Shown: piece after piece, positions 1 through 5,601 of the stretch
How the letters are laid out: each line of letters begins with the position of its first letter
Numbering within the stretch: position 1 is the first letter of the stretch
Source: a virus
Lineage: Duplodnaviria; Heunggongvirae; Uroviricota; Caudoviricetes
Strand: one strand, 5' to 3'
Virus record (IMG/VR): IMGVR_UViG_3300015185_000041
Coordinates: 1 to 5,601 of that record
Length of the DNA stretch: 5,601 nucleotides
The notes under the pieces: model-generated
Databases searched by the model: none
Seen by the model: the letters and a program-made list of their open reading frames with translations, nothing else
What the model was told of the DNA's origin: nothing
Program-made: the position numbers and the translations under genes

Positions 1-202
1 CCTCATTTCCCCTTAACGCCGGGGTAGCGGAACAAAAACCTGCTGCATAGTTATTAAAGTTGAACCCTGCCGTCATGTTCTTACGCCTCGGGCTGGCTAC
101 TTAACCCCTGACCACTGCCGGGTAACTCGAAGTATTGCCTGGCGTTCTGTGGGGCGGGGTGGGTTGATGAATGAACAATACCACTACTATTTAATTATGT
201 AA

Positions 203-215
203 ATAGCAGTGCTAT
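203..215. promoter_or_regulatory. OL-like operator: perfect 13-bp palindrome ATAGCA-G-TGCTAT
   Basis: Same palindrome family as the two sites in the repressor/cro intergenic region (1301-1313 and 1326-1338). It lies just past the terminator of the repressor operon, the position of OL in lambda. Confidence 0.5.
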
Positions 216-227
216 TATCGTGGCAAG

Positions 228-250
228 AAAAAAACCACCCGAAGGTGGTT
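228..250 (-). terminator. Intrinsic terminator closing the leftward regulator-antitoxin-toxin operon
   Basis: On the minus strand the RNA reads AACCACC-UUCG-GGUGGUU followed by a U run (plus-strand A run 228-234). GC-rich stem with a UUCG tetraloop, 15 bp past the toxin stop codon (265-267). Confidence 0.8.
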
Positions 251-264
251 GTTGACAGGAAGGA

Positions 265-555
265 TTAACAGGTTTTGTTTGGATACTGTCTTCGTGAGTG
301 AACTACATTTACGATCTCGATGTTAGATGCTGTTACTCGGTAAAGTATTATGTAGTTAGGATGAGTCACTATCTCACGAAGACTTGGAACTCTTTCGCTC
401 GGTGGGTACAGATAAGGGTGTTCAGTAAGTGACAAAACTGATGTTTCAATGCGTATTTTTAGTCTACGTGCAGCGGGAGGGTTTTCCTTAGCAATATAGG
501 CTACGATCTGACGTAAATCATCACGTGCAGAAGGTAGCCATAAAATGGGCAGCAT
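265..555 (-). CDS. parE: ParE/RelE-superfamily type II toxin (96 aa)
   Basis: Size and motifs (LPILWLPSARDDL..., ...HPNYIILYRV..., ...IEIVNVVHSRRQYP) fit ParE-family toxins. Its ATG shares one base with the TAA stop of the upstream antitoxin ORF (TAATG), the typical antitoxin-then-toxin coupling. Confidence 0.75.
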   Translation of the reverse strand: MLPILWLPSARDDLRQIVAYIAKENPPAARRLKIRIETSVLSLTEHPYLYPPSERVPSLREIVTHPNYIILYRVTASNIEIVNVVHSRRQYPNKTC

Positions 556-746
556 TACTCACTCCTGTTCGTTGCAGCTAATTGAGCAATAAGGTTTTCC
601 ATTTCAGCCATTACTTCGTCATGTGGAATTGCAGGACGGGGATCTGAGAGGCTTGCTGCCACTTTGGTTCGCAACCATTCGTTATAGCTGTTTTCTTGTT
701 CGACTGTTTCAAATTCAGAAATTATCGGGGAAAGGGCTGTACTCAT
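555..746 (-). CDS. paaA: Small type II antitoxin (63 aa), PaaA/ParD-like
   Basis: 63-aa ORF directly upstream of and coupled to the ParE-like toxin. Strong RBS (GGAGG, about 7-nt spacer). It resembles, from memory, the PaaA antitoxins of PaaR-PaaA-ParE systems; the gene symbol is a recollection, not a search result. Confidence 0.6.
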   Translation of the reverse strand: MSTALSPIISEFETVEQENSYNEWLRTKVAASLSDPRPAIPHDEVMAEMENLIAQLAATNRSE

Positions 747-763
747 GTTTTTACCTCCTCAGA

Positions 764-1264
764 TTAGGCGCGACGACCCTTTTGCGCAGCTAGCCATCGC
801 GCAACGATTTCTTCAATTGATTCTTTTTTCTCCTTCATTTCCTTAAGCATTTTCTCTTTATCTTCTTTGGGGAAAGCCCTGAACGTCTGGAGCAAATCCC
901 GCTCCATGGGGTCTATATTAAACGGAAGTTCGTTTTCCGATTGTTCCATATCTGCAGATATAGTGACAACATTGTCCTCCCCAGATTCTTGGGGATACAT
1001 CCTTACAATTTGTAACAACTCGGCCATATCTGGTCTGATTGACTCGGGAGGAACTTGCAGCAACCCTGCGAACTTGATAACAGCCTCAAGATTTAAAGGT
1101 GTCTGACCATTTAGATAATGGCTTACAGCTCCCTGTGTCGAAAATCCCAGAATTTCTGCCGCACGCTCTTGGGTTAACCCTAGTTGATTTTTTTTCGCCG
1201 TCCAGATTTCTTTCAGTCTCTGGGCGGCTTGCAGGTCGATCTCTGACAGGGATTTTCTTTTCAT
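764..1264 (-). CDS. HTH (XRE/Cro-CI family) regulator, prophage repressor-like and PaaR-like; no S24 peptidase domain (166 aa)
   Basis: Helix-turn-helix motif LGLTQERAAEILGFSTQGAVSHYLNG in the N-terminal half. The C-terminal half is acidic and lysine-rich and lacks an Ala-Gly cleavage site or Ser/Lys peptidase motifs. It faces a cro-like gene across an operator-bearing intergenic region and sits 17 bp upstream of the antitoxin on the same strand. Confidence 0.75.
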   Translation of the reverse strand: MKRKSLSEIDLQAAQRLKEIWTAKKNQLGLTQERAAEILGFSTQGAVSHYLNGQTPLNLEAVIKFAGLLQVPPESIRPDMAELLQIVRMYPQESGEDNVVTISADMEQSENELPFNIDPMERDLLQTFRAFPKEDKEKMLKEMKEKKESIEEIVARWLAAQKGRRA

Positions 1265-1371
1265 ACCTTCAATTCTAATAAGATTATTAATCTCTTTGAA
1301 ATAGTGATGCTATTTACTTTTAAAAATAACAATGCTATTAATGATCGTGATGACATCACATGAGGTGAACA
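1265..1371. promoter_or_regulatory. Divergent immunity control region (OR-like operators with candidate PR and PRM promoters)
   Basis: Operator-like palindromes ATAGTG-A-TGCTAT (1301-1313) and ATAACA-A-TGCTAT (1326-1338). Candidate rightward promoter: -35 TTTACT (1313-1318), 17-bp spacer, -10 TATTAAT (1336-1342). Candidate leftward promoter on the minus strand: -35 TTCAAA (plus 1295-1300), 17-bp spacer, -10 TAGAAT (plus 1272-1277), which would start the transcript at or near the repressor AUG. Two further palindromes: TAATAA-GA-TTATTA (1276-1289) and GTGATG-A-CATCAC (1347-1359). Confidence 0.55.
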
Positions 1372-1647
1372 ATGAATCTTGGAGAATATTTGCATCATTC
1401 CGGTATAACTCAGAAGCATTTTGCTGAAATTGTTGGGGTAACCCAAGGGATGGTAAGCCATGTCATTACCGGACGGGCGAAACTTACGGGGAAAAAAATT
1501 TTACGCTGGTGCGAAGCAACAGGCTGGATAGTAACTCCGCACGAGATTGATGGCAGTACTTATCCCAACCCAACCGACGGCTTACCTGTCGAGTATCAGG
1601 CTAACACACAACCAGAGGCGGGGGTGATTCATGAAAATCAAGCATGA
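1372..1647 (+). CDS. Cro-like HTH regulator, YdaS family (91 aa)
   Basis: Helix-turn-helix motif (ITQKHFAEIVGVTQGMVSHVITG), RBS GAGGTG upstream, divergent from the repressor across the operator region; small size and position match cro. Confidence 0.7.
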   Translation: MNLGEYLHHSGITQKHFAEIVGVTQGMVSHVITGRAKLTGKKILRWCEATGWIVTPHEIDGSTYPNPTDGLPVEYQANTQPEAGVIHENQA

Positions 1648-2056
1648 ACACATCCGCATGGCAATGAATGCCTGGGCGCATCCGGACGGCGAAAAAGTAC
1701 CGGCTGCGAAAATTACCAAAGCGTATTTCGAGCTGGGAATGACGTTCCCGGAACTGTATGACGACAGCCATCCGGAAGCCCTGGCCCGTAATACCCAGAA
1801 AATTTTCCGTTGGCTGGATAAAGACACCCCTGATGCTGTTGAAAAAATGCAGGCTCTGTTACCGGCGATCGAAAAGGCGATGCCGCCTTTGCTGGTGGCC
1901 CGTATGCGCAGCCACAGTTCTGAATATTACCGTGAGATCGTCGAACGGAGGGATCGGCTGGTGAAGGATGTCGATGATTTTGTTGCGTCAGCGGTTGTTT
2001 TGTATGACCAGATGAATCGCGGCGGCCCGGCAGGGAATGCTGTGGTGATGCACTAA
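1631..2056 (+). CDS. ydaT: YdaT-family protein (CII-like regulator position, 141 aa)
   Basis: Overlaps the cro-like gene by 17 nt and occupies the cII slot. Size and N-terminus (MKIKHEHI...) match my recollection of Rac-prophage YdaT; the name is from memory only. Confidence 0.55.
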   Translation: MKIKHEHIRMAMNAWAHPDGEKVPAAKITKAYFELGMTFPELYDDSHPEALARNTQKIFRWLDKDTPDAVEKMQALLPAIEKAMPPLLVARMRSHSSEYYREIVERRDRLVKDVDDFVASAVVLYDQMNRGGPAGNAVVMH

Positions 2057-2063
2057 AAGCACG

Positions 2064-3041
2064 GTGTTCGGGGGTTTTATGAGCAGCAAGCTTCATGGTC
2101 TTGTCTGGGAAGGGTGCGCCTTCACCGGCATGATCTTATCCAGGGTGGCGGTTATGGCCCGTCTTGCAGACTACAGCAATGACGAGGGCGTGTCATGGCC
2201 TGCCATTGAAACTATCCGGCGTCAGATCGGTGCAAGAAGTGAATCCACAGTGAAATCGGCTATTGCAGAACTGGCGAAAGAGGGCTGGCTGACGAAGGAA
2301 GAGCGTAAGGTCGGTGGGCGTAATGTAAGCAATATCTATCGGCTTAATGTGGAAAAACTCGAAGCAGCTGCGGCGGCGGCGCGTGAGTCATATAAACCGA
2401 AAAGAAAAATTAGCCCGGCAAAAAATGACCCGTTAACAGTTGACCCGTCAAATATTGACCCCTCAACGGTTGACCCGTCAAATTTTGATGGATCAACTGT
2501 TGATAAAAAACTGCCGATTAGGGGGCCGATGATTGACCCCGATCCGTCAGTATTAAAACCTGATCCGTCAGATAAAAGATCTTCTTGTCCGGACGCTTCG
2601 CAACCGGACCCGCAGACGGCTGAACAGGATTTTTTAACCCGACACCCTGACGCGGTTGTGTTCAGTGCGAAAAAACGCCAGTGGGGAAGTCAGGAAGATT
2701 TGGTGTGCGCACAGTGGATCTGGGGACGAATCGTGAGTCTTTACGAGCAGGCGGCCAGCTATGATGGCGAGATCACTAGACCGAAAGAACCCAACTGGAC
2801 AGCATGGGCCAATGACGTTCGCACAATGCGGATGCTGGATGGCAGAACTCACAGACAAATTTGTGAAATGTTTGGGCGTCTCCAGCGGGATTCGTTCTGG
2901 GTAAAAAACATCATGAGTCCGGCAAAACTCCGGGAAAAATGGGATGAACTGGTTATCCGCCTGGGGCGTTCGCCTGCGCAGCGTTGCGTGAATCACATTT
3001 CTGAACCGGACACTGAAATTCCGCCGGGCTTCAGGGGGTAA
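2064..3041 (+). CDS. Replication initiator / replisome organizer: N-terminal winged-HTH, iteron-encoded linker, C-terminal DnaT-like domain (325 aa)
   Basis: The ORF opens at GTG 2064; ATG 2079 (MSSKLHG...) preceded by GGGGG is an alternative start. The repetitive linker (DPLTVDPSNIDPSTVDPSNFDGSTVD) is encoded by tandem DNA repeats, as ori-lambda lies inside O. The C-terminal tail ...VNHISEPDTEIPPGFRG closely matches the recalled E. coli DnaT tail ...VNTVSEPDSQIPPGFRG. Confidence 0.75.
   Translation: MFGGFMSSKLHGLVWEGCAFTGMILSRVAVMARLADYSNDEGVSWPAIETIRRQIGARSESTVKSAIAELAKEGWLTKEERKVGGRNVSNIYRLNVEKLEAAAAAARESYKPKRKISPAKNDPLTVDPSNIDPSTVDPSNFDGSTVDKKLPIRGPMIDPDPSVLKPDPSDKRSSCPDASQPDPQTAEQDFLTRHPDAVVFSAKKRQWGSQEDLVCAQWIWGRIVSLYEQAASYDGEITRPKEPNWTAWANDVRTMRMLDGRTHRQICEMFGRLQRDSFWVKNIMSPAKLREKWDELVIRLGRSPAQRCVNHISEPDTEIPPGFRG
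2426..2515. repeat. Putative replication-origin iterons: five to six tandem 15-bp repeats (core TTGAC-CC-GTCAA)
   Basis: Head-to-tail 15-mers: TGACCCGTTAACAGT, TGACCCGTCAAATAT, TGACCCCTCAACGGT, TGACCCGTCAAATTT, TGATGGATCAACTGT, then a degenerate TGATAAAAAACTGCC. Related CCGTCAG copies occur at about 2541-2570. An A-rich tract (about 2395-2425) flanks them on the left. Confidence 0.7.
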
Positions 3042-3081
3042 GTGTTAATTTCTGGTCATGAGGTAATTTTCAGTAGGGCTT

Positions 3082-3504
3082 GTGGCAAAAGTTTTTACAC
3101 AAGAAGAGCGGGAAAAAATTAAAGGGCAGGTTGTTGAACTCGTACGCCAGAGTGGGCGCGAGACGTTACGACAACTGGAAACTAAAACTGGGGCAACAAG
3201 ATATCTGATGAGCGTTCTGGCCAGAGAGCTGGTTGCCAGTGGCGATGTATACAACTCTGGTTACGGGTTATTCCCGTCTGAACAGGCGCGTAAGGACTGG
3301 CAAAATGCCCGTAAAAAGCTCTCAAGGGCAAAGCTGAAGAAACCATCTGCGGTTGATCCGGACCTTATCTGGTCATTACCTGACGGAGAAATACGTCGCT
3401 ACGACAGGCGCCTAAACATAATCTGTCGCGAGTGCCGGAAGAGTGAAGCTATGCAGCGTGTACTGGCGTTTTATCAGGGGAATTTTGAGGAGGTGGTGCG
3501 GTGA
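3082..3504 (+). CDS. ren: Ren-like protein with HTH-like N-terminal region (140 aa)
   Basis: GTG start with a weak RBS. The C-terminal motif ICRECRKSEAMQRVLAFY resembles the recalled lambda Ren C-terminus (..KECRQSAAMKRVLAVYG..). It sits directly after the replication gene, as ren follows O-P in lambda. Recollection only. Confidence 0.5.
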   Translation: MAKVFTQEEREKIKGQVVELVRQSGRETLRQLETKTGATRYLMSVLARELVASGDVYNSGYGLFPSEQARKDWQNARKKLSRAKLKKPSAVDPDLIWSLPDGEIRRYDRRLNIICRECRKSEAMQRVLAFYQGNFEEVVR

Positions 3505-3755
3505 GTGAATCAAAATGCCAGGTTAATGGCAACAAGATAGAACCATGTGCAGCACTGGCAAAGTCCCTTGAGCGTGATGCTGAATACACGATGCGAAAAG
3601 GTCTGCTGATATACAAAATCTGGAATGAGAGTTTAACTCGCGGTCCTGATTTTGTGATGTTGCGTTCCGGTGAATTTTCTAAATTACCAGTTCGGGTTTC
3701 ATTTTGTCCGTTCTGTGGTGAAAGTCTGAAAACGTGGGAGAACAGAAATGAATGA
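3501..3755 (+). CDS. Hypothetical small protein with putative zinc ribbon (84 aa)
   Basis: GTG start overlapping the upstream stop (GTGA) with a strong RBS (GAGGAGGTGG). Cysteines at C6, C16 and in a CPFCG motif near the C-terminus. Confidence 0.6.
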   Translation: MSESKCQVNGNKIEPCAALAKSLERDAEYTMRKGLLIYKIWNESLTRGPDFVMLRSGEFSKLPVRVSFCPFCGESLKTWENRNE

Positions 3756-4059
3756 AATTAAAGAAATACCAGTAGTACGTGATGAATATGGCTACTGGAC
3801 GCATCCTGAATATGAAAAATTCTGTGACGGTCGGGAATATATTTCAACGGAAGAGTTTAACGCCTGGATGGAGGAAAATAATCTTCAATACGTCCTCTGC
3901 TTCAGAGATGAAGGATGTGCTGACCTTGATGCGTGTGATGCTGATATTTCTGCATGGGAACCGGAACGACCAGAGGGCAATGGATGGTTTATTGGTTCAA
4001 TACATGACACCGAAGATGGCCCGGTTTGTGTATGGCTGAGAAATAAGGCCGAAGCATAA
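3748..4059 (+). CDS. Hypothetical acidic protein (103 aa)
   Basis: ATG overlaps the upstream stop (ATGAATGA); RBS GGGAG with 7-nt spacer. About 25 Asp/Glu against 8 Lys/Arg. Confidence 0.65.
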   Translation: MNEIKEIPVVRDEYGYWTHPEYEKFCDGREYISTEEFNAWMEENNLQYVLCFRDEGCADLDACDADISAWEPERPEGNGWFIGSIHDTEDGPVCVWLRNKAEA

Positions 4060-4158
4060 AGGCTATAAACCGACTAACAACTAAATACTGAAGATTTAAA
4101 TCAGAAACGATTTTTATTAAATCCTTAACCGGAGGGATTCCTGCACCCTCAGAACATC

Positions 4159-4190
4159 AGGAGGCCGTCCGAAAGGGCGGTAGTGAAATG
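4159..4190 (+). promoter_or_regulatory. Translation-initiation element: SD AGGAGG, 16-nt hairpin with GAAA tetraloop, then AUG
   Basis: AGGAGG (4159-4164) lies 23 nt from ATG 4188. The stem CCGUCC-GAAA-GGGCGG (4165-4180, one G-U pair) fills the gap, leaving 7 unpaired nt before the AUG. A second hairpin GAGGG-(9 nt)-CCCTC lies at 4132-4150. Confidence 0.45.
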
Positions 4191-4370
4191 CGAAAATTCA
4201 AAATAATTATTGAAACGGGAATAGCCGGTGGAGATTTCGAGGATGAATTCGAAGTGGATGATGATGCAACACCAGATGAAATACAGGATGAAGCTAAAGA
4301 TATTTTCTTTAACTACTGCAATTACTCATACCACGAAATAAAAGACGAAGAGGAAGAACAAAATGGCTGA
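4188..4370 (+). CDS. Hypothetical very acidic small protein (60 aa)
   Basis: About 20 Asp/Glu against 4 Lys/Arg. Hydrophobic N-terminal strand (KFKIIIETGIAGG) then an acidic tail ending EEEEQNG. Confidence 0.6.
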   Translation: MRKFKIIIETGIAGGDFEDEFEVDDDATPDEIQDEAKDIFFNYCNYSYHEIKDEEEEQNG

Positions 4371-4539
4371 TTTTGGTTCAACTAAATATAACGCCAGTTT
4401 TGAAGAATGGCATGAACTGTTAATGGATTATGCAGAGTTACGCGGTGGAAGTGCCGCTGATGCTGAAGCATGGCGTGATGATTATGAAGCAGGAAAAACT
4501 CCGGTCGAAGCATATTGTGATGAGTGGGGCGATGAATGA
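4363..4539 (+). CDS. Hypothetical acidic small protein (58 aa, absent from the supplied ORF track)
   Basis: Hand translation from ATG 4363: MADFGSTKYNASFEEWHELLMDYAELRGGSAADAEAWRDDYEAGKTPVEAYCDEWGDE, stop TGA 4537-4539. Its start overlaps the upstream stop (ATGGCTGA) and its stop overlaps the next ATG (ATGA). Confidence 0.6.
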   Translation: MADFGSTKYNASFEEWHELLMDYAELRGGSAADAEAWRDDYEAGKTPVEAYCDEWGDE

Positions 4540-4793
4540 GCGAGGTTAATTATCAGGAAGGGCATGAAACGGCGGGGCAAGCAAAAACAGTGGCATGGCG
4601 ATATCGCTACGTGAAAAAAAAGGCGTTACGGACTTTCAGGGGAAGTAGTGGTCTGGTGACTGGAAATATGTACCGAAAAAAGAGGATTGTAACGACAGGC
4701 CGAACTATGAAATTCAGGCCTTATTCACTGCCCCGCCAGTCCCGGTTACATCAGAAGAACTGGTTAAAGCTGTGCACTTTTATGAACAACTAA
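4536..4793 (+). CDS. Hypothetical basic small protein (85 aa); reading frame uncertain, possibly disrupted
   Basis: ATG coupled to the upstream stop. The product is very basic and uses rare Arg codons, while a more protein-like frame with no start codon runs alongside at 4649-4852 (see findings). Confidence 0.35.
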   Translation: MSEVNYQEGHETAGQAKTVAWRYRYVKKKALRTFRGSSGLVTGNMYRKKRIVTTGRTMKFRPYSLPRQSRLHQKNWLKLCTFMNN

Positions 4794-5022
4794 AACGCGA
4801 AAATCCACCAGCATCCGGAAACCTGATTACAGATTCCCAGATAAGGCAATGAGCTACCTGGCGCAGAACGGGCTGATAAGTATGGGGAATGTTTTACGAT
4901 GAATATTTAGACTAAAGAGTTTGTAACGCTATGTAAGTGATTTTTTCTGGTTTAGATATTTATATGTCCGGCCAAATTGAGGTGTGTTTAAATGTAATTG
5001 CACATTGATTGTAGGAGGAATA

Positions 5023-5202
5023 ATGAAAAACGCATTGCAGTTTTTGTTTGTTGCGTTCTGGTTGTTCGTATCATGTATGCCCATCATCTTCACAGCAAGG
5101 TATATGGAAAAAGTTGATGTTTTGATATTAATATTTGGATATATAAATGCCCTTTTTTTAGGGGTGTTCATGGCGGTCATGTGCATTGAATACTGGCGGT
5201 AA
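5023..5202 (+). CDS. Small two-helix membrane protein (59 aa)
   Basis: ATG 5023 preceded by AGGAGG (5013-5018). Product MKNALQFLFVAFWLFVSCMPIIFTARYMEKVDVLILIFGYINALFLGVFMAVMCIEYWR has two hydrophobic helices. The track ORF 4984..5202 starts at an upstream GTG with no RBS. Confidence 0.6.
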   Translation: MKNALQFLFVAFWLFVSCMPIIFTARYMEKVDVLILIFGYINALFLGVFMAVMCIEYWR

Positions 5203-5257
5203 ATACAGCGAACGCCATTGGTTTAGTTGGATATTTACTGTGCCGGACAAAAACGGT

Positions 5258-5460
5258 TTGCGGGGAAATCTTAGTTAAGTAGAATGACTGCGGGTGCTTG
5301 AGGCTATCTGTCTCAGGCATGAACACCAAAAGGCAGATAGAGAAAAGCCCCAGTTAACATTACGCGTCCTGCAAGACGCTTAACATTAATCTGAGGCCAT
5401 ATCTATGCGACACATAGAGATTAGCCTCTTACGGACCGAAAGGTCAAGGAGAAGCAGGCT
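5258..5460 (+). promoter_or_regulatory. Hok mRNA leader: candidate promoter and structured 5' UTR
   Basis: Candidate promoter: -35 TTGCGG (5258-5263), 16-bp spacer, -10 TAGAAT (5280-5285). 10-bp stem at 5304-5313 paired with 5331-5340, 17-nt loop. Hairpin 5402-5418 sequesters the AUG of the short upstream ORF. Confidence 0.4.
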
Positions 5461-5464
5461 ATGA
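5405..5464 (+). CDS. Short upstream ORF (19 aa) coupled to hok; possible Mok analogue
   Basis: ATG 5405 with GAGG 8 nt upstream; TGA stop overlaps the hok ATG (ATGA). Product MRHIEISLLRTERSRRSRL. Confidence 0.3.
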   Translation: MRHIEISLLRTERSRRSRL

Positions 5465-5601
5465 AGCAGCAAAAGGCGATGTTAATCGCCCTGATCGTCA
5501 TCTGTTTAACCGTCATTGTGACGGCACTGGTAACGAGGAAAGACCTCTGCGAGGTACGAATCCGAACCGGCCAGACGGAGGTCGCTGTCTTCACAGCTTA
5601 C
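5461..5601 (+). CDS. hok: Hok/Gef-family type I toxin, truncated by the window edge
   Basis: MKQQKAMLIALIVICLTVIVTALVTRKDLCEVRIRTGQTEVAVFTAY is near-identical to recalled HokD/HokC sequences. RBS AAGGAG with 9-nt spacer. About four codons are missing beyond position 5601. Confidence 0.85.
   Translation, partial: MKQQKAMLIALIVICLTVIVTALVTRKDLCEVRIRTGQTEVAVFTAY

What the first reader, a model, noticed from the sequence alone, without database searches (positions are those of the whole stretch)
203..1338. The same 13-bp operator palindrome appears at two loci flanking the repressor operon
ATAGCA-G-TGCTAT (203-215, perfect), ATAGTG-A-TGCTAT (1301-1313) and ATAACA-A-TGCTAT (1326-1338) share the consensus ATA(G/A)(C/T)(A/G)-N-TGCTAT. 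Two sit in the repressor/cro intergenic region with centres 25 bp apart; the third lies about 1.1 kb away, just beyond the operon terminator. This mirrors the OR/OL arrangement of lambda and predicts a repressor-controlled leftward promoter near 200-230 (a TTGCCA -35-like hexamer lies at 221-226 on the minus strand) and possibly long-range looping.
Basis: seen in the sequence. Interest (0 to 1): 0.5.

Follow-up and report, generated by a model that had tools for sequence, protein, structure and literature searches.

The report
Prophage repressor operators at PR and PL
The repeated palindrome is real and is most likely the operator set of a lambda-like E. coli prophage: two repressor-binding sites at each of two promoters. 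It is a new sequence variant of a well-known switch, not a new mechanism.

Summary
All three 13-bp palindromes are at the stated coordinates, and shuffled sequence gives none. It lies 25 bp from 203-215, the same spacing as the right-hand pair, and it is a perfect ATAGCACTGCTAT in related prophages. The window is the immunity region of a lambdoid E. coli prophage. It carries a 166-aa repressor, with a DNA-binding domain like lambda CI and a C-terminal domain like PaaR2 and DicA. PaaA/ParE toxin-antitoxin genes follow in the same operon, then a terminator, then a leftward promoter. Cro-like ydaS and cII-like ydaT lie on the right. The left and right promoters have the same layout: operator, -35, 17-bp spacer and -10 overlapped by the second operator. 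All four sites persist in 52 of 53 related loci (the 53rd contig is truncated). Both operator blocks are replaced, together with the repressor's DNA-binding domain, in the heteroimmune prophage CP-933P. There, PL repression by PaaR2 and YdaS was shown experimentally (PMC8630535). Binding and looping remain untested here. Verdict: a new member of a known kind, of low interest.

The parts
1..168 (-). Predicted 5' leader of the leftward early operon. In full-length copies this operon runs ydfA (DUF1391), ydfB, ydfC, dicB, exonuclease, xis, int. The ydfA start codon lies just outside the window.
   Evidence: Annotation of the identical prophage in L001. The leader is 90-100% identical to CP-933P per 40-bp bin up to position 160, then identity collapses. 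It is not unusually structured (z = +1.04).
175..203 (-). PL-like promoter: -35 TTTACA (203..198), 17-bp spacer, -10 TATTGT (180..175) with an upstream TG. The predicted start is near 168.
   Evidence: Promoter scan. Both hexamers are conserved in the variants. The layout matches PR element for element, with 29 of 44 bases identical against a next-best 24. Prediction only; no start-site data.
176..192 (.). OL proximal operator CAATACCACTACTATTT (core 178-190). It overlaps the PL spacer and -10.
   Evidence: It is a perfect ATAGCACTGCTAT in L003, L009 and L011.
201..217 (.). OL distal operator AAATAGCAGTGCTATTA (core 203-215, a perfect palindrome). It abuts the PL -35.
233..250 (-). Intrinsic terminator of the repressor-paaA-parE operon: a 7-bp stem, a UUCG loop and a run of seven U.
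   Evidence: -10.4 kcal/mol, z = -2.34. Conserved in all variants.
265..555 (-). ParE-family toxin (96 aa).
   Evidence: Pfam ParE_toxin E = 6.6e-18. ParE2 structure 5cw7_B, E = 5e-36.
555..746 (-). PaaA-family antitoxin (63 aa).
   Evidence: Pfam PaaA2 E = 1e-21. PaaA2 structure 3zbe, E = 2e-22.
764..1264 (-). Immunity repressor (166 aa). The N-terminal HTH domain resembles the lambda CI N-terminal domain. The C-terminal domain resembles PaaR2 and DicA. There is no S24 peptidase domain.
   Evidence: PDB lambda CI chains, E about 1e-9 over residues 2-115. Pfam finds only HTH_3. 47% identity to the PaaR2 C-terminal half. The DicA model matches residues 107-162 below its cutoff.
1272..1300 (-). 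PRM-like promoter: -35 TTCAAA (1300..1295), 17-bp spacer, -10 TAGAAT (1277..1272). The ATG at 1264 lies 8 nt after the -10, so the repressor mRNA is predicted to be leaderless.
   Evidence: 1264 is the first possible start in its frame. The N-terminal arm aligns with lambda CI. Leaderless paaR2 was shown in CP-933P (PMC8630535). Prediction only here.
1299..1315 (.). OR distal operator AAATAGTGATGCTATTT (core 1301-1313). It sits between the PRM -35 and the PR -35, centred about -42/-43 from the predicted PRM start.
1313..1341 (+). PR-like promoter: -35 TTTACT (1313-1318), 17-bp spacer, TG-extended -10 TATTAA (1336-1341). It drives ydaS and ydaT.
   Evidence: Read from the sequence. It scores 8 of 12, below the scan's reporting threshold. 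Its layout matches PL. Conserved in variants.
1324..1340 (.). OR proximal operator AAATAACAATGCTATTA (core 1326-1338). It overlaps the PR spacer and -10.
   Evidence: It becomes the perfect palindrome ATAACAATGTTAT in L003, L008 and L010.
1372..1647 (+). Cro-like regulator (YdaS type, 91 aa).
   Evidence: Pfam HTH_3 and phrog_35. 42% identical to CP-933P YdaS; the DNA is alignable only from position 1557.
1631..2056 (+). CII-like regulator (YdaT, 141 aa). A YdaT box lies at 1624-1641.
   Evidence: Pfam YdaT_toxin. phrog_163, CII-like activator, E = 3e-48. Box found.

Best explanation
The palindromes are the operators of a lambda-type immunity switch in a lambdoid E. coli prophage. There are four 17-bp sites with consensus wAATAGCA-N-TGCTATTw, arranged as two pairs with centres 25 bp apart. 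One pair (OR, 1299-1315 and 1324-1340) lies between the divergent repressor and cro-like genes. The other pair (OL, 176-192 and 201-217) lies just past the terminator of the repressor-paaA-parE operon.

Inferred mechanism: dimers of the 166-aa repressor bind both pairs through its lambda-CI-like N-terminal domain. Each pair covers an extended -10 promoter in the same way. The proximal site overlaps the spacer and -10, and the distal site abuts the -35. Repressor binding therefore shuts off PR (ydaS/cro, ydaT/cII, replication genes) and PL (the ydfA-ydfB-dicB-exo-xis-int operon). The distal OR site also abuts the -35 of PRM, at about -42/-43, which would let bound repressor stimulate its own leaderless transcript, as at lambda OR2. 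The Cro-like YdaS probably competes for the same sites.

What is shown here: the sites, their spacing and symmetry, the matching promoter layout, their conservation, and the fact that both blocks are swapped together with the repressor's DNA-binding domain in a heteroimmune relative. What is inferred: binding itself, the direction of regulation, PRM activation, leaderless translation, and any OL-OR looping through the PaaR2-like C-terminal domain.
For: 1. Statistics. The fourth site is the best non-training hit and sits at exactly the OR spacing. Only these four sites score above 13 bits in 100 kb of prophage and host, and only these four reach 12 bits in the 18.9-kb locus L001.

2. Layout. 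PL on the minus strand and PR on the plus strand have the same layout: 17-bp site, TTAC, spacer, 17-bp site overlapping a TG-extended -10.

3. Conservation. 52 of 53 related loci keep all four sites, in 27 distinct combinations, with repressors 78-100% identical; the 53rd contig (L029) is truncated. Positions 2-5 (AATA) never vary in 72 half-sites. Positions 7 and 8 vary only by transitions. The central base is free. In the O145:H28 variant the OR proximal site becomes the perfect palindrome ATAACAATGTTAT.

4. Immunity-specific co-replacement. Against CP-933P, identity is 90-100% at 1-160, 65-92% across the toxin-antitoxin genes and mostly 75-100% at 1561-2040. It falls to 15-55% in two blocks only: 161-280 (PL/OL and the terminator) and 881-1560 (repressor N-terminal domain, OR, cro N-terminus). 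CP-933P carries its own different repeat at both places and no hit to this motif.

5. The repressor's N-terminal domain matches the lambda CI DNA-binding domain, including the N-terminal arm. Relatives with 52-54% identical N-terminal domains have ATAG...CTAT-type palindromes in their own OR. In Rac-SA53 two such palindromes are centred exactly 25 bp apart.

6. Experimental precedent. In CP-933P, PaaR2 and YdaS footprint the paaR2-ydaS intergenic region, and both repress a PL promoter beyond parE2 about 100-fold. paaR2 is also leaderless (PMC8630535). In Qin, DicA represses dicBp upstream of ydfA, and operators are described at both dicCp and dicBp (PMC10448788).
Against: There are no binding, footprint or start-site data for this immunity type. 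No paper in the searchable library contains these operator sequences.

Several invariant operator positions overlap promoter hexamers, so part of the conservation could reflect promoter constraint. The related loci are mostly close relatives, so conservation alone is weak evidence. The PRM region between the sites is equally conserved.

The regular expressions used to locate the OL sites required some of the invariant bases. The OR sites were extracted without such constraints.

The promoter-proximal OL site is the weakest of the four in this particular window. No convincing third site exists on either side; the best candidate, centred at 1284, scores about 5-6 bits. Negative autoregulation as in lambda is therefore not explained.

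Only about 2% of a host genome was scanned.
Confidence: 0.85

Rival explanations
1. The sites are mainly the targets of the Cro-like YdaS protein, or of YdaS alone, and the 166-aa repressor recognises a different sequence in the same regions.
For: YdaS also carries an HTH. Its N-terminal half is swapped together with the operators relative to CP-933P. In CP-933P both proteins footprint the same region and both repress PL.
Against: Homologues of the repressor's N-terminal domain, in phages whose OR was read here (L006 and L007), have similar ATAG...CTAT palindromes. No other repeated symmetric element is shared by the OL and OR regions. In lambdoid switches the repressor and Cro normally share operators (established knowledge), so this is an addition more than a rival.
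Confidence: 0.08
2. PL and PR are duplicated promoter cassettes. Their similarity, palindromes included, reflects common descent or gene conversion between two promoters, not protein binding.
For: The two regions share 29 of 44 bases in the same layout. In L012 the distal OL and distal OR sites share an identical 13-bp core, ATAGCATCGCTAT, which suggests concerted change.
Against: Promoter duplication does not explain dyad symmetry inside each site, four times over. Nor does it explain the pattern of variation (invariant arms, free centre, symmetric changes) or the replacement of both blocks together with the repressor's DNA-binding domain in CP-933P.
Confidence: 0.04
3. The left palindrome pair forms a hairpin, acting as a transcription terminator or RNA element at the end of the repressor operon, or it drives a rightward antisense promoter. 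It is not an operator for a leftward promoter.
For: The terminator scan lists a 12-pair hairpin at 211..182 on the minus strand. The two sites are 88% complementary to each other. A rightward TTTAAT-17-TATTAT promoter with a TG extension can be read at 190-218.
Against: The hairpin has only 3 G-C pairs and no T-run. It also lies downstream of a good terminator at 233-250. The rightward -35 is not conserved in variants, whereas the leftward hexamers are. The ydfA-dicB operon needs a promoter here, and its equivalents in CP-933P and Qin are repressor-controlled leftward promoters.
Confidence: 0.03

Closest known systems
CP-933P (Sp12) immunity region of E. coli O157:H7: paaR2-paaA2-parE2, ydaS-ydaT, with PR, PRM and PL (Jurenas et al. 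2021, PMC8630535)
   Same: The gene order is the same: parE, paaA and the repressor leftward, and ydaS and ydaT rightward. The PaaA and ParE proteins are homologous. The repressor's C-terminal domain is homologous (47% identity). The ydfA leader is 90-100% identical per 40-bp bin, and ydaT is close. A PL promoter with operators lies just beyond parE, and its hexamers resemble those of PR. The repressor gene is leaderless or predicted to be.
   Different: The repressor's DNA-binding domain, the N-terminal half of Cro and both operator blocks are unrelated in sequence. CP-933P uses a different repeat and is described as having three operators per side. Here there are two clear sites per side. 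This window is therefore a heteroimmune relative, and nothing has been tested on it experimentally.
Bacteriophage lambda cI/cro switch with OR1-3 and OL1-3
   Same: The repressor's N-terminal domain is homologous, including the N-terminal arm. The operators are 17 bp, with spacing of about 2.4 helical turns. PR and PRM are divergent, with predicted starts about 84 bp apart. One operator abuts the PRM -35. A terminator lies between the repressor operon and OL/PL. Accessory genes follow the repressor in the same operon (rexAB in lambda, a toxin-antitoxin pair here). The lambda geometry is from established knowledge and was not recomputed.
   Different: There are two sites per side, not three. 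There is no S24 autopeptidase domain, so RecA-mediated cleavage is not expected. The OL-OR distance is 1.1 kb, against about 2.4 kb in lambda. The operator sequence is unrelated to TATCACCGC.
Qin prophage dicA-dicC locus and dicBp (PMC10448788; PMC3441716)
   Same: The leftward promoter sits upstream of a ydfA-ydfB-ydfC-dicB type operon. It is controlled by a short, non-cleavable repressor that is transcribed in the same direction. The repressor's C-terminus matches the C-terminal part of the DicA model. Operators are described at both dicCp and dicBp.
   Different: The repressor is not a DicA-family member (31 bits against a cutoff of 101). Qin is not described as carrying a paaA-parE pair between the repressor and dicBp (from memory, not tested here). 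The operator sequences were not compared.

Membership tests
Lambdoid immunity switch (OR/OL type) | Divergent repressor and cro-like genes, with repeated dyad-symmetric sites overlapping back-to-back promoters | tested here: met
   Repressor at 764-1264 (-), cro-like gene at 1372-1647 (+). Two 17-bp sites overlap PR and abut the PRM -35.
Lambdoid immunity switch (OR/OL type) | A second set of the same operators at a leftward early promoter beyond the repressor operon | tested here: met
   Sites at 176-192 and 201-217 overlap TTTACA-17-TATTGT on the minus strand, downstream of the terminator at 233-250. The ydfA-dicB-exo-xis-int operon lies downstream.
Lambdoid immunity switch (OR/OL type) | Operators and the repressor's DNA-binding domain are exchanged together between heteroimmune relatives | tested here: met
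   The identity profile against CP-933P drops only at 161-280 and 881-1560. This motif does not occur in CP-933P.
Lambdoid immunity switch (OR/OL type) | Three operators per side (OR1-3, OL1-3) | tested here: not met
   Only two sites per side score above 13 bits. The best third candidate, centred at 1284, scores about 5-6 bits.
Lambdoid immunity switch (OR/OL type) | Repressor with a LexA/S24-type self-cleaving C-terminal domain | tested here: not met
   Pfam finds only HTH_3 and HTH_31. The C-terminus aligns with PaaR2 and DicA. Some lambdoid repressors, DicA among them, also lack this domain.
Lambdoid immunity switch (OR/OL type) | The repressor binds the sites and represses PR and PL | not testable with these tools
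   This needs EMSA or footprinting and reporter assays. Such experiments have been done only for the heteroimmune CP-933P (PMC8630535).
PaaR-PaaA-ParE three-component module | A PaaA-family antitoxin and a ParE-family toxin downstream of a regulator, in one operon | tested here: met
   PF21217 E = 1e-21 and PF05016 E = 6.6e-18. PDB matches to PaaA2 and ParE2. The genes overlap or lie close together, with a single terminator after parE.
PaaR-PaaA-ParE three-component module | The regulator is homologous to PaaR2 over its whole length | tested here: not met
   Only residues 91-166 align with PaaR2 (47% identity). The N-terminal DNA-binding domain is of the lambda CI type instead.
PaaR-PaaA-ParE three-component module | Leaderless repressor transcript from PRM | tested here: inconclusive
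   The -10 TAGAAT ends 8 nt before the first possible start codon. No start-site data are available.
DicA family repressor (NCBIfam NF007257) | Whole-protein score above the curated cutoff | tested here: not met
   31.2 bits against a cutoff of 101. Only the C-terminal 55 residues match.

The most novel reading that the evidence does not exclude
A lambda-CI-type DNA-binding domain has been fused in nature to the small DicA/PaaR2-type oligomerisation domain. This would give a non-SOS-cleavable repressor that runs a minimal switch with two operators per side. In this reading, four dimers on OL and OR form an octamer-bridged 1.1-kb loop that encloses the repressor and toxin-antitoxin operon. Autoregulation and induction, presumably through an antirepressor, would then work without OR3 or OL3. 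That would make it a compact natural test case for which parts of the lambda circuit are dispensable.
Probability: 0.2. Interest if true: 0.4.

Novelty: new member of a known kind. Interest (0 to 1): 0.2.

Why it matters
This defines the operator sequence, the promoter layout and the mosaic boundaries of one immunity type among the Rac/Qin/CP-933P-like prophages. The type is found in about 70 of 5,426 complete E. coli genomes, including O104:H4 strains. That helps annotate such prophages, predict superinfection immunity groups, and anticipate when the toxic dicB and ParE functions are silenced. It does not change the understanding of how such switches work. The same architecture has been shown experimentally in CP-933P and described for Qin and lambda.

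Tried and rejected
TTGCCA at 221-226 is rejected. It follows the terminator's T-run and is broken by a 6-bp indel and substitutions in variants.
- **Third operator.** The position equivalent to lambda OR3 holds a perfect palindrome, TAATAA-GA-TTATTA (1276-1289). It matches the operator matrix only weakly (about 5-6 bits) and has no counterpart at OL. It is left as a possibility.
- **Left pair as a hairpin terminator.** Rejected: few G-C pairs and no T-run.
- **Structured RNA or a known RNA family in the 1-168 leader.** The fold z-score is +1.04, and Rfam gave no hit there.
- **Repressor relatives in one genome per species.** The genome-contig scan confirmed no relatives, so cross-species evidence is missing. 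The IMG/VR scan gave 46 loci.
- **Literature.** A search for the four operator strings found no papers. The biophysics paper on PaaR2 octamers (PMC6486494) is not held, so that property is cited second-hand from PMC8630535.
- **PaaA-ParE binding to a shared site in OR.** No sequence in OR is shared with CP-933P even though the toxin-antitoxin proteins are conserved. This idea has no support from sequence.
Full report
**What the window is**

The 5.6-kb window matches E. coli chromosomes, where it lies inside a lambdoid prophage. Two genomes cover 92% of the whole window at 97-99% identity. The immunity segment 140-1380 is 100% identical in NZ_CP023531, where the prophage sits between potB and potC. 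The OL block is also 100% identical in an O104:H4 strain. About 70 of 5,426 complete genomes carry this immunity region.

The genes, from left to right:
- a ParE-family toxin (265-555, minus strand);
- a PaaA-family antitoxin (555-746, minus strand);
- a 166-aa HTH repressor (764-1264, minus strand);
- a Cro-like YdaS-type protein (1372-1647, plus strand);
- a CII-like YdaT protein (1631-2056, plus strand);
- an O-like replication protein (2064-3041, plus strand).

In a full-length copy, the genes to the left of the window are ydfA (DUF1391), ydfB, ydfC, dicB, an exonuclease, xis and int, all leftward.

**The observation**

None of 200 shuffles contains the pattern ATARYRNTGCTAT.

A relaxed search finds a fourth site, ATACCACTACTAT, at 178-190. 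Its centre (184) is 25 bp from 209, which is the same as the 1307-to-1332 spacing on the right. With the 17-bp version of the matrix, 1 of 300 shuffles reaches its score anywhere in 5.6 kb. An independent repeat finder reports 177-193 and 200-216 as 88% complementary arms.

**Promoter layout**

The consensus scan finds a leftward promoter: TTTACA (203..198), 17 bp, TATTGT (180..175), with a TG extension. It also finds a leftward TTCAAA (1300..1295), 17 bp, TAGAAT (1277..1272).

Reading the plus strand at OR gives TTTACT (1313-1318), 17 bp, TG-extended TATTAA (1336-1341). This scores 8 of 12, just below the scan's threshold.

PL on the minus strand and PR on the plus strand have the same layout: 17-bp site, TTAC, spacer, then a 17-bp site overlapping the -10. 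They share 29 of 44 bases, against a next-best 24 elsewhere in the window. At both promoters the proximal operator covers the spacer and -10 (centre about -16), and the distal one abuts the -35 (centre about -41).

The distal OR site also abuts the -35 of the PRM-like promoter, at about -42/-43. From memory, that is the position lambda CI occupies at OR2 when it activates PRM.

The repressor's ATG at 1264 is the first possible start in its frame. It lies 8 nt after the -10, and the N-terminal arm aligns with that of lambda CI. A leaderless mRNA is therefore predicted, as shown for paaR2 and known for cI.

A good terminator (233-250, minus strand; z = -2.34) separates the repressor operon from OL.

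**Comparative evidence**

I collected 53 related loci: E. coli chromosomes and IMG/VR contigs. Their repressors are 78-100% identical to this one. All loci with intact flanks keep all four sites, in 27 distinct sequence combinations.

- In 72 distinct half-sites, positions 2-5 (AATA) never vary.
- Position 6 is mostly G. Positions 7 and 8 vary only by transitions (C/T and A/G).
- The central base is free.
- The consensus is wAATAGCA-N-TGCTATTw.
- The OR proximal site becomes the perfect palindrome ATAACAATGTTAT in some variants.

Two caveats apply. The loci are close relatives, and the outer operator bases overlap promoter hexamers. Conservation alone is therefore weak evidence.

The stronger test is the heteroimmune comparison. 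Against CP-933P of O157:H7 EDL933 (L002), per 40-bp bin:
- 1-160: 90-100% identity;
- toxin-antitoxin genes and the repressor's C-terminal region (281-880): 62-92%;
- 1561-2040: mostly 75-100%;
- 161-280 (PL/OL and the terminator): 35-52%;
- 881-1560 (repressor N-terminal domain, OR, cro N-terminus): 15-55%.

CP-933P has its own different repeat at both places and no match to this motif. The left mosaic boundary, at 161, coincides with the predicted PL start.

Phages whose repressors share a 52-54% identical N-terminal domain carry related palindromes in their own OR. Rac-SA53 has ATAGT-CAG-ACTAT and ATTAG-CCTCA-CTAAT with centres exactly 25 bp apart. Stx2 phage Lyz12581Vzw has AATAGTCTAGCTATT.

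**Specificity**

In 100 kb spanning the whole prophage and its host flanks, only the four sites score above 13 bits (20.7-25.6 bits; next best 12.5). A rough bound puts chance hits at the score of the weakest site at no more than a few per 5-Mb genome. A full-genome scan was not possible with these tools.

**What is already known**

Jurenas et al. 2021 (PMC8630535) worked on CP-933P and showed the following:
- PaaR2 and YdaS footprint the 97-bp paaR2-ydaS region.
- PR and PRM start sites were mapped.
- paaR2 is leaderless.
- A PL promoter beyond parE2, with OL operators and hexamers matching PR, is repressed about 100-fold by both proteins.
- PaaR2 octamerises in solution.

For Qin, DicA represses dicBp upstream of ydfA, and operators are described at both dicCp and dicBp. 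DicA is short, cannot be cleaved, and is countered by an antirepressor (PMC10448788).

The repressor here is a mosaic:
- the N-terminal domain resembles the lambda CI N-terminal domain (E about 1e-9);
- the C-terminal half is 47% identical to PaaR2 and matches the C-terminus of the DicA model below its cutoff;
- there is no S24 domain.

No paper in the searchable library contains these operator strings.

**Conclusion**

Looping is plausible by analogy only.

The feature is a heteroimmune member of a known and experimentally characterised architecture. Its differences from lambda are two sites per side and a non-cleavable repressor. At least the non-cleavable repressor is shared with already described relatives. 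I rate it a new member of a known kind, with interest about 0.2.

Noticed in passing
window 1624-1641: GTGATTCATGAAAATCAA matches the YdaT (CII-like) operator TTGATT-N6-AATCAA of CP-933P with one mismatch. It sits at the ydaS/ydaT junction, where the PRE-equivalent lies in CP-933P (PMC9986795).
   Followed up: partly
window 5292-5463: A hok/sok type I toxin-antitoxin locus. Rfam sok (RF01794) scores 106.7 bits, and the region is annotated hokD in the matching genome.
   Followed up: no
window 2405-2479 (continuing to about 2520): Direct repeats with a 15-bp period (TTGACCCGTCAA-like) lie inside the O-like replication gene. They are probably origin iterons, as in the lambda O gene.
   Followed up: no
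window 1-160 against L002 2188-2350: The leader of the ydfA-dicB operon is 90-100% identical per 40-bp bin between this prophage and the heteroimmune CP-933P, while the neighbouring toxin-antitoxin genes are only about 65-90% identical. The break at 161 coincides with the predicted PL start. The leader is not unusually structured.
   Followed up: partly
L040-L047 (IMG/VR loci), OL region: In the repressor group that is 78% identical, a poly-T run between the two OL sites varies in length. This gives centre-to-centre spacings of 24-28 bp, and so PL spacers of different lengths. It may be promoter tuning or decay.
   Followed up: no
window 1276-1289: A perfect palindrome, TAATAA-GA-TTATTA, covers the PRM spacer and -10, where lambda has OR3. 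It is only a weak match to the operator matrix and has no counterpart at OL. It could be a weak third operator, a site preferred by YdaS, or chance in AT-rich DNA.
   Followed up: partly
window 190-218, plus strand: Because the OL pair is itself symmetric, a rightward TG-extended promoter (TTTAAT-17-TATTAT), antisense to parE, can also be read. Its -35 is not conserved in variants.
   Followed up: partly
window 764-1264 (repressor): The repressor is a natural domain mosaic. Its N-terminal domain is 52-54% identical to the cI N-terminal domains of some Stx2a phages, which carry S24 C-terminal domains, and to the Rac-SA53 'dicA' protein. Its C-terminus is of the PaaR2/DicA type.
   Followed up: partly
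L062 and L063 (NZ_CP023531 2,067,700-2,116,000): The prophage carrying this immunity region looks nearly complete, with terminase, capsid, tail, lysis, Q-like antiterminator, int and xis genes. The portal gene is frameshifted. It is inserted between potB and potC.
   Followed up: no

What the first reader, a model, noticed from the sequence alone, without database searches (positions are those of the whole stretch)
228..1264. ParE-family toxin-antitoxin pair in one operon with the prophage repressor-like regulator
Three same-strand genes run regulator (764-1264), antitoxin (555-746), toxin (265-555) with a 17-bp gap and then a one-base start/stop overlap, closed by a terminator at 228-250. This is the slot lambda uses for rexAB downstream of cI. 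The layout resembles the three-component PaaR-PaaA-ParE systems I recall from E. coli O157 prophages, but here the regulator faces a cro-like gene across an operator region. If it is the immunity repressor, antitoxin supply would be tied to the lysogenic state, so repressor shut-off could release ParE. That would make this an induction-coupled abortive or exclusion device rather than a simple addiction module.
Basis: partly seen in the sequence, partly recalled or inferred. Interest (0 to 1): 0.6.

Follow-up and report, generated by a model that had tools for sequence, protein, structure and literature searches.

The report
Known-type prophage ParE toxin-antitoxin module
This is a new immunity-type variant of the already characterised E. 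coli prophage PaaR-PaaA-ParE toxin-antitoxin module, sitting behind the prophage repressor where lambda keeps rexAB. It is real and tidy, but ordinary.

Summary
Three minus-strand genes are present: an HTH regulator (764-1264), a PaaA-family antitoxin (555-746) and a ParE toxin (265-555). They are separated by a 17-nt gap and a 1-nt stop/start overlap, and end at a canonical terminator (250-233 plus a T-run).

The toxin and antitoxin are close homologues of the solved E. coli O157:H7 ParE2/PaaA2 pair. They are 84-85% identical to the second O157:H7 paralogue.

The regulator is the prophage immunity repressor. It has a lambda-CI-like N-terminal domain and a PaaR/DicA-type C-terminal domain, with no LexA-type cleavage domain. 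Its 15-bp palindromic operators occur as 25-bp-spaced pairs at OR (1300-1339) and at an OL/PL site (177-216). Its promoter geometry predicts a leaderless transcript.

In that homologue ParE2 was not activated in either switch state, and the locus acted as an addiction module. This argues against the proposed induction-coupled toxin release.

Only the repressor DNA-binding domain and its operators are new. Verdict: new member of a known kind, low interest.

The parts
175..216 (-). OL/PL-like control region. It holds two 15-bp palindromic operators (177-191 AATACCACTACTATT; 202-216 AATAGCAGTGCTATT), centres 25 bp apart. They overlap a leftward sigma-70-like promoter (-35 TTTACA 203..198, 17-nt spacer, -10 TATTGT 180..175) that reads into the ydfA-ydfB-ydfC-dicB operon.
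   Evidence: In the 99%-identical prophage the genes downstream are DUF1391/ydfA, ydfB, ydfC and dicB. In four immunity types the OL motif matches that type's own OR motif.
226..250 (-). Intrinsic terminator that closes the regulator-antitoxin-toxin operon. It has a 7-bp G+C-rich stem, a UUCG loop and a U-run.
   Evidence: It lies 14 nt after the parE stop codon (sequence).
265..555 (-). parE: a 96-aa ParE-family toxin. It is 85% identical to the second O157:H7 paralogue and 65% identical to ParE2.
   Evidence: Pfam PF05016 E=6.6e-18. PDB 5cw7_B ParE2 E=5e-36. Identities. Against the other alleles pN is 0.07-0.10 while pS is about 0.75, i.e. saturated.
555..746 (-). paaA: a 63-aa PaaA-family antitoxin with no DNA-binding domain. 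Its stop codon overlaps the parE start by one base, and it has a strong Shine-Dalgarno sequence (GAGGAGG).
   Evidence: Pfam PF21217 PaaA2 E=1e-21. NCBIfam NF050103 E=1e-26. PDB 3zbe PaaA2 E=2e-22. 84% identical to the second O157:H7 paralogue and 62% to PaaA2.
764..1264 (-). Immunity repressor, 166 aa (a PaaR/DicA-family member with a new specificity). Residues 1-90 form a lambda-CI-like five-helix DNA-binding domain, residues 90-113 a disordered linker, and residues 115-166 a two-helix PaaR/DicA-type C-terminal domain. There is no S24 peptidase domain.
   Evidence: HTH_3 hit. Lambda CI N-terminal domain E~1e-9, 38% identity. DicA C-terminus hit NF007257 E=1.5e-7 (alignment). C-terminal domain 68-70% identical to PaaR1-type and 48% to PaaR2. 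AlphaFold model with domain layout.
1265..1371 (.). OR-like divergent control region, 107 bp. The operators are 1300-1314 AATAGTGATGCTATT and 1325-1339 AATAACAATGCTATT, 25 bp apart. The PRM-like promoter on the minus strand is -35 TTCAAA 1300..1295, 17-nt spacer, -10 TAGAAT 1277..1272. It ends 7 nt before the regulator ATG, so the mRNA is predicted to be leaderless. The PR-like promoter on the plus strand is -35 TTTACT 1313-1318, 17-nt spacer, -10 TATTAA 1336-1341. Extra palindromes are TAATAAGATTATTA (1276-1289) and GTGATGACATCAC (1347-1359).
   Evidence: PR was read from the sequence by its parallel with PL. Leaderless paaR2 and PRM/PR were shown experimentally in CP-933P.
1372..1647 (+). 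ydaS-like HTH gene, the Cro analogue. Its N-terminal HTH part is specific to this immunity type, and its C-terminal part is shared with other types.
   Evidence: HTH_3 hit. phrog_35 transcriptional repressor E=3.6e-20. Mosaic boundaries at 1557/1625. The functional assignment comes from PMC8630535.
1624..1641 (.). Candidate YdaT (CII-analogue) operator GTGATTCATGAAAATCAA at the ydaS/ydaT junction. It has one mismatch to TTGATTN6AATCAA. This is where the YdaT-activated leftward PRE-type promoter is expected to feed the regulator-antitoxin-toxin operon.
   Evidence: a single match, which is not significant on its own (expected 0.49). The position is the same as the footprinted OM site in CP-933P (PMC9986795).
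1631..2056 (+). ydaT, the CII-like activator. It is 99% identical to the YdaT gene next to a PaaR2-type locus.
   Evidence: Pfam PF06254. phrog_163 CII-like activator E=3e-48. Identities.

Best explanation
The locus is a PaaR-PaaA-ParE three-component type II toxin-antitoxin module embedded in the immunity region of a Qin/Rac/CP-933-like lambdoid prophage of E. coli.

The 166-aa regulator is the prophage's CI-type immunity repressor. Dimers bind the 15-bp palindromes as cooperative pairs at OR and at OL. There they repress the rightward ydaS-ydaT (Cro/CII-analogue) promoter and the leftward ydfA-dicB promoter, and they control the repressor's own leaderless promoter.

The antitoxin and toxin genes ride as passengers on the repressor transcript. 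They are translationally coupled and end at their own terminator just before OL/PL, exactly as rexAB does behind lambda cI. A second, YdaT-activated promoter at the ydaS/ydaT junction probably also feeds the operon.

PaaA, which is short, has no DNA-binding domain and is protease-labile in the homologue, neutralises ParE, a nucleoid-targeting, SOS-inducing toxin. Loss or replacement of the immunity segment stops antitoxin resupply and kills or arrests the cell. The pair therefore acts as an addiction module that stabilises the prophage immunity region.

Shown here: gene identities, the operon layout, the terminator, the operator sets and their co-variation with the repressor DNA-binding domain, and the mosaic boundaries.

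Inferred from the characterised homologue: co-transcription, the leaderless start, toxicity, antitoxin lability, addiction, and the lack of toxin release on switching.
For: Toxin and antitoxin identity: (Pfam, NCBIfam, and the PDB ParE2/PaaA2 hits at E=5e-36 and 2e-22). One search gives 85%/84% identity to the second O157:H7 paralogue and 65%/62% to ParE2/PaaA2.

Operon layout and terminator. No promoter-like site at the scan threshold lies in the conserved 747-894 stretch.

Repressor role:
- The N-terminal domain is homologous to the lambda CI N-terminal domain.
- The C-terminal domain is homologous to PaaR1/PaaR2/DicA.
- Operator pairs occur at both OR and OL with the same 25-bp spacing.
- In four different immunity types the OL sequence matches that type's own OR sequence.
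- The segment specific to this type is 895-1556, i.e. repressor N-terminal domain, OR and the ydaS N-terminal part. The flanks are shared at 71-99%.

Cargo status of the toxin-antitoxin pair:
- In K-12 Qin, dicA is followed directly by OL/PL and ydfA, with no toxin-antitoxin pair.
- Double-HTH relatives with the same C-terminal domain also lack the pair.
- All 8 distinct genomic contexts of this exact regulator carry PaaA and ParE next to it, while the replication modules vary.

Purifying selection: pN is 0.07-0.10 for both genes. dN/dS is about 0.06-0.12 for paaA and 0.03 for the one parE comparison that could be calculated, because the other parE synonymous sites are saturated.

Published mechanism for the homologue (PMC8630535; PMC9986795; PMC4803016): one operon from a promoter upstream of paaR, a leaderless paaR2, PaaR2/YdaS footprints on OR, PL933P, YdaT-activated PRE, bistability, no SOS signal in either state, and stabilisation of a mini-F plasmid.
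Against: - Nothing was measured for this variant. The transcript structure, toxicity, cognate neutralisation and DNA binding are all extrapolated.
- The regulator's N-terminal domain is not homologous to that of PaaR1 or PaaR2 beyond a generic HTH, so its regulatory details (for example PRM activation) may differ.
- The YdaT site is a single one-mismatch match that is not significant on its own.
- The addiction role on a chromosome, as opposed to on a plasmid, is a proposal even for CP-933P.
- The host prophage here looks more complete than CP-933P, so lytic-cycle behaviour could matter.
Confidence: 0.82

Rival explanations
1. Induction-coupled toxin release. When the repressor is switched off and the Cro-like YdaS shuts PRM, antitoxin synthesis stops, labile PaaA decays and ParE is freed. 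The module would then act during prophage induction as an abortive, commitment or exclusion device.
For: - The toxin-antitoxin pair has no detectable promoter of its own in the conserved stretch. It depends on PRM and probably PRE.
- PaaA2 is degraded by ClpAP and ClpXP in the homologue.
- The host prophage appears largely intact, with integrase through terminase.
- A sequenced phage genome, Evi, carries the PaaR2-type module with an intact parE2.
Against: - In CP-933P the pair is still transcribed in the ydaST-on state.
- SOS-positive cells are equal in the two states (0.88% versus 0.95%) and equal to control.
- A paaR2 stop mutant is viable and simply locks cells in the ydaST-on state.
- The regulator lacks an S24 autocleavage domain, so there is no obvious SOS trigger.
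- A toxin that poisons DNA topology during the phage's own replication would be self-harming.
Confidence: 0.08
2. Anti-phage defence in the rexAB slot. The pair is expressed from the repressor transcript in lysogens and is triggered by superinfecting phages, for example through host shut-off or antitoxin degradation, causing abortive infection.
For: - The position is identical to lambda rexAB.
- Many type II toxin-antitoxin systems give abortive infection (general knowledge).
- The module is kept under strong purifying selection and is widespread. The exact regulator is listed in 4966 blocks of the collection, and a PaaA/ParE-like block occurs in 842 of 5426 complete E. coli genomes.
Against: - No PADLOC defence-family hit for toxin, antitoxin or regulator.
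- No report of phage defence for PaaA/ParE in the papers found.
- Post-segregational killing is the only demonstrated phenotype.
Confidence: 0.08
3. A free-standing three-part toxin-antitoxin system. The regulator would be only a 'split antitoxin' DNA-binding component dedicated to the pair, with no prophage immunity function.
For: This is how the PaaR systems were first described (Hallez 2010 as summarised in PMC4803016). PaaA lacks a DNA-binding domain.
Against: - The same operators occur 1.1 kb away at the promoter of the ydfA-dicB operon.
- Operators at OR and OL co-vary with the regulator N-terminal domain in four immunity types.
- Repressors with the same C-terminal domain exist without any toxin-antitoxin pair, namely DicA and the double-HTH forms.
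- The N-terminal domain is a lambda CI homologue.
Confidence: 0.02

Closest known systems
paaR2-paaA2-parE2 with ydaS-ydaT in cryptic prophage CP-933P of E. coli O157:H7 EDL933 (Hallez 2010; Jurenas 2021, PMC8630535)
   Same: - Same gene order and strands: regulator, PaaA, ParE, then the OL/PL site and the ydfA-dicB side.
- A divergent ydaS-ydaT pair, followed by an O-like replication gene.
- Short gaps and overlaps between the three genes, and a -10 element placed for a leaderless regulator mRNA.
- ParE 65% and PaaA 62% identical. Regulator C-terminal domain 48% identical. YdaT 99% identical to the copy in a PaaR2-type locus.
   Different: - The regulator N-terminal domain is unrelated. Here it is a lambda-CI-type five-helix domain plus a roughly 25-residue disordered linker (166 aa versus 123 aa).
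- The operators differ: a 15-bp AATAGCNNTGCTATT palindrome in pairs, versus the GTTTAGTAA-based repeats reported for CP-933P.
- The ydaS N-terminal part differs. The result is a different immunity specificity.
Second O157:H7 paralogue, presumably paaR1-paaA1-parE1 of CP-933M. It was identified here by elimination as the non-PaaR2 locus in O157:H7 strain 611 (L002).
   Same: This is the closest toxin-antitoxin allele: ParE 85% and PaaA 84% identical. The regulator C-terminal domain is 68% identical. The flanking ydfA leader and ydaT are the same.
   Different: The regulator N-terminal domain (133-aa protein), the OR/OL operators (ACAATAAAAAACTGTT... motif) and the ydaS N-terminal part are all different. 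I could not read Hallez 2010 to confirm the PaaR1 sequence directly.
Lambda cI-rexA-rexB in the lambda immunity region
   Same: - Same topology: PL/OL, then cargo genes, then repressor, then PRM/OR/PR, then cro and cII.
- The cargo is co-transcribed with a leaderless repressor gene.
- The repressor N-terminal domain is 38% identical to the lambda CI N-terminal domain.
- The 25-bp operator spacing is close to lambda's 23-24 bp (the lambda figure is from my own knowledge).
   Different: - The cargo is a ParE/PaaA toxin-antitoxin pair, not RexAB.
- The repressor has a short helical PaaR/DicA-type C-terminal domain instead of the S24 autocleavage and oligomerisation domain.
- Only two clear operators per site were found, rather than three.
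DicA-DicC and the ydfABC-dicF-dicB operon of the K-12 Qin prophage
   Same: The backbone is the same: repressor, then OL/PL, then the ydfA leader ending in ...GTTCCGCTACCCC.GCGTTAAGGGGAAATGAGG. The repressor C-terminal domain is homologous (NF007257 E=1.5e-7). A divergent Cro-like gene is present.
   Different: Qin has no toxin-antitoxin pair and no terminator between dicA and OL/PL. This shows the pair is an optional insertion in this slot.
Canonical ParD-ParE (RK2, Caulobacter, Vibrio parDE)
   Same: The toxin has the ParE fold and belongs to the ParE family (PF05016; weaker PDB hits 6x0a and 5ceg).
   Different: The antitoxin is PaaA, not a ribbon-helix-helix ParD, and does not carry the operator-binding function. 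Transcription is controlled by a separate repressor.

Membership tests
PaaR-PaaA-ParE three-component toxin-antitoxin systems (Hallez 2010) | A ParE-family toxin closely related to ParE1/ParE2 | tested here: met
   PF05016 E=6.6e-18. PDB ParE2 5cw7_B E=5e-36 over residues 1-92. 85% identical to the second O157:H7 paralogue and 65% to ParE2.
PaaR-PaaA-ParE three-component toxin-antitoxin systems (Hallez 2010) | A PaaA-family antitoxin: short, with no DNA-binding domain, encoded immediately upstream of parE | tested here: met
   PF21217 PaaA2 E=1e-21. PDB PaaA2 3zbe E=2e-22. 63 aa, with a one-base stop/start overlap with parE.
PaaR-PaaA-ParE three-component toxin-antitoxin systems (Hallez 2010) | A third, upstream gene for an HTH transcriptional regulator in the same operon | tested here: met
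   The HTH_3 regulator lies 17 nt upstream on the same strand. There is no terminator-like site between them, no promoter-like site in the conserved 747-894 stretch, and a single terminator after parE. Co-transcription itself was not measured.
PaaR-PaaA-ParE three-component toxin-antitoxin systems (Hallez 2010) | Regulator homologous to PaaR1/PaaR2 | tested here: inconclusive
   The C-terminal 50 residues are 68-70% identical to PaaR1-type proteins and 48% to PaaR2. The N-terminal DNA-binding domain is only 21-27% identical, a generic HTH level, and is instead a lambda CI N-terminal domain homologue. It is a domain-level member with a swapped DNA-binding domain.
PaaR-PaaA-ParE three-component toxin-antitoxin systems (Hallez 2010) | Toxicity of ParE, specific neutralisation by the cognate PaaA, protease-labile PaaA, and post-segregational killing | not testable with these tools
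   These are known only for the O157:H7 systems. Low dN/dS (paaA about 0.06-0.12; parE 0.03 where it could be calculated) indicates the genes are kept functional.
Lambdoid immunity region of the PaaR2/YdaS/YdaT (CI/Cro/CII-analogue) type | Divergent repressor and Cro-like genes separated by about 100 bp that carry repeated palindromic operators overlapping both promoters | tested here: met
   The intergenic region is 107 bp. Operators lie at 1300-1314 and 1325-1339 and overlap the PR-like -35/-10 elements and the PRM-like -35.
Lambdoid immunity region of the PaaR2/YdaS/YdaT (CI/Cro/CII-analogue) type | A second operator set (OL) at a leftward early promoter beyond the cargo genes | tested here: met
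   Operators lie at 177-191 and 202-216 over the promoter at 203..175(-). OL and OR co-vary in four immunity types.
Lambdoid immunity region of the PaaR2/YdaS/YdaT (CI/Cro/CII-analogue) type | Leaderless repressor mRNA | tested here: inconclusive
   The -10 element TAGAAT ends 7 nt before the ATG, and no usable Shine-Dalgarno spacing is present. The geometry is the same in the PaaR2- and PaaR1-type loci. The transcription start site was not measured.
Lambdoid immunity region of the PaaR2/YdaS/YdaT (CI/Cro/CII-analogue) type | A YdaT (CII-analogue) gene with its TTGATTN6AATCAA site at the ydaS/ydaT junction | tested here: met
   YdaT hits PF06254 and phrog_163. The site GTGATTCATGAAAATCAA lies at 1624-1641 with one mismatch, in the same position as the OM site in PMC9986795. 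The site match alone is not statistically significant.
Lambda CI / LexA-type SOS-cleavable repressors | A C-terminal S24 peptidase (autocleavage) domain | tested here: not met
   There is no Peptidase_S24 hit. The model shows only a disordered linker and two helices after residue 90. Only a distant relative, P0105, carries PF00717.
Canonical ParD-ParE toxin-antitoxin systems | A ribbon-helix-helix ParD antitoxin that autoregulates the operon | tested here: not met
   The antitoxin hits only the PaaA2 family in Pfam and the NCBIfam model NF050103 (named 'RelB family antitoxin'). No ParD or ribbon-helix-helix family was found.
Known anti-phage defence systems (PADLOC) | Match to a catalogued defence protein family | tested here: not met
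   No PADLOC hit for toxin, antitoxin, regulator or YdaT. Only weak HTH-level hits were found for the Cro-like protein.

The most novel reading that the evidence does not exclude
The toxin-antitoxin pair has no promoter of its own and lies between the type-specific OL and OR. It may therefore be more than a generic addiction module. One possibility is an immunity-linked lock that kills lysogens whose immunity segment is replaced by a heteroimmune one. Another is that, in an inducible phage, ParE is released once YdaS shuts PRM. Neither is excluded for this more intact prophage, which has a different repressor from CP-933P.
Probability: 0.1. Interest if true: 0.55.

Novelty: new member of a known kind. 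Interest (0 to 1): 0.2.

Why it matters
The finding matters mainly as confirmation. It shows that the published CP-933P arrangement, a ParE/PaaA pair riding on the immunity-repressor transcript in the rexAB slot, is a general and modular feature of E. coli Qin/Rac/CP-933-like prophages.

A PaaA/ParE-like block occurs in 842 of 5426 complete E. coli genomes, and at least four heteroimmune repressor types are involved.

In this variant the repressor N-terminal domain is recognisably homologous to lambda CI, whereas PaaR2 was called a CI analogue 'despite lacking sequence similarity'. This strengthens the assignment of PaaR as a CI equivalent. It also offers a second, clean operator set (15-bp palindromes, 2+2 sites) for testing how PaaR/DicA-type C-terminal domains mediate cooperative or looping repression.

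The finding does not open a new kind of system.

Tried and rejected
- **PADLOC** scan of the five proteins: nothing for toxin, antitoxin or regulator.
- **Phage collection:** only one record, phage Evi, and it is the PaaR2 type. No sequenced phage carries this variant.
- **Independent promoter for paaA-parE:** the only minus-strand candidate inside the regulator gene (969..940) is a bare consensus match in the part specific to this immunity type. Nothing at threshold lies in the conserved 747-894 stretch, and promoter-like sites overall are no more frequent than in shuffles (4 versus 3.4). I therefore make no claim either way.
- **YdaT site:** one match against 0.49 expected. I accept it only because of its position.
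- **Third OR operator on the 25-bp register (about 1275-1289):** it has more than 3 mismatches to the consensus. A different 14-bp palindrome sits there and is left unexplained.
- **Fold search of the regulator model:** only the N-terminal domain matched (lambda CI). The C-terminal domain gave no informative match.
- **Strict co-divergence of toxin-antitoxin allele with immunity type:** rejected, because L005 combines an L004-type regulator with a ParE2/PaaA2-like pair.
- **Synonymous differences above 0.75 in parE:** considered as possible selection for nucleotide divergence. With about 66 synonymous sites this is within sampling error, so I read it as saturation.
- **Papers:** Hallez 2010 and De Bruyn 2019 could not be read. 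What I say about them comes from PMC8630535 and PMC4803016.
Full report

Yes, at the stated coordinates. The ORF list gives three consecutive minus-strand ORFs: 764-1264 (166 aa), 555-746 (63 aa) and 265-555 (96 aa).

Reading the sequence, the regulator stop codon is at 764-766 and the next ATG is at 746. The gap is therefore 17 nt, and it contains a GAGGAGG ribosome-binding site. The 63-aa ORF's TAA and the 96-aa ORF's ATG share base 555 (TAATG), which is a classic translational-coupling overlap.

Fourteen nucleotides after the last stop codon lies a canonical intrinsic terminator on the minus strand. Its stem is AACCACC-UUCG-GGUGGUU at 250..233, followed by a U-run. No terminator-like site separates the three genes.

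**2. What are the three proteins?**

- **The 96-aa protein** hits Pfam ParE_toxin (E=6.6e-18). It also hits the crystal-structure sequence of E. coli O157:H7 ParE2 (5cw7_B, E=5e-36 over residues 1-92).
- **The 63-aa protein** hits Pfam PaaA2 (E=1e-21) and PDB PaaA2 (3zbe, E=2e-22).
- **The 166-aa protein** has an HTH_3 domain. Its first 90 residues match the lambda CI N-terminal domain by sequence (E~1e-9, 38% identity) and by predicted fold (TM 0.81-0.93 to the lambda CI N-terminal domain).

The AlphaFold model of the regulator shows five N-terminal helices, a disordered linker at residues 90-113, and a C-terminal helix-turn-long-helix at 119-165.

That C-terminal part matches the C-terminus of DicA (NF007257 positions 75-130, E=1.5e-7; alignment). 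It is 68-70% identical to the C-termini of PaaR1-type regulators and 48% identical to PaaR2. There is no S24 peptidase domain.

**3. Surroundings**

The window is 99% identical to an E. coli prophage integrated next to ompW. In that prophage the minus-strand genes downstream of the toxin are ydfA (DUF1391), ydfB, ydfC, dicB, an exonuclease, xis and int.

To the right lie a divergent HTH gene (1372-1647, YdaS/Cro-like), a YdaT family gene (1631-2056, phrog 'CII-like activator') and an O-like replication gene.

The 107-bp divergent region carries two copies of a 15-bp palindrome, AATAGTGATGCTATT at 1300-1314 and AATAACAATGCTATT at 1325-1339. Two more copies sit just beyond the terminator, at 177-191 and 202-216. 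In both pairs the centres are 25 bp apart. The pattern search gave 8 strand-matches against 1.75 expected, and no shuffle out of 200 reached 8.

The left pair overlaps a leftward promoter-like site (TTTACA, 17-nt spacer, TATTGT, 203..175). The right pair overlaps a rightward TTTACT, 17-nt spacer, TATTAA, read from the sequence by its parallel with the left site (repeat D2). It also abuts a leftward TTCAAA, 17-nt spacer, TAGAAT whose -10 element ends 7 nt before the regulator ATG. That geometry predicts a leaderless mRNA.

A one-mismatch copy of the published YdaT operator, TTGATTN6AATCAA, lies at 1624-1641, exactly at the ydaS/ydaT junction. By chance alone this match is not significant. Its position matches the footprinted site in CP-933P.

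**4. Comparison with related loci**

In complete E. coli genomes, 72 of 5426 carry the full three-gene block. A diverged PaaA/ParE-like block is present in 842 genomes. The PaaR2-type block is in 595 genomes, including EDL933.

I fetched four other types:
- L002 and L003: the second O157:H7 paralogue, presumably PaaR1.
- L004 and L005: a third type.
- L006: the PaaR2 type. Its regulator starts MQKKE, as sequenced in PMC8630535.
- L007: phage Evi, also PaaR2 type.

BLASTN shows the window is homologous to all of them over positions 1-894 at 71-76%, and again from 1557 or 1625 onwards at 85-99%. It is not homologous over 895-1556. The unique segment is therefore the repressor N-terminal domain, OR and the N-terminal HTH part of the Cro-like gene. 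This is a textbook heteroimmune 'imm' substitution.

Within the otherwise conserved left flank, the roughly 45-bp OL/PL cassette is also type-specific. In each of the four types it matches that type's own OR sequence.

This co-variation of operators with the regulator's DNA-binding domain, at two sites 1.1 kb apart, is the strongest evidence here that the regulator is the prophage immunity repressor. It also shows that the regulator controls the ydfA-dicB promoter as well as PR and PRM.

**5. The toxin-antitoxin pair is cargo in the repressor's downstream slot**

- In K-12 Qin, dicA is followed directly by operators, a promoter and the same ydfA leader, with no toxin-antitoxin pair.
- Relatives of 244-255 aa combine a window-type N-terminal domain with a complete PaaR1-like protein. 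They have the same C-terminal domain but no PaaA/ParE downstream.
- All eight non-redundant contexts of this exact regulator carry PaaA and ParE next to it, while the replication modules vary.

The toxin-antitoxin alleles are old and constrained. Between types, nonsynonymous differences are 0.07-0.10 while parE synonymous sites are saturated. dN/dS is about 0.06-0.12 for paaA. Meanwhile the neighbouring ydaT is 98-99% identical to the copies in L004 and L006.

L005 shows that toxin-antitoxin alleles can reassort between immunity types.

**6. What is already known**

Jurenas et al. 2021 (PMC8630535) showed the following for paaR2-paaA2-parE2 of CP-933P:
- The locus sits in the immunity region.
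- paaR2 is leaderless.
- PaaR2 and YdaS footprint the 97-bp intergenic region.
- A PL/OL site exists beyond parE2.
- YdaT activates a PRE-type promoter.
- The switch is bistable.

They also showed that the toxin-antitoxin pair is transcribed in both states. SOS-positive cells do not differ between states or from control. A paaR2 stop mutant only loses the RAE2-on subpopulation. The whole region stabilises a mini-F plasmid by post-segregational killing. They propose that it protects the immunity region from rearrangement or replacement.

[quoted passage not shown] PMC4803016 summarises Hallez 2010: the three genes are co-transcribed from a promoter upstream of paaR, PaaA lacks a DNA-binding role of its own, and the two O157:H7 paralogues do not cross-neutralise.

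**7.

The observation, the ParE/PaaA identification, the operon reading, the immunity-repressor idea, the rexAB-slot analogy and the recalled PaaR-PaaA-ParE resemblance are all correct.

The claimed distinction from PaaR systems is not a distinction, because the published system has the same divergent Cro-like gene and operators.

The induction-coupled abortive or exclusion idea is untested for this variant. The only relevant experiments, on the homologue, contradict it. In addition, the repressor lacks the SOS-cleavage domain, and PADLOC has no defence family for these proteins. I keep the idea as a low-probability rival, because this prophage looks more complete than CP-933P and a sequenced phage genome (Evi) carries the sister module.

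**8. Most likely mechanism**

The repressor binds paired operators at OR and OL. Binding is probably cooperative, and possibly involves looping through the PaaR/DicA-type C-terminal domain. PaaR2 is reported to be octameric. Binding silences PR (ydaS-ydaT and replication) and PL (ydfA-dicB).

The repressor's own leaderless transcript continues through paaA and parE to the terminator. PaaA neutralises ParE. If the segment is lost, or replaced by a version without a cognate antitoxin, the stable toxin outlasts the labile antitoxin.

Shown here: the anatomy, the homologies, the operator co-variation and the mosaic boundaries. Inferred from homologues: the transcript structure, toxicity, antitoxin lability and addiction.

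**9. Novelty and score**

The system type is known, and so is its embedding in the immunity region. What is not described in the papers I could search is this immunity type: a lambda-CI-like DNA-binding domain fused to the PaaR C-terminal domain, with its own 15-bp operators.

That makes it a new member of a known kind. It is useful as a second model of the same circuit but not surprising. Interest is 0.2.

Noticed in passing
window 5292-5601: A second, unrelated toxin-antitoxin system of type I. There is an Rfam sok antisense RNA match (RF01794, 106.7 bits) at 5292-5463(+). A Hok/Gef-family ORF starts at 5461 (Pfam E=9e-24) and runs off the end of the window. It is annotated hokD in the near-identical prophage.
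   Followed up: partly
window 2405-2479 (inside the O-like gene 2064-3041): Four iteron-like repeats with a 15-bp period (core TTGACCCGTCAA) lie inside the replication-initiator gene. This resembles the lambda origin inside gene O and is probably the prophage origin of replication (phrog_391 O-like).
   Followed up: partly
proteins P0087, P0093, P0094; loci L017-L021 4001-4768: These 244-255-aa 'double-HTH' repressors consist of a window-type lambda-CI-like N-terminal domain fused in front of a complete PaaR1-like protein (a second HTH plus the PaaR C-terminal domain). Their loci have YdaS/YdaT-like neighbours but no PaaA/ParE downstream. The window regulator looks like the same protein without the second HTH.
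   Followed up: partly
window 1347-1359 and 1276-1289: Two further perfect palindromes in the OR region do not match the main operator consensus. GTGATGACATCAC lies between the PR-like -10 element and the ydaS ribosome-binding site. TAATAAGATTATTA lies over the PRM-like -10 element. They may be sites for the Cro-like protein, a weak third operator, or chance (sequence).
   Followed up: no
L007 (Escherichia phage Evi LR597642) about 2660-2940, minus strand: The deposited phage genome annotates the PaaR2-like regulator and PaaA2 but not the toxin. An intact 92-aa ORF identical to ParE2 is present and unannotated.
   Followed up: partly
window 265-746 versus L002-L006: The parE alleles of different immunity types differ at essentially every synonymous site (pS about 0.75-0.85) but at few nonsynonymous ones (pN 0.07-0.10). 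The adjacent ydaT is 98-99% identical at the nucleotide level to the copies in two of the compared types (L004, L006). So ancient toxin-antitoxin and immunity cassettes sit in recently shared prophage backbones.
   Followed up: partly
window 190-218, plus strand: Because the OL operators are palindromic, a rightward promoter-like arrangement (TTTAAT, 17-nt spacer, TATTAT) can also be read at OL. It would point antisense into parE. Its -35 element is weak (3 of 6) and it falls below the scan threshold. This was read from the sequence only.
   Followed up: no
window about 4540-4930 versus L001: The best genomic match (H1) covers only 92% of the window, in two pieces. It spans about 1.3 kb more DNA than the window (6,941 bp in the record versus 5,601 bp). 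Some small ORFs in the record's late-early region (DUF551, DUF4014 and neighbours) may therefore be missing from or rearranged in the window.
   Followed up: no

What the first reader, a model, noticed from the sequence alone, without database searches (positions are those of the whole stretch)
764..1264. Repressor-like regulator lacks a LexA/CI-type autocleavage domain
The 166-aa protein has an N-terminal HTH but its C-terminal half is acidic and lysine-rich (KEDKEKMLKEMKEKKESIEE) with no Ala-Gly cleavage site or S24 Ser/Lys motifs. RecA-stimulated self-cleavage is therefore unlikely. Induction would need another route, such as an antirepressor, proteolysis by a host protease, or the cro-like/YdaT-like pair, which bears on how the linked toxin would ever be released.
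Basis: partly seen in the sequence, partly recalled or inferred. Interest (0 to 1): 0.4.

Follow-up and report, generated by a model that had tools for sequence, protein, structure and literature searches.

The report
Non-cleavable DicA/PaaR2-type prophage repressor
The gene encodes the main repressor of an E. coli lambda-like prophage, built from a lambda-CI-type DNA-binding head and a short helical tail of the DicA/PaaR2 type instead of a self-cleaving protease domain; this class of repressor is already described, so the finding is correct but ordinary.

Summary
Window 764-1264 (- strand) encodes a 166-aa protein with three parts. Residues 1-92 are a five-helix domain homologous to the lambda CI N-terminal domain. 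Residues 93-118 are an acidic linker predicted to be disordered. Residues 119-166 form a Lys/Glu-rich two-helix hairpin. No Peptidase_S24 signal appears even at E<=1, while the same scan finds S24 strongly in two relatives that share the N-terminal domain.

The tail is a conserved module, not debris. It is 55% identical to the C-terminus of PaaR2 (E. coli O157:H7 CP-933P) and homologous to the C-termini of DicA (Qin) and, more weakly, GtgR (Gifsy-2). The gene sits in the cI slot. It is divergent from cro-like ydaS plus ydaT, is followed by paaA-parE, and is flanked by lambda-like sets of 17-bp palindromic operators that recur in related loci.

The literature already says PaaR2, DicA and the Gifsy repressors lack the cleavage motif and do not respond directly to SOS. 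They are relieved by antirepressors (Rem, GfoA/GftA) or by Cro-type bistable switching.

Verdict: a heteroimmune new member of a known class. No Rem- or GftA-type antirepressor was found in the window or in the O104:H4 copy of the prophage, so the induction route stays open.

The parts
764..1264 (-). Repressor gene (166 aa plus stop); CI analogue of the prophage; 100% identical to cluster P0001 (listed by NCBI for E. coli as 'helix-turn-helix transcriptional regulator')
989..1264 (-). Codons 1-92: lambda-CI-type five-helix DNA-binding domain (helices 8-24, 32-39, 46-51, 59-69, 78-89)
   Evidence: 52% identical over residues 2-90 to the CI of Stx phage Lyz12581Vzw, where homology stops at residue 90
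911..988 (-). Codons 93-118: acidic linker (net charge -8), predicted disordered (pLDDT<50 for residues 93-112); 244-aa relatives carry a second HTH domain inserted here
767..910 (-). Codons 119-166: DicA/PaaR2-type C-terminal helical hairpin (helix 119-130, invariant Pro132, helix 133-165)
1324..1340 (.). Operator OR1-like, AAATAACAATGCTATTA, overlapping the spacer and -10 of the inferred PR
1299..1315 (.). Operator OR2-like, AAATAGTGATGCTATTT, between the PR -35 and the PRM -35
1276..1292 (.). Weak OR3-like site (GATTAATAATCTTATTA on the - strand) overlapping the PRM -10; low score in the window, but the same position holds GATTAGTAAAACTATTA in L003 and L005
1272..1300 (-). PRM-like promoter TTCAAA-17-TAGAAT; the -10 ends 7 nt before the A of the start codon, so a leaderless mRNA is inferred, as shown experimentally for paaR2
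   Evidence: PMC8630535
1313..1341 (+). Inferred PR: TTTACT-17-TATTAA (8 of 12 consensus matches, below the scanner's threshold) driving ydaS-ydaT
   Evidence: read from the sequence; inference
1372..1647 (+). cro-like HTH gene (ydaS position)
1631..2056 (+). ydaT, CII analogue; differs at a single residue of 140 aligned from CP-933P YdaT (PDB 8BT1)
1624..1641 (.). YdaT box GTGATTCATGAAAATCAA (1 mismatch to TTGATTN6AATCAA) at the ydaS/ydaT junction
   Evidence: PMC9986795
555..746 (-). paaA antitoxin, co-oriented 17 bp downstream of the repressor; matches O157:H7 PaaA2 (PDB 3ZBE, E 2e-22), with the divergence concentrated at its C-terminal end
265..555 (-). parE toxin, homologue of ParE2 (PDB 5CW7, E 5e-36)
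233..250 (-). Intrinsic terminator-like hairpin plus T-run after parE
201..217 (.). Operator OL-like, AAATAGCAGTGCTATTA (best site in the window), overlapping the PL -35
176..192 (.). Operator OL-like, CAATACCACTACTATTT, overlapping the PL -10 and spacer
175..203 (-). PL-like promoter TTTACA-17-TATTGT, pointing leftward towards the DUF1391...dicB genes seen in L002

Best explanation
The 166-aa protein is the immunity (CI-analogue) repressor of a lambdoid E. coli prophage. It belongs to the 'unconventional', non-cleavable class typified by DicA, PaaR2 and the Gifsy repressors.

Its lambda-CI-type N-terminal domain binds 17-bp palindromic operators (consensus about AAATAGCAnTGCTATTT). These are arranged as in lambda. 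Two strong sites plus one weak site, 23-25 bp apart, lie between its own leaderless PRM-type promoter and the divergent PR of ydaS(cro)-ydaT(cII analogue). Two more sites lie over a PL-type promoter downstream of parE.

An acidic flexible linker connects the head to a roughly 48-residue helical hairpin homologous to the C-termini of PaaR2 and DicA. This hairpin most likely provides dimerisation and higher oligomerisation, and hence cooperative binding. It takes the place of the S24 protease/oligomerisation domain of CI and LexA.

The repressor mRNA continues into paaA-parE, which occupy the rexAB 'cargo' slot. Because there is no S24 domain, RecA cannot trigger self-cleavage. Derepression must come from a repressor-binding antirepressor, encoded in cis or by another prophage, and/or from stochastic or stress-biased flipping of the repressor/Cro bistable switch.

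Shown here: domain composition, absence of S24, homologies, gene context and operator pattern. Inferred: operator occupancy, leaderless start, oligomerisation through the tail, and the induction route.
For: Domain architecture and absence of S24, with positive controls.

Tail homology: 55% identity to the PaaR2 C-terminus, E 3e-16. NCBIfam DicA model, E 1.5e-7, over residues 107-162. BLASTP to DicA, E 2e-5. A tail profile built without DicA or GtgR finds DicA at 97% probability, E 2e-11, and GtgR at 85% probability, E 7e-6.

cI-slot context: ydaS/ydaT, an O-like gene, and a full lambda-like prophage at potB/potC in O104:H4.

Operators: 8 pattern matches (the four palindromic sites, each matched on both strands) against 1.1 expected, and 0 of 200 shuffles reach that number. 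A PWM built from the four window sites finds sites 23-25 bp apart in the repressor-cro intergenic region, and a second pair downstream of the repressor operon, in three independently retrieved homologous loci. It finds no such arrays in the PaaR2 locus or in Gifsy-2, whose DNA-binding domains differ.

Promoters and terminator.

Literature: PaaR2 is a CI analogue, leaderless, octamerises, lacks the peptidase motif, and is bistable with YdaS (PMC8630535). DicA is relieved by the antirepressor Rem and is bistable with DicC (PMC10448788). Gifsy repressors are uncleaved and are inactivated by LexA-controlled antirepressors (PMC3121763). Peptidase-less repressors correlate with non-inducibility by mitomycin C in O157 prophages (PMC2669165).
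Against: Nothing was tested biochemically for this protein.

Only the C-terminal 44-50 residues are related to PaaR2 and DicA. The DNA-binding domains differ, so properties of PaaR2 (octamer, leaderless start) are transferred by analogy.

The tail family is narrow at sequence level: 10 hits among 1.8 billion representatives. It has no solved structure, so its role in oligomerisation is inferred.

The GtgR link is weak (85% probability).

No Rem-type or GftA-type antirepressor, no DinI homologue and no plausibly placed LexA box were found in the window or in the O104:H4 copy of the prophage. The antirepressor route therefore has no direct support here.
Confidence: 0.8

Rival explanations
1. It is only the dedicated transcription factor of a three-component toxin-antitoxin module (paaR-paaA-parE), not a prophage immunity repressor.
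For: It has the same gene order as the paaR2-paaA2-parE2 operon. The regulator is 17 bp upstream of paaA in the same orientation. PaaR2 was first described this way (Hallez 2010, as cited in PMC8630535).
Against: Close homologues sit in the same cI slot, next to cro-like and ydaT genes, with quite different downstream cargo: HipA_2+DUF3037, HigBA, or an unknown gene. Operator pairs lie over both PR- and PL-type promoters. For PaaR2 itself, the primary targets were shown to be ydaS-ydaT (PMC8630535).
Confidence: 0.08
2. It is a decayed CI: a formerly S24-bearing repressor that lost its protease domain by truncation in a dying prophage.
For: Relatives with the same N-terminal domain do carry S24. 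Asadulghani et al. scored the Sp12 repressor as 'disrupted'.
Against: The C-terminal 48 residues are a conserved, confidently modelled helical module shared with PaaR2, DicA and many homologues of constant length. The gene is intact and near-identical in 72 complete genomes. In O104:H4 it sits in an apparently complete prophage.
Confidence: 0.03
3. Induction route A: a small antirepressor binds the repressor and removes it from DNA. It would be encoded elsewhere in this prophage or by a co-resident prophage, possibly under LexA control.
For: This is the documented mechanism for tail-sharing relatives: Rem for DicA, GftA for GtgR. Trans-acting cross-talk between heteroimmune prophages is documented.
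Against: No homologue of Rem (phrog_340) or GftA (phrog_4847) was found among the ORFs tested, and tblastn over the window and the whole O104:H4 prophage was negative. The only exact CTGT-N8-ACAG in 40 kb lies inside a coding region. Antirepressors are small and divergent, so this negative is weak.
Confidence: 0.4
4. Induction route B: there is no dedicated inducer. The repressor/YdaS(Cro) pair forms a bistable switch that flips stochastically or under physiological cues such as growth phase, temperature or urea, with YdaT biasing it back.
For: This was shown for PaaR2/YdaS/YdaT and for DicA/DicC, where it is independent of Rem and RecA. The window carries the full set of parts, including the YdaT box.
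Against: Those two systems sit in cryptic prophages. The O104:H4 copy looks complete, and a viable temperate phage would be expected to have a regulated exit. Routes A and B are not mutually exclusive.
Confidence: 0.4
5. Induction route C: a host protease (Lon or ClpXP) degrades the repressor through the disordered acidic linker or the C-terminus.
For: A 20-residue low-confidence acidic linker is present. The neighbouring antitoxin PaaA2 is a ClpAP/ClpXP substrate.
Against: No degron was recognised and there is no precedent in the cited family papers. This is speculation.
Confidence: 0.08

Closest known systems
PaaR2 of the paaR2-paaA2-parE2 / ydaS-ydaT immunity region, cryptic prophage CP-933P (= Sp12), E. 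coli O157:H7
   Same: Same locus architecture: repressor-paaA-parE leftward, and cro-like ydaS plus ydaT rightward. ydaT differs at one residue of 140 aligned. PaaA and ParE are homologous. The C-terminal 44 residues of the repressor are 55% identical. A -10 element sits 6-7 nt before the ATG, implying a leaderless mRNA. There is no peptidase motif (PMC8630535).
   Different: The DNA-binding domains are unrelated in sequence: PaaR2 is 123 aa with a short HTH, while this protein is 166 aa with a lambda-CI-type five-helix domain and a longer acidic linker. The operators differ: GTTTAGTAA-type repeats in CP-933P against AAATAGCAnTGCTATTT here, and the CP-933P motif is not enriched in the window. 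The two are therefore heteroimmune. The cro-like gene also differs.
DicA, repressor of the Qin cryptic prophage, E. coli K-12
   Same: A short repressor in the cI slot, opposite a cro-like gene (dicC). The C-terminal helical module is homologous (NCBIfam DicA model E 1.5e-7; profile E 2e-11). DicA lacks the cleavage site and is not induced by mitomycin C.
   Different: The DicA N-terminal domain is of the P22 C2 type, not the lambda CI type. DicA has a known antirepressor (Rem), for which no homologue was found here. No TA pair lies directly downstream of dicA.
Gifsy prophage repressors (GtgR/GftR, GfoR, GfhR) of Salmonella, with LexA-controlled antirepressors
   Same: Repressors of about 140-150 aa, not cleaved on induction. 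The GtgR C-terminus carries the same LLxLFxxLPExE motif (profile probability 85%, E 7e-6).
   Different: Direct BLASTP shows no significant similarity. The Gifsy dinI-antirepressor unit is absent from the window and from the O104:H4 prophage.
Lambda CI and the CI repressors of Stx phages (LexA/S24 family)
   Same: The N-terminal domain is homologous: 52% identity over residues 2-90 to a Stx-phage CI, and TM 0.93 to the lambda CI NTD. The operator layout at OR and OL and the cI-slot position are lambda-like. Acidic residues align with the lambda positive-control residues E34 and D38 (window E33 and E37; read from the alignment; inference).
   Different: There is no S24 domain, no linker Ala-Gly and no Ser/Lys dyad. 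Homology ends at residue 90.

Membership tests
LexA/CI-type autocleaving repressors (Peptidase S24) | C-terminal Peptidase_S24 domain (all-beta fold) | tested here: not met
   No PF00717 hit at E<=1. Positive controls score 2e-28 and 4e-11 in the same library. The model is entirely helical or disordered after residue 92.
LexA/CI-type autocleaving repressors (Peptidase S24) | Ala-Gly (or Cys-Gly) scissile bond in the inter-domain linker | tested here: not met
   The only AG is at residues 66-67, inside N-terminal helix 59-69. There is none in residues 90-166 and no CG anywhere.
LexA/CI-type autocleaving repressors (Peptidase S24) | Catalytic Ser/Lys dyad in the C-terminal domain | tested here: not met
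   No S24 alignment exists in which to place a dyad. The tail has a single Ser.
LexA/CI-type autocleaving repressors (Peptidase S24) | RecA*-stimulated cleavage on DNA damage | not testable with these tools
   Needs mitomycin C or UV treatment plus a western blot.
DicA/PaaR2-type non-cleavable lambdoid repressors | N-terminal Cro/CI-type HTH domain | tested here: met
   HTH_3 E 1e-9; lambda CI NTD E 1.5e-9; TM 0.93.
DicA/PaaR2-type non-cleavable lambdoid repressors | C-terminal roughly 50-residue helical module (LLxxFxxxPxxE... motif) homologous to PaaR2 and DicA | tested here: met
   PaaR2: 55% identity, E 3e-16. DicA model: E 1.5e-7. Profile against DicA: 97% probability, E 2e-11.
DicA/PaaR2-type non-cleavable lambdoid repressors | Located in the cI slot, divergent from a cro-like gene, with operators over both promoters | tested here: met
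DicA/PaaR2-type non-cleavable lambdoid repressors | Repression insensitive to mitomycin C; relieved by an antirepressor or by a bistable switch | not testable with these tools
   Known only for relatives. No Rem or GftA homologue was found here.
DicA/PaaR2-type non-cleavable lambdoid repressors | Dimer-to-octamer self-association (reported for PaaR2) | not testable with these tools
   Only a monomer model could be made. The PaaR2 octamer is cited in PMC8630535.
Three-component paaR-paaA-parE toxin-antitoxin modules | Regulator, PaaA-type antitoxin without a DNA-binding domain, and ParE toxin, in that order in one transcription unit | tested here: met
   Pfam PaaA2 E 1e-21 and ParE_toxin E 7e-18. 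PDB PaaA2 E 2e-22 and ParE2 E 5e-36. The gaps are 17 bp and an overlap, with one terminator after parE.
Three-component paaR-paaA-parE toxin-antitoxin modules | Regulator orthologous to PaaR2 over its whole length | tested here: not met
   Only residues 123-166 align with PaaR2; the N-terminal domains are unrelated.

The most novel reading that the evidence does not exclude
The DicA/PaaR2-type helical tail and the S24 domain may be interchangeable C-terminal cassettes on the same lambda-type DNA-binding head. Immunity specificity (head) and induction route (tail) would then assort independently among E. coli lambdoid phages. The tail would be the common docking surface for small, cross-reacting antirepressors. 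An apparently complete prophage such as the O104:H4 one could then be induced only in trans, by an as yet unrecognised antirepressor family. The 244-aa relatives, with a second GtgR-like HTH inserted before the same tail, would be natural fusions of two such repressors.
Probability: 0.25. Interest if true: 0.45.

Novelty: new member of a known kind. Interest (0 to 1): 0.2.

Why it matters
It matters little beyond annotation. It puts a name and a working model on a widespread 'helix-turn-helix domain-containing protein' found in 72 of 5426 complete E. coli genomes, including O104:H4 outbreak-lineage strains. It also predicts its operators.

It shows that the paaA-parE pair here is passenger cargo in the rexAB slot of an immunity region, not an SOS-triggered suicide module. 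The toxin's release should therefore not be expected from DNA damage acting through this repressor.

The modest general point is that short prophage repressors are easily mis-scored as truncated CI, when they carry a conserved alternative C-terminal module whose structure is still unsolved.

Tried and rejected
1. Exact identity with PaaR2. Rejected: the primers in Table S3 of PMC8630535 and the O157:H7 SS52 locus show a 123-aa protein with a different N-terminus. Only the tail matches.

2. The CP-933P operator motif GTTTAGTAA. It is not enriched in the window: 18 matches against 16 expected.

3. A solved structure for the tail. There is none by sequence for the whole protein, for DicA or for the tail profile. 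Foldseek hits are all driven by the N-terminal domain.

4. The breadth of the tail family. phmmer with the tail alone against 1.8 billion representatives gave only 10 hits, mostly fragments.

5. LexA boxes. There are none at 0 mismatches in the window, and the two 1-mismatch hits lie inside ORFs. The single exact hit in the 40-kb O104:H4 locus lies inside a 116-aa ORF. A TACTG...CAG look-alike near 4094-4112 has 11-nt rather than 10-nt spacing (read).

6. Antirepressor homologues. tblastn with K-12 Rem, with the Gifsy-2 ORF at the gftA position, and with DinI found nothing at E<0.05 in the window, in the O104:H4 prophage or in related loci. A PHROG scan of eight small ORFs gave only families of unknown function, different from those of Rem (phrog_340) and GftA (phrog_4847).

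7. A specific association of the tail with paaA-parE. Rejected, because relatives carry other cargo.

8. The paper on PaaR2 thermodynamics (PMC6486494) is not held in the library.
Full report
**What is in the window**

The 5.6-kb window is the immunity and early-replication region of a lambdoid E. coli prophage.

- On the - strand: parE (265-555), paaA (555-746) and the 166-aa regulator (764-1264).
- On the + strand: a cro-like HTH gene (1372-1647), ydaT (1631-2056), an O-like replication gene (2064-3041), a DUF977 gene (3082-3504), several small ORFs, and the start of a hokD-like gene at 5461.

The regulator gene with its upstream region is present in 72 of 5426 complete E. coli genomes, always chromosomal, including O104:H4 strains. 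In an O104:H4 genome it lies in an apparently complete lambda-like prophage inserted between potB and potC. That prophage has int, xis, exonuclease, dicB, the immunity region, replication genes, hokD, Q, lysis genes, terminase, head and tail genes.

**Check of the observation**

The ORF, its length and the quoted peptide (residues 133-152) are as described.

The N-terminal HTH is real and more specific than 'an HTH':
- Residues 2-90 match the lambda CI N-terminal domain (phmmer E 1.5e-9).
- An AlphaFold2 model built on 22 homologues (mean pLDDT 77.5) gives five helices.
- These superpose on lambda CI NTD crystal structures at TM 0.93 and rmsd 1.1 A.

After residue 92 the model has a low-confidence acidic linker (residues 93-112, pLDDT<50; net charge of 93-118 is -8). 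It then has a helix (119-130), an invariant proline (P132) and a long helix (133-165), at pLDDT about 80-90.

There is no Peptidase_S24 hit even at E<=1. The same library detects S24 at E 2e-28 in the CI of Stx phage Lyz12581Vzw and at 4e-11 in metagenomic relative P0031. Both share this N-terminal domain. Against the Stx-phage CI, the window protein is 52% identical over residues 2-90, and similarity stops exactly there.

There is one Ala-Gly, at residues 66-67, inside helix 4 of the DNA-binding domain. None lies in the linker or the tail.

**What the C-terminal half is**

It is not a featureless charged tail.

- I recovered PaaR2 from an O157:H7 genome through its neighbour ydaT. I checked it against the primers in Table S3 of Jurenas et al., and the start MQKKEIRRL and the end QKCRRA both match.
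- The last 44 residues of the window protein are 55% identical (89% similar) to the C-terminus of PaaR2, E 3e-16. The N-terminal domains are unrelated.
- NCBIfam's DicA model matches residues 107-162 with its own C-terminal positions 75-130 (E 1.5e-7).
- BLASTP to K-12 DicA gives E 2e-5 over the same stretch.
- A 16-sequence profile of the tail, built without DicA or GtgR, finds the DicA C-terminus at 97% probability (E 2e-11). It finds the C-terminus of the Gifsy-2 repressor GtgR at 85% probability (E 7e-6).

The shared motif is roughly L(S/T)xxxxxLLxxFxxxPxx(D/E), followed by a long amphipathic helix.

No solved structure matches this module by sequence. The family is narrow at sequence level: 10 hits among 1.8 billion representatives.

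The module is combined with at least three head types: lambda-CI type here, P22-C2 type in DicA, and a short HTH in PaaR2. In 244-aa relatives a second HTH resembling the GtgR head is inserted between the lambda-type head and the tail.

**Regulatory DNA**

Four 17-bp palindromic sites stand out (consensus about AAATAGCAnTGCTATTT). They lie at 1299-1315 and 1324-1340 between the divergent genes, and at 176-192 and 201-217 downstream of parE. Each pair is 25 bp apart. The core pattern gives 8 strand-matches against 1.1 expected, and 0 of 200 shuffles reach 8.

A weak third site (1276-1292) is 23 bp from the second. It corresponds in position to a similar weak site, GATTAGTAAAACTATTA, in L003 and L005.

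The promoter scan finds:
- a PRM-like TTCAAA-17-TAGAAT on the - strand, whose -10 ends 7 nt before the A of the start codon;
- a PL-like TTTACA-17-TATTGT at 203-175, overlapped by the two left sites;
- a terminator-like hairpin after parE.

A PR (TTTACT-17-TATTAA, 1313-1341) is my inference from the sequence.

A PWM built from the four window sites was run on three loci retrieved independently through homologous repressors (L003, L005, L007). Those repressors keep the recognition-helix region invariant. In each locus the PWM finds sites 23-25 bp apart in the repressor-cro intergenic region and a second pair downstream of the repressor operon. It finds no such arrays in the PaaR2 locus or in Gifsy-2, whose heads differ. 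This comparative pattern supports the operator assignment. Occupancy itself is untested.

The YdaT box of Prolic-Kalinsek et al. (TTGATTN6AATCAA) is present with one mismatch at 1624-1641, the ydaS/ydaT junction. The window YdaT differs at a single residue of the 140 aligned with the crystallised CP-933P protein.

**How it most likely works**

By homology and context this is the CI analogue of the prophage. Dimers bind the OR and OL operators through the lambda-type head. They repress PR (ydaS-ydaT and replication) and PL (towards dicB). From OR2, which abuts the PRM -35, they probably stimulate their own leaderless transcript. Acidic residues E33 and E37 align with the lambda positive-control residues E34 and D38; this is read from the alignment and is an inference.

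The helical tail most likely supplies the self-association that the S24 domain supplies in CI. PaaR2 is reported to go from dimer to octamer (cited in PMC8630535). Which domain does this has not been shown in anything I could read.

The repressor transcript runs on into paaA-parE, which occupy the rexAB position (PMC9986795). In relatives the same slot holds HipA_2+DUF3037, HigB/HigA or other genes. The TA pair is therefore exchangeable cargo, not a partner of the tail.

**Induction**

Self-cleavage can be set aside. For the class, three routes are documented:
1. LexA-controlled small antirepressors that bind Gifsy repressors (PMC3121763).
2. The antirepressor Rem acting on DicA (PMC10448788).
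3. RecA- and Rem-independent flipping of a repressor/Cro bistable switch. This is influenced by growth phase for PaaR2/YdaS (PMC8630535) and by urea and temperature for DicA/DicC.

I looked for route 1 and route 2 here and found nothing:
- tblastn found no Rem, GftA-position ORF or DinI homologue in the window or in the complete O104:H4 prophage.
- None of eight small ORFs falls in the PHROG families of Rem or GftA.
- No LexA box is plausibly placed.

Antirepressors are small and fast-evolving and can act in trans from other prophages, so this negative is weak. I rate the antirepressor and bistable-switch routes as about equally likely, and they are not exclusive. Protease-driven turnover is a poor third.

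It favours an addiction or stabilisation role, with PaaA2 turnover by ClpAP/ClpXP. Repressor inactivation should therefore not be assumed to release the toxin.

**Comparison with what is known, and novelty**

- for PaaR2;
- in similar form for DicA;
- for the Gifsy repressors;
- for several O157 Sakai prophage repressors.

What is specific to this locus is the combination of a lambda-CI-type head with the DicA/PaaR2 tail, a different operator set (heteroimmunity with CP-933P), and diverged PaaA and ParE alleles. I found no paper that mentions this protein's accession, WP_000824162 as annotated in the O104:H4 record.

It fails every sequence-testable criterion for the S24 family. It meets the sequence and context criteria for the DicA/PaaR2 class. 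It is a PaaR2 homologue only in its tail.

I classify it as a new member of a known kind.

Noticed in passing
window 5461-5601 (runs off the right end): Start of a hokD-type type I toxin ORF (MKQQKAMLIALIVICLTVIVTALVTRKDLCEVRIRTGQTEVAVFTAY...). hokD is annotated at the same place in the O104:H4 prophage (L002 27692-27847). In K-12 Qin the DicA antirepressor gene rem lies next to hokD, but the ORF in that position in L002 (28015-28293) is unrelated to Rem.
   Followed up: partly
window 2420-2480, inside the O-like gene 2064-3041: Four to five direct repeats with a 15-bp period (TTGACCCGTCAA-type), encoding the DPxxVDPSN repeats of the protein. They look like origin iterons embedded in the initiator gene, as in lambda O.
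   Followed up: partly
window 1624-1641: GTGATTCATGAAAATCAA, one mismatch from the published YdaT operator OM (TTGATTN6AATCAA), at the ydaS stop / ydaT start. In O157:H7 the site is exact (L001).
   Followed up: partly
proteins P0013-P0022 (e.g. L003 4001-4735): Relatives of 240-255 aa carry a second HTH domain between the lambda-type head and the DicA-type tail. Its '...GxPPYWFMLPPDE' ending resembles the end of the Gifsy-2 GtgR head, so these look like natural head-head-tail fusions.
   Followed up: partly
L003 4787-6360; L005 4612-5339; L007 4653-5189: The slot directly downstream of the repressor (the rexAB position) holds different cargo in related prophages: HipA_2 kinase-like plus DUF3037, HigB/HigA, or an unknown 178-aa protein. 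The window has paaA-parE there.
   Followed up: no
window 555-746: The PaaA antitoxin aligns closely with PaaA2 (PDB 3ZBE) over roughly residues 3-46, and the alignment diverges over the last ~10 aligned residues (MAEMENLIAQL against ERRMAERFAKM). ParE also shows many substitutions relative to ParE2. The TA pair is therefore a distinct allele and may not cross-neutralise.
   Followed up: no
window 4188-4539: Two overlapping small, very acidic ORFs (60 and 58 aa; phrog_1997 and phrog_519, both of unknown function) follow a 130-bp non-coding stretch that holds a hairpin (ggccgtccgaaagggcgg). Their size and position are what one would expect of nin-region modulators, but they show no similarity to known antirepressors.
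   Followed up: partly
window 4984-5202: An AT-rich island holds a 72-aa hydrophobic ORF (two predicted membrane-spanning stretches by eye) with no PHROG or NCBIfam match. It may be a moron between the nin region and hokD.
   Followed up: no
literature, Sp12 / CP-933P: Asadulghani et al. 2009 scored the Sp12 repressor as 'disrupted'. Jurenas et al. 2021 showed that the same protein (PaaR2) is a functional repressor. Short DicA-type repressors are prone to being annotated as decayed CI.
   Followed up: yes

What the first reader, a model, noticed from the sequence alone, without database searches (positions are those of the whole stretch)
1265..1371. Promoter geometry suggests a leaderless repressor mRNA with an activating operator at about -42
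The best leftward promoter (-35 TTCAAA at plus 1295-1300, -10 TAGAAT at plus 1272-1277) would start transcription at or within a few nt of the repressor AUG (1264); the only Shine-Dalgarno-like sequence is too close to the ATG to work. Lambda cI mRNA from PRM is likewise leaderless. Operator 1301-1313 is centred about 42-43 bp upstream of that start, the class-II activation position used by lambda CI at OR2, and it also abuts the -35 of the candidate rightward promoter. Operator 1326-1338 overlaps that promoter's -10. The geometry implies a bistable switch with positive autoregulation.
Basis: inference. Interest (0 to 1): 0.5.

Follow-up and report, generated by a model that had tools for sequence, protein, structure and literature searches.

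The report
Lambda-style leaderless prophage repressor switch
This is the on/off control region of an E. coli prophage, built almost base-for-base like phage lambda's classic switch, including a repressor message that starts at its own start codon; it is a sound but unsurprising new example of a well-studied design.

Summary
TTCAAA (1300..1295), a 17-bp spacer and TAGAAT (1277..1272) lie on the minus strand. The repressor ATG (1264) follows 7 nt later, and no usable Shine-Dalgarno sequence is present. Palindromic operators lie at 1300-1314 and 1325-1339.

In eight non-redundant relatives (down to 45-50% protein identity) the hexamers, the 6-7 nt gap to the ATG and the operator arms are conserved. 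The gap sequence itself is not. Operators sit near -68, -43 and -20 from the ATG; in lambda they sit at -66, -42 and -19.

The repressor is a hybrid. Its N-terminal domain matches lambda CI in sequence and predicted fold. Its C-terminal 44 residues match PaaR2 of O157:H7 prophage CP-933P. It is co-transcribed with a paaA-parE toxin-antitoxin pair.

For CP-933P, a leaderless repressor mRNA, activation of PRM at low repressor level, an OL/PL region and bistability were shown experimentally in 2021. RacR and lambda cI are also leaderless. This is therefore a heteroimmune new member of a known kind. Transcription starts and activation remain unmeasured for this element.

The parts
764..1264 (-). 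Repressor gene (166 aa). It has a lambda-CI-like N-terminal DNA-binding domain, a disordered linker and a PaaR2-like C-terminal helical hairpin. It is the first gene of the repressor-paaA-parE operon.
   Evidence: ORF. Pfam HTH_3 only, no S24 peptidase. Lambda CI N-terminal domain E=9e-10 and 31% identity by BLASTP. C-terminal 44 aa are 55% identical to CP-933P PaaR2. AF2 model: five-helix N-terminal domain, residues 92-112 disordered, helices 119-129 and 133-165. The top 10 PDB fold matches are all lambda CI N-terminal domain.
1262..1266 (-). Start codon (1264..1262) and predicted transcription start window (1264-1266). The mRNA would be leaderless or carry at most a 2-nt leader.
   Evidence: The -10 ends at 1272, and the A of the ATG is the 8th nt after it. 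Relatives have 6 or 7 nt here with no sequence conservation. The first 15 nt of the mRNA are predicted unpaired.
1272..1277 (-). -10 hexamer TAGAAT of the leftward (PRM-like) promoter
   Evidence: Invariant in 5 E. coli variants. TA[GAT][AG]AT is conserved in all 8 non-redundant family members.
1295..1300 (-). -35 hexamer TTCAAA of the leftward promoter, with a 17-bp spacer
   Evidence: Invariant in variants. TTCAAA, TTTAAA, TTTTAA or TTTAAG in relatives, with 16-18 bp spacers.
1277..1291 (.). Weak third operator (OR3-like), ATTAATAATCTTATT on the minus strand (7/10 to consensus). Its centre at 1284 is about -20. It fills the PRM spacer and touches the -10.
   Evidence: The same position holds an 8/10 site in the 79% variant and 9/10 sites (ATTAGTAAAACTATT) in L008, L011 and L012.
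1300..1314 (.). Operator A (OR2-like), AATAGTGATGCTATT. Its centre at 1307 is -43/-42 from the predicted start. It overlaps the PRM -35 and the PR -35.
   Evidence: The outer arms are invariant and the centre varies. Its register relative to the -35 is the same as lambda OR2.
1325..1339 (.). Operator B (OR1-like), AATAACAATGCTATT. Its centre at 1332 is about -68. It overlaps the -10 of the rightward promoter.
1313..1341 (+). Rightward promoter (PR-like): TTTACT (1313-1318), 17 bp, TGC-TATTAA (1333-1341, extended -10). The predicted start is near 1348.
   Evidence: It runs parallel to PL, TTTACA-17-TGG-TATTGT. TATTAAT is invariant in variants and present in L008 and L011. It fell below the scan's rule because the last base is A.
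1372..1647 (+). Cro-like (YdaS-position) HTH gene, preceded by the Shine-Dalgarno sequence GAGGTG at 1362-1367
   Evidence: It is 47-82% identical to the Cro-like genes of family loci but only 24-27% to CP-933P YdaS. It shares the TQG(A/M)VSH recognition helix with the repressor.
177..216 (.). OL-like operator pair: AATACCACTACTATT (177-191) and AATAGCAGTGCTATT (202-216), 25 bp apart
   Evidence: (inverted repeat I1 with 1300-1339). Outer arms conserved in variants. An equivalent pair lies downstream of the repressor operon in six of the seven relatives scanned (a single strong site in L013).
175..203 (-). PL-like leftward promoter, TTTACA-17-TATTGT with TG. It drives the ydfA/DUF1391-dicB early-left genes.
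   Evidence: Hexamers invariant in variants. Downstream genes are listed.
233..250 (-). Intrinsic terminator that ends the repressor-paaA-parE operon
   Evidence: conserved in variants
265..746 (-). paaA-like antitoxin (555-746) and parE-like toxin (265-555), co-transcribed with the repressor
   Evidence: Pfam PaaA2 and ParE_toxin. PaaA2 structure 3ZBE E=2e-22. ParE is 65% identical to ParE2.
1624..1641 (.). YdaT operator (GTGATTCATGAAAATCAA) at the cro-like/ydaT junction. This is the PRE-like region, a route to leadered repressor transcripts.
   Evidence: The CP-933P site is TTGATTCATGAAAATCAA. Footprinted by YdaT in PMC9986795. YdaT is about 99% identical to 8BT1.

Best explanation
The 107-bp spacer between the repressor and the Cro-like gene is a lambda-type tripartite right operator. 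The repressor is a lambda-CI-like DNA-binding domain joined by a flexible linker to a PaaR2-type helical oligomerisation domain. It binds 15-17 bp palindromes of consensus AATAG-N5-CTATT.

Sites B (1325-1339) and A (1300-1314) cover the -10 and -35 of the rightward promoter and shut off the Cro-like/YdaT/replication genes. The same pair of sites at 177-216 shuts off the leftward early promoter.

The dimer at site A sits in the same register to the leftward -35 hexamer as lambda CI at OR2. From there it most likely stimulates RNA polymerase through sigma-70 region 4, giving positive autoregulation. At high concentration the weak third site (1277-1291) is filled and blocks the same promoter.

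Transcription from this promoter starts at, or 1-2 nt before, the A of the ATG. The repressor-paaA-parE mRNA is therefore leaderless and its first cistron is translated without a Shine-Dalgarno sequence. The Cro-like protein has a near-identical recognition helix and competes for the same sites, which makes the module bistable. YdaT, acting at the site at 1624-1641, provides an alternative, leadered route to repressor synthesis.

Shown here: the sequence features, their conservation, and the homologies. Inferred: the transcription start, the binding order, activation, looping and bistability.
For: Geometry is given. In lambda the annotated operators are centred at -66, -42 and -19 from the cI ATG. 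In the window and seven relatives they are at -66 to -68, -42/-43 and -19/-20 (after correcting three mis-called starts). Alignment of eight non-redundant family members has as invariant columns the operator arms, the -10 and the ATG; the 6-7 nt discriminator shows no conserved column, so there is no conserved Shine-Dalgarno sequence. Motif hits at 9/10 or better in 4-13 kb of each relative fall, with one stray exception in the 12.9-kb L005, only at OR and at a second pair (24-26 bp apart) just after the repressor operon; L013 has a single strong site there. The N-terminal domain matches lambda CI by sequence (E=9e-10) and by fold (TM 0.81-0.93, including 1RIO, the CI-NTD/sigma-4/DNA complex). 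Acidic residues are kept in all members at the positions aligned with lambda E34 and D38, which I recall from the literature as the positive-control patch. The recognition helix TQGAVSHYLN is invariant and similar in the Cro-like protein. The Cro-like proteins co-vary with the repressor domain. The C-terminal domain is 55% identical to that of PaaR2, which is reported to octamerise. Experimental precedents exist in PMC8630535 and PMC9638921.
Against: No transcription start, binding or expression data exist for this element. The -10 lies 7 nt rather than 6 nt from the ATG, so a start at G1266 or T1265 (a 1-2 nt leader) is as likely as an exact start at A1264. The leftward promoter is already a 9/12 match, better than lambda PRM at 8/12, so it may need little activation. 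The acidic residues in helix 2 are common in XRE-type HTH domains and are not specific proof of a sigma contact. The C-terminal domain is unrelated to lambda CI's, so cooperativity between sites 25 bp apart (24 in lambda) and OL-OR looping are assumed. The third site is only 7/10 in this window.
Confidence: 0.7

Rival explanations
1. The switch and the leaderless mRNA are real, but the repressor at site A only represses or is neutral. Autoregulation would then be purely negative, with no class-II-like activation.
For: The leftward promoter is a fairly good 9/12 match and may be constitutive. In CP-933P the activation was a modest effect of about 4-fold, inferred from leaky expression. In the passages of the RacR paper that I read, no activation is mentioned. 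The 17-bp site overlaps the -35 hexamer by 2 bp.
Against: The register to the -35 is identical to lambda OR2, where activation is established. The N-terminal domain is a lambda CI homologue superposable on the CI-NTD/sigma-4 complex 1RIO, and both acidic positive-control positions are retained across the family. The position at about -42.5 is held to within 1 bp in relatives whose flanking DNA has diverged.
Confidence: 0.2
2. The repressor is mainly made from a leadered transcript that starts further upstream (a PRE-like promoter near the YdaT site, or another start in the spacer). The hexamers next to the ATG would be incidental AT-rich sequence or part of an operator.
For: The promoter match alone is at chance level. 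The -10 overlaps the OR3-like operator arm CTATT/TAGAAT, so its conservation could reflect operator function. A YdaT site that supports a PRE-type promoter is present. RacR has several starts.
Against: The -35 hexamer and the 16-18 bp spacing are conserved as well, and the -35 is not part of the third operator. There is no conserved ribosome-binding sequence in the 6-7 nt before the ATG, and the AAGG lies 1 nt from it. The ATG keeps a fixed 6-7 nt distance from the -10 even where gene callers chose other starts. The same arrangement was proven leaderless in CP-933P, lambda and Rac.
Confidence: 0.08
3. The palindromes are read mainly by the Cro-like protein or by the PaaA-ParE complex rather than by the 166-aa repressor.
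For: The Cro-like protein has an almost identical recognition helix. According to a review of Hallez 2010, PaaA-ParE partially represses the paaR promoter.
Against: PaaA has no DNA-binding motif. Relatives with no paaA-parE cargo, or with different cargo, keep the same operators. The operators co-vary with the invariant repressor recognition helix. Shared CI/Cro operators are the norm, so Cro-like binding is expected alongside repressor binding, not instead of it.
Confidence: 0.02

Closest known systems
Phage lambda CI / OR-PRM-PR (with OL-PL)
   Same: The N-terminal DNA-binding domain is homologous (E=9e-10; fold TM up to 0.93). Both have three operators, at about -67/-43/-20 here against -66/-42/-19 in lambda. 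The OR2-like site overlaps the PRM -35 by 2 bp. Both have a -10 of TAGAAT/TAGATT placed 7 or 6 nt before the ATG, a leaderless geometry, an A-rich 5' coding region, a second operator set at a leftward promoter, and cargo genes downstream of the repressor (the rexAB position).
   Different: There is no S24 peptidase/RecA-cleavable C-terminal domain; instead a 45-residue helical hairpin related to PaaR2. Operator sequence differs: AATAG-N5-CTATT against TATCACCGC-type half-sites. The strong sites are 25 bp apart rather than 24. Only two OL sites were detected. CII is replaced by YdaT. The cargo is a paaA-parE toxin-antitoxin pair.
PaaR2-PaaA2-ParE2 / YdaS-YdaT immunity region of cryptic prophage CP-933P (E. 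coli O157:H7; PMC8630535)
   Same: Gene order and promoter logic are the same. Both have a three-gene repressor-antitoxin-toxin operon. ParE is 65% identical and PaaA is homologous. YdaT is about 99% identical. The repressor's C-terminal 44 aa are 55% identical. The -10 lies 6 nt before the ATG. For CP-933P, a leaderless mRNA, PRM activation at low repressor level, a regulated PL and bistability were shown experimentally.
   Different: The repressor DNA-binding domains show no detectable similarity by BLASTP. The Cro-like proteins are only 24-27% identical. The operators differ (GTTTAGTAA-type repeats; 97-bp spacer against 107 bp). The window is therefore a heteroimmune mosaic relative, not the same element.
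RacR-YdaS-YdaT of the Rac prophage (E. coli K-12; PMC9638921)
   Same: Both have a repressor divergent from ydaS-ydaT. The strongest racR promoter gives a leaderless transcript. The repressor is not SOS-cleavable.
   Different: No sequence similarity to RacR was detected in my searches. The operators are different, and several racR promoters are reported.

Membership tests
Lambda CI-type repressor | N-terminal five-helix HTH domain homologous to the lambda CI N-terminal domain, with an N-terminal basic arm | tested here: met
   phmmer E=9e-10 to 7JVT, 1LMB and 1RIO. BLASTP 31% identity over 157 aa. The AF2 model's top 10 PDB matches are all lambda CI N-terminal domain, rmsd 1.1-1.6 A. MKRKS aligns with lambda STKKK.
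Lambda CI-type repressor | C-terminal S24 (LexA-like) autocleavage and dimerisation domain | tested here: not met
   Pfam finds only HTH_3 and HTH_31. The C-terminus is a helical hairpin similar to PaaR2. Of the homologues listed, only one, the most distant (P0031), has PF00717 on record.
Lambda-type OR/PRM architecture | Three operators between divergent promoters; the middle one is centred about 42 bp upstream of the repressor start and overlaps the -35 edge | tested here: met
   The third site is weak (7/10) in the window and 8-9/10 in relatives.
Leaderless repressor mRNA (lambda cI, PaaR2, RacR) | Transcription start coincides with the A of the start codon | not testable with these tools
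   Only the geometry can be tested: the -10 ends 7 nt before the ATG (6-7 nt in all relatives) and there is no conserved Shine-Dalgarno sequence. The O104:H4 dRNA-seq data (PMC5066232) could settle it.
Positive autoregulation through sigma-70 region 4 (lambda CI positive-control patch) | Acidic residues at positions equivalent to lambda E34 and D38, and activation measured in vivo | tested here: inconclusive
   E33 and E37 align with the lambda positions E34 and D38 (the role of those positions is from my own knowledge of the literature, not from a paper read here). They are acidic in all family members. Such residues are common in XRE HTH domains, and activation itself was not measured.
PaaR-PaaA-ParE three-component toxin-antitoxin system | A regulator gene followed by a paaA antitoxin and a parE toxin in one operon | tested here: met
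   Pfam PaaA2 (E=1e-21) and ParE_toxin (E=7e-18). The genes are contiguous on one strand, with a terminator after parE.
PaaR-PaaA-ParE three-component toxin-antitoxin system | Regulator homologous to PaaR2 over its whole length | tested here: not met
   Only residues 123-166 align with PaaR2 residues 80-123 (55% identity). BLASTP finds no similarity between the N-terminal domains. The relation to PaaR1 could not be checked because Hallez 2010 is not held.
PaaR2-type oligomerisation and OL-OR looping | Octamer formation that bridges distant operator sets | not testable with these tools
   Two operator pairs lie about 1.1 kb apart and the C-terminal domain is homologous. Octamerisation is reported for PaaR2 only.

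The most novel reading that the evidence does not exclude
This repressor belongs to an undescribed family of natural hybrids. The lambda-CI DNA-binding domain and lambda's OR geometry (to within 1-2 bp, including the leaderless start) are kept fixed. The C-terminal module is swapped: a PaaR2-type hairpin, a hairpin plus a second HTH domain, another short helical tail, or S24 peptidase. The interval between the repressor gene and OL serves as a slot for interchangeable toxin-antitoxin cargo (paaA-parE, higBA, hipA-like). If so, PRM activation and operator spacing are properties of the N-terminal domain and sigma-4 geometry alone. Cooperativity or looping can then be supplied by an unrelated 45-residue domain in a repressor that cannot respond to RecA.
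Probability: 0.45. Interest if true: 0.4.

Novelty: new member of a known kind. Interest (0 to 1): 0.25.

Why it matters
It adds a fourth independent case to lambda cI, PaaR2 and RacR. This supports the view that a leaderless repressor message and an activating operator at about -42 are general design features of lambdoid immunity regions. It also shows that the geometry goes with the lambda-type DNA-binding domain even when the rest of the protein is replaced. In practice, gene callers mis-place the start codon of such repressors (three of six relatives examined), and this immunity type is present in about 1.4% of complete E. coli genomes, including O104:H4. It does not open a new question.

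Tried and rejected
1. Same element as published CP-933P: rejected. The repressor N-terminal domain, the Cro-like protein, the operators and the spacer length all differ.

2. The perfect palindrome GTGATGACATCAC (1347-1359) as a fourth operator or leader hairpin: not conserved in the 91% and 79% variants.

3. An alternative rightward promoter, TTGAAA-17-TTTAAA: it lacks the -11 A, and its -10 is hit by T>C changes in two variants. TTTACT-17-TGcTATTAA is preferred because it parallels PL.

4. Special RNA structure at the mRNA 5' end: none found (z=0.08).

5. The phage collection holds no phage with this immunity region, only a 10% match to Rac-SA53.

6. PaaR1 identity: Hallez 2010 is not in the library and reviews give no sequence, so this is unresolved.

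7. The O104:H4 dRNA-seq paper analysed only the pAA plasmid, so it gives no start-site information for the locus.

8. No PaaR2 sequence matched in the PDB sequence search, so the C-terminal domains could not be compared structurally.

Full report
**What the window is.** The 5.6-kb window is the immunity and early region of a lambdoid prophage of E. coli. Bases 150-1700 are 100% identical to chromosomes of O104:H4 and other strains. The immunity-specific part (764-1647) occurs in 77 of 5426 complete genomes and in no sequenced phage.

The gene order is as follows:
- parE-like toxin, 265-555 (minus strand)
- paaA-like antitoxin, 555-746 (minus strand)
- 166-aa HTH repressor, 764-1264 (minus strand)
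- 107-bp spacer
- Cro-like HTH gene, 1372-1647 (plus strand)
- ydaT, 1631-2056, about 99% identical to the crystallised CP-933P YdaT
- O-like replication gene

**Checking the observation.** Every coordinate in the finding is correct.
- On the minus strand, TTCAAA (1300..1295), a 17-bp spacer and TAGAAT (1277..1272) form the only promoter-like hit that the scan places in the spacer.
- The repressor ATG follows 7 nt later.
- The only purine-rich run, AAGG, ends 1 nt before the ATG.
- The two palindromes are at 1301-1313 and 1326-1338 and extend to 15-17 bp (AATAG-N5-CTATT).

The promoter match alone is at chance level (4 found against 3.5 expected in 1.7 kb). The motif with two mismatches is also unremarkable (6 against 2.8 expected). 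With one mismatch or fewer there are four hits against 0.17 expected, and none of 2000 shuffles reached four (the pattern was defined after seeing the data). Those four hits form two pairs, each exactly 25 bp apart.

The second pair (177-191 and 202-216) lies just beyond the terminator of the repressor operon. It overlaps a leftward promoter, TTTACA-17-TGgTATTGT, in the same way that the first pair overlaps the rightward promoter, TTTACT-17-TGcTATTAA.

**Comparative test within E. coli.** Variants at 98%, 92%, 91% and 79% identity keep both leftward hexamers, the spacing to the ATG and the outer arms of all four operators. Their substitutions fall in the operator centres and downstream of the rightward -10.

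**Comparative test in distant relatives.** I fetched six more distant relatives of the repressor. They have 45-50% identity over the whole protein, or 63-75% over the N-terminal domain only. All six sit divergently from a Cro-like gene followed by ydaT.
- Anchored on the start codon, each has a TTCAAA, TTTAAA, TTTTAA or TTTAAG -35, a 16-18 bp spacer and a TAAAAT, TAGAAT or TATGAT -10. The -10 ends 6-7 nt before an ATG that opens an M(K/N/S)(R/K)K... N-terminus.
- In three loci the database start codon was wrong. In L010 an in-frame ATG lies 6 nt after the -10. In L012 and L013 the called start lies inside the promoter spacer, and the true start encodes MKRKSLSEQD or MKRKNLSEQD.
- In the alignment of eight non-redundant sequences, the invariant columns are the operator arms, the -10 and the ATG. 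The 6-7 nt between the -10 and the ATG share no conserved base, so there is no conserved ribosome-binding site.

**Operator positions.** Operators lie at -66 to -68, -42/-43 and -19/-20 from the A of the ATG in every member. The annotated lambda operators are at -66, -42 and -19 from the cI ATG. In both lambda and the window the 17-bp middle operator overlaps the -35 hexamer by 2 bp.

The third, OR3-like site is weak in the window (1277-1291, 7/10) but scores 8-9/10 in relatives.

Across 4-13 kb of each relative, the only sites scoring 9/10 or better are the OR cluster and a pair 24-26 bp apart just downstream of the repressor operon. The exceptions are one stray hit in the 12.9-kb L005 and a single strong downstream site in L013. 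This holds whatever cargo lies between them.

**The proteins.** The repressor's first roughly 90 residues are homologous to the lambda CI N-terminal domain (E=9e-10; 31% identity). An AlphaFold model built from a 17-sequence family alignment has mean pLDDT 76. It shows five N-terminal helices, a disordered linker (residues 92-112) and a C-terminal helical hairpin. Its ten best PDB matches are all lambda CI N-terminal domain (TM 0.81-0.93 for the domain-only entries, rmsd mostly 1.1-1.9 A). They include 1RIO, the CI-NTD/sigma region 4/DNA complex.

Residues aligned with lambda E34 and D38 are acidic in all family members. I know these two positions from the literature as the positive-control patch. 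This is consistent with activation through sigma region 4, but it is not specific proof.

There is no S24 peptidase domain. The last 44 residues are instead 55% identical to the C-terminus of PaaR2. I obtained the real PaaR2 locus by rebuilding the 5' end of its gene from the published primers.

The recognition helix TQGAVSHYLN is invariant in the family and nearly the same in the Cro-like protein, TQGMVSH. The Cro-like proteins co-vary with the repressor domain: 47-82% identity within the family, against 24% for CP-933P YdaS. Repressor domain, Cro-like protein and operators thus form one coherent immunity module, distinct from that of CP-933P.

**Mechanism.** The best-supported reading is a lambda-type switch.
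- Repressor at sites B and A blocks the rightward promoter, and at the 177-216 pair it blocks the leftward early promoter.
- The dimer at site A, in lambda OR2 register, stimulates the leftward promoter.
- The weak third site shuts that promoter off at high repressor concentration.
- Transcription starts at 1264-1266, so the repressor-paaA-parE message is leaderless or nearly so. Its first 15 nt are predicted unpaired.
- The Cro-like protein competes for the same sites.
- YdaT, acting at its retained operator (1624-1641, one outer mismatch from the footprinted CP-933P site), gives a leadered alternative transcript.

The sequence features, their conservation and the homologies are shown here. 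The start site, binding order, activation, looping and bistability are inferred.

**What is already known.** Jurenas et al. 2021 (PMC8630535) reported the following for CP-933P:
- By 5' RACE, N-terminal sequencing and mass spectrometry, paaR2 is leaderless "like cI".
- Low PaaR2 levels raise PRM activity about 4-fold and repress PR.
- A PL promoter with OL sites is regulated by PaaR2 and YdaS.
- YdaT activates a PRE-type promoter.
- The locus is bistable.

RacR's strongest promoter also gives a leaderless transcript (PMC9638921). The window is therefore a heteroimmune relative of a characterised system. Its DNA-binding domain and operators resemble lambda more than CP-933P does. I found no paper on this variant. 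Whether it corresponds to PaaR1 could not be checked.

**Verdict.** This is a new member of a known kind and of modest interest. The most useful by-product is the family-level picture: lambda's OR geometry is held to within 1-2 bp while C-terminal domains and toxin-antitoxin cargo are exchanged. An existing O104:H4 dRNA-seq dataset could test the predicted start sites without new experiments.

Noticed in passing
window 5292-5601: There is a hok/sok type I toxin-antitoxin locus here: an Rfam sok match (RF01794, 106.7 bits, 5292-5463) followed by a Hok/Gef-family ORF that starts at 5461 and runs off the window. The prophage therefore carries a second, unrelated addiction module.
   Followed up: partly
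L008 3112-3839; L011 3287-4860; L009, L010, L012 (no cargo); window 265-746: The interval between the repressor gene and the OL operator pair holds different cargo in different relatives: paaA-parE here, HigB plus an HTH antitoxin in a Salmonella relative, HipA_2 plus DUF3037 in another, and nothing in others. It behaves like the lambda rexAB slot. OL-OR distances range from about 0.55 kb to 3 kb.
   Followed up: partly
L010 1868-1880; L012 and L013 2501-2531: The database start codons of three of the six distant repressor homologues are probably wrong. One is 12 nt too short and two are 30 nt too long. Gene callers do not expect a leaderless start directly after a -10 hexamer.
   Followed up: yes
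P0014, P0019, P0020 (L011-L013): Relatives of 244-255 aa keep the lambda-like N-terminal domain and the PaaR2-like C-terminal hairpin but carry a second HTH domain inserted between them. Its role is unknown.
   Followed up: no
window 1347-1359: A perfect 13-bp palindrome, GTGATGACATCAC, lies at the predicted start of the Cro-like gene's leader. It is not conserved in the 91% and 79% variants, so it is probably not functional.
   Followed up: yes
window 1620-1650: There is a mosaic junction here. Sequence from about the YdaT operator rightwards is near-identical to CP-933P (YdaT 99%), while everything to the left (Cro-like gene, operators, repressor N-terminal domain) is unrelated. The one mismatch in the YdaT operator (G for T at 1624) is at its outer, left-hand base.
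   Followed up: partly
window 2405-2501: Four or more iteron-like 15-bp repeats (core TGACCCGT/TTGACCC) and a 33-nt imperfect inverted repeat lie inside the O-like replication gene. This is probably the prophage replication origin, as in lambda, where the origin lies within gene O.
   Followed up: no
window 1631-1647: The Cro-like gene and ydaT overlap by 17 nt in different frames. In some variants the Cro-like ORF is annotated 4 codons shorter.
   Followed up: no

What the first reader, a model, noticed from the sequence alone, without database searches (positions are those of the whole stretch)
3082..3504. Ren-like gene retained while the rexAB slot carries a ParE system
The 140-aa protein ends in a motif (CRECRKSEAMQRVLAFY) very like the recalled C-terminus of lambda Ren, whose known role is to let a phage escape Rex exclusion by a resident lambda prophage. 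This prophage carries a different cargo where rexAB would be, yet keeps a counter-defence against Rex-type exclusion. The N-terminal 90 residues look like an extra HTH-like domain absent from the 96-aa lambda protein.
Basis: partly seen in the sequence, partly recalled or inferred. Interest (0 to 1): 0.4.

Follow-up and report, generated by a model that had tools for sequence, protein, structure and literature searches.

The report
Common Ren-family prophage gene (DUF977)
The 140-residue ORF is a real, already catalogued, very common E. coli prophage gene (DUF977/LygF) that is related to lambda Ren over Ren's whole length, sits behind the replication gene as ren does, and has no tested function.

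Summary
The ORF at 3082-3504 (+) is real. An identical DNA copy is annotated 'DUF977 family protein' in E. coli. It matches Pfam DUF977 (E 6e-29) and PHROG 142 'Ren-like exclusion protein' (E 4e-48), the family that also holds lambda Ren.

The Ren-like C-terminal motif is confirmed: 12 of 20 residues identical. The claim of an extra N-terminal domain is wrong. A profile-profile alignment pairs ORF residues 13-133 with Ren residues 3-94 (98.3% probability, E 1.3e-14). Both proteins have an N-terminal winged helix. The ORF is longer through about 10 extra N-terminal residues and insertions in the wing and linker.

The neighbours are as described: a lambda CI-like repressor followed by PaaA2-ParE2, an arrangement already published for prophage CP-933P.

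Carrying a Ren-family gene without rexAB is the norm. Among 5426 complete E. coli genomes, 3966 carry this gene type, 2555 carry lambda-type ren, and 99 carry rexAB.

The gene always follows the last replication gene. It most likely acts as an accessory to the replication module. Anti-Rex activity is only an analogy and was not tested. Verdict: ordinary and already known, low interest.

The parts
3082..3504 (+). Ren-family gene of the DUF977/LygF subtype, 140 aa, GTG start
   Evidence: ORF listing. Pfam DUF977 E 6.3e-29, 101 bits against a cut-off of 22, residues 1-135. PHROG 142 'Ren-like exclusion protein' E 4.1e-48, residues 1-139. RefSeq CDS at the same coordinates in a 99.1%-identical prophage.
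3100..3279 (+). N-terminal winged helix-turn-helix, residues 7-66: three helices plus a beta-hairpin wing. A long helix (residues 67-86) follows.
   Evidence: AlphaFold2 model with pLDDT 93-97 over residues 11-80. Foldseek finds only generic winged-helix regulators, for example the AraR DNA-binding domain (TM 0.65, rmsd 2.5 A over 64 columns), and no hit at E<=1e-3. Aligns to Ren residues 3-50.
3415..3474 (+). Hallmark C-terminal motif of the Ren family, residues 112-131: NIICRECRKSEAMQRVLAFY
   Evidence: BLASTP against lambda Ren 73-92, 60% identity, E 4e-7. The only columns invariant across both subfamilies are N112, E117 and R119; C118, S121, M124 and R126 are nearly invariant. Modelled as helices with pLDDT about 68-75.
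2064..3041 (+). Replication initiator (O-like) directly upstream. The origin iterons lie inside it at about 2405-2510. No helicase-loader gene follows.
   Evidence: PHROG 391 'replication initiation O-like' E 4e-115 and Pfam HTH_36. Residues 158-305 are 35% identical to lambda O 145-277, E 2.6e-25. Repeats with a 15-nt period and a 33-nt inverted repeat.
1372..2056 (+). Cro/YdaS-like gene (1372-1647) and YdaT/CII-like gene (1631-2056): the rightward early operon that leads into the initiator and the Ren-like gene
   Evidence: Pfam HTH_3 and YdaT_toxin; PHROG 163 CII-like E 3e-48. PDB 8bt1 YdaT E 2.7e-92.
764..1264 (-). Immunity repressor, in the position of PaaR2 in CP-933P: lambda CI-like N-terminal domain with a DicA-like C-terminus
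   Evidence: PDB lambda repressor N-domain E 9e-10. NCBIfam DicA match to the C-terminal part, 1.5e-7.
265..746 (-). PaaA2 antitoxin (555-746) and ParE2-type toxin (265-555), in the position lambda uses for rexA-rexB. A terminator-like hairpin lies at 250-233.
   Evidence: Pfam PaaA2 1e-21 and ParE_toxin 6.6e-18. PDB 3zbe 2e-22 and 5cw7 5e-36. Terminator scan.
3501..3755 (+). Downstream 84-aa gene whose GTG start overlaps the stop of the Ren-like gene (GTGA). It has four cysteines. It is not a conserved partner of the Ren-like gene.
   Evidence: ORF list and sequence. PHROG 4030, function unknown, E 7e-39. In Rac-SA53 two other genes separate lygF from the gene at the corresponding place.

Best explanation
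The ORF encodes a Ren-family protein of the longer DUF977/LygF subtype. It is the last gene of the replication block of a Rac-like lambdoid prophage of E. coli. It lies downstream of the Cro-like, CII-like and initiator genes on the same strand, so it is presumably read with them as an early gene (inferred from gene order).

The protein has two parts. The first is an N-terminal winged helix that varies greatly in sequence between phages. The second is a C-terminal helical motif, N-x-[IV]-[CF]-x-E-C-R-x-S-x-x-M-x-R-[VI]-L, which is the only part conserved across the whole family.

Shown here: homology to lambda Ren over Ren's whole length, the fold of the N-terminal domain, and the fixed position behind the last replication gene.

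Inferred, by analogy with lambda Ren and from the literature: the protein acts at or with the phage replication initiation complex, as lambda Ren is thought to. The variable winged helix may match the cognate initiator or origin. The conserved motif may bind something common to all these phages. The protein may thereby keep early phage replication from being blocked or sensed by a resident prophage's exclusion system, of which Rex is the one known example. Whether this particular protein affects Rex exclusion is unknown.
For: Family membership:
- Pfam DUF977 101 bits. PHROG 142 E 4e-48 for the ORF and 1.6e-41 for lambda Ren.
- hhalign probability 98.3%, E 1.3e-14, covering Ren residues 3-94.
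- The HK225 'putative Ren' (113 aa) bridges the two subtypes in the alignment.

Fold:
- AlphaFold2 pLDDT above 90 for the winged helix. Foldseek and PDB sequence hits are all winged-helix domains.

Position:
- The gene lies directly after the last replication gene in every phage-type context examined, whatever the module. After an initiator alone: the window, L011, L013, L018, L019, L021, L023. After initiator plus DnaC-like loader: L014-L017, L027. After initiator, loader and/or DUF1627: L010, Rac-SA53, 75/02 Stx, L024.
- Lambda-type Ren likewise follows P, replication protein 14, a DnaC-like loader or a DnaB-like helicase.

Literature (supplement of bioRxiv 10.1101/2021.04.19.439022):
- ren mutants of heteroimmune lambda grow poorly on Rex+ lysogens, and suppressors map to O and P (Toothman & Herskowitz 1980).
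- RexB binds Ren in yeast two-hybrid assays. RexA and RexB both bind O and Ren in bacterial two-hybrid assays.
Against: - No experiment exists for any DUF977 protein. The only paper in the library that names the family merely notes that it is a winged helix found fused to Fic domains.
- Lambda Ren itself does not reach any Pfam DUF977 score, so the two subtypes are distant, and function may not transfer.
- rexAB is in 99 of 5426 E. coli genomes while this gene type is in 3966. Rex cannot be the main selective reason for the gene.
- The gene is separated from the initiator gene by 40 nt. In lambda, O, P and ren overlap end to end.
- One distant homologue (P0178) sits beside colicin and fimbrial genes with no replication gene called upstream.
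- The position of the C-terminal motif relative to the winged helix is poorly predicted (pTM 0.55).
Confidence: 0.55

Rival explanations
1. One reading: a dedicated counter-defence whose job is to neutralise Rex-type (RexA/RexB) abortive infection, kept by this prophage for use when it infects lambda-like lysogens.
For: Homology to lambda Ren. The ren-minus phenotype on Rex+ lysogens and the two-hybrid contacts of Ren with RexA and RexB. The PHROG annotation 'Ren-like exclusion protein'.
Against: - Lambda rexAB occurs in 1.8% of complete E. coli genomes, all copies at least 99% identical to lambda. Ren-family genes occur in 47% (lambda type) and 73% (this type).
- Suppressors of ren mutations map to O and P, and Ren is linked to the replication module across loader types. 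Both point to a replication role with Rex sensitivity as a consequence.
- The similarity to Ren is low outside 20 residues.
- PADLOC has no related model. That library holds defence systems, not counter-defences, so this says little.
Confidence: 0.2
2. A free-standing winged-helix transcription factor that binds phage DNA and regulates the delayed-early genes downstream, unrelated to replication or exclusion.
For: The winged-helix fold resembles GntR, MarR, AraR and ArsR DNA-binding domains. PHROG 2391 'DNA binding protein' E 1.2e-5. The protein is basic (pI 9.8).
Against: - All structural matches are weak (no Foldseek hit at E<=1e-3).
- The most conserved part is the C-terminal motif, not the predicted recognition helix. 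Only G37 is nearly invariant in the N-terminal domain.
- The genes downstream differ from phage to phage, so there is no conserved target operon.
- No repeat or operator-like site stands out near the gene.
Confidence: 0.12
3. A stand-in for the missing helicase loader: in prophages whose module has only an initiator, the DUF977 protein recruits DnaB to the origin.
For: In the window and in L011, L013, L018, L019, L021 and L023 the DUF977 gene sits exactly where P or a DnaC-like gene would be, and no loader gene is present. The C-terminal half of the initiator resembles the half of lambda O that binds P (that this half of O binds P rests on established knowledge of lambda O).
Against: - No similarity to lambda P or to DnaC-like proteins appeared in the BLAST classification or in the family scans.
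- The same gene coexists with DnaC-like loaders in L014-L017, L027, Rac-SA53 and 75/02 Stx.
- Lambda Ren is dispensable for plaque formation.
- The initiator ends in a DnaT-like tail that could recruit the host loader instead.
Confidence: 0.08
4. Not a real gene: a chance ORF with a chance resemblance.
For: None beyond the GTG start and a weak Shine-Dalgarno sequence.
Against: Strong hits to curated families. 887 homologues at E<=1e-3. Full-length homologues down to 35% identity keep 13 invariant residues. A confident structure model.
Confidence: 0.01

Closest known systems
Lambda Ren (NP_040633, 96 aa)
   Same: - Same PHROG (142).
- Homologous over Ren residues 3-94 (E 1.3e-14).
- Same two-part plan: N-terminal winged helix plus a C-terminal ECRxSxxMxRVL motif.
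- Same place directly behind the replication genes in the rightward early operon.
   Different: - 44 residues longer: about 10 extra at the N-terminus, an 11-residue insertion in the wing region (61-71) and a longer basic linker.
- It carries subtype-specific conserved elements that Ren lacks: the wing residues G62 and F64, W73, Y107 in a mostly conserved PYDR stretch, and a CxxC (C115, C118) where lambda Ren has a single Cys.
- It is not overlapped with the upstream gene.
- Lambda Ren does not score against Pfam DUF977.
- Function against Rex is not tested.
Pfam DUF977 / 'LygF' proteins of Rac-like and Stx prophages (for example Rac-SA53 LygF, Shigella phage 75/02 Stx gp18)
   Same: Direct member: 69-95% identical to annotated LygF and Ren-like proteins, with the same length and the same position.
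   Different: Nothing of substance. Only the neighbouring replication module differs: here an initiator alone, without the DnaC-like and DUF1627 genes. 'LygF' is only a gene label from a Salmonella Enteritidis difference region and carries no functional meaning.
CP-933P immunity region of E. coli O157:H7 (paaR2-paaA2-parE2 / ydaS-ydaT; mBio 2021, PMC8630535)
   Same: Same organisation for the neighbouring genes: repressor, PaaA2 and ParE2 on one strand, then the Cro analogue, the CII analogue YdaT and an o gene on the other.
   Different: That work does not mention DUF977, which is absent from its text. It concerns the neighbours, not the finding itself.
Winged-helix DNA-binding domains (GntR/AraR, MarR, ArsR; Z-alpha of PKZ/ADAR1)
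   Same: Three-helix-plus-wing fold of residues 7-66. Weak sequence and structure matches.
   Different: - No effector or dimerisation domain of those regulator families.
- The Asn and Tyr of the Z-alpha recognition helix that contact Z-DNA are not conserved (the identity of those contact residues is from my own knowledge).
- All matches are below the usual significance levels.

Membership tests
Pfam PF06163 (DUF977) | Score above the curated gathering threshold over the whole model | tested here: met
   101.2 bits against a cut-off of 22.1; residues 1-135 on model positions 1-133 of 134.
PHROG 142 (Ren-like exclusion protein) | Full-length profile match, with lambda Ren matching the same profile | tested here: met
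   ORF E 4.1e-48 (residues 1-139 on profile 1-115 of 116). Lambda Ren E 1.6e-41 (residues 1-95 on profile 11-110).
Lambda Ren family (by homology) | Homology to Ren along its whole length, not only the C-terminal motif | tested here: met
   hhalign probability 98.3%, E 1.3e-14, ORF 13-133 to Ren 3-94.
Lambda Ren family (by homology) | Conserved C-terminal motif N-x4-E-C-R-x-S-x2-M-x-R-[VI]-L | tested here: met
   BLASTP 12/20 identical, E 4e-7. N112, E117 and R119 are invariant in 15 sequences spanning both subtypes.
Lambda Ren family (by position) | Gene directly downstream of the phage replication genes, on the same strand | tested here: met
   The window: initiator 2064-3041, then the ORF at 3082. 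The same holds in all the other phage-type contexts examined.
Lambda Ren family (by position) | Terminal overlap (co-translation) with the preceding replication gene, as in lambda O-P-ren | tested here: not met
   A 40-nt gap separates the initiator stop (3041) from the GTG at 3082. In lambda, P and ren overlap. This is a trait of lambda rather than a strict family criterion.
Lambda Ren (by function) | Allows phage growth on Rex+ (RexA/RexB) lysogens | not testable with these tools
   Needs plating assays. Only literature on lambda Ren is available.
Lambda Ren (by function) | Physical contact with RexA/RexB and a functional link to the initiator | not testable with these tools
   Two-hybrid data exist only for lambda proteins. 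No multimer prediction tool was available.
Z-alpha (Z-DNA-binding winged helix) | Conserved Asn and Tyr in the recognition helix that contact Z-DNA | tested here: not met
   The best PDB sequence hits of the DUF977 profile are PKZ Z-alpha domains (E 7e-4). In the alignment the PKZ Asn and Tyr face r and e in the profile (S44 and R48 in the ORF).
PaaR2-PaaA2-ParE2 three-gene module (the neighbours) | ParE2-type toxin, PaaA2 antitoxin and an upstream repressor in one leftward operon of a lambdoid immunity region | tested here: met
   PDB 5cw7 ParE2 5e-36, 3zbe PaaA2 2e-22, and a CI-like repressor upstream. The arrangement is described in PMC8630535.

The most novel reading that the evidence does not exclude
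The Ren/DUF977 family may not be a Rex-specific counter-defence at all. It may be a near-universal third component of lambdoid replication modules. On this reading its variable winged helix is matched to the cognate initiator or origin, and its invariant C-terminal helix binds a conserved cellular or replisome partner. It would tune replication, or hide the replication initiation complex from several abortive-infection sensors. In prophages with an initiator alone, like this one, it would be the initiator's only phage-encoded partner.
Probability: 0.25. Interest if true: 0.5.

Novelty: already known. Interest (0 to 1): 0.12.

Why it matters
For this window it matters little. The gene is a catalogued family member present in about three quarters of complete E. 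coli genomes, and the ParE cassette beside the repressor is published.

The wider point is a gap rather than a discovery. Ren was defined genetically in 1980 and still has no mechanism. Its relatives are about 25-40 times more widespread than lambda rexAB, which suggests that the textbook label 'Rex exclusion escape' describes a side effect of a replication-linked function. A simple rescue experiment with this ORF would show whether the DUF977 branch shares the lambda Ren phenotype.

Tried and rejected
- NCBIfam: no model matches the ORF.
- PADLOC defence models: no hit for the ORF, for lambda Ren or for the neighbours.
- Foldseek against PDB and BFVD: only generic winged-helix matches, none at E<=1e-3, and no informative viral structure.
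- Z-alpha idea: the DUF977 profile's best PDB sequence hits are PKZ Z-alpha domains (E 7e-4). Rejected because the residues that contact Z-DNA are not conserved.
- Helicase-loader substitute: considered because no loader gene follows the initiator. Rejected as the main reading because there is no similarity to P or DnaC and the gene coexists with DnaC-like loaders elsewhere.
- Zinc site at the CxxC: C115 and C118 are invariant within DUF977 but only two ligands are conserved, and lambda-type Ren has F/I at the first position. Left open, not claimed.
- RNA or regulatory element inside the ORF: Rfam finds nothing there. Promoter- and terminator-like sites are no more frequent than in shuffled sequence. 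Repeats in the ORF are short two-copy matches.
- Literature: 'DUF977' gives one paper (winged helix fused to Fic). In this context 'LygF' is only a gene label. Searches for Ren gave no mechanism beyond.
- The genome-contig scan returned only 12 loci, because the pattern it used was narrow. The taxonomic breadth of the family is therefore not well sampled.

Full report
**What the window is.** The 5.6-kb window is the immunity and replication region of a Rac-like lambdoid prophage of E. coli. It is 99.1% identical over 92% of its length to a prophage inserted next to ompW in strain CH4796.

On the minus strand lie three genes:
- a repressor at 764-1264, whose N-terminal domain matches the lambda CI DNA-binding domain (PDB E 9e-10) and whose C-terminus resembles DicA;
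- a PaaA2 antitoxin at 555-746;
- a ParE2-type toxin at 265-555, followed by a terminator-like hairpin.

On the plus strand lie four genes:
- a Cro/YdaS-like gene at 1372-1647;
- a YdaT/CII-like gene at 1631-2056 (PDB 8bt1, E 2.7e-92);
- an O-like initiator at 2064-3041, with iterons inside it;
- the ORF in question at 3082-3504.

The repressor-PaaA2-ParE2 / YdaS-YdaT arrangement has been described for cryptic prophage CP-933P of E. coli O157:H7 (PMC8630535).

**Checking the observation.** The ORF is real. It has 140 codons with a GTG start, and RefSeq annotates the same coordinates as 'DUF977 family protein'. An identical DNA copy exists in another complete genome. The search found 887 homologues at E<=1e-3.

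The C-terminal resemblance to lambda Ren is real. BLASTP aligns ORF 112-131 (NIICRECRKSEAMQRVLAFY) with Ren 73-92 (NLVFKECRQSAAMKRVLAVY): 12/20 identical, E 4e-7.

The statement that the N-terminal ~90 residues are an extra domain lacking in Ren is not correct.
- Both proteins match PHROG 142 nearly end to end (ORF E 4e-48, Ren E 1.6e-41).
- Lambda Ren's own first 65 residues match a MarR-type winged-helix PHROG (1.5e-10).
- A profile-profile comparison of 12 DUF977 proteins (31-68% identical to the ORF) with 5 Ren-type proteins gives probability 98.3% and E 1.3e-14. It pairs ORF 13-133 with Ren 3-94.
- The extra 44 residues are about ten at the N-terminus, an 11-residue insertion at the wing (61-71) and a longer basic linker.
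- The 113-residue 'putative Ren' of phage HK225 is intermediate between the two subtypes.

**Anatomy.** An AlphaFold2 model built on the 12-sequence alignment has a mean pLDDT of 79. Block means are 93-97 over residues 11-80, which form helix-helix-helix, a beta-hairpin wing and a long fourth helix. The linker (about 87-110) is poorly predicted. The C-terminal motif is modelled as short helices at pLDDT about 68-75.

Foldseek against the PDB and against viral models returns only generic winged-helix domains (GntR/AraR, MarR, ArsR, the Rpa2 winged helix), none at E<=1e-3. Sequence profiles give the same answer. The top PDB hits are PKZ Z-alpha domains (E 7e-4), but the residues that contact Z-DNA are not conserved.

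Conservation is lopsided. Across both subtypes only N112, E117 and R119 are invariant, and C118, S121, M124, R126 and G37 nearly so. The C-terminal motif is therefore the hallmark of the family, and the winged helix has diverged freely. Within the DUF977 subtype further residues are invariant: T28, G62, F64, Y107, C115, C118 and F130.

**Context elsewhere.** Phage records call this gene LygF, which is only a label, or 'Ren-like exclusion protein'. In every phage-type context I examined it lies directly after the last replication gene:
- after an initiator alone in the window, L011, L013, L018, L019, L021 and L023;
- after an initiator plus a DnaC-like loader in L014-L017 and L027;
- after an initiator, a loader and/or a DUF1627 protein in L010, Rac-SA53, 75/02 Stx and L024.

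This holds down to 35% identity. Lambda-type Ren behaves the same way after P, replication protein 14, a DnaC-like loader or a DnaB-like helicase. One distant homologue (P0178) is an exception, lying beside colicin and fimbrial genes.

**Is 'Ren kept although rexAB is replaced' remarkable?** No.
- Ren acts for an infecting phage against a resident prophage's Rex system, so the phage's own rex slot is irrelevant.
- In the phage collection, lambda-type Ren occurs in 174 records, the DUF977 type in 25 and RexA in 19.
- Among 5426 complete E. coli genomes, 3966 carry this gene type at 80% coverage or more, 2555 carry lambda-type ren, and only 99 carry rexAB, all at least 99% identical to lambda.
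- The ParE cassette and the Ren-like gene reassort independently. L027 has the same ParE-PaaA2 cassette with a DnaC-like loader and a DUF977 protein only 42% identical. Ten other DUF977 loci had no ParE or PaaA2 match in the DNA held upstream, up to 6 kb.

**How it most likely works.** No DUF977 protein has been studied. The only paper in the library that names the family notes a winged-helix fold and fusions to Fic domains.

For lambda Ren, the supplement of Thomason et al. (bioRxiv 10.1101/2021.04.19.439022) summarises the state of knowledge:
- ren mutants of heteroimmune lambda grow poorly on Rex+ lysogens, and suppressors map to O and P (Toothman & Herskowitz 1980);
- RexB binds Ren in yeast two-hybrid assays;
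- RexA and RexB bind both O and Ren in bacterial two-hybrid assays.

Taken with the strict linkage to replication genes, and with a prevalence far above that of rexAB, the best-supported reading is an accessory of the replication module. Its loss exposes the replication complex to exclusion. Rex escape would then be one visible consequence rather than the purpose. The steps shown are homology, fold and position. The steps inferred are the partners and any effect on Rex.

**Rivals.**
It fits the numbers and the O/P suppressors less well.
- A plain transcription factor is weakly supported by the fold. It is undercut by the poor conservation of the recognition helix and by the changing downstream genes.
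- A helicase-loader substitute is suggested by the missing loader here. It is contradicted by coexistence with DnaC-like loaders elsewhere and by the lack of any similarity to P or DnaC.
- A chance ORF is excluded.

**Verdict.** The gene is an already catalogued, very common family member. Interest is low.

Noticed in passing
window 2064-3041 (+), iterons about 2405-2510: The initiator looks chimeric. It has an HTH_36 N-terminal domain. Residues 158-305 are 35% identical to lambda O 145-277 (E 2.6e-25), the half of O that is known to bind P. The last 19 residues are identical to the tail of the Shigella phage 75/02 Stx initiator and weakly resemble the C-terminus of DnaT. No helicase-loader gene follows. 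The same initiator-alone layout recurs in E. ruysiae, E. albertii and S. flexneri loci.
   Followed up: partly
window 5292-5601 (+): A hok/sok type I toxin-antitoxin locus. The sok RNA (Rfam RF01794) scores 106.7 bits at 5292-5463. A Hok-like ORF starts at 5461 and runs off the end of the window.
   Followed up: partly
window 4613-4620: A run of 8 A where the near-identical prophage of strain CH4796 has 6. This shifts the frame of a gene annotated there as a 119-aa hypothetical protein. The window ORF 4536-4793 has 85 codons. It is either a pseudogene or a homopolymer sequencing error.
   Followed up: partly
phage record NC_042057.1 (phage DE3), hit H74: In this record Ren matches only over residues 1-77, and the feature under the match is annotated as a ser/thr phosphatase. 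From my own knowledge DE3 carries the nin5 deletion. If that deletion is the cause, nin5-bearing lambda derivatives lack exactly the conserved C-terminal Ren motif.
   Followed up: no
L025/L026 6001-6426 (homologue P0178, 37% identical): A DUF977 protein outside any recognisable phage replication context. It lies between colicin/cloacin-immunity genes and a fimbrial usher-chaperone cluster, with an uncalled 750-nt gap upstream.
   Followed up: no
window 3501-3755 (+): The 84-aa downstream gene starts at a GTG that overlaps the stop of the Ren-like gene (GTGA), which suggests translational coupling. It has four cysteines (C6, C16, C69, C72), possibly a zinc ribbon. It belongs to PHROG 4030, function unknown.
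   Followed up: no
window 3424-3435 (ORF residues 115-118): The CxxC (C115, C118) is invariant in 12 DUF977 proteins. The first Cys is F or I in lambda-type Ren, and HK225 Ren keeps both. With only two conserved ligands, a metal site would need a dimer.
   Followed up: no
L009, L012, L013 (genome-contig hits): Contigs 91-95% identical to this E. coli prophage gene are filed under metagenome-assembled genomes named Collinsella sp. and Veillonella parvula. This is almost certainly a binning error, not host range.
   Followed up: no

What the first reader, a model, noticed from the sequence alone, without database searches (positions are those of the whole stretch)
3748..4539. Three consecutive strongly acidic small proteins are candidate anti-defence factors
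The 103-, 60- and 58-aa products each carry a large excess of Asp/Glu over Lys/Arg (about 25 vs 8, 20 vs 4 and 16 vs 4 by my count). Small, highly acidic early phage proteins are the hallmark of DNA-mimic anti-restriction and anti-defence proteins such as the Ocr and ArdA types. They sit in the early region right after the replication genes and I cannot match them to a named family from memory. This is the most plausible place in the window for an undescribed function.
Basis: inference. Interest (0 to 1): 0.5.

Follow-up and report, generated by a model that had tools for sequence, protein, structure and literature searches.

The report
Three unrelated acidic prophage accessory proteins
Three small, very acidic proteins sit side by side in the early region of an E. 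coli Rac/lambda-like prophage; they are real, conserved genes from three unrelated families of unknown function that also travel on other phages and plasmids, and nothing links them yet to any known anti-defence protein.

Summary
ORFs 3748-4059 (103 aa), 4188-4370 (60 aa) and 4363-4539 (58 aa) have 25/8, 20/5 and 16/4 Asp+Glu versus Lys+Arg (pI about 4.1).

They are real genes: dN/dS is 0.07-0.22, and the acidity is kept in distant relatives.

They are not a functional triad:
- The three families are unrelated: phrog_1372; Pfam DUF7167/phrog_1997; phrog_519.
- They lie in two separate cassettes, orf84-orf103 and orf60-orf58, joined at a variable slot. In sibling prophages that slot holds PD-Lambda-2-like defence genes, an IS1 or other cargo.

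No known anti-defence family matches:
- Pfam, NCBIfam, PADLOC and PDB sequence searches gave no relevant hit.

New context:
- The orf58 family occurs across mobile elements: lambdoid and P2-like prophages, about 174 mostly Vi01-like virulent phages, and 554 plasmids including IncI2 mcr-1 plasmids.
- orf103 relatives sit at the last-transferred end of IncF tra operons, which argues against an entry-phase anti-restriction role.

The anti-defence/DNA-mimic reading stays plausible but untested. Membership of the Ocr or ArdA families is rejected.

The parts
3082..3504 (+). DUF977 / 'Ren-like exclusion protein' gene, immediately upstream of the cassette (context only)
   Evidence: Pfam DUF977 at 6e-29; phrog_142 at 4e-48. 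Its stop overlaps the orf84 start.
3501..3755 (+). orf84, mildly basic (pI 8.4) with four Cys; the frequent upstream partner of orf103
   Evidence: phrog_4030 at 7e-39. It overlaps orf103 by 8 nt. It precedes orf103 in about 55 of 80 viral loci and is absent in about 25. DNA homologues occur in P1/P7-like phages.
3748..4059 (+). orf103, acidic protein 1 (25 D/E vs 8 K/R): alpha/beta core with an acidic, variable loop at about residues 51-79
4060..4187 (.). 128-nt spacer that forms the junction between the two cassettes and the edge of a variable cargo slot. It holds AGGAGG (4159-4164) and a 7-bp GAAA-loop hairpin (4164-4181) ahead of the orf60 ATG.
   Evidence: The content downstream of orf103 differs among sibling loci. 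The hairpin was folded; z = -0.96, not significant.
4188..4370 (+). orf60, acidic protein 2 (20 D/E vs 5 K/R), a DUF7167 family member
   Evidence: Pfam PF23768 at 54.5 bits against a cutoff of 24.4. phrog_1997 at 2.7e-30. Annotated 'DUF7167 family protein' in RefSeq. Relatives occur in Klebsiella and Enterococcus phages.
4363..4539 (+). orf58, acidic protein 3 (16 D/E vs 4 K/R), a three-helix bundle found on many kinds of mobile element
4536..4837 (+). orf85, the frameshifted remnant of a 119-aa gene that normally follows orf58
   Evidence: The 119-aa CH4796 protein aligns to 4536-4619 in frame 3 and to 4616-4837 in frame 2.

Best explanation
The window holds three unrelated accessory early genes of a Rac-like lambdoid prophage. 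They are under purifying selection and are co-transcribed with the replication genes.

They belong to two independent cassettes, orf84-orf103 and orf60-orf58, that happen to abut at a recombination junction and cargo hotspot.

My best guess at mechanism: each product is a small, stoichiometric protein-binding inhibitor made early after induction or entry. Its conserved negative surface would occupy the nucleic-acid-binding site of a host protein, such as a restriction/BREX-type enzyme, RecBCD or a nucleoid protein. That would make them counter-defence or host-takeover factors that work like, but are not members of, the Ocr/ArdA/gp5.9/Gam class.

This fits orf58 and orf60 best. For orf103 the conserved aromatic core probably makes the specific contact, and the acidic loop is an adaptable appendage.

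Shown: gene reality, family identities, conserved acidity, the folds of two of the three, modularity, and distribution on mobile elements. Inferred: any target, any binding, any anti-defence effect.
For: - Charge density of -0.17 to -0.25 per residue and 24-33% Asp+Glu, comparable with Ocr's 34 of 116.
- Acidity is kept in homologues of 30-60% identity in all three families.
- dN/dS is 0.07-0.22.
- All three are co-oriented and translationally coupled within the early-right operon, directly after a gene that PHROGs labels Ren-like.
- The slot after orf103 is a variable hotspot. In sibling prophages it carries PD-Lambda-2_C/Beta_protein plus cll, an IS1 or other cargo.
- orf58 relatives occur in lambdoid nin and ea regions and directly after gpA at the edge of the P2 variable region beside an nSTAND1 gene.
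- orf58 relatives also occur in 198 phage records, 174 of them below 60% identity and mostly about 155-160-kb Vi01-like virulent phages, and on 554 plasmids, 516 of them conjugative.
- That spread across mobile-element types that share hosts but not life cycles favours a host target.
- DUF7167 relatives occur in virulent Klebsiella phages directly upstream of a PD-(D/E)XK exonuclease in the replication/recombination module.
Against: - No direct functional evidence exists.
- No sequence or profile match to any anti-defence protein or solved DNA mimic.
- orf103 relatives on about 2000 plasmids sit at the distal, last-transferred end of IncF tra operons, not in leading regions where plasmid anti-defence genes concentrate (PMC11541004).
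- The IncI2 orf58 copy lies next to repA and a CaiF/GrlA regulator, not in an obvious anti-defence island.
- orf103's most acidic stretch is a variable loop with low pLDDT.
- Small acidic proteins serve many other roles.
- No paper mentions these families.
Confidence: 0.35

Rival explanations
1. The proteins serve the mobile element's own DNA metabolism. They would be small modulators or adaptors of replication or recombination proteins, not host-directed inhibitors.
For: - orf58 homologues directly follow, and overlap or abut, replication-module genes: gpA in P2-like prophages and O/P-Ead in lambdoids. The IncI2 copy lies about 2 kb from repA.
- DUF7167 overlaps a DUF2800/PD-(D/E)XK exonuclease gene beside a Gp2.5-like SSB and the DNA polymerase in Guernseyvirinae.
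- In the window all three follow the O-like initiator.
Against: - The upstream neighbour of orf58 changes freely: DUF7167, DUF1187, Ead/Ea22, gpA, unknown. In Vi01 it follows the capsid gene. There is therefore no constant element-encoded partner.
- The elements involved use unrelated replication systems.
- The 'exonuclease' next to DUF7167 in Enterococcus phages is really a DUF3850/ASCH protein.
Confidence: 0.22
2. orf103 is the cognate inhibitor, immunity protein or partner of the protein encoded just upstream. In this reading orf84-orf103 is a two-gene module comparable to a nuclease plus an acidic inhibitor.
For: - orf84 and orf103 overlap by 8 nt and travel together in about 55 of 80 loci, in both the early-right and early-left regions.
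- In IncFII(K) plasmids the orf103 relative overlaps a DUF2726 (restriction-endonuclease-like) gene and precedes a PLD nuclease.
- In Yersinia pYR7 it directly follows a gene annotated as an HNH endonuclease.
Against: - About 25 of 80 loci have orf103 without orf84.
- In mEp213, Vibrio, Klebsiella LASTA and PY54 phages it stands alone or is fused to a C-terminal extension.
- In other IncF plasmids the upstream gene is a 236-aa protein with no Pfam match, homologous to the 214-aa protein that lies upstream of DUF2726 in the Klebsiella plasmid; it is not a nuclease.
- orf84 has no nuclease domain and no similarity to DUF2726.
- The pYR7 'HNH' gene gave no Pfam hit.
Confidence: 0.12
3. The acidity is incidental. 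These are ordinary dispensable nin/ea-type genes with regulatory, lysogeny-related or exclusion roles, like Ea22 or Ren, and have nothing to do with DNA mimicry.
For: - They share neighbourhoods with Ead/Ea22, DUF551 and DUF4014 genes, for which none of the libraries used here gives a function.
- The same cassettes appear in either arm of the early region.
- PHROGs lists all three as 'unknown function'.
- The run of three is not statistically compelling once linkage is allowed for.
Against: - Net negative charge is conserved over wide divergence in all three families, which suggests selection on charge.
- orf58 and DUF7167 also occur in strictly virulent phages, so a lysogeny-specific role is unlikely for them.
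Confidence: 0.25
4. One or more of the ORFs is not a real gene.
For: They are short, and the ORF listing is purely mechanical.
Against: - dN/dS is 0.07-0.22.
- The families have hundreds of members across genera.
- The AF2 models are confident.
- There are Pfam and PHROG matches.
Confidence: 0.02

Closest known systems
T7 Ocr (gp0.3) and ArdA DNA-mimic anti-restriction proteins
   Same: They are small early or establishment proteins of mobile elements. About 25-33% of residues are Asp+Glu and there are few basic residues (Ocr 34 of 116).
   Different: There is no sequence, profile or fold similarity. The proteins here are far smaller (58-103 aa). orf103 is alpha/beta with a flexible acidic loop, not an elongated helical rod. 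orf103 relatives on IncF plasmids are at the lagging end, unlike ardA.
T7 gp5.9 and lambda Gam (small acidic RecBCD inhibitors encoded next to phage recombination exonucleases; gene order from my own knowledge)
   Same: orf60 and orf58 have the size and charge of gp5.9. DUF7167 sits directly upstream of a PD-(D/E)XK exonuclease in two closely related, syntenic Klebsiella Guernseyvirinae phages. No gam gene is annotated in the early-left arm of the near-identical CH4796 prophage, which carries an 823-aa 3'-5' exonuclease.
   Different: There is no sequence match to the solved gp5.9 or Gam chains. In the window DUF7167 is in the nin-type region, far from the exonuclease. The adjacency rests on one phage lineage.
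Lambdoid nin-region and exo-xis/ea-region accessory ORFs (Ren, Ead/Ea22, DUF551, DUF1187 and similar)
   Same: They have the same genomic niche, the same translationally coupled strings of small genes, the same mosaic exchange between early-left and early-right arms, and mostly unknown function.
   Different: The three families here are distinct from those Pfam families. Two of them extend to virulent phages and conjugative plasmids.
Acidic nuclease inhibitors and immunity proteins (barstar, colicin Im proteins; from my own knowledge)
   Same: These are small acidic proteins encoded immediately downstream of their partner and overlapping it. orf103 relatives follow DUF2726 or 'HNH' genes on some plasmids.
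   Different: The partner is not constant and is often absent. There is no fold match.

Membership tests
Ocr (T7 gp0.3) family | Detectable sequence or profile homology to Ocr | tested here: not met
   No Ocr hit in Pfam or NCBIfam. No PDB chain hit for single sequences or family profiles.
Ocr (T7 gp0.3) family | Elongated all-helical fold that mimics bent B-DNA | tested here: not met
Ocr (T7 gp0.3) family | Very high Asp+Glu content with few Lys/Arg | tested here: met
   24%, 33% and 28% acidic residues; net -17, -15 and -12. Ocr has 34 of 116 (PMC3439906).
ArdA family | Pfam ArdA domain, about 165 aa, three-domain dimer | tested here: not met
   No hit. The lengths are 58-103 aa.
ArdA family | Located in the leading region of conjugative elements | tested here: inconclusive
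   orf103 relatives lie at the distal end of IncF tra operons, the lagging end. The orf58 relative in IncI2 lies about 15 kb from mobC on the presumed leading side, but next to repA. oriT was not mapped.
DNA-mimic proteins (functional class) | Negative charge conserved across the family | tested here: met
   Family means of -0.15 to -0.17 per residue. The charge is kept in distant homologues.
DNA-mimic proteins (functional class) | Rigid surface array of carboxylates matching DNA phosphate geometry | not testable with these tools
   Model coordinates are not returned. orf103's most acidic segment is a loop with low pLDDT.
DNA-mimic proteins (functional class) | Binds and blocks the DNA-binding site of a target protein | not testable with these tools
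   This needs pull-downs, complex prediction or biochemistry.
Pfam DUF7167 (PF23768) | Score above the gathering threshold over the full-length model | tested here: met
   orf60 scores 54.5 bits against 24.4, covering model positions 1-60 of 60. RefSeq names the identical protein DUF7167.
PHROG 1372 / 1997 / 519 | Significant HMM match | tested here: met
   8.5e-56, 2.7e-30 and 8.5e-23. All are listed as 'unknown function'.
Two-gene toxin/nuclease-inhibitor module (orf84-orf103) | Obligate co-occurrence with a toxic or nuclease partner | tested here: not met
   About 25 of 80 loci lack orf84. The neighbours of distant homologues vary. orf84 has no nuclease domain.
Known anti-phage defence components (PADLOC) | HMM match to a defence protein | tested here: not met
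   No hits for any of the six cassette proteins at E <= 1.

The most novel reading that the evidence does not exclude
The orf58 family (phrog_519) is a new family of small three-helix acidic inhibitors, present on many kinds of mobile element, that target a conserved Enterobacterales DNA-binding defence or genome-maintenance protein. It is shared by lambdoid and P2-like prophages, Vi01-like virulent phages and conjugative plasmids, including IncI2 mcr-1 plasmids. DUF7167 (orf60) would be a second such family, possibly a RecBCD/AddAB-type inhibitor, with relatives reaching phages of Gram-positive hosts.
Probability: 0.2. Interest if true: 0.65.

Novelty: new member of a known kind. Interest (0 to 1): 0.35.

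Why it matters
If any of the three is a counter-defence protein, it would add a new small-inhibitor family. Such families are useful as probes of bacterial immunity and for phage therapy or plasmid-spread studies.

orf58 would matter most. Near-identical copies sit on hundreds of IncI2 conjugative plasmids, including a sampled mcr-1 carrier, and relatives sit in Vi01-like phages.

As things stand, the result is a well-delimited set of three uncharacterised but abundant mobile-element families with cheap, specific experiments attached. It is not a discovery.

Tried and rejected
- **Zn site in orf103 (H19/C26/H86/C94).** These residues are nearly invariant among the Enterobacterales sequences aligned in A1. 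They are replaced in the Vibrio and Burkholderia homologues, and by strand geometry H86 and C94 should face opposite sides of the hairpin. Rejected.
- **Three paralogues.** hhalign probabilities are 1.3% or lower between the three family profiles. Rejected.
- **Obligate triad or operon.** Rejected by locus counts.
- **orf58 = DUF5419.** A GenBank annotation in Morganella phage Mecenats66 says so. It was not reproduced by Pfam on that protein, and only one member of alignment A5 gave a hit, at E = 0.02.
- **'Exonuclease' next to DUF7167 in Enterococcus phages.** That protein is DUF3850/ASCH, and the Enterococcus DUF7167 matches are just below Pfam's cutoff (18.9 bits against 24.4).
- **DUF2726 as a constant partner of orf103 on plasmids.** It is lineage-specific.
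- **Literature.** Searches for DUF7167, the PHROG ids, WP accessions, DUF5419 and DUF1187 found nothing relevant. The supplements of the leading-region paper gave no match for DUF1187, DUF7167, CaiF, NfeD or the IncI2 orf58 accession.
- **Promoters, terminators and the spacer hairpin.** The promoter/terminator scan of 3000-5601 found nothing on the + strand and nothing above shuffle expectation. The hairpin before orf60 is not significant.

Full report
**What the window is.** The 5.6-kb window is the immunity and early-right region of a Rac/Qin-like lambdoid prophage of E. coli. It is 99% identical to a prophage next to ompW in strain CH4796. The genes, in order:
- relE/relB (265-746, minus strand)
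- a cI-like repressor (764-1264, minus strand)
- a cro/YdaS-like gene
- YdaT/cII-like (1631-2056)
- an O-like initiator (2064-3041)
- DUF977, which PHROGs calls 'Ren-like exclusion protein' (3082-3504)
- orf84, orf103, a 128-nt spacer, orf60, orf58 and orf85
- a hok/sok locus, with sok RNA at 5292-5463

**The observation.**
- Among the 33 annotated CDS of the CH4796 prophage they are the three most acidic per residue: -0.17, -0.25 and -0.21. Only the 42-aa YdfB is comparable.
- A run of three among four such genes has p about 0.02 if the genes are independent. It is about 0.18 once orf60-orf58 is treated as one linked unit. The adjacency is therefore not strong evidence of shared function.
- The genes are real. 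dN/dS against diverged homologues is 0.07-0.22. Each matches a populous family. Both modelled proteins fold confidently.

**Family identities.**
- orf103 is phrog_1372. It has 236 close homologues of 103-108 aa in Enterobacterales prophages, and no Pfam family.
- orf60 is Pfam DUF7167 (54.5 bits against a 24.4-bit cutoff) and phrog_1997. RefSeq already labels the identical protein this way.
- orf58 is phrog_519, with no Pfam family. A profile search of 1.8 billion representatives found 75 clusters, mostly stand-alone proteins of 50-65 aa.
- The three families are unrelated to each other (hhalign probability 1.3% or lower).
- No paper in the library mentions them.

**Structure.**
- orf103 is predicted (pLDDT 83, pTM 0.74) as two helices packed on a three-stranded sheet. 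A loop of low confidence spans roughly residues 51-79.
- That stretch, especially residues 53-69, is the most acidic segment, and it is more variable than the conserved C-terminal core. E. coli alleles differ there in a mosaic pattern.
- The conserved positions are mainly aromatic, Gly and Pro: RDxxGxWTHP, WxPxxPxGxGWF and SIHDTEDGxVCxW.
- orf58 is predicted (pLDDT 88.5) as a compact three-helix bundle with conserved Trp/Tyr core residues and conserved acidic positions.
- Foldseek against BFVD links orf103 only to uncharacterised phage proteins, some with the domain embedded in proteins of 150-540 aa.
- Sequence and profile searches of all PDB chains give nothing. The PDB should include the solved DNA mimics (Ocr, ArdA, Arn, Gam, gp5.9, Ugi, several Acrs); that listing is from my own knowledge.

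**Not a triad.**
- In 80 IMG/VR loci that carry orf103, about 55 have orf84 immediately upstream and only about 20 have orf60-orf58 downstream.
- In 81 loci that carry orf58, 80 have orf60 at -175 nt, but only 12 have orf84-orf103.
- The position after orf103 is a variable slot. Sibling prophages carry there a PD-Lambda-2_C/Beta_protein gene plus a 'cll' gene, an IS1 followed by those same genes (Rac-SA53), a small membrane protein plus DUF551, or an unrelated 155-aa gene (mEp460).
- In mEp460 the orf84-orf103 cassette lies in the early-left arm rather than the early-right arm.
- Even the orf60-orf58 link is only local. At 67-79% identity, orf58 follows Ead/Ea22 genes in Enterobacter prophages and gpA in Salmonella P2-like prophages, with no DUF7167 present.

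**Distribution on mobile elements (new context).**
- orf58 relatives are in 198 phage records. Of these, 174 are below 60% identity, mostly about 155-160-kb Vi01-like virulent phages; in Vi01 the gene is Vi01_151c.
- orf58 relatives are also on 554 plasmids, 516 of them conjugative. In about 60-kb IncI2 plasmids, including an mcr-1 carrier, an 86%-identical copy lies in the string CaiF/GrlA-DUF1187-orf58-SPFH-NfeD, about 2 kb from repA. Copies are also on IncT and IncU-type large plasmids.
- The start of orf58 nearly always overlaps or abuts whatever gene lies upstream.
- DUF7167 relatives occur in lambdoid Klebsiella prophages and in two syntenic Klebsiella Guernseyvirinae phages, where the gene overlaps a DUF2800/PD-(D/E)XK exonuclease gene. 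They also occur, just below Pfam's threshold, in Enterococcus Herelleviridae.
- orf103 relatives occur in phages of Burkholderia, Pseudomonas, Vibrio, Erwinia and Yersinia.
- orf103 relatives are also on 2042 plasmids. In the IncF plasmids examined they lie at the distal end of the tra operon, just before repA. That is the region transferred last (10.1101/2024.10.15.618418).

**Interpretation.**
- Membership of Ocr or ArdA is rejected.
- The broader idea, acidic inhibitors of host nucleic-acid-binding proteins, is neither confirmed nor excluded.
- Points for it: conserved charge, early co-transcription beside a Ren-like gene, residence at a cargo hotspot, and, for orf58 and DUF7167, presence in virulent phages and/or plasmids that share hosts but not life cycles.
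- Points against it: no similarity to anything known, the lagging-end position of orf103 relatives on plasmids, the floppy nature of orf103's acidic segment, and the general abundance of acidic small proteins with other roles.
- I put about 0.35 on a host-directed, mimicry-type inhibitor role for at least one of the three. The most likely candidates are orf58 and orf60.
- Rivals are element-internal replication or recombination accessory roles (0.22), an orf84-orf103 partner module (0.12), and incidental acidity with some other accessory role (0.25).

**Verdict.** The 'consecutive triplet' is a coincidence of two cassettes. The families are catalogued but functionally blank. The anti-defence hypothesis is a reasonable, cheaply testable lead and not yet a finding.

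Noticed in passing
window 4536-4837: orf85 is a frameshifted pseudogene. The intact 119-aa homologue of strain CH4796 aligns in frame 3 up to about 4619 and in frame 2 from 4616 to 4837.
   Followed up: yes
window 5292-5463: Full-length sok antisense RNA (Rfam RF01794, 106.7 bits), that is, a hok/sok type I toxin-antitoxin locus at the right end of the window. The relBE pair lies at 265-746 on the minus strand.
   Followed up: partly
L018 4618-6253; Rac-SA53 L002 5640-7275: In sibling prophages the slot directly after orf103 holds a convergent pair matching PADLOC 'cll' and PD-Lambda-2_C / Pfam Beta_protein. The site where orf60-orf58 sit in the window is therefore a defence-cargo hotspot.
   Followed up: partly
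window 4159-4187: A strong AGGAGG lies 23 nt upstream of the orf60 ATG. Between them is a 7-bp GC-rich hairpin with a GAAA loop, which might bring the Shine-Dalgarno sequence close to the start codon. The fold energy is not significant against shuffles (z = -0.96). Some gene callers extend orf60 homologues through this region to 84-93 aa.
   Followed up: partly
window 3501-3755: orf84 (phrog_4030) has four Cys (C6, C16, C69, C72; the last two as CPFC). About 80%-identical DNA occurs in P1/P7/D6/SJ46-type phage-plasmids, near upf87.4 in P7.
   Followed up: no
L176 8793-9177 (IncI2 plasmid p14EC047a): A DUF1187 gene overlaps the orf58 homologue by 8 nt, the same junction geometry as orf60/orf58 in the window. 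One database protein (P0265, 127 aa) reads as a DUF1187-orf58 fusion.
   Followed up: partly
L180 6984-9946 (Klebsiella IncFII(K) plasmid): The distal end of the tra operon carries PIN7, a 214-aa protein of unknown function, DUF2726 (REase-like), the orf103 homologue and a PLD-family nuclease, just before repA. This is a nuclease-rich accessory block of unknown role.
   Followed up: partly
L181 4001-4516; L186 2498-3025; L185 2501-3022: In Yersinia pYR7, phage PY54 (ORF48) and Klebsiella phage LASTA, the orf103-type domain is the N-terminal half of proteins of 171-175 aa with a helical-looking C-terminal extension. In Burkholderia phi1026b gp46 the domain is internal to a 221-aa protein.
   Followed up: no
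L172 3013-3513: The gene annotated 'exonuclease' next to the DUF7167-like gene in Enterococcus phage PBEF129 is a DUF3850/ASCH-domain protein according to Pfam. The annotation is probably wrong.
   Followed up: yes
window 4984-5202: A 72-aa ORF with two hydrophobic segments (a possible small membrane protein) lies between the orf85 remnant and the hok/sok locus. It has no Pfam, PHROG or NCBIfam match.
   Followed up: no
window 2064-3041: The last about 20 residues of the O-like initiator weakly match the C-terminus of primosomal protein DnaT (NCBIfam NF002770, E = 0.004). This agrees with the 'primosomal protein I' annotation of YdaU in Rac-SA53.
   Followed up: no

What the first reader, a model, noticed from the sequence alone, without database searches (positions are those of the whole stretch)
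4132..4190. A GNRA-capped hairpin sits between a strong Shine-Dalgarno and the start codon
AGGAGG (4159-4164) is 23 nt from ATG 4188, too far for direct initiation, but the intervening 16 nt fold into CCGUCC-GAAA-GGGCGG, which would bring the SD to an effective 7-nt spacing. This structured-spacer arrangement is known from a few phage genes. The alternative, that the hairpin is an RNA processing or stability element for the downstream acidic-protein transcript, is equally open. A second hairpin (4132-4150) lies just upstream; neither is followed by a U run.
Basis: seen in the sequence. Interest (0 to 1): 0.45.

Follow-up and report, generated by a model that had tools for sequence, protein, structure and literature searches.

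The report
Portable ribosome-binding site with looped-out hairpin
A very stable small RNA hairpin sits between a strong ribosome-binding site and the start codon of a prophage gene, and the same unit precedes at least six unrelated genes at the seams of mosaic E. coli prophages; it probably works like the rare "split" ribosome-binding sites of phage T4.

Summary
AGGAGG lies at 4159-4164. CCGUCC-GAAA-GGGCGG lies at 4165-4180 (-12.8 kcal/mol; no shuffle of 200 folds as well). The only possible start of a DUF7167 gene is ATG 4188. The linear spacing is 23 nt, or 7 nt with the hairpin looped out.

The new result is that this is not a one-gene oddity. The 21-mer GGAGG+hairpin, usually with a conserved ~40-nt leader, occurs in over 220 copies in E. 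coli/Shigella/Citrobacter lambdoid prophage contigs. It lies between at least 10 unrelated upstream flanks and at least 7 downstream gene families. Homology breaks fall at its edges.

In 185 of 225 copies an ATG/GTG opening an ORF lies 6-11 nt after the stem. The spacers are A/T-rich and carry no ribosome-binding site of their own. Paralogues without the cassette have an ordinary one at the equivalent effective distance.

Substitutions are mostly C-to-U in the 5' arm, which keeps G.U pairs. Formal covariation is not significant.

Best reading (confidence about 0.5): a T4 gene 38-like split translation initiation region, reused as a portable cassette and recombination seam. The upstream hairpin 4132-4150 is not supported. 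No experiment exists.

The parts
4088..4119 (+). Variable A/T-rich left part of the conserved intergenic cassette. It starts with CTGAA and contains the palindrome GATTTAAATC (4093-4102).
   Evidence: An alignment of 24 different contexts shows similarity beginning at CTGAA, in two or three sequence versions. No promoter is predicted on the + strand. Function unknown.
4120..4158 (+). Conserved leader AATCCTTAACCGGAGGGATTCCTGCACCCTCAGAACATC. It contains a second SD-like CGGAGGG at 4130-4136.
   Evidence: Present in about 85% of cassette copies at 96% mean column identity. CGGAGGG binds the 16S 3' tail at -10.0 kcal/mol. It is absent from the minimal form in ArgO145/Stx phages.
4132..4150 (+). 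The 'second hairpin' of the finding (GAGGG/CCCTC, 9-nt loop). Not supported as a structure.
   Evidence: z = -0.7. The frequent variant GGATGG (21 copies) and the CCATC variants break it.
4159..4164 (+). Shine-Dalgarno sequence AGGAGG.
   Evidence: -10.3 kcal/mol duplex with the 16S 3' tail. GGAGG is invariant in 51 distinct cassette haplotypes, although the anchor used to collect them partly forces this.
4165..4180 (+). Hairpin CCGUCC-GAAA-GGGCGG (7 pairs if G4164.U4181 is counted). The canonical form elsewhere is CCGCCC-GAAA-GGGCGG.
   Evidence: pair probability at least 0.945 in all six main variants of the 63-nt core. Median probability is 0.998 in 77 natural contexts. Variation is tallied.
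4181..4187 (+). A/T-rich 7-nt spacer UAGUGAA between the stem and the start codon.
   Evidence: It contains no SD-like site. The equivalent spacers in other gene families are 6-11 nt.
4188..4370 (+). 60-aa acidic protein of family DUF7167, the gene served by the cassette in this window.
   Evidence: Pfam PF23768, E = 1.2e-14, profile positions 1-60 matched from residue 2. RefSeq annotates it as a 'DUF7167 family protein'.
4363..4539 (+). 58-aa ORF overlapping the end of DUF7167 by 8 nt. It travels with DUF7167 as one module.
   Evidence: the two ORFs sit together in 640R1 and ArgO145, and homology runs from 4157 to about 4557. No Pfam match.

Best explanation
The hairpin is the core of a conserved, portable translation-initiation cassette: leader, AGGAGG, C(GAAA)G hairpin, then UA.

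On the early-operon mRNA the 16-18 nt hairpin folds on itself and is extruded. AGGAGG, 23 nt from the AUG in the linear sequence, then lies an effective 6-7 nt from AUG 4188, so it can pair with 16S rRNA while the start codon sits in the P site. This is the 'split' initiation region shown experimentally for T4 genes 38 and 25.

The identical cassette precedes many unrelated accessory genes. It therefore also acts as a patch of homology at which lambdoid prophages exchange gene modules.

Shown here: the anatomy, the stability, the constant geometry in front of at least 7 gene families, the absence of another SD in the spacers, and the homology breakpoints at the cassette edges.

Inferred: that ribosomes use AGGAGG across the hairpin, that the hairpin is required, and that recombination actually occurs inside the cassette.
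For: 1. Geometry and stability. The linear spacing is 23 nt and the spacing after the stem is 7 nt. The hairpin is -12.8 kcal/mol with z = -3.9.

2. Start codons follow the cassette. Of 225 copies, 185 have an ATG/GTG opening an ORF of at least 40 aa 5-11 nt after the stem (6 nt: 36; 7: 102; 8: 10; 9: 26; 10: 1; 11: 10). Random positions give 6.4%. Most of the other 40 copies keep the same start codon in front of a decayed ORF.

3. The downstream families are unrelated: DUF7167, DUF4014, DUF551/Ea22-like, a 43-aa protein, a 196-aa protein, a small terminase and antiterminator Q.

4. The spacers (UAGUGAA, UAAGAA, AACAGAUA, UAAUGAAAA and others) have no SD.

5. DUF4014 and DUF551-type paralogues without the cassette carry GGAG/GGGAG/AAGGA 5-9 nt from the same start.

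6. Variation is strand-asymmetric. C-to-U changes in the 5' arm, which keep G.U pairs, are frequent (roughly 10-20% of copies). G-to-A changes in the 3' arm are rare (each seen in 1-3 copies). One G-C to A-U double change occurs, together with its intermediate. Nucleotide diversity is 0.015-0.03 in the loop and 3' arm against 0.21 at third codon positions.

7. In silico, the hairpin forms with median probability 0.998 in 77 contexts. Deleting it or mutating it lowers the predicted accessibility of the SD about 10-fold.

8. A mechanistic precedent exists in T4 genes 38 and 25 (PMC3014915).

9. Mosaic role. There are 51 combinations of far-upstream flank, leader and downstream gene. Homology breaks fall at 4157 and 4180. 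Some phages carry two copies 1064 bp apart flanking a 3-gene module.
Against: - There is no experimental evidence, and no paper in the searched library holds the hairpin sequence.
- Covariation is not significant: 96.8% of cells are paired, but there is only one compensatory pair and 223 of 500 shuffles reach it. What is conserved is the sequence, not merely the structure.
- The antiterminator-Q class has its own GGAG in an 11-nt spacer, so there the cassette SD is redundant.
- Two copies (L093 and Citrobacter L263) keep a perfect hairpin with no start codon after it.
- A cryptic SD-like AGGGCGGUA (-7.8 kcal/mol) lies in the 3' arm at canonical distance.
- With the leader present, the SD is predicted to be mostly paired (median probability unpaired 0.055; 0.011 in the window).
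- The loop is not always GNRA: GGCA and UAAA variants occur.
Confidence: 0.5

Rival explanations
1. The conserved 21-100 nt block is above all a DNA-level recombination seam, a 'boundary' or 'linker' sequence. Phage recombinases cross over in it, and it persists because exchange keeps homogenising it. The hairpin is incidental to that role.
For: Homology breakpoints lie exactly at its edges, and there are 51 flank combinations. Conservation is at the sequence level with no significant covariation. Copies with a reverse-oriented two-gene insert directly after the stem have no start codon. The idea of short conserved boundary sequences in phage mosaicism is established (PMC3029335).
Against: This does not explain why the block always carries a strong SD on the transcribed strand, nor why start codons sit 6-11 nt behind it with SD-less spacers. 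It also does not explain why substitutions are strand-asymmetric, with C-to-U tolerated and G-to-A rare. It is not exclusive of the best explanation.
Confidence: 0.15
2. The hairpin is an mRNA stability or processing element, such as a barrier to 3'-5' exonucleases for the upstream message or a protective 5' stem after cleavage in the A/U-rich leader. Translation of the downstream gene does not depend on it.
For: It is a very stable C(GAAA)G hairpin without a U-run. It is retained where no gene follows and where the gene has its own SD (Q class). An A/U-rich segment lies upstream at 4088-4119.
Against: AGGAGG always abuts the stem on its 5' side. The downstream genes otherwise lack any SD, so they would be left without a ribosome-binding site. 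The stem-to-start distance is tightly constrained to 6-11 nt.
Confidence: 0.15
3. The hairpin is an operator for a trans-acting RNA-binding regulator, from the phage or the host, that co-regulates translation of all genes carrying the cassette.
For: Conservation is at the sequence level and includes the loop. Genomes hold up to 7 places matching window 4100-4400, and single phages carry two copies. The hairpin sits directly between SD and AUG, where a bound protein would block initiation.
Against: There is no candidate protein. The loop variants GGCA and UAAA and several 5'-arm variants are tolerated. Rfam finds no known protein-binding motif here. It is unlike lambda boxB: the loop is 4 nt rather than 5, no boxA lies nearby, and the position is wrong.
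Confidence: 0.08
4. The hairpin represses translation. The functional SD would be the cryptic AGGGCGGU in the 3' arm, 6 nt from the AUG, which the stem hides. AGGAGG would be a standby or decoy site.
For: The 3' arm binds the 16S tail at -7.8 kcal/mol and lies at canonical distance.
Against: Opening the stem costs about 12.8 kcal/mol for a -7.8 site, while a free -10.3 site lies next to it. Paralogues without the hairpin use ordinary SDs, so there is no sign that low expression is selected.
Confidence: 0.05
5. The hairpin is an intrinsic transcription terminator or attenuator.
For: The same 21-mer occurs in unrelated bacteria as part of true terminators, GGAGGCC...GGCCUCC followed by a U-run.
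Against: In the phage cassette no U-run follows and GGAGG has no CCUCC partner. The gene starts 7 nt later, within the same operon.
Confidence: 0.02

Closest known systems
Split translation initiation regions of phage T4 genes 38 and 25 (Nivinskas et al. 1999; Malys & Nivinskas 2009, as reviewed in PMC3014915)
   Same: The SD is too far from the AUG (22 and 27 nt in T4, 23 nt here). An intervening local hairpin brings it to a functional distance (5 and 11 nt in T4, 7 nt here). Both occur in phages of E. coli.
   Different: The T4 cases are single genes of virulent T-even phages, each with its own hairpin, and are proven by mutagenesis and DMS probing. Here one identical hairpin+SD serves at least 6-7 unrelated genes of temperate lambdoid prophages, and nothing is proven experimentally.
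Short conserved 'boundary' or 'linker' sequences at mosaic junctions of lambdoid phages (concept cited in PMC3029335; original HK620 work recalled from my own knowledge, not read here)
   Same: A short conserved block lies at gene boundaries between otherwise unrelated modules, with homology breaking at its edges.
   Different: Here the block has a specific, recognisable anatomy (SD plus extruded hairpin) and a plausible RNA-level function. I could not check whether this very sequence was among those described.
Lambda-type nut sites (boxA + boxB hairpin with a GNRA-like fold)
   Same: A small G+C-rich hairpin with a purine-rich GAAA-type loop in an early lambdoid transcript.
   Different: BoxB has a 5-nt loop and a 5-bp stem, is preceded by boxA, and lies just downstream of the early promoters. 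Here the loop is 4 nt, no boxA lies nearby, the position is after the replication genes, and the copies sit directly in front of start codons.
Intrinsic terminators built on the same hairpin in other bacteria
   Same: The identical 21-mer GGAGGCCGCCCGAAAGGGCGG occurs in them.
   Different: There GGAGG pairs with a downstream CCUCC and a U-run follows. In the phage cassette neither is present. These are chance or convergent matches, not homologues.

Membership tests
Split SD-AUG initiation region with intervening hairpin (T4 gene 38/25 type) | The linear SD-to-start distance is beyond the functional range (more than about 15 nt). | tested here: met
   23 nt lie between G4164 and A4188.
Split SD-AUG initiation region with intervening hairpin (T4 gene 38/25 type) | A stable local hairpin lies wholly within the spacer. 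| tested here: met
   -12.8 kcal/mol, z = -3.9, 92% of the ensemble. Probability at least 0.945 in all main variants. Median 0.998 in 77 contexts.
Split SD-AUG initiation region with intervening hairpin (T4 gene 38/25 type) | The effective spacing with the hairpin looped out falls in the functional range (about 5-11 nt). | tested here: met
   7 nt here, and 6-11 nt in 185 of 225 copies across at least 7 gene families.
Split SD-AUG initiation region with intervening hairpin (T4 gene 38/25 type) | No other usable SD lies at normal distance from the start. | tested here: inconclusive
   The spacers have no SD-like site. However, a -7.8 kcal/mol site (AGGGCGGUA) lies inside the 3' arm, and the Q-gene class has its own GGAG.
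Split SD-AUG initiation region with intervening hairpin (T4 gene 38/25 type) | Pairing of the hairpin is conserved among relatives through compensatory change. | tested here: inconclusive
   96.8% of cells are paired, G.U-preserving C-to-U changes are common, and there is one G-C to A-U double change. This does not exceed shuffles (223 of 500).
Split SD-AUG initiation region with intervening hairpin (T4 gene 38/25 type) | Destabilising the stem lowers translation and compensatory mutations restore it. | not testable with these tools
   This needs reporter fusions and toeprinting.
Boundary/linker sequence of lambdoid mosaics | A short conserved block lies between flanks that are unrelated in different phages. 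| tested here: met
   22 far-upstream clusters (some of them near-duplicates), at least 7 downstream gene families and 51 combinations. Megablast homology ends at 4180 or starts at 4157 or 4116.
Boundary/linker sequence of lambdoid mosaics | Crossovers actually take place within the block. | not testable with these tools
   This is inferred from breakpoint positions only.
Intrinsic (Rho-independent) terminator | A G+C-rich hairpin is followed directly by a U-run. | tested here: not met
   The stem is followed by UAGUGAAAUG. The scan finds 0 terminators in 3700-4900.
Lambda-type nut site | A boxA (CGCTCTTA-like) lies upstream of a boxB hairpin with a 5-nt loop, just downstream of an early promoter. 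| tested here: not met
   The loop is 4 nt. No boxA-like match lies anywhere between 3129 and 5601. The site lies about 2.5 kb downstream of the cro-like gene.

The most novel reading that the evidence does not exclude
The cassette is a dedicated 'plug-and-play' unit of lambdoid prophages. It would be a self-folding, context-insulated ribosome-binding site whose invariant sequence also serves as the homology patch for Red/RecET-type recombinases. Accessory genes and whole small modules could then be swapped between prophages and expressed at once in any context, functionally like integron cassettes but without an integrase. All genes carrying the cassette might also be co-regulated through the hairpin.
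Probability: 0.15. Interest if true: 0.7.

Novelty: new member of a known kind. Interest (0 to 1): 0.45.

Why it matters
Split ribosome-binding sites with an extruded hairpin are textbook curiosities known from two T4 genes. If this cassette works the same way, the design is common. A 301-nt stretch holding the cassette and the DUF7167 gene matches 2645 of 5426 complete E. coli genomes, including Shiga-toxin phages.

The cassette is also reused as a module in front of many unrelated genes. That would give a concrete, testable example of a regulatory sequence doubling as a recombination seam in phage mosaicism. It would also supply a natural, compact, context-independent ribosome-binding-site part.

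For annotation, it explains why these small prophage genes appear to lack a ribosome-binding site at the usual distance.

Tried and rejected
- **Rfam.** A search of the whole window at E up to 10 finds nothing at 4100-4200; only sok RNA at 5292-5463.
- **Terminator and promoter scans** of 3700-4900 find no terminator, and no promoter on the + strand.
- **Upstream hairpin 4132-4150.** It is no better than shuffles, and common variants break it. Rejected.
- **Leader as an anti-SD switch.** A long-range pairing of 4130-4143 with 4158-4171 dominates one fold of 4060-4260. However, it reaches only P = 0.019 for the window variant in the 63-nt core and is negligible in the canonical sequence (-14.1 against -25.4 kcal/mol). 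Rejected as a conserved switch.
- **Small upstream ORFs.** Neither the frame ending at TAG 4181 nor the stretch after the leader GGAGGG has an ATG, GTG or TTG (read).
- **Other hairpin sequences in the same SD-hairpin-start design.** None recurs in 1.14 Mb of related phage DNA, so there are no independent stems for covariation.
- **Scan of 185,579 species genomes for the 21-mer.** Of 72 hits, only Shigella flexneri, Citrobacter braakii and a probable contaminant contig hold the real element. The rest are chance matches or terminators.
- **E. coli K-12.** The Rac and Qin prophages lack the element, so no K-12 data apply.
- **Literature.** No paper holds the hairpin sequence or the term DUF7167.
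- **Distant DUF7167 homologues.** The search for related loci returned only 98-100% identical genes, so it gave no divergent leaders.
- **Reverse-oriented two-gene insert** after the hairpin in L093: no PADLOC or Pfam match.

Full report
**Setting.** The window is the early region of a lambdoid (Rac/Qin-like) E. coli prophage. It holds a toxin-antitoxin pair and a cI-like repressor on the minus strand. A plus-strand operon follows: cro-like, cII-like, replication O-like and LygF-like genes, then several small ORFs. The finding lies in the 128-nt gap between a 103-aa ORF (3748-4059) and a 60-aa acidic ORF (4188-4370).

**Observation.**
- AGGAGG is at 4159-4164.
- CCGTCC (4165-4170) pairs with GGGCGG (4175-4180) around the loop GAAA. 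G4164.U4181 is a possible seventh pair.
- ATG 4188 is the first start codon after the in-frame stop at 4089-4091, and the ORF contains no other ATG.
- The protein matches Pfam DUF7167 (E = 1.2e-14) from residue 2 to profile position 1, so the start is right.
- The hairpin folds at -12.8 kcal/mol and holds 92% of the ensemble; none of 200 shuffles folds as well (z = -3.9).
- It is the third most stable 24-nt fold among 11,154 windows on both strands.
- No T-run follows and no terminator is predicted.
- The upstream hairpin 4132-4150 exists but is not better than chance (z = -0.7).

**The element is a repeated cassette.**
- Megablast against phages showed homology that stops or starts at the hairpin. 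Rac-SA53 matches window 3700-4180 and then diverges. 640R1 and its relatives match from 4116. ArgO145 and Stx2a phages match only from 4157.
- In complete E. coli genomes, 2645 of 5426 match window 4100-4400. Some match only 4100-4190 and then carry a DUF4014 gene. Others match only about 4116-4188, with nothing annotated under the match.
- Pattern scans of IMG/VR, with and without the hairpin fixed, gave over 220 copies.
- Clustering the flanks gave 22 far-upstream clusters (at least 10 clearly unrelated), 5 leader classes and 16 downstream classes, in 51 combinations.
- An alignment of 24 distinct contexts shows the conserved block. It has an A/T-rich left part starting CTGAA (window 4088). 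A nearly invariant leader AATCCTTAACCGGAGGGATTYCTGCACCCTCAGAACATC follows (4120-4158). Then come AGGAGG, the hairpin and UA.
- A minimal form, about 15% of copies (ArgO145/Stx phages), has only AGGAGG plus the hairpin, placed 6 nt after the stop codon of the upstream gene.
- Some phages carry two copies 1064 bp apart that flank a three-gene module.
- Among 185,579 species genomes, the true element occurs only in Shigella flexneri, Citrobacter braakii and a probable contaminant contig. The other 69 matches to the 21-mer are chance hits or real terminators, in which GGAGG pairs with CCUCC and a U-run follows.

**What follows the hairpin.**
- In 185 of 225 copies an ATG or GTG opening an ORF of at least 40 aa lies 5-11 nt after the stem (6 nt: 36; 7: 102; 8: 10; 9: 26; 10: 1; 11: 10). 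Random positions in the same DNA give 6.4%.
- Most of the other 40 copies keep the same start codon in front of a decayed ORF.
- The genes are unrelated: DUF7167, DUF4014, DUF551/Ea22-like, a 43-aa protein, a 196-aa protein, a P2-type small terminase (one case) and antiterminator Q.
- Except for Q, which has its own GGAG in an 11-nt spacer, the spacers are A/T-rich with no SD.
- Paralogues in the same phage collection that lack the cassette have ordinary SDs. DUF4014 genes have GGAG or GGGAG 5-7 nt from the start. DUF551-type genes have AAGGA 8-9 nt from the start.
- With the hairpin looped out, the cassette therefore reproduces the ordinary geometry.

**Evidence on structure.**
- When the hairpin was left free in the search pattern, its variants were dominated by C-to-U changes in the 5' arm, which keep G.U pairs. 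CCGTCC makes up about 20% of copies and CCGCCT about 10%.
- G-to-A changes in the 3' arm, which break pairs, are each seen in 1-3 copies.
- One G-C pair is replaced by A-U (CCACCC...GGGTGG), and its intermediate is also present.
- Within the DUF7167 context, nucleotide diversity is 0.015-0.03 in the loop and 3' arm and 0.10 in the 5' arm. It is 0.21 at third codon positions.
- The asymmetry is what selection on a plus-strand RNA helix would give. It is not expected for a DNA palindrome.
- The copies are not independent, however, and the formal pair count on 51 distinct haplotypes is not significant. 96.8% of cells are paired, there is one compensatory pair, and 223 of 500 shuffles reach that number.
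- No other stem sequence recurs in the same SD-hairpin-start design in 1.14 Mb of these phages. This is one sequence family, conserved as a sequence.
- The loop is GAAA in nearly all copies, but GGCA and UAAA variants occur.

**Modelling.**
- The hairpin forms with median probability 0.998 in 77 natural contexts. Mutating its 3' arm or deleting it lowers the predicted probability that AGGAG is unpaired from 0.055 to 0.003-0.005.
- AGGAGG binds the 16S tail at -10.3 kcal/mol. A second SD-like CGGAGGG in the leader binds at -10.0. A cryptic AGGGCGGUA in the 3' arm binds at -7.8, but it is locked in the stem.
- A long-range pairing of the leader with the SD and the 5' arm appeared in one fold of the window variant. 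It is negligible in the canonical sequence, so I do not propose a switch.

**Mechanism.**
- The best-supported explanation is a split translation initiation region. The hairpin is extruded, so AGGAGG and the AUG are spaced 6-7 nt apart on the ribosome.
- This was shown for T4 gene 38 (22 nt reduced to 5) and gene 25 (27 nt reduced to 11) by mutagenesis and probing (PMC3014915).
- The cassette is also a mosaic seam. This fits the old proposal of short conserved boundary sequences at which homologous recombination joins modules (PMC3029335). Related papers on Red- and Rad52-type recombinases are listed.
- The two roles are compatible. A self-folding ribosome-binding site that works in any context is exactly the kind of sequence that can be shared by many genes and then serve as homology.
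- Points against: no experiment exists; covariation is not significant; the Q class has a redundant SD; two copies are followed by a reverse-oriented insert and no start codon; and SD accessibility is predicted to be low when the leader is present.
- The rivals are a DNA-level seam only, an RNA stability or processing element, an operator for a binding protein, a repressor of a cryptic SD, and a terminator. They are listed with their tests. The terminator and nut-site readings fail defining features.

**Novelty and verdict.**
- The mechanism would be a new member of a known kind, the T4-type split initiation region, here in temperate lambdoid prophages.
- What is new, and undescribed in the searched literature, is that one identical SD-hairpin unit is reused in front of many unrelated genes and marks mosaic junctions in a large share of E. 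coli genomes.
- Interest is moderate (0.45). The case is easy to test and the mechanism is not exotic. It generalises a rarity and links gene expression to phage mosaicism.

Noticed in passing
window 5292-5463 (+): There is a strong match to Rfam sok antitoxin RNA (RF01794, 106.7 bits, E = 2.8e-24). This indicates a hok/sok-type toxin-antitoxin locus at the right end of the window. Related phages annotate a 'host killer protein' here.
   Followed up: no
window 4536-4900 (+): The 85-aa ORF 4536-4793 is a frameshifted remnant of an Ea22-like/DUF551-type gene. After ...AWRYRYVKK, at an A-run (4614-4622), the homologous reading continues in another frame (WSGDWKYVPKKEDCNDRPNYEIQALFTAPPVPVTSEELVKAVHFYEQLKREN) with an internal stop.
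   Followed up: partly
L093 12054-13550 (and Citrobacter braakii L263): Directly after the hairpin, in place of a plus-strand gene, lies a reverse-oriented two-gene insert: a 184-aa membrane protein and a 310-aa protein. Neither has a Pfam or PADLOC match. It may be an uncharacterised moron, and its junction is exactly the 3' end of the stem.
   Followed up: partly
window 4130-4136 (+): A second SD-like site, CGGAGGG (-10.0 kcal/mol with the 16S tail), lies in the conserved leader 51 nt upstream of the AUG. No start codon follows it. It might be a ribosome standby site; this is unexplained.
   Followed up: partly
window 4088-4104 (+): The left edge of the conserved intergenic block carries an A/T-rich inverted repeat: CTGAAGATTTAAATCAG here and CTGAATAATTAAATTCAG in other phages. 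It could be a protein-binding site on DNA. No promoter is predicted.
   Followed up: no
window 205-228 (-): CAACCACCUUCGGGUGGUUUUUUU on the minus strand is a textbook intrinsic terminator. It lies just downstream of the RelE/ParE-like toxin gene (265-555, minus strand).
   Followed up: no
L001 (Rac-SA53) 1981-2775: In phage Rac-SA53 an IS1 element is inserted 29 nt after the hairpin. It cuts the 43-aa MLTLKHF... ORF that follows the cassette in other phages.
   Followed up: partly
phage record PP818812.1 (H5): 'Actinobacillus phage vB_Apl-pPE4' carries this E. coli prophage module at 94.6% identity. A 'Collinsella sp.' MAG contig (L269) carries it too. Both look like misattributed or contaminant E. 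coli prophage DNA.
   Followed up: no

What the first reader, a model, noticed from the sequence alone, without database searches (positions are those of the whole stretch)
4536..4902. Protein-like reading frame with no start codon, abutting an in-frame TAG and homopolymer tracts
The annotated frame (4536-4793) gives a very basic, rare-codon product. A second frame at 4649-4852 reads WSGDWKYVPKKEDCNDRPNYEIQALFTAPPVPVTSEELVKAVHFYEQLKRENPPASGNLITDSQIRQ, which looks more like real protein, but it has no ATG and is preceded by TAG at 4646-4648. The only upstream ATG in that frame (4595) gives a 17-codon ORF ending at the TAG. An A8 tract (4614-4621) and an A6 tract (4676-4681) lie at the junction. 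Options are a gene inactivated by a nonsense or single-base indel, slippage-dependent expression, or a sequencing error in a homopolymer.
Basis: seen in the sequence. Interest (0 to 1): 0.45.

Follow-up and report, generated by a model that had tools for sequence, protein, structure and literature searches.

The report
Decayed prophage gene (multi-lesion pseudogene)
This stretch is the wreck of a small prophage gene of unknown function, broken by two extra A's, a stop codon and a frame-shifting deletion; the same dead copy sits in hundreds of E. coli genomes, so it is an ordinary pseudogene.

Summary
Window 4536-4902 is the remnant of a 171-aa lambdoid-prophage gene (PHROG 660, no Pfam family, function unknown). 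An intact copy exists in E. coli NCTC11151.

Compared with that copy the window shows four changes:
- an A6 run expanded to A8 (4614-4621), which shifts frame 0 into frame 2;
- TAG at 4646-4648 in place of a sense codon;
- a 90-bp in-frame deletion near 4801/4802, which on its own is harmless;
- a 61-bp frame-shifting deletion near 4815/4816, which leaves the old C-terminus and its stop (4900-4902) in frame 1.

The "protein-like" frame-2 stretch is therefore the ancestral reading frame. The annotated 85-aa ORF is a chimera created by the frameshift.

The lesions are real, not sequencing errors. The exact A8+TAG allele occurs in 339 of 5,426 complete E. coli genomes. A7+TAG occurs in 61 and A6+TAG in 424. 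NCBI's PGAP annotation pipeline already flags the locus as "frameshifted; internal stop".

The A8 run does form a classic A_AAA_AAG slippery heptamer, and a -1 slip there would re-enter the old frame. But the TAG follows eight codons later, so slippage cannot rescue the protein.

Verdict: ordinary, already-annotated pseudogene. Low interest.

The parts
4536..4902 (+). Whole pseudogene remnant, from the ancestral ATG to the ancestral TGA stop. Its pieces lie in three reading frames.
   Evidence: Alignment with the intact 171-aa gene of E. coli NCTC11151 (L003 1737-2252) and eight other alleles. PGAP marks the equivalent CDS as a pseudogene, 'frameshifted; internal stop', in EC958, WB61, EH01, PRO_A, G4/9, CFT073, 005008 and W.
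4536..4613 (+). Undamaged N-terminal 26 codons in frame 0 (MSEVNYQEGHETAGQAKTVAWRYRYV). The ATG overlaps the stop of the upstream gene (ATGA at 4536-4539).
   Evidence: Nearly identical to the N-terminus of the intact homologues (2 of 26 residues differ from NCTC11151).
4614..4621 (+). A8 run where the ancestor has A6. This +2 insertion moves the ancestral reading frame from frame 0 to frame 2. Together with G4622 it forms A_AAA_AAG in frame 0.
   Evidence: All four intact or non-TAG alleles of this gene arrangement that were checked have A6. TAG alleles have A6, A7 or A8.
4622..4645 (+). Eight ancestral codons in frame 2 (GVTDFQGK) between the A run and the nonsense codon.
4646..4648 (+). TAG nonsense codon in the ancestral frame. 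Homologues have CCG (Pro), CTG (Leu), or Gln, Met, Arg or Ala at this position.
4649..4852 (+). Frame-2 stretch. It holds 67 ancestral-frame codons and ends at a TGA (4850-4852) that comes into frame only because of the 61-bp deletion.
   Evidence: PHROG 660 match at E = 1.2e-16. Alignments. dN/dS of 0.14-0.44 in this frame.
4802..4811 (+). Junction of the 90-bp in-frame deletion, lying in the repeat AATCC(G/A)CCAG that flanks the lost segment (ENPP...DNPP) in intact genes.
   Evidence: A 141-aa homologue (P0035) carries the same 30-aa gap and is otherwise open, so this deletion alone does not inactivate the gene.
4815..4818 (+). Junction of a 61-bp deletion relative to the intact gene (57 bp relative to the G4/9-type dead allele). 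It shifts the remaining C-terminus into frame 1.
4816..4902 (+). Frame-1 remnant of the ancestral C-terminus (...KPDYRFPDKAMSYLAQNGLISMGNVLR*), with the stop at 4900-4902.
   Evidence: frame-1 translation. It aligns with ...QPDCKLPEKAMDYLKRNGLISVEDVLR* of the intact protein.
4536..4793 (+). The annotated 85-aa ORF. It is a chimera of 28 real N-terminal codons and 57 out-of-frame codons, and is not a conserved gene.
   Evidence: pI is 11.1, and the same frame carries stops in all six intact homologues. It is annotated as 'hypothetical protein' in phage record ON470612 and occurs on at least 1000 contigs.

Best explanation
Window 4536-4902 is a dead copy of a small accessory gene of the early region of Rac/Qin-like lambdoid prophages of E. 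coli. The ancestor encoded about 171 aa, belongs to PHROG 660, and has no known function.

Shown: relative to intact copies the window carries
1. a +2 expansion of an A6 run to A8, which moves the true frame from frame 0 to frame 2;
2. a TAG nonsense codon eight codons later;
3. a 90-bp in-frame deletion between short direct repeats;
4. a 61-bp frame-shifting deletion that strands the old C-terminus and stop codon in frame 1.

Shown: the frame-2 'protein-like' stretch is the ancestral coding frame, and the annotated 85-aa ORF is a by-product of the frameshift.

Inferred: the nonsense mutation came first. TAG occurs with A6, A7 and A8, whereas the four non-TAG alleles of this arrangement that were checked have A6. 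The A run then drifted by replication slippage in a gene that was already dead. Also inferred: because the start codon is still coupled to the upstream gene (ATGA overlap), at most a basic junk peptide of 85 aa is made, or about 36 aa after a -1 slip.
For: - An intact 171-aa homologue exists, and base-by-base alignment locates all four lesions.
- The allele series is:
  - intact (NCTC11151);
  - 1-bp deletion giving 129 aa (C9, ATCC 25922);
  - A6, no TAG, both deletions, giving 104 aa (23AR0303);
  - A6+TAG (G4/9, W);
  - A7+TAG (EH01);
  - A8+TAG (window, EC958, WB61, PRO_A, CFT073).
- Exact-allele counts among 5,426 complete genomes are A8+TAG 339, A7+TAG 61, A6+TAG 424 and intact-type 165.
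- PGAP labels the locus 'frameshifted; internal stop' in eight genomes examined.
- The frame-2 stretch matches PHROG 660 at E = 1.2e-16. The 85-aa ORF matches only through its first 31 residues, at E = 0.006.
- The family is large: 1,611 database proteins at E <= 0.001, with many intact 171-aa members.
- dN/dS is 0.14-0.44 in the ancestral frame over a 73-codon core that spans the A run and the TAG.
- The frame used by the 85-aa ORF has stops in all six intact homologues.
- No start codon usable for the frame-2 stretch exists.
Against: - Nothing in the data contradicts the pseudogene reading.
- The order of mutations is inferred from a sample of 13 sequenced alleles and four exact-match counts, not from a phylogeny.
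- The function of the intact gene is unknown, so what was lost cannot be stated.
- Expression was not measured.
- The dead allele is very widespread, in at least 824 complete genomes. That could be read as retention for some reason, but inheritance and recombination of a common prophage module explain it equally well.
Confidence: 0.95

Rival explanations
1. Slippage-dependent expression. The A8 run forms A_AAA_AAG in frame 0, so a programmed -1 ribosomal frameshift, or transcriptional slippage on the A run, would move ribosomes into frame 2 and make the real protein.
For: GTG AAA AAA AAG places the A_AAA_AAG heptamer exactly in frame 0, and a -1 slip lands in the ancestral frame 2. A_AAA_AAG is an established -1 frameshift motif in E. 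coli genes and IS elements (PMC4066793).
Against: - TAG at 4646-4648 stops the -1 frame after eight codons, so the slip product would be about 36 aa and never reaches 4649-4852.
- The heptamer is not conserved. The same dead lineage has A6, A7 and A8, and intact genes have A6 and need no slip.
- The 79 nt after the motif fold no better than shuffled sequence (z = -0.28).
- The C-terminus is further frameshifted by the 61-bp deletion.
Confidence: 0.02
2. Sequencing or assembly error in a homopolymer. The gene would really be intact, and the A8 run would be a miscalled A6 or A9.
For: Homopolymer length errors are common in some sequencing chemistries (general knowledge). A7 and A8 variants both exist.
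Against: - The identical 85-nt A8+TAG segment is found in 339 independently sequenced complete genomes, including CFT073 and EC958, and in two phage records.
- Correcting the run would still leave the TAG and the 61-bp deletion.
Confidence: 0.01
3. The annotated 85-aa frame-0 ORF (4536-4793) is a genuine new gene that arose by frameshift and is now maintained.
For: It is open and starts at a start codon coupled to the upstream gene. Its exact product is annotated on at least 1000 contigs and in phage records.
Against: - Its last 57 residues are out of frame relative to a conserved protein. They have pI 12.0 with no acidic residue, and 10 of the 57 codons are rare.
- The same frame has stops in all six intact homologues.
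- A6 and A7 alleles of the same dead lineage do not encode it.
- Only its first 31 residues match any family.
Confidence: 0.02

Closest known systems
Prophage pseudogenes as flagged by NCBI PGAP ('frameshifted; internal stop')
   Same: The same locus and the same lesions are already flagged as a pseudogene in RefSeq records of CFT073, EC958, WB61, W and others.
   Different: Nothing material. The window's source annotation, like some phage records, calls the 85-aa chimeric ORF instead of flagging the pseudogene.
PHROG 660 / the 171-aa 'hypothetical protein' family of E. coli lambdoid prophages (e.g. WP_059338087.1)
   Same: The reconstructed window protein is colinear with the family and closely similar over the conserved core VAWRYRYVKKGVTDFQ..WxGDWKYVPTKEDCNDRPNYEIQALF...KAVRFYEQVKRENPP.
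   Different: The window copy is not an open gene. The family itself is mosaic: alternative N-terminal leaders, and C-termini shared with DUF551 and ead/Ea22-like proteins. It has no Pfam family and no informative fold match.
Programmed -1 ribosomal frameshifting at A_AAA_AAG (dnaX, IS elements)
   Same: The identical slippery heptamer sits in the zero frame, and the -1 frame is the ancestral frame (PMC4066793).
   Different: There is no useful -1 ORF, because TAG follows after eight codons. There is no stimulatory structure and no conservation of the motif. It looks like a by-product of homopolymer drift.
Slipped-strand (homopolymer) mutation, as in contingency loci and phase variation
   Same: A run of A's varies in length (6, 7 or 8) between strains.
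   Different: In the alleles examined, the variation is seen only on a background already inactivated by a nonsense codon, so it cannot switch anything on or off.

Membership tests
Pseudogene of a protein-coding gene | Intact homologues exist that define the ancestral reading frame | tested here: met
   A 171-aa ORF in NCTC11151 and many 171-aa database proteins.
Pseudogene of a protein-coding gene | Frameshift relative to the intact homologues | tested here: met
   A6 to A8 (+2) at 4614-4621, and a 61-bp deletion at about 4815/4816.
Pseudogene of a protein-coding gene | Premature stop codon in the ancestral frame | tested here: met
   TAG at 4646-4648 where homologues have CCG or CTG.
Pseudogene of a protein-coding gene | Lesions are real rather than sequencing artefacts | tested here: met
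   The exact allele is present in 339 complete genomes.
PHROG 660 prophage protein family | Significant profile match | tested here: met
   Frame-2 stretch E = 1.2e-16; intact homologue E = 5.8e-74.
PHROG 660 prophage protein family | Uninterrupted coding sequence | tested here: not met
   The remnants lie in three frames with an internal TAG.
Programmed -1 ribosomal frameshift site | X_XXZ_ZZN slippery heptamer in the zero frame | tested here: met
   A_AAA_AAG at 4616-4622 in the frame of ATG 4536.
Programmed -1 ribosomal frameshift site | Extended open -1 frame encoding a functional product | tested here: not met
   The -1 frame ends at TAG after eight codons.
Programmed -1 ribosomal frameshift site | Downstream stimulatory RNA structure | tested here: not met
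   Minimum free energy -14.6 kcal/mol, z = -0.28 against shuffles for 4622-4700.
Programmed -1 ribosomal frameshift site | Conservation of the motif among homologues | tested here: not met
   A6, A7 and A8 are polymorphic, and intact genes have A6 with no shift needed.
Programmed -1 ribosomal frameshift site | Measured frameshifting in vivo | not testable with these tools
   Needs a reporter assay.

The most novel reading that the evidence does not exclude
The A8 expansion created a perfect A_AAA_AAG heptamer whose -1 slip exactly compensates the +2 insertion. The locus would then yield two short peptides from one start: 85 aa in frame 0 and about 36 aa in frame -1. In an amber-suppressing background, or after reversion of the TAG, slippage could give a protein extending through the frame-2 stretch (104 aa, the length of the 23AR0303 ORF plus one Lys). 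If any of these products had a function, this would be a 'savior' frameshift in a prophage accessory gene. Nothing here supports a function.
Probability: 0.02. Interest if true: 0.3.

Novelty: already known. Interest (0 to 1): 0.07.

Why it matters
It matters only for annotation hygiene. The 85-aa "hypothetical protein" called at 4536-4793 is present on at least 1000 public contigs and in phage records. It is a frameshift chimera and should be replaced by a pseudogene feature spanning 4536-4902. The allele series, from intact through a nonsense mutation to homopolymer drift and deletions, is a tidy textbook example of stepwise decay of a dispensable prophage gene. It opens no new biological question.

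Tried and rejected
- Pfam scan of the intact homologue, the frame-2 stretch and the 85-aa ORF found no family.
- AlphaFold2 on a 32-sequence alignment of the intact protein gave mean pLDDT 59. Only a small beta domain (residues about 11-65) is confident. The window's frameshift (codon 28) and TAG (codon 37) both fall inside it.
- Foldseek against viral models and the PDB found nothing at E <= 0.001. The weak viral hits were an Ead/Ea22-like protein and N15 gp45. No function could be assigned.
- Rfam found no RNA family in 4536-4902; the only hit in the window is sok at 5292-5463.
- The promoter and terminator scan of 4300-5100 found nothing above shuffle expectation and nothing on the + strand.
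- A frameshift-stimulating RNA structure was rejected.
- A search with the whole window did not find the source genome (best hit 92% coverage at 99.1% identity), so the prophage is a mosaic not exactly represented in the collection.
- Reinitiation after the TAG was rejected: the first in-frame start codon after it leaves fewer than 30 codons.

Full report
**Observation.** All of them hold:
- ORF 4536-4793 encodes 85 aa.
- Frame 2 from 4649 reads WSGDWKYVPKKEDCNDRPNYEIQALFTAPPVPVTSEELVKAVHFYEQLKRENPPASGNLITDSQIRQ and stops at 4850-4852.
- TAG sits at 4646-4648.
- The only upstream in-frame ATG (4595) opens a 17-codon ORF that ends at that TAG.
- A8 is at 4614-4621 and A6 at 4676-4681.

The 85-aa product is very basic: pI 11.1 overall, and pI 12.0 with no acidic residue in its last 57 residues. 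It is also enriched in rare codons (10 of 57 after the A run, against 5 of 68 in the frame-2 stretch).

**What it is.** Megablast of 4300-5000 against 5,426 complete E. coli genomes found the segment in 2,247 of them and in 15 phage records.
- In EC958, WB61, EH01, PRO_A, G4/9, CFT073, strain 005008 and E. coli W, NCBI's PGAP annotation pipeline marks the equivalent CDS as a pseudogene, "frameshifted; internal stop".
- In NCTC11151 the same position holds an intact 171-aa ORF, WP_059338087.1.
- That protein matches PHROG 660 (unknown function) at E = 5.8e-74 and has no Pfam family.
- The window's frame-2 stretch matches the same PHROG at E = 1.2e-16. The 85-aa ORF matches only through its first 31 residues, at E = 0.006.
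- A search of 5.8 billion proteins returned 1,611 relatives. Many are 171 aa. Others are mosaics with different N-terminal leaders or with DUF551 or ead/Ea22-like C-termini.

**Where the frame was lost.** Nucleotide alignments locate four differences from the intact gene.
1. GTG-AAAAAA-G has become GTG-AAAAAAAA-G at 4614-4621. The two extra A's move the ancestral frame from frame 0 to frame 2.
2. The codon at 4646-4648 is TAG. Homologues have CCG or CTG there or, at protein level, Gln, Met, Arg or Ala. A Gln (CAG) intermediate would make this a single transition, but that is an inference.
3. Ninety base pairs are missing after about 4801, between two copies of AATCC(G/A)CCAG. This is in frame, and a 141-aa homologue (P0035) carries the same 30-residue gap in an otherwise open gene. 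This change alone is not inactivating.
4. Sixty-one base pairs are missing at about 4815/4816. This throws the last 28 or so codons and the original stop into frame 1.

The A6 run at 4676-4681 differs from homologues by a substitution (ACA to AAA) and is irrelevant to the frame loss.

Over a 73-codon core that spans the A run, the TAG and most of the frame-2 stretch, pairwise comparisons among homologues gave dN/dS of 0.14-0.44 in the ancestral frame. These included mEp460, a plasmid copy, an STEC prophage, and a phage record labelled Actinobacillus phage pPE4. The frame that the 85-aa ORF uses after the run contains one or more stop codons in all six intact homologues. The conserved frame is therefore frame 0 followed by frame 2, and the 85-aa ORF is a chimera.

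**Real lesion or artefact.** Exact-match counts for the 83-85-nt segment covering the run and the TAG were:

| Allele | Complete genomes | Examples |
|---|---|---|
| A8+TAG | 339 | CFT073 |
| A7+TAG | 61 | |
| A6+TAG | 424 | ATCC 8739 |
| Intact-type A6+CCG | 165 | |

EC958 (A8+TAG) and E. coli W (A6+TAG) carry the same run and codon states. The exact 85-aa product is on at least 1000 contigs, and the 36-aa product of the A6+TAG allele is on 381. This rules out sequencing error. In the 13 alleles read directly, TAG occurs with A6, A7 and A8, whereas the four non-TAG alleles of this gene arrangement all have A6. The simplest order is the nonsense mutation first, then neutral drift of the homopolymer by replication slippage. 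This order is inferred, not shown by a phylogeny.

**Slippage.** The A8 run creates GTG AAA AAA AAG, which is the A_AAA_AAG heptamer in the zero frame. A -1 slip there would land in the ancestral frame. This heptamer is a proven -1 frameshift motif in E. coli (PMC4066793). Four things argue against any role:
- The -1 frame ends at TAG after eight codons.
- The following 79 nt fold no better than shuffles (z = -0.28).
- The motif is absent from intact genes and polymorphic in dead ones.
- The C-terminus is frameshifted again.

Slippage therefore cannot produce the frame-2 protein. At most the locus yields a junk peptide of 85 aa or about 36 aa. The start codon is still coupled to the upstream gene by an ATGA overlap at 4536-4539.

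**Function of the ancestor.** An AlphaFold2 model built from a 32-sequence alignment was of low confidence overall (pLDDT 59). Only a small beta domain at residues about 11-65 was confident, and the window's frameshift and TAG both fall inside it. Foldseek against viral models and the PDB gave nothing at E <= 0.001. The function stays unknown. The gene is evidently dispensable, because two phage records (vB_EcoS-640R1 and vB_EcoS-813R8) match the window's 701-nt segment at full length and 98.7% identity with no length difference. The one examined, vB_EcoS-640R1, annotates the 85-aa chimeric ORF at the equivalent position.

**Context.** The window is the early region of a mosaic Rac/Qin-like lambdoid prophage. 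In order it carries:
- a PaaA2/ParE toxin-antitoxin pair;
- an HTH repressor and a cro-like gene;
- a YdaT-family gene;
- an O-like replication gene with internal repeats;
- a DUF977 gene and small accessory genes;
- this pseudogene;
- sok/hokD.

No genome in the collection matches the whole window exactly.

**Verdict.** This is a multiply disrupted pseudogene that RefSeq already flags as such. Novelty: already known. Interest: low.

Noticed in passing
window 5023-5202 (+) versus 4929-5186 (-): A 59-aa, strongly hydrophobic ORF (MKNALQFLFVAFWLFVSCMPIIFTARYMEKVDVLILIFGYINALFLGVFMAVMCIEYWR) follows a strong AGGAGG ribosome-binding site (5013-5018). PGAP leaves it unannotated in EC958 and CFT073. 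Phage record ON470612 instead annotates an ORF on the opposite strand there as 'hornerin', which looks like a mis-annotation. The ORF has no Pfam match. The DNA is conserved in the related loci aligned.
   Followed up: partly
window 5292-5463 (+) and 5461-5601 (+): A full-length match to the Rfam sok antitoxin family (RF01794, 106.7 bits) lies immediately upstream of and overlapping the start of hokD, which runs off the window end. This is a type I toxin-antitoxin module.
   Followed up: partly
window 265-1264 (-): A ParE-family toxin (265-555), a PaaA2-type antitoxin (555-746) and an adjacent 166-aa HTH protein (764-1264) sit in the position of the prophage repressor. From memory, the arrangement resembles the three-component paaR2-paaA2-parE2 module of O157 cryptic prophages. 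That resemblance was not tested.
   Followed up: no
window 2405-2479 (+), inside the O-like gene 2079-3041: Four copies of a unit spaced 15 bp apart and containing TTGACCC encode the repeated peptide VDPSN. They look like replication-origin iterons embedded in the initiator gene, as in lambda O. Not tested further.
   Followed up: partly
L008 and L009 (E. coli C9 and ATCC 25922), locus 537-926: A different, independent decay allele of the same gene. A 1-bp deletion (GGGTAAAGCC to GGGT-AAGCC) gives a 129-aa product with a frameshifted tail. PGAP annotates it as a normal protein (WP_001556926.1), and it is present on 856 contigs.
   Followed up: partly
L017 (PP818812.1, 'Actinobacillus phage vB_Apl-pPE4'): A phage record attributed to Actinobacillus pleuropneumoniae shares 91% nucleotide identity with this E. 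coli prophage segment over 511 bases. That is unexpected for the stated host. It suggests either an E. coli-derived phage or contamination, or very recent transfer.
   Followed up: no
window 4153-4181 (+): A short hairpin with a GAAA loop (GCCGTCC-GAAA-GGGCGGT) lies just upstream of the ATG of ORF 4188-4370, next to a GGAGG. This was seen by eye only and not evaluated.
   Followed up: no

What the first reader, a model, noticed from the sequence alone, without database searches (positions are those of the whole stretch)
4860..5300. AT-rich islet encoding a 59-aa two-helix membrane protein immediately upstream of hok
Base composition drops sharply here (long runs above 70% A+T) compared with the neighbouring phage genes, suggesting separately acquired cargo. 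The only convincing gene is a 59-aa protein with two hydrophobic helices and a strong RBS. Small two-helix membrane proteins beside a membrane-depolarising Hok toxin could be a second toxin, an exclusion factor, or a modulator of Hok. I cannot place it in a known family.
Basis: partly seen in the sequence, partly recalled or inferred. Interest (0 to 1): 0.55.

Follow-up and report, generated by a model that had tools for sequence, protein, structure and literature searches.

The report
Unannotated small membrane protein beside hok
The 59-codon reading frame upstream of the hok toxin is very probably a real gene for a tiny two-helix membrane protein that current RefSeq annotation skips; it belongs to an E. 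coli/Shigella-only family of unknown function that has been inherited next to hok.

Summary
The ORF is real: 5023..5202 (+), 59 aa, with an AGGAGG Shine-Dalgarno 4 nt upstream and two predicted helices. The near-identical E. coli copies (islet in 1570 of 5426 complete genomes, all >=95% identical) cannot show that it codes. Within this clade substitutions are 9 non-synonymous to 1 synonymous, and an ORF of this length arises in 12.6% of shuffles.

An exhaustive HMMER search found a second clade, also 59 aa, 41% identical and gapless. It lies in a prophage remnant at ttcA in 1045 genomes. Between clades the ORF has no indels, against 7 gap openings in 187 flanking columns. Codon-position identity is pos2 > pos1 > pos3 and dN/dS is about 0.2. 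The BLOSUM62 score is 155, against 52±19 for random substitutions (0 of 20,000). The antisense ORF that phage records annotate ("hornerin") is broken in clade 2.

Clade 2 is also followed by hok, there a decayed 3' fragment, so the ORF-hok neighbourhood is ancestral. Most hok loci lack the ORF, and the ORF survives where hok is dead.

No Pfam, NCBIfam, PHROG, PADLOC, PDB or fold match was found, and PGAP called it in none of the RefSeq records inspected. Verdict: a genuine, uncharacterised small inner-membrane protein. Its function (Hok partner, toxin or exclusion factor) is untested. The composition argument for foreign origin is weak, since GC3 is normal.

The parts
4902..5022 (+). AT-rich upstream spacer / 5' untranslated region of the small gene
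   Evidence: It lies between the stop of the upstream (pseudo)gene at 4899-4901 and the ATG at 5023. It is 52% identical to clade 2 with 6 gap openings. No sigma-70 consensus promoter was found, and RNA folding does not differ from shuffles (z = -0.65).
5013..5018 (+). Shine-Dalgarno AGGAGG, 4 nt before the ATG
   Evidence: Read from the sequence. Clade 2 has a weaker AGGGA 7 nt before its ATG.
5023..5202 (+). ORF59: 59-aa two-helix membrane protein gene (MKNALQFLFVAFWLFVSCMPIIFTARYMEKVDVLILIFGYINALFLGVFMAVMCIEYWR)
   Evidence: A same-length homolog is 41% identical and aligns without gaps. dN/dS is about 0.2, there are no indels, and BLOSUM62 is 155 against 52±19 for random substitutions. The ORF is intact in 75 of 77 DNA-anchored copies. 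In clade 2 an in-frame stop lies 6 codons upstream of the ATG. This fixes the ATG as the shared start and makes the 72-aa GTG-start annotation (4984) an over-extension.
5151..5157 (+). T7 homopolymer inside ORF59, site of most frameshift variants
   Evidence: Variant proteins P0019, P0021 and P0024 diverge exactly here, and P0022, P0023 and P0025 within a few codons of it.
4929..5186 (-). Antisense 85-aa ORF, not a gene
   Evidence: Two phage records annotate it, as 'hornerin' or hypothetical. The same frame has 2 stops in clade 2. It has no SD (read) and no PHROG or PADLOC hit.
5203..5245 (+). Spacer between ORF59 and the hok/sok module; right edge of the optional islet
   Evidence: Prophages without the islet start matching at window 5245-5249. 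No terminator was found.
5258..5285 (+). Probable hok promoter (TTGCGG, 16 nt, TAGAAT)
   Evidence: Inferred from the sequence and its position just upstream of the start of the Rfam hok/sok model at 5292. It was not detected by the consensus scan.
5292..5463 (+). hok mRNA leader with the sok antisense target and mok (ATG 5405, TGA 5462-5464)
   Evidence: Rfam RF01794, 106.7 bits, E = 5e-25, full model length.
5461..5601 (+). hokD-type toxin gene, cut by the window end
   Evidence: PGAP annotates hokD (WP_000813254.1) at this position in identical genomes.

Best explanation
ORF59 (5023..5202, +) is a genuine protein-coding gene that PGAP called in none of the RefSeq records inspected. It encodes a 59-residue helical-hairpin inner-membrane protein. 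It is the founding member of an orphan family restricted to Escherichia and Shigella prophages, with two clades.

Shown: the reading frame, its length, its start and stop, and its hydrophobic pattern are preserved at 41% amino-acid identity. The gene sits directly upstream of a hok locus in both clades, so the pair descends from one ancestral cassette.

Inferred:
- The protein inserts with both termini in the cytoplasm. The N-terminus carries K2 (clade 1) or R2-K3 (clade 2), the loop is neutral to acidic, and the C-terminus is I-E-x-W-R.
- It acts through specific helix-helix contacts made by the residues conserved across clades (W13, S17-C18-x-P20-I-I, F38-G39-x-x-N42-A-L, E56-x-W58-R59), either with itself or with another membrane protein.
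- It has no consensus promoter or terminator of its own, and it points the same way as cro, cII, O and the nin-type genes. It is therefore most likely transcribed as part of the prophage early-right operon.
- Its function is most likely an accessory membrane role that does not depend on Hok, such as exclusion or modulation of a host envelope protein. The reasons are that most hok loci lack it and that it stays intact where hok is destroyed.
For: Coding:
- phmmer over 1.84 billion representative proteins found P0040, a 59-aa homolog. BLASTP gives 24/59 identities, 42/59 positives and 0 gaps, E = 4e-19.
- The DNA alignment has 0 gaps across 180 nt of ORF, against 6 gap openings in 141 upstream columns and 1 in 46 downstream columns.
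- Identity by codon position is 35/44/29 of 60. pS = 0.71 and pN = 0.33, so dN/dS is about 0.21. All other frames have stops or pS <= pN.
- Under random substitution at the same divergence, the ORF stays open in 2.7% of trials and also keeps its start and stop in 0.2%.
- BLOSUM62 is 155 against 52±19 for random substitutions (0 of 20,000). Amino-acid identity gives p = 0.012 and codon-position skew gives p = 0.018.
- ORF59 is intact in 75 of 77 DNA-anchored IMG/VR copies.

Membrane hairpin: AlphaFold helices at residues 2-24 and 31-58; hydropathy and charge distribution; the conserved columns listed above.

Context:
- The islet is in 1570 of 5426 complete genomes and clade 2 is in 1045.
- A 66-nt hok 3' fragment, 80% identical (E = 9e-14) with an in-frame stop, lies 54 nt after the clade-2 stop.
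- 62 of 63 clade-1 copies are followed by hok sequence. In 18 of them hok is displaced by an IS-linked rearrangement and ORF59 is still intact.
- hok modules without the islet abut ordinary phage genes.
- No promoter or terminator was found in 4700-5601.
Against: - Within clade 1 there is no signature of constraint. Of 10 variable sites in the ORF, 9 are non-synonymous, spread 4:2:4 over codon positions.
- Polymorphism density in the ORF (0.056 per nt) is only slightly below that of the spacers (0.07-0.10).
- Rare variants hit cross-clade-conserved positions as often as other positions (9/24 against 14/35).
- Frameshifted variants at the T7 run are not rare among database proteins.
- The deep evidence rests on a single pair of clades, and no third clade was found.
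- PGAP did not call the gene in any RefSeq record inspected.
- There is no expression evidence of any kind. The transcription route, the topology and the function are all inferred.
- The persistence of ORF59 beside dead hok copies may reflect only short elapsed time, since clade-2 copies are >=99% identical in 1027 of 1045 genomes.
Confidence: 0.6

Rival explanations
1. ORF59 is a dedicated partner of Hok. It would be a membrane protein that neutralises, potentiates or localises Hok, making this hok/sok locus a three-part system.
For: The ORF-hok adjacency is conserved in both clades despite 59% amino-acid divergence. 62 of 63 clade-1 copies sit directly upstream of hok sequence. Both proteins are small inner-membrane proteins. 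No terminator separates ORF59 from the hok promoter.
Against: Most hok places lack ORF59 (1640 islet places against 12182 places for a query that includes hok), and those hok modules are complete with mok and sok. ORF59 remains intact where hok is truncated (clade 2, 1045 genomes) or displaced by an IS-linked block (18 of 63 loci). Adjacency can be explained by common descent of a single segment.
Confidence: 0.15
2. ORF59 is itself a membrane-damaging toxin, similar to GhoT/OrtT or a type I toxin, forming a second addiction or abortive-infection module beside hok.
For: Its size (59 aa), two hydrophobic helices and strong SD resemble small membrane toxins. It has conserved intramembrane polar and small residues (S17, G39, N42) of the kind that drive oligomerisation. 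It lies in a prophage next to another toxin.
Against: No Pfam hit to Toxin_GhoT_OrtT, Hok_Gef or any other toxin family, even at E <= 10. No PADLOC hit. No antisense promoter or terminator, no Rfam antitoxin RNA, and no SD-sequestering structure beyond what shuffles give. No adjacent antitoxin-like ORF. An unregulated toxin with a consensus SD would be hard to maintain in about 1570 genomes.
Confidence: 0.12
3. The islet is non-coding spacer. ORF59 is a chance open frame whose hydrophobic look comes from the T- and G-rich strand composition.
For: An ORF of at least 59 codons arises in 12.6% of shuffles. AT skew is negative and GC skew positive here. Within clade 1 substitutions are 9 non-synonymous to 1 synonymous. 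PGAP omits it. Homologs are confined to one genus.
Against: The cross-clade comparison argues against it: same start, stop and length at 40% nucleotide divergence (p about 0.002 before counting indels), no indels against 7 gap openings in the flanks, and BLOSUM62 155 against 52±19 (0 of 20,000). Codon position 2 is the most conserved and position 3 the least.
Confidence: 0.1
4. The real gene is the antisense 85-aa ORF (4929..5186, -) that two phage records annotate.
For: It is the longest ORF in the islet. An any-start ORF of at least 85 codons occurs in only 2% of shuffles. It is annotated in ON470612 and PV340562.
Against: The same frame has 2 stops in clade 2. It has no SD, its sequence is low-complexity and polar, and it has no family hit. 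An open antisense frame is a common by-product of a real gene on the other strand.
Confidence: 0.02

Closest known systems
GhoT / OrtT small membrane toxins (Pfam Toxin_GhoT_OrtT), E. coli
   Same: About 57-59 residues, two predicted transmembrane helices joined by a short loop, no soluble domain, encoded in E. coli (the features of GhoT and OrtT are from my own knowledge).
   Different: No sequence relationship: the Pfam scan at E <= 10 returned nothing for clade 1 and only a sub-threshold DUF4212 hit for clade 2. There is no GhoS-like neighbour, and toxicity has not been tested.
Hok/Gef family toxin with mok and sok (the neighbouring locus)
   Same: A small hydrophobic inner-membrane protein in the same prophage segment, co-inherited with it.
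   Different: Hok has one transmembrane helix plus a periplasmic tail with conserved Cys (my own knowledge). Its expression is governed by mok, sok RNA and mRNA folding (RF01794 at 5292-5463). ORF59 has two helices, no Hok_Gef Pfam match and no associated RNA element.
Class II holins / pinholins of lambdoid phages (for example S21)
   Same: A two-helix hairpin membrane protein of 60-70 residues encoded by a lambdoid phage. One Foldseek viral hit was labelled 'Holin', but at E = 8.9.
   Different: ORF59 lies in the early region upstream of Q, not in the lysis cassette after Q. It has no dual-start motif and no charged C-terminal tail (only IEYWR). No holin family matched.
Small membrane superinfection-exclusion proteins of phages (T4 Imm, HK97 gp15, lambda/P22 Sie proteins)
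   Same: Prophage-borne small integral membrane proteins with accessory roles. This is the functional class I consider most plausible.
   Different: The resemblance is only by analogy, from my own knowledge. There is no sequence, profile or significant fold match. A promoter active in the lysogen, which such genes need, was not found.

Membership tests
Hok/Gef toxin family | Match to the Hok_Gef protein profile (single TM helix plus conserved periplasmic Cys region) | tested here: not met
   The Pfam scan at E <= 10 gave no hit for either clade. The model shows two helices.
Hok/Gef toxin family | Overlapping mok frame, antisense sok RNA and a structured leader | tested here: not met
   Rfam finds the sok/hok element only at 5292-5463, and nothing in 4500-5291. 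Folding of the ORF59 5' region does not differ from shuffles.
Type I toxin-antitoxin toxin (generic) | A cis- or trans-encoded antisense RNA with its own promoter and terminator overlapping or adjoining the toxin mRNA | tested here: inconclusive
   No promoter-like or terminator-like site on either strand in 4700-5601, and no Rfam family. However, the consensus scan also missed the hok promoter, so absence is weak evidence.
GhoT/OrtT membrane toxins | Match to the Pfam Toxin_GhoT_OrtT profile | tested here: not met
   No hit at E <= 10.
GhoT/OrtT membrane toxins | Growth arrest or membrane damage on expression | not testable with these tools
   Requires inducible expression in vivo.
Class II holin / pinholin | Encoded in the lysis cassette next to the endolysin and spanin genes, downstream of Q | tested here: not met
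   ORF59 lies upstream of hok, rem, DUF968, rusA and Q in identical prophages.
Class II holin / pinholin | Match to a holin profile (Pfam or PHROG) | tested here: not met
   Only phrog_2720 (E = 0.93) and phrog_6298 (E = 0.019, unknown function, clade 2 only) appeared.
Known anti-phage defence proteins (PADLOC-DB) | Match to any PADLOC model | tested here: not met
   No hit at E <= 10.
Genuine protein-coding gene (general criteria) | Frame, start and stop preserved, and amino-acid-level constraint between diverged homologs | tested here: met
Genuine protein-coding gene (general criteria) | Excess of synonymous over non-synonymous change among close relatives | tested here: not met
   9 non-synonymous to 1 synonymous within clade 1. 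No depletion of variants at conserved positions. Statistical power is low.
Genuine protein-coding gene (general criteria) | Evidence of transcription and translation | not testable with these tools
   No expression data are accessible. A literature search for the peptide returned nothing.

The most novel reading that the evidence does not exclude
ORF59 is a protein-level partner of Hok, either an intramembrane antidote or a potentiator. In that case the ancestral hok locus of these prophages was a three-component system (small hairpin protein, Hok and Sok RNA), and ORF59 survives as an orphan immunity gene where hok has decayed. This would resemble orphan antitoxins and immunity genes that protect against incoming toxin copies.
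Probability: 0.12. Interest if true: 0.75.

Novelty: new member of a known kind. Interest (0 to 1): 0.42.

Why it matters
The two clades are found in 1570 and 1045 of 5426 complete E. coli genomes, including O104:H4, ST131, ATCC 8739 and HS. Their overlap was not computed, but some lineages such as ST131 carry both. The gene is missing from RefSeq annotation in every record inspected and from every family library searched. It is absent from K-12, which probably explains why it was never studied.

It adds a well-supported candidate to the catalogue of bacterial small membrane proteins. Because it has been inherited beside hok for as long as the two clades have been diverging, it is also a concrete, cheap-to-test candidate for a protein that interacts with, or substitutes for, a classic type I toxin system.

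It also serves as a methodological reminder. Near-identical copies carried no coding signal. Only an exhaustive search that found a 41%-identical paralog settled the question.

Tried and rejected
- Pfam, NCBIfam, PHROGs and PADLOC with the single protein and with both clades gave nothing significant. The best hits were TIGR04104 at E = 0.2, DUF4212 at E = 0.032 and phrog_6298 at E = 0.019.
- A PDB sequence profile search gave no hits.
- Foldseek against BFVD and PDB gave no match better than E = 2. This is non-specific, as expected for a bare hairpin.
- Rfam finds only the hok/sok element.
- The promoter and terminator scan found nothing in 4700-5601.
- RNA folding of the 5' region, the 3' spacer and the antisense strand gave z-scores between -0.65 and +0.18.
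- Word-indexed homology searches, with the single sequence and with the two-clade profile, found no third clade.
- The species-representative genome scan found only Shigella flexneri (two loci) and a decayed E. coli copy, L086. I first took L086 for a 53%-identical homolog, but it is a frameshifted pseudogene.
- Within-clade population tests (variable-site class, density, position of rare variants) were uninformative or pointed toward neutrality.
- The ORF-length shuffle test was not significant.
- A literature search for the peptide string found nothing, and a search for hokD plus small membrane protein found nothing relevant.
- E. coli K-12 holds neither clade.

Full report
CONTEXT. The window is the immunity and early-right region of a lambdoid E. 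coli prophage. It holds a relE/parE-like toxin with its antitoxin (265-746, -), a cI-like repressor (764-1264, -), and cro-like, cII/YdaT-like, O-like and DUF977 genes followed by several small nin-type genes on the + strand. A hokD-type hok/sok locus lies at the 3' end. Rfam places the hok leader/sok element at 5292-5463 (RF01794, 106.7 bits). hok starts at 5461 and runs off the window. The stretch 4800-5601 is 99.9% identical to chromosomal prophages of many strains, including O104:H4.

THE OBSERVATION. The ORF exists at 5023..5202 (+), 59 aa, with AGGAGG at 5013-5018. The islet proper is 4902-5245. In this window that gene is a pseudogene: an intact 171-aa homolog maps to three different frames and about 44 residues are missing, and PGAP marks it 'frameshifted; internal stop'.

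The islet is 35.5% GC against 47-49% on either side. It contains 11 of the window's 31 50-nt windows with >=70% A+T, but other parts of the window are equally AT-rich. Within the ORF the low GC is confined to codon positions 1 and 2 (0.33, 0.27). GC3 is 0.50, the same as the neighbouring genes. So the composition largely reflects a hydrophobic protein plus ordinary AT-rich intergenic DNA, and does not by itself indicate foreign origin.

By length alone the ORF is unremarkable. 12.6% of dinucleotide shuffles of the islet contain an ATG ORF of at least 59 codons.

IS IT A GENE? CLOSE RELATIVES CANNOT TELL. The islet occurs in 1570 of 5426 complete E. coli genomes, always at >=95% identity. In every RefSeq record inspected PGAP leaves it unannotated. 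Two phage records instead annotate the antisense 85-aa ORF, as 'hornerin' or 'hypothetical protein'. Some GenBank submissions and UniProt list the + strand protein as hypothetical, 'putative membrane protein' or uncharacterised, often with a 72-aa GTG start.

Word-indexed protein searches found only E. coli and Shigella proteins more than 90% identical, plus many variants frameshifted at or near a T7 run (5151-5157) or truncated by insertions. One apparent 53%-identical copy (L086) turned out to be a decayed, frameshifted pseudogene.

I then took a sample anchored on an invariant upstream DNA word, so that it was not selected for an intact protein. In that sample 75 of 77 complete copies keep the 59-aa frame. 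At 3% divergence or less, however, this carries little weight. The substitutions give no coding signal. Of 10 variable sites in the ORF, 9 are non-synonymous, spread 4:2:4 over codon positions. Polymorphism density (0.056 per nt) is only slightly below that of the flanking spacers (0.07-0.10). Rare variants hit conserved and variable positions equally.

IS IT A GENE? A DIVERGED CLADE SAYS YES. An exhaustive phmmer scan of 1.84 billion representative proteins found P0040, also exactly 59 aa and 41% identical over the full length. BLASTP gives 24/59 identities, 42/59 positives, no gaps, E = 4e-19. Its common form, P0046, is indexed in 3751 blocks of the assembly collection. Its locus is present in 1045 of 5426 complete genomes, at >=99% identity in 1027 of them, and is again unannotated.

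The evidence from comparing the two clades is as follows:
- The two loci are about 52-60% identical across spacer, ORF and spacer. The ORF has no gaps in 180 nt, while the flanks need 7 gap openings in 187 columns.
- Identity by codon position is 35/44/29 of 60, that is pos2 > pos1 > pos3 (chi-square p = 0.018).
- pS = 0.71 and pN = 0.33, so dN/dS is about 0.2. Every other frame contains stops or has pS <= pN. The antisense 85-aa frame acquires two stops in clade 2.
- With 72 random substitutions the frame stays open in 2.7% of trials, and also keeps its start and stop in 0.2%.
- The observed BLOSUM62 score of 155 compares with 52±19 for random substitutions. None of 20,000 trials reached it.
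- In clade 2 an in-frame stop lies six codons before the ATG. The shared ATG (5023 here) is therefore the true start.

I conclude that ORF59 is a real protein-coding gene, with a probability of about 0.85-0.9. No third clade was found with the two-clade profile.

THE PROTEIN. AlphaFold, using a shallow alignment, gives a hairpin of two helices at residues 2-24 and 31-58 (mean pLDDT 71). Hydropathy agrees, with GRAVY 1.3-1.4. Basic residues sit at the N-terminus (K2, or R2-K3 in clade 2). The loop is neutral to acidic (RYMEKVD in clade 1, EYLTEAS in clade 2). The C-terminus is I-E-x-W-R. By the positive-inside rule this suggests an N-in/C-in topology, which is an inference.

Columns invariant across all seven aligned sequences include W13, S17, C18, P20, I21, I22, T24, F38, G39, N42, A43, L44, I55, E56, W58 and R59. 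Conserved small and polar residues inside both helices point to specific helix packing rather than a mere greasy peptide. This too is an inference.

No family, defence model, solved structure or significant fold neighbour matches.

RELATION TO HOK. The right edge of the islet is at 5245-5249. From that point on, many prophages that lack the islet (933W, Stx phages and others) match at 92-94% identity. In those phages the hok module directly follows an ordinary phage gene. The 802-nt query that includes hok matches 12182 places in 4938 genomes, whereas the islet matches 1640 places in 1570 genomes. Most hok loci therefore lack ORF59.

Conversely, 62 of 63 DNA-anchored clade-1 copies with enough downstream sequence are followed by hok sequence: 60 have the leader motif and 2 more have an intact hok CDS. 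In 18 of the 63, homology stops exactly at the hok ATG (5462) and an IS-linked block follows, as in ATCC 8739 and ECOR13 PhiR42_1. This probably represents one lineage event. ORF59 is intact in that lineage.

Clade 2 lies in a prophage remnant in the order ttcA, integrase fragment, about 700 nt, ORF, and further on uspF and ompN. Starting 54 nt after its stop is a 66-nt fragment 80% identical to hok codons 22-44 (E = 9e-14). The fragment has an in-frame stop and lacks the promoter, leader and start.

Maintenance of ORF59 does not require a working hok, and hok/sok clearly works without ORF59. I therefore rank an obligatory Hok partnership (0.15) below a Hok-independent accessory membrane function.

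EXPRESSION. No sigma-70 consensus promoter or intrinsic terminator is found anywhere in 4700-5601, although that scan also misses the hok promoter. The 5' region, the 3' spacer and the antisense strand fold no better than shuffles. This gives no support for type-I-toxin-style control. All surrounding genes point the same way. The simplest reading is transcription from the early-right operon on induction, possibly reading through into the hok locus. This is inferred and not shown.

COMPARISON WITH KNOWN SYSTEMS. ORF59 resembles GhoT/OrtT in size and in having two helices. It resembles class II holins in being a lambdoid two-helix hairpin, and small Sie/Imm-type exclusion proteins in being a prophage accessory membrane protein. 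It fails the testable membership criteria of each: profile match, genomic position and associated RNA elements (see the membership table). It is best filed as the first described member of an orphan small-membrane-protein family, within the known general kind of prophage-borne small membrane proteins.

VERDICT. The feature is real and was not annotated in any RefSeq record inspected. It is moderately interesting: a widespread but taxonomically narrow small-protein family with a suggestive and easily testable link to hok. Its function is unknown. The main unexplained point is the contrast between clear deep constraint and a neutral-looking, all-non-synonymous polymorphism pattern within clade 1.

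Noticed in passing
window 4536-4901 (+): The gene upstream of the islet is a pseudogene in this window. An intact 171-aa homolog (L089 2015-2530) maps to three different frames (4536-4643, 4616-4837, 4819-4899) and residues 101-144 are missing. One shift is near the A-run at about 4613-4620. PGAP flags it as 'frameshifted; internal stop' in identical genomes.
   Followed up: partly
window 5405-5464 (+): The mok frame here is only 19 codons long. It ends in a TGA (5462-5464) that overlaps the hok ATG (5461) as ATGA, an arrangement typical of termination-reinitiation coupling. In phage 933W the annotated mokW starts 57 nt upstream of hokW, which puts it in frame with hokW. A 1-nt difference therefore changes the mok-hok relationship.
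   Followed up: no
window 5447-5462; L218 (K-12 Qin), L087 (ATCC 8739), L003 (PhiR42_1): K-12 hokD retains only window 5447-5601 (the hok CDS plus 14 nt) directly after relE. ATCC 8739 and ECOR13 retain the islet and the hok leader/sok up to 5462, followed by IS, ydfW, flxA, ydfV and, as seen in PhiR42_1, relBE. The relBE-containing block thus appears to be inserted exactly at the hok start. This would explain both the relB-relE-hokD ('relBEF') operon and the missing mok/sok at K-12 hokD.
   Followed up: partly
window 5151-5157 (+): A T7 homopolymer inside ORF59 is where most frameshifted protein variants diverge, or within a few codons of it (P0019, P0021-P0025). Some of these variants come from complete genomes. 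They could be sequencing errors or real slippage.
   Followed up: partly
window 4929-5186 (-): An 85-aa antisense ORF is annotated as 'hornerin' or hypothetical protein in phage records ON470612 and PV340562. This is a mis-annotation, because the same frame has two stops in the diverged clade.
   Followed up: yes
L209 4234-4300 (and L210-L217): A prophage remnant at the ttcA (Rac-type) attachment site in 1045 complete E. coli genomes contains an integrase fragment, the clade-2 ORF59 paralog and a dead 3' fragment of hok. None of these is annotated by PGAP under the match.
   Followed up: yes
window ~2428-2510 (+), inside the O-like gene 2064-3041: A run of direct repeats of the type (t)tgacccgtcaaat, which look like origin iterons embedded in the replication-initiator gene, as in lambda O. 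This was seen by eye.
   Followed up: no
window 265-746 (-): A RelE/ParE-like toxin (96 aa) and its overlapping upstream antitoxin-like ORF (63 aa) sit just beyond the end of the cI-like repressor gene, on the same strand. With hok/sok this makes a second addiction-type module in this 5.6-kb stretch. The assignment was made by eye and was not profile-tested.
   Followed up: no
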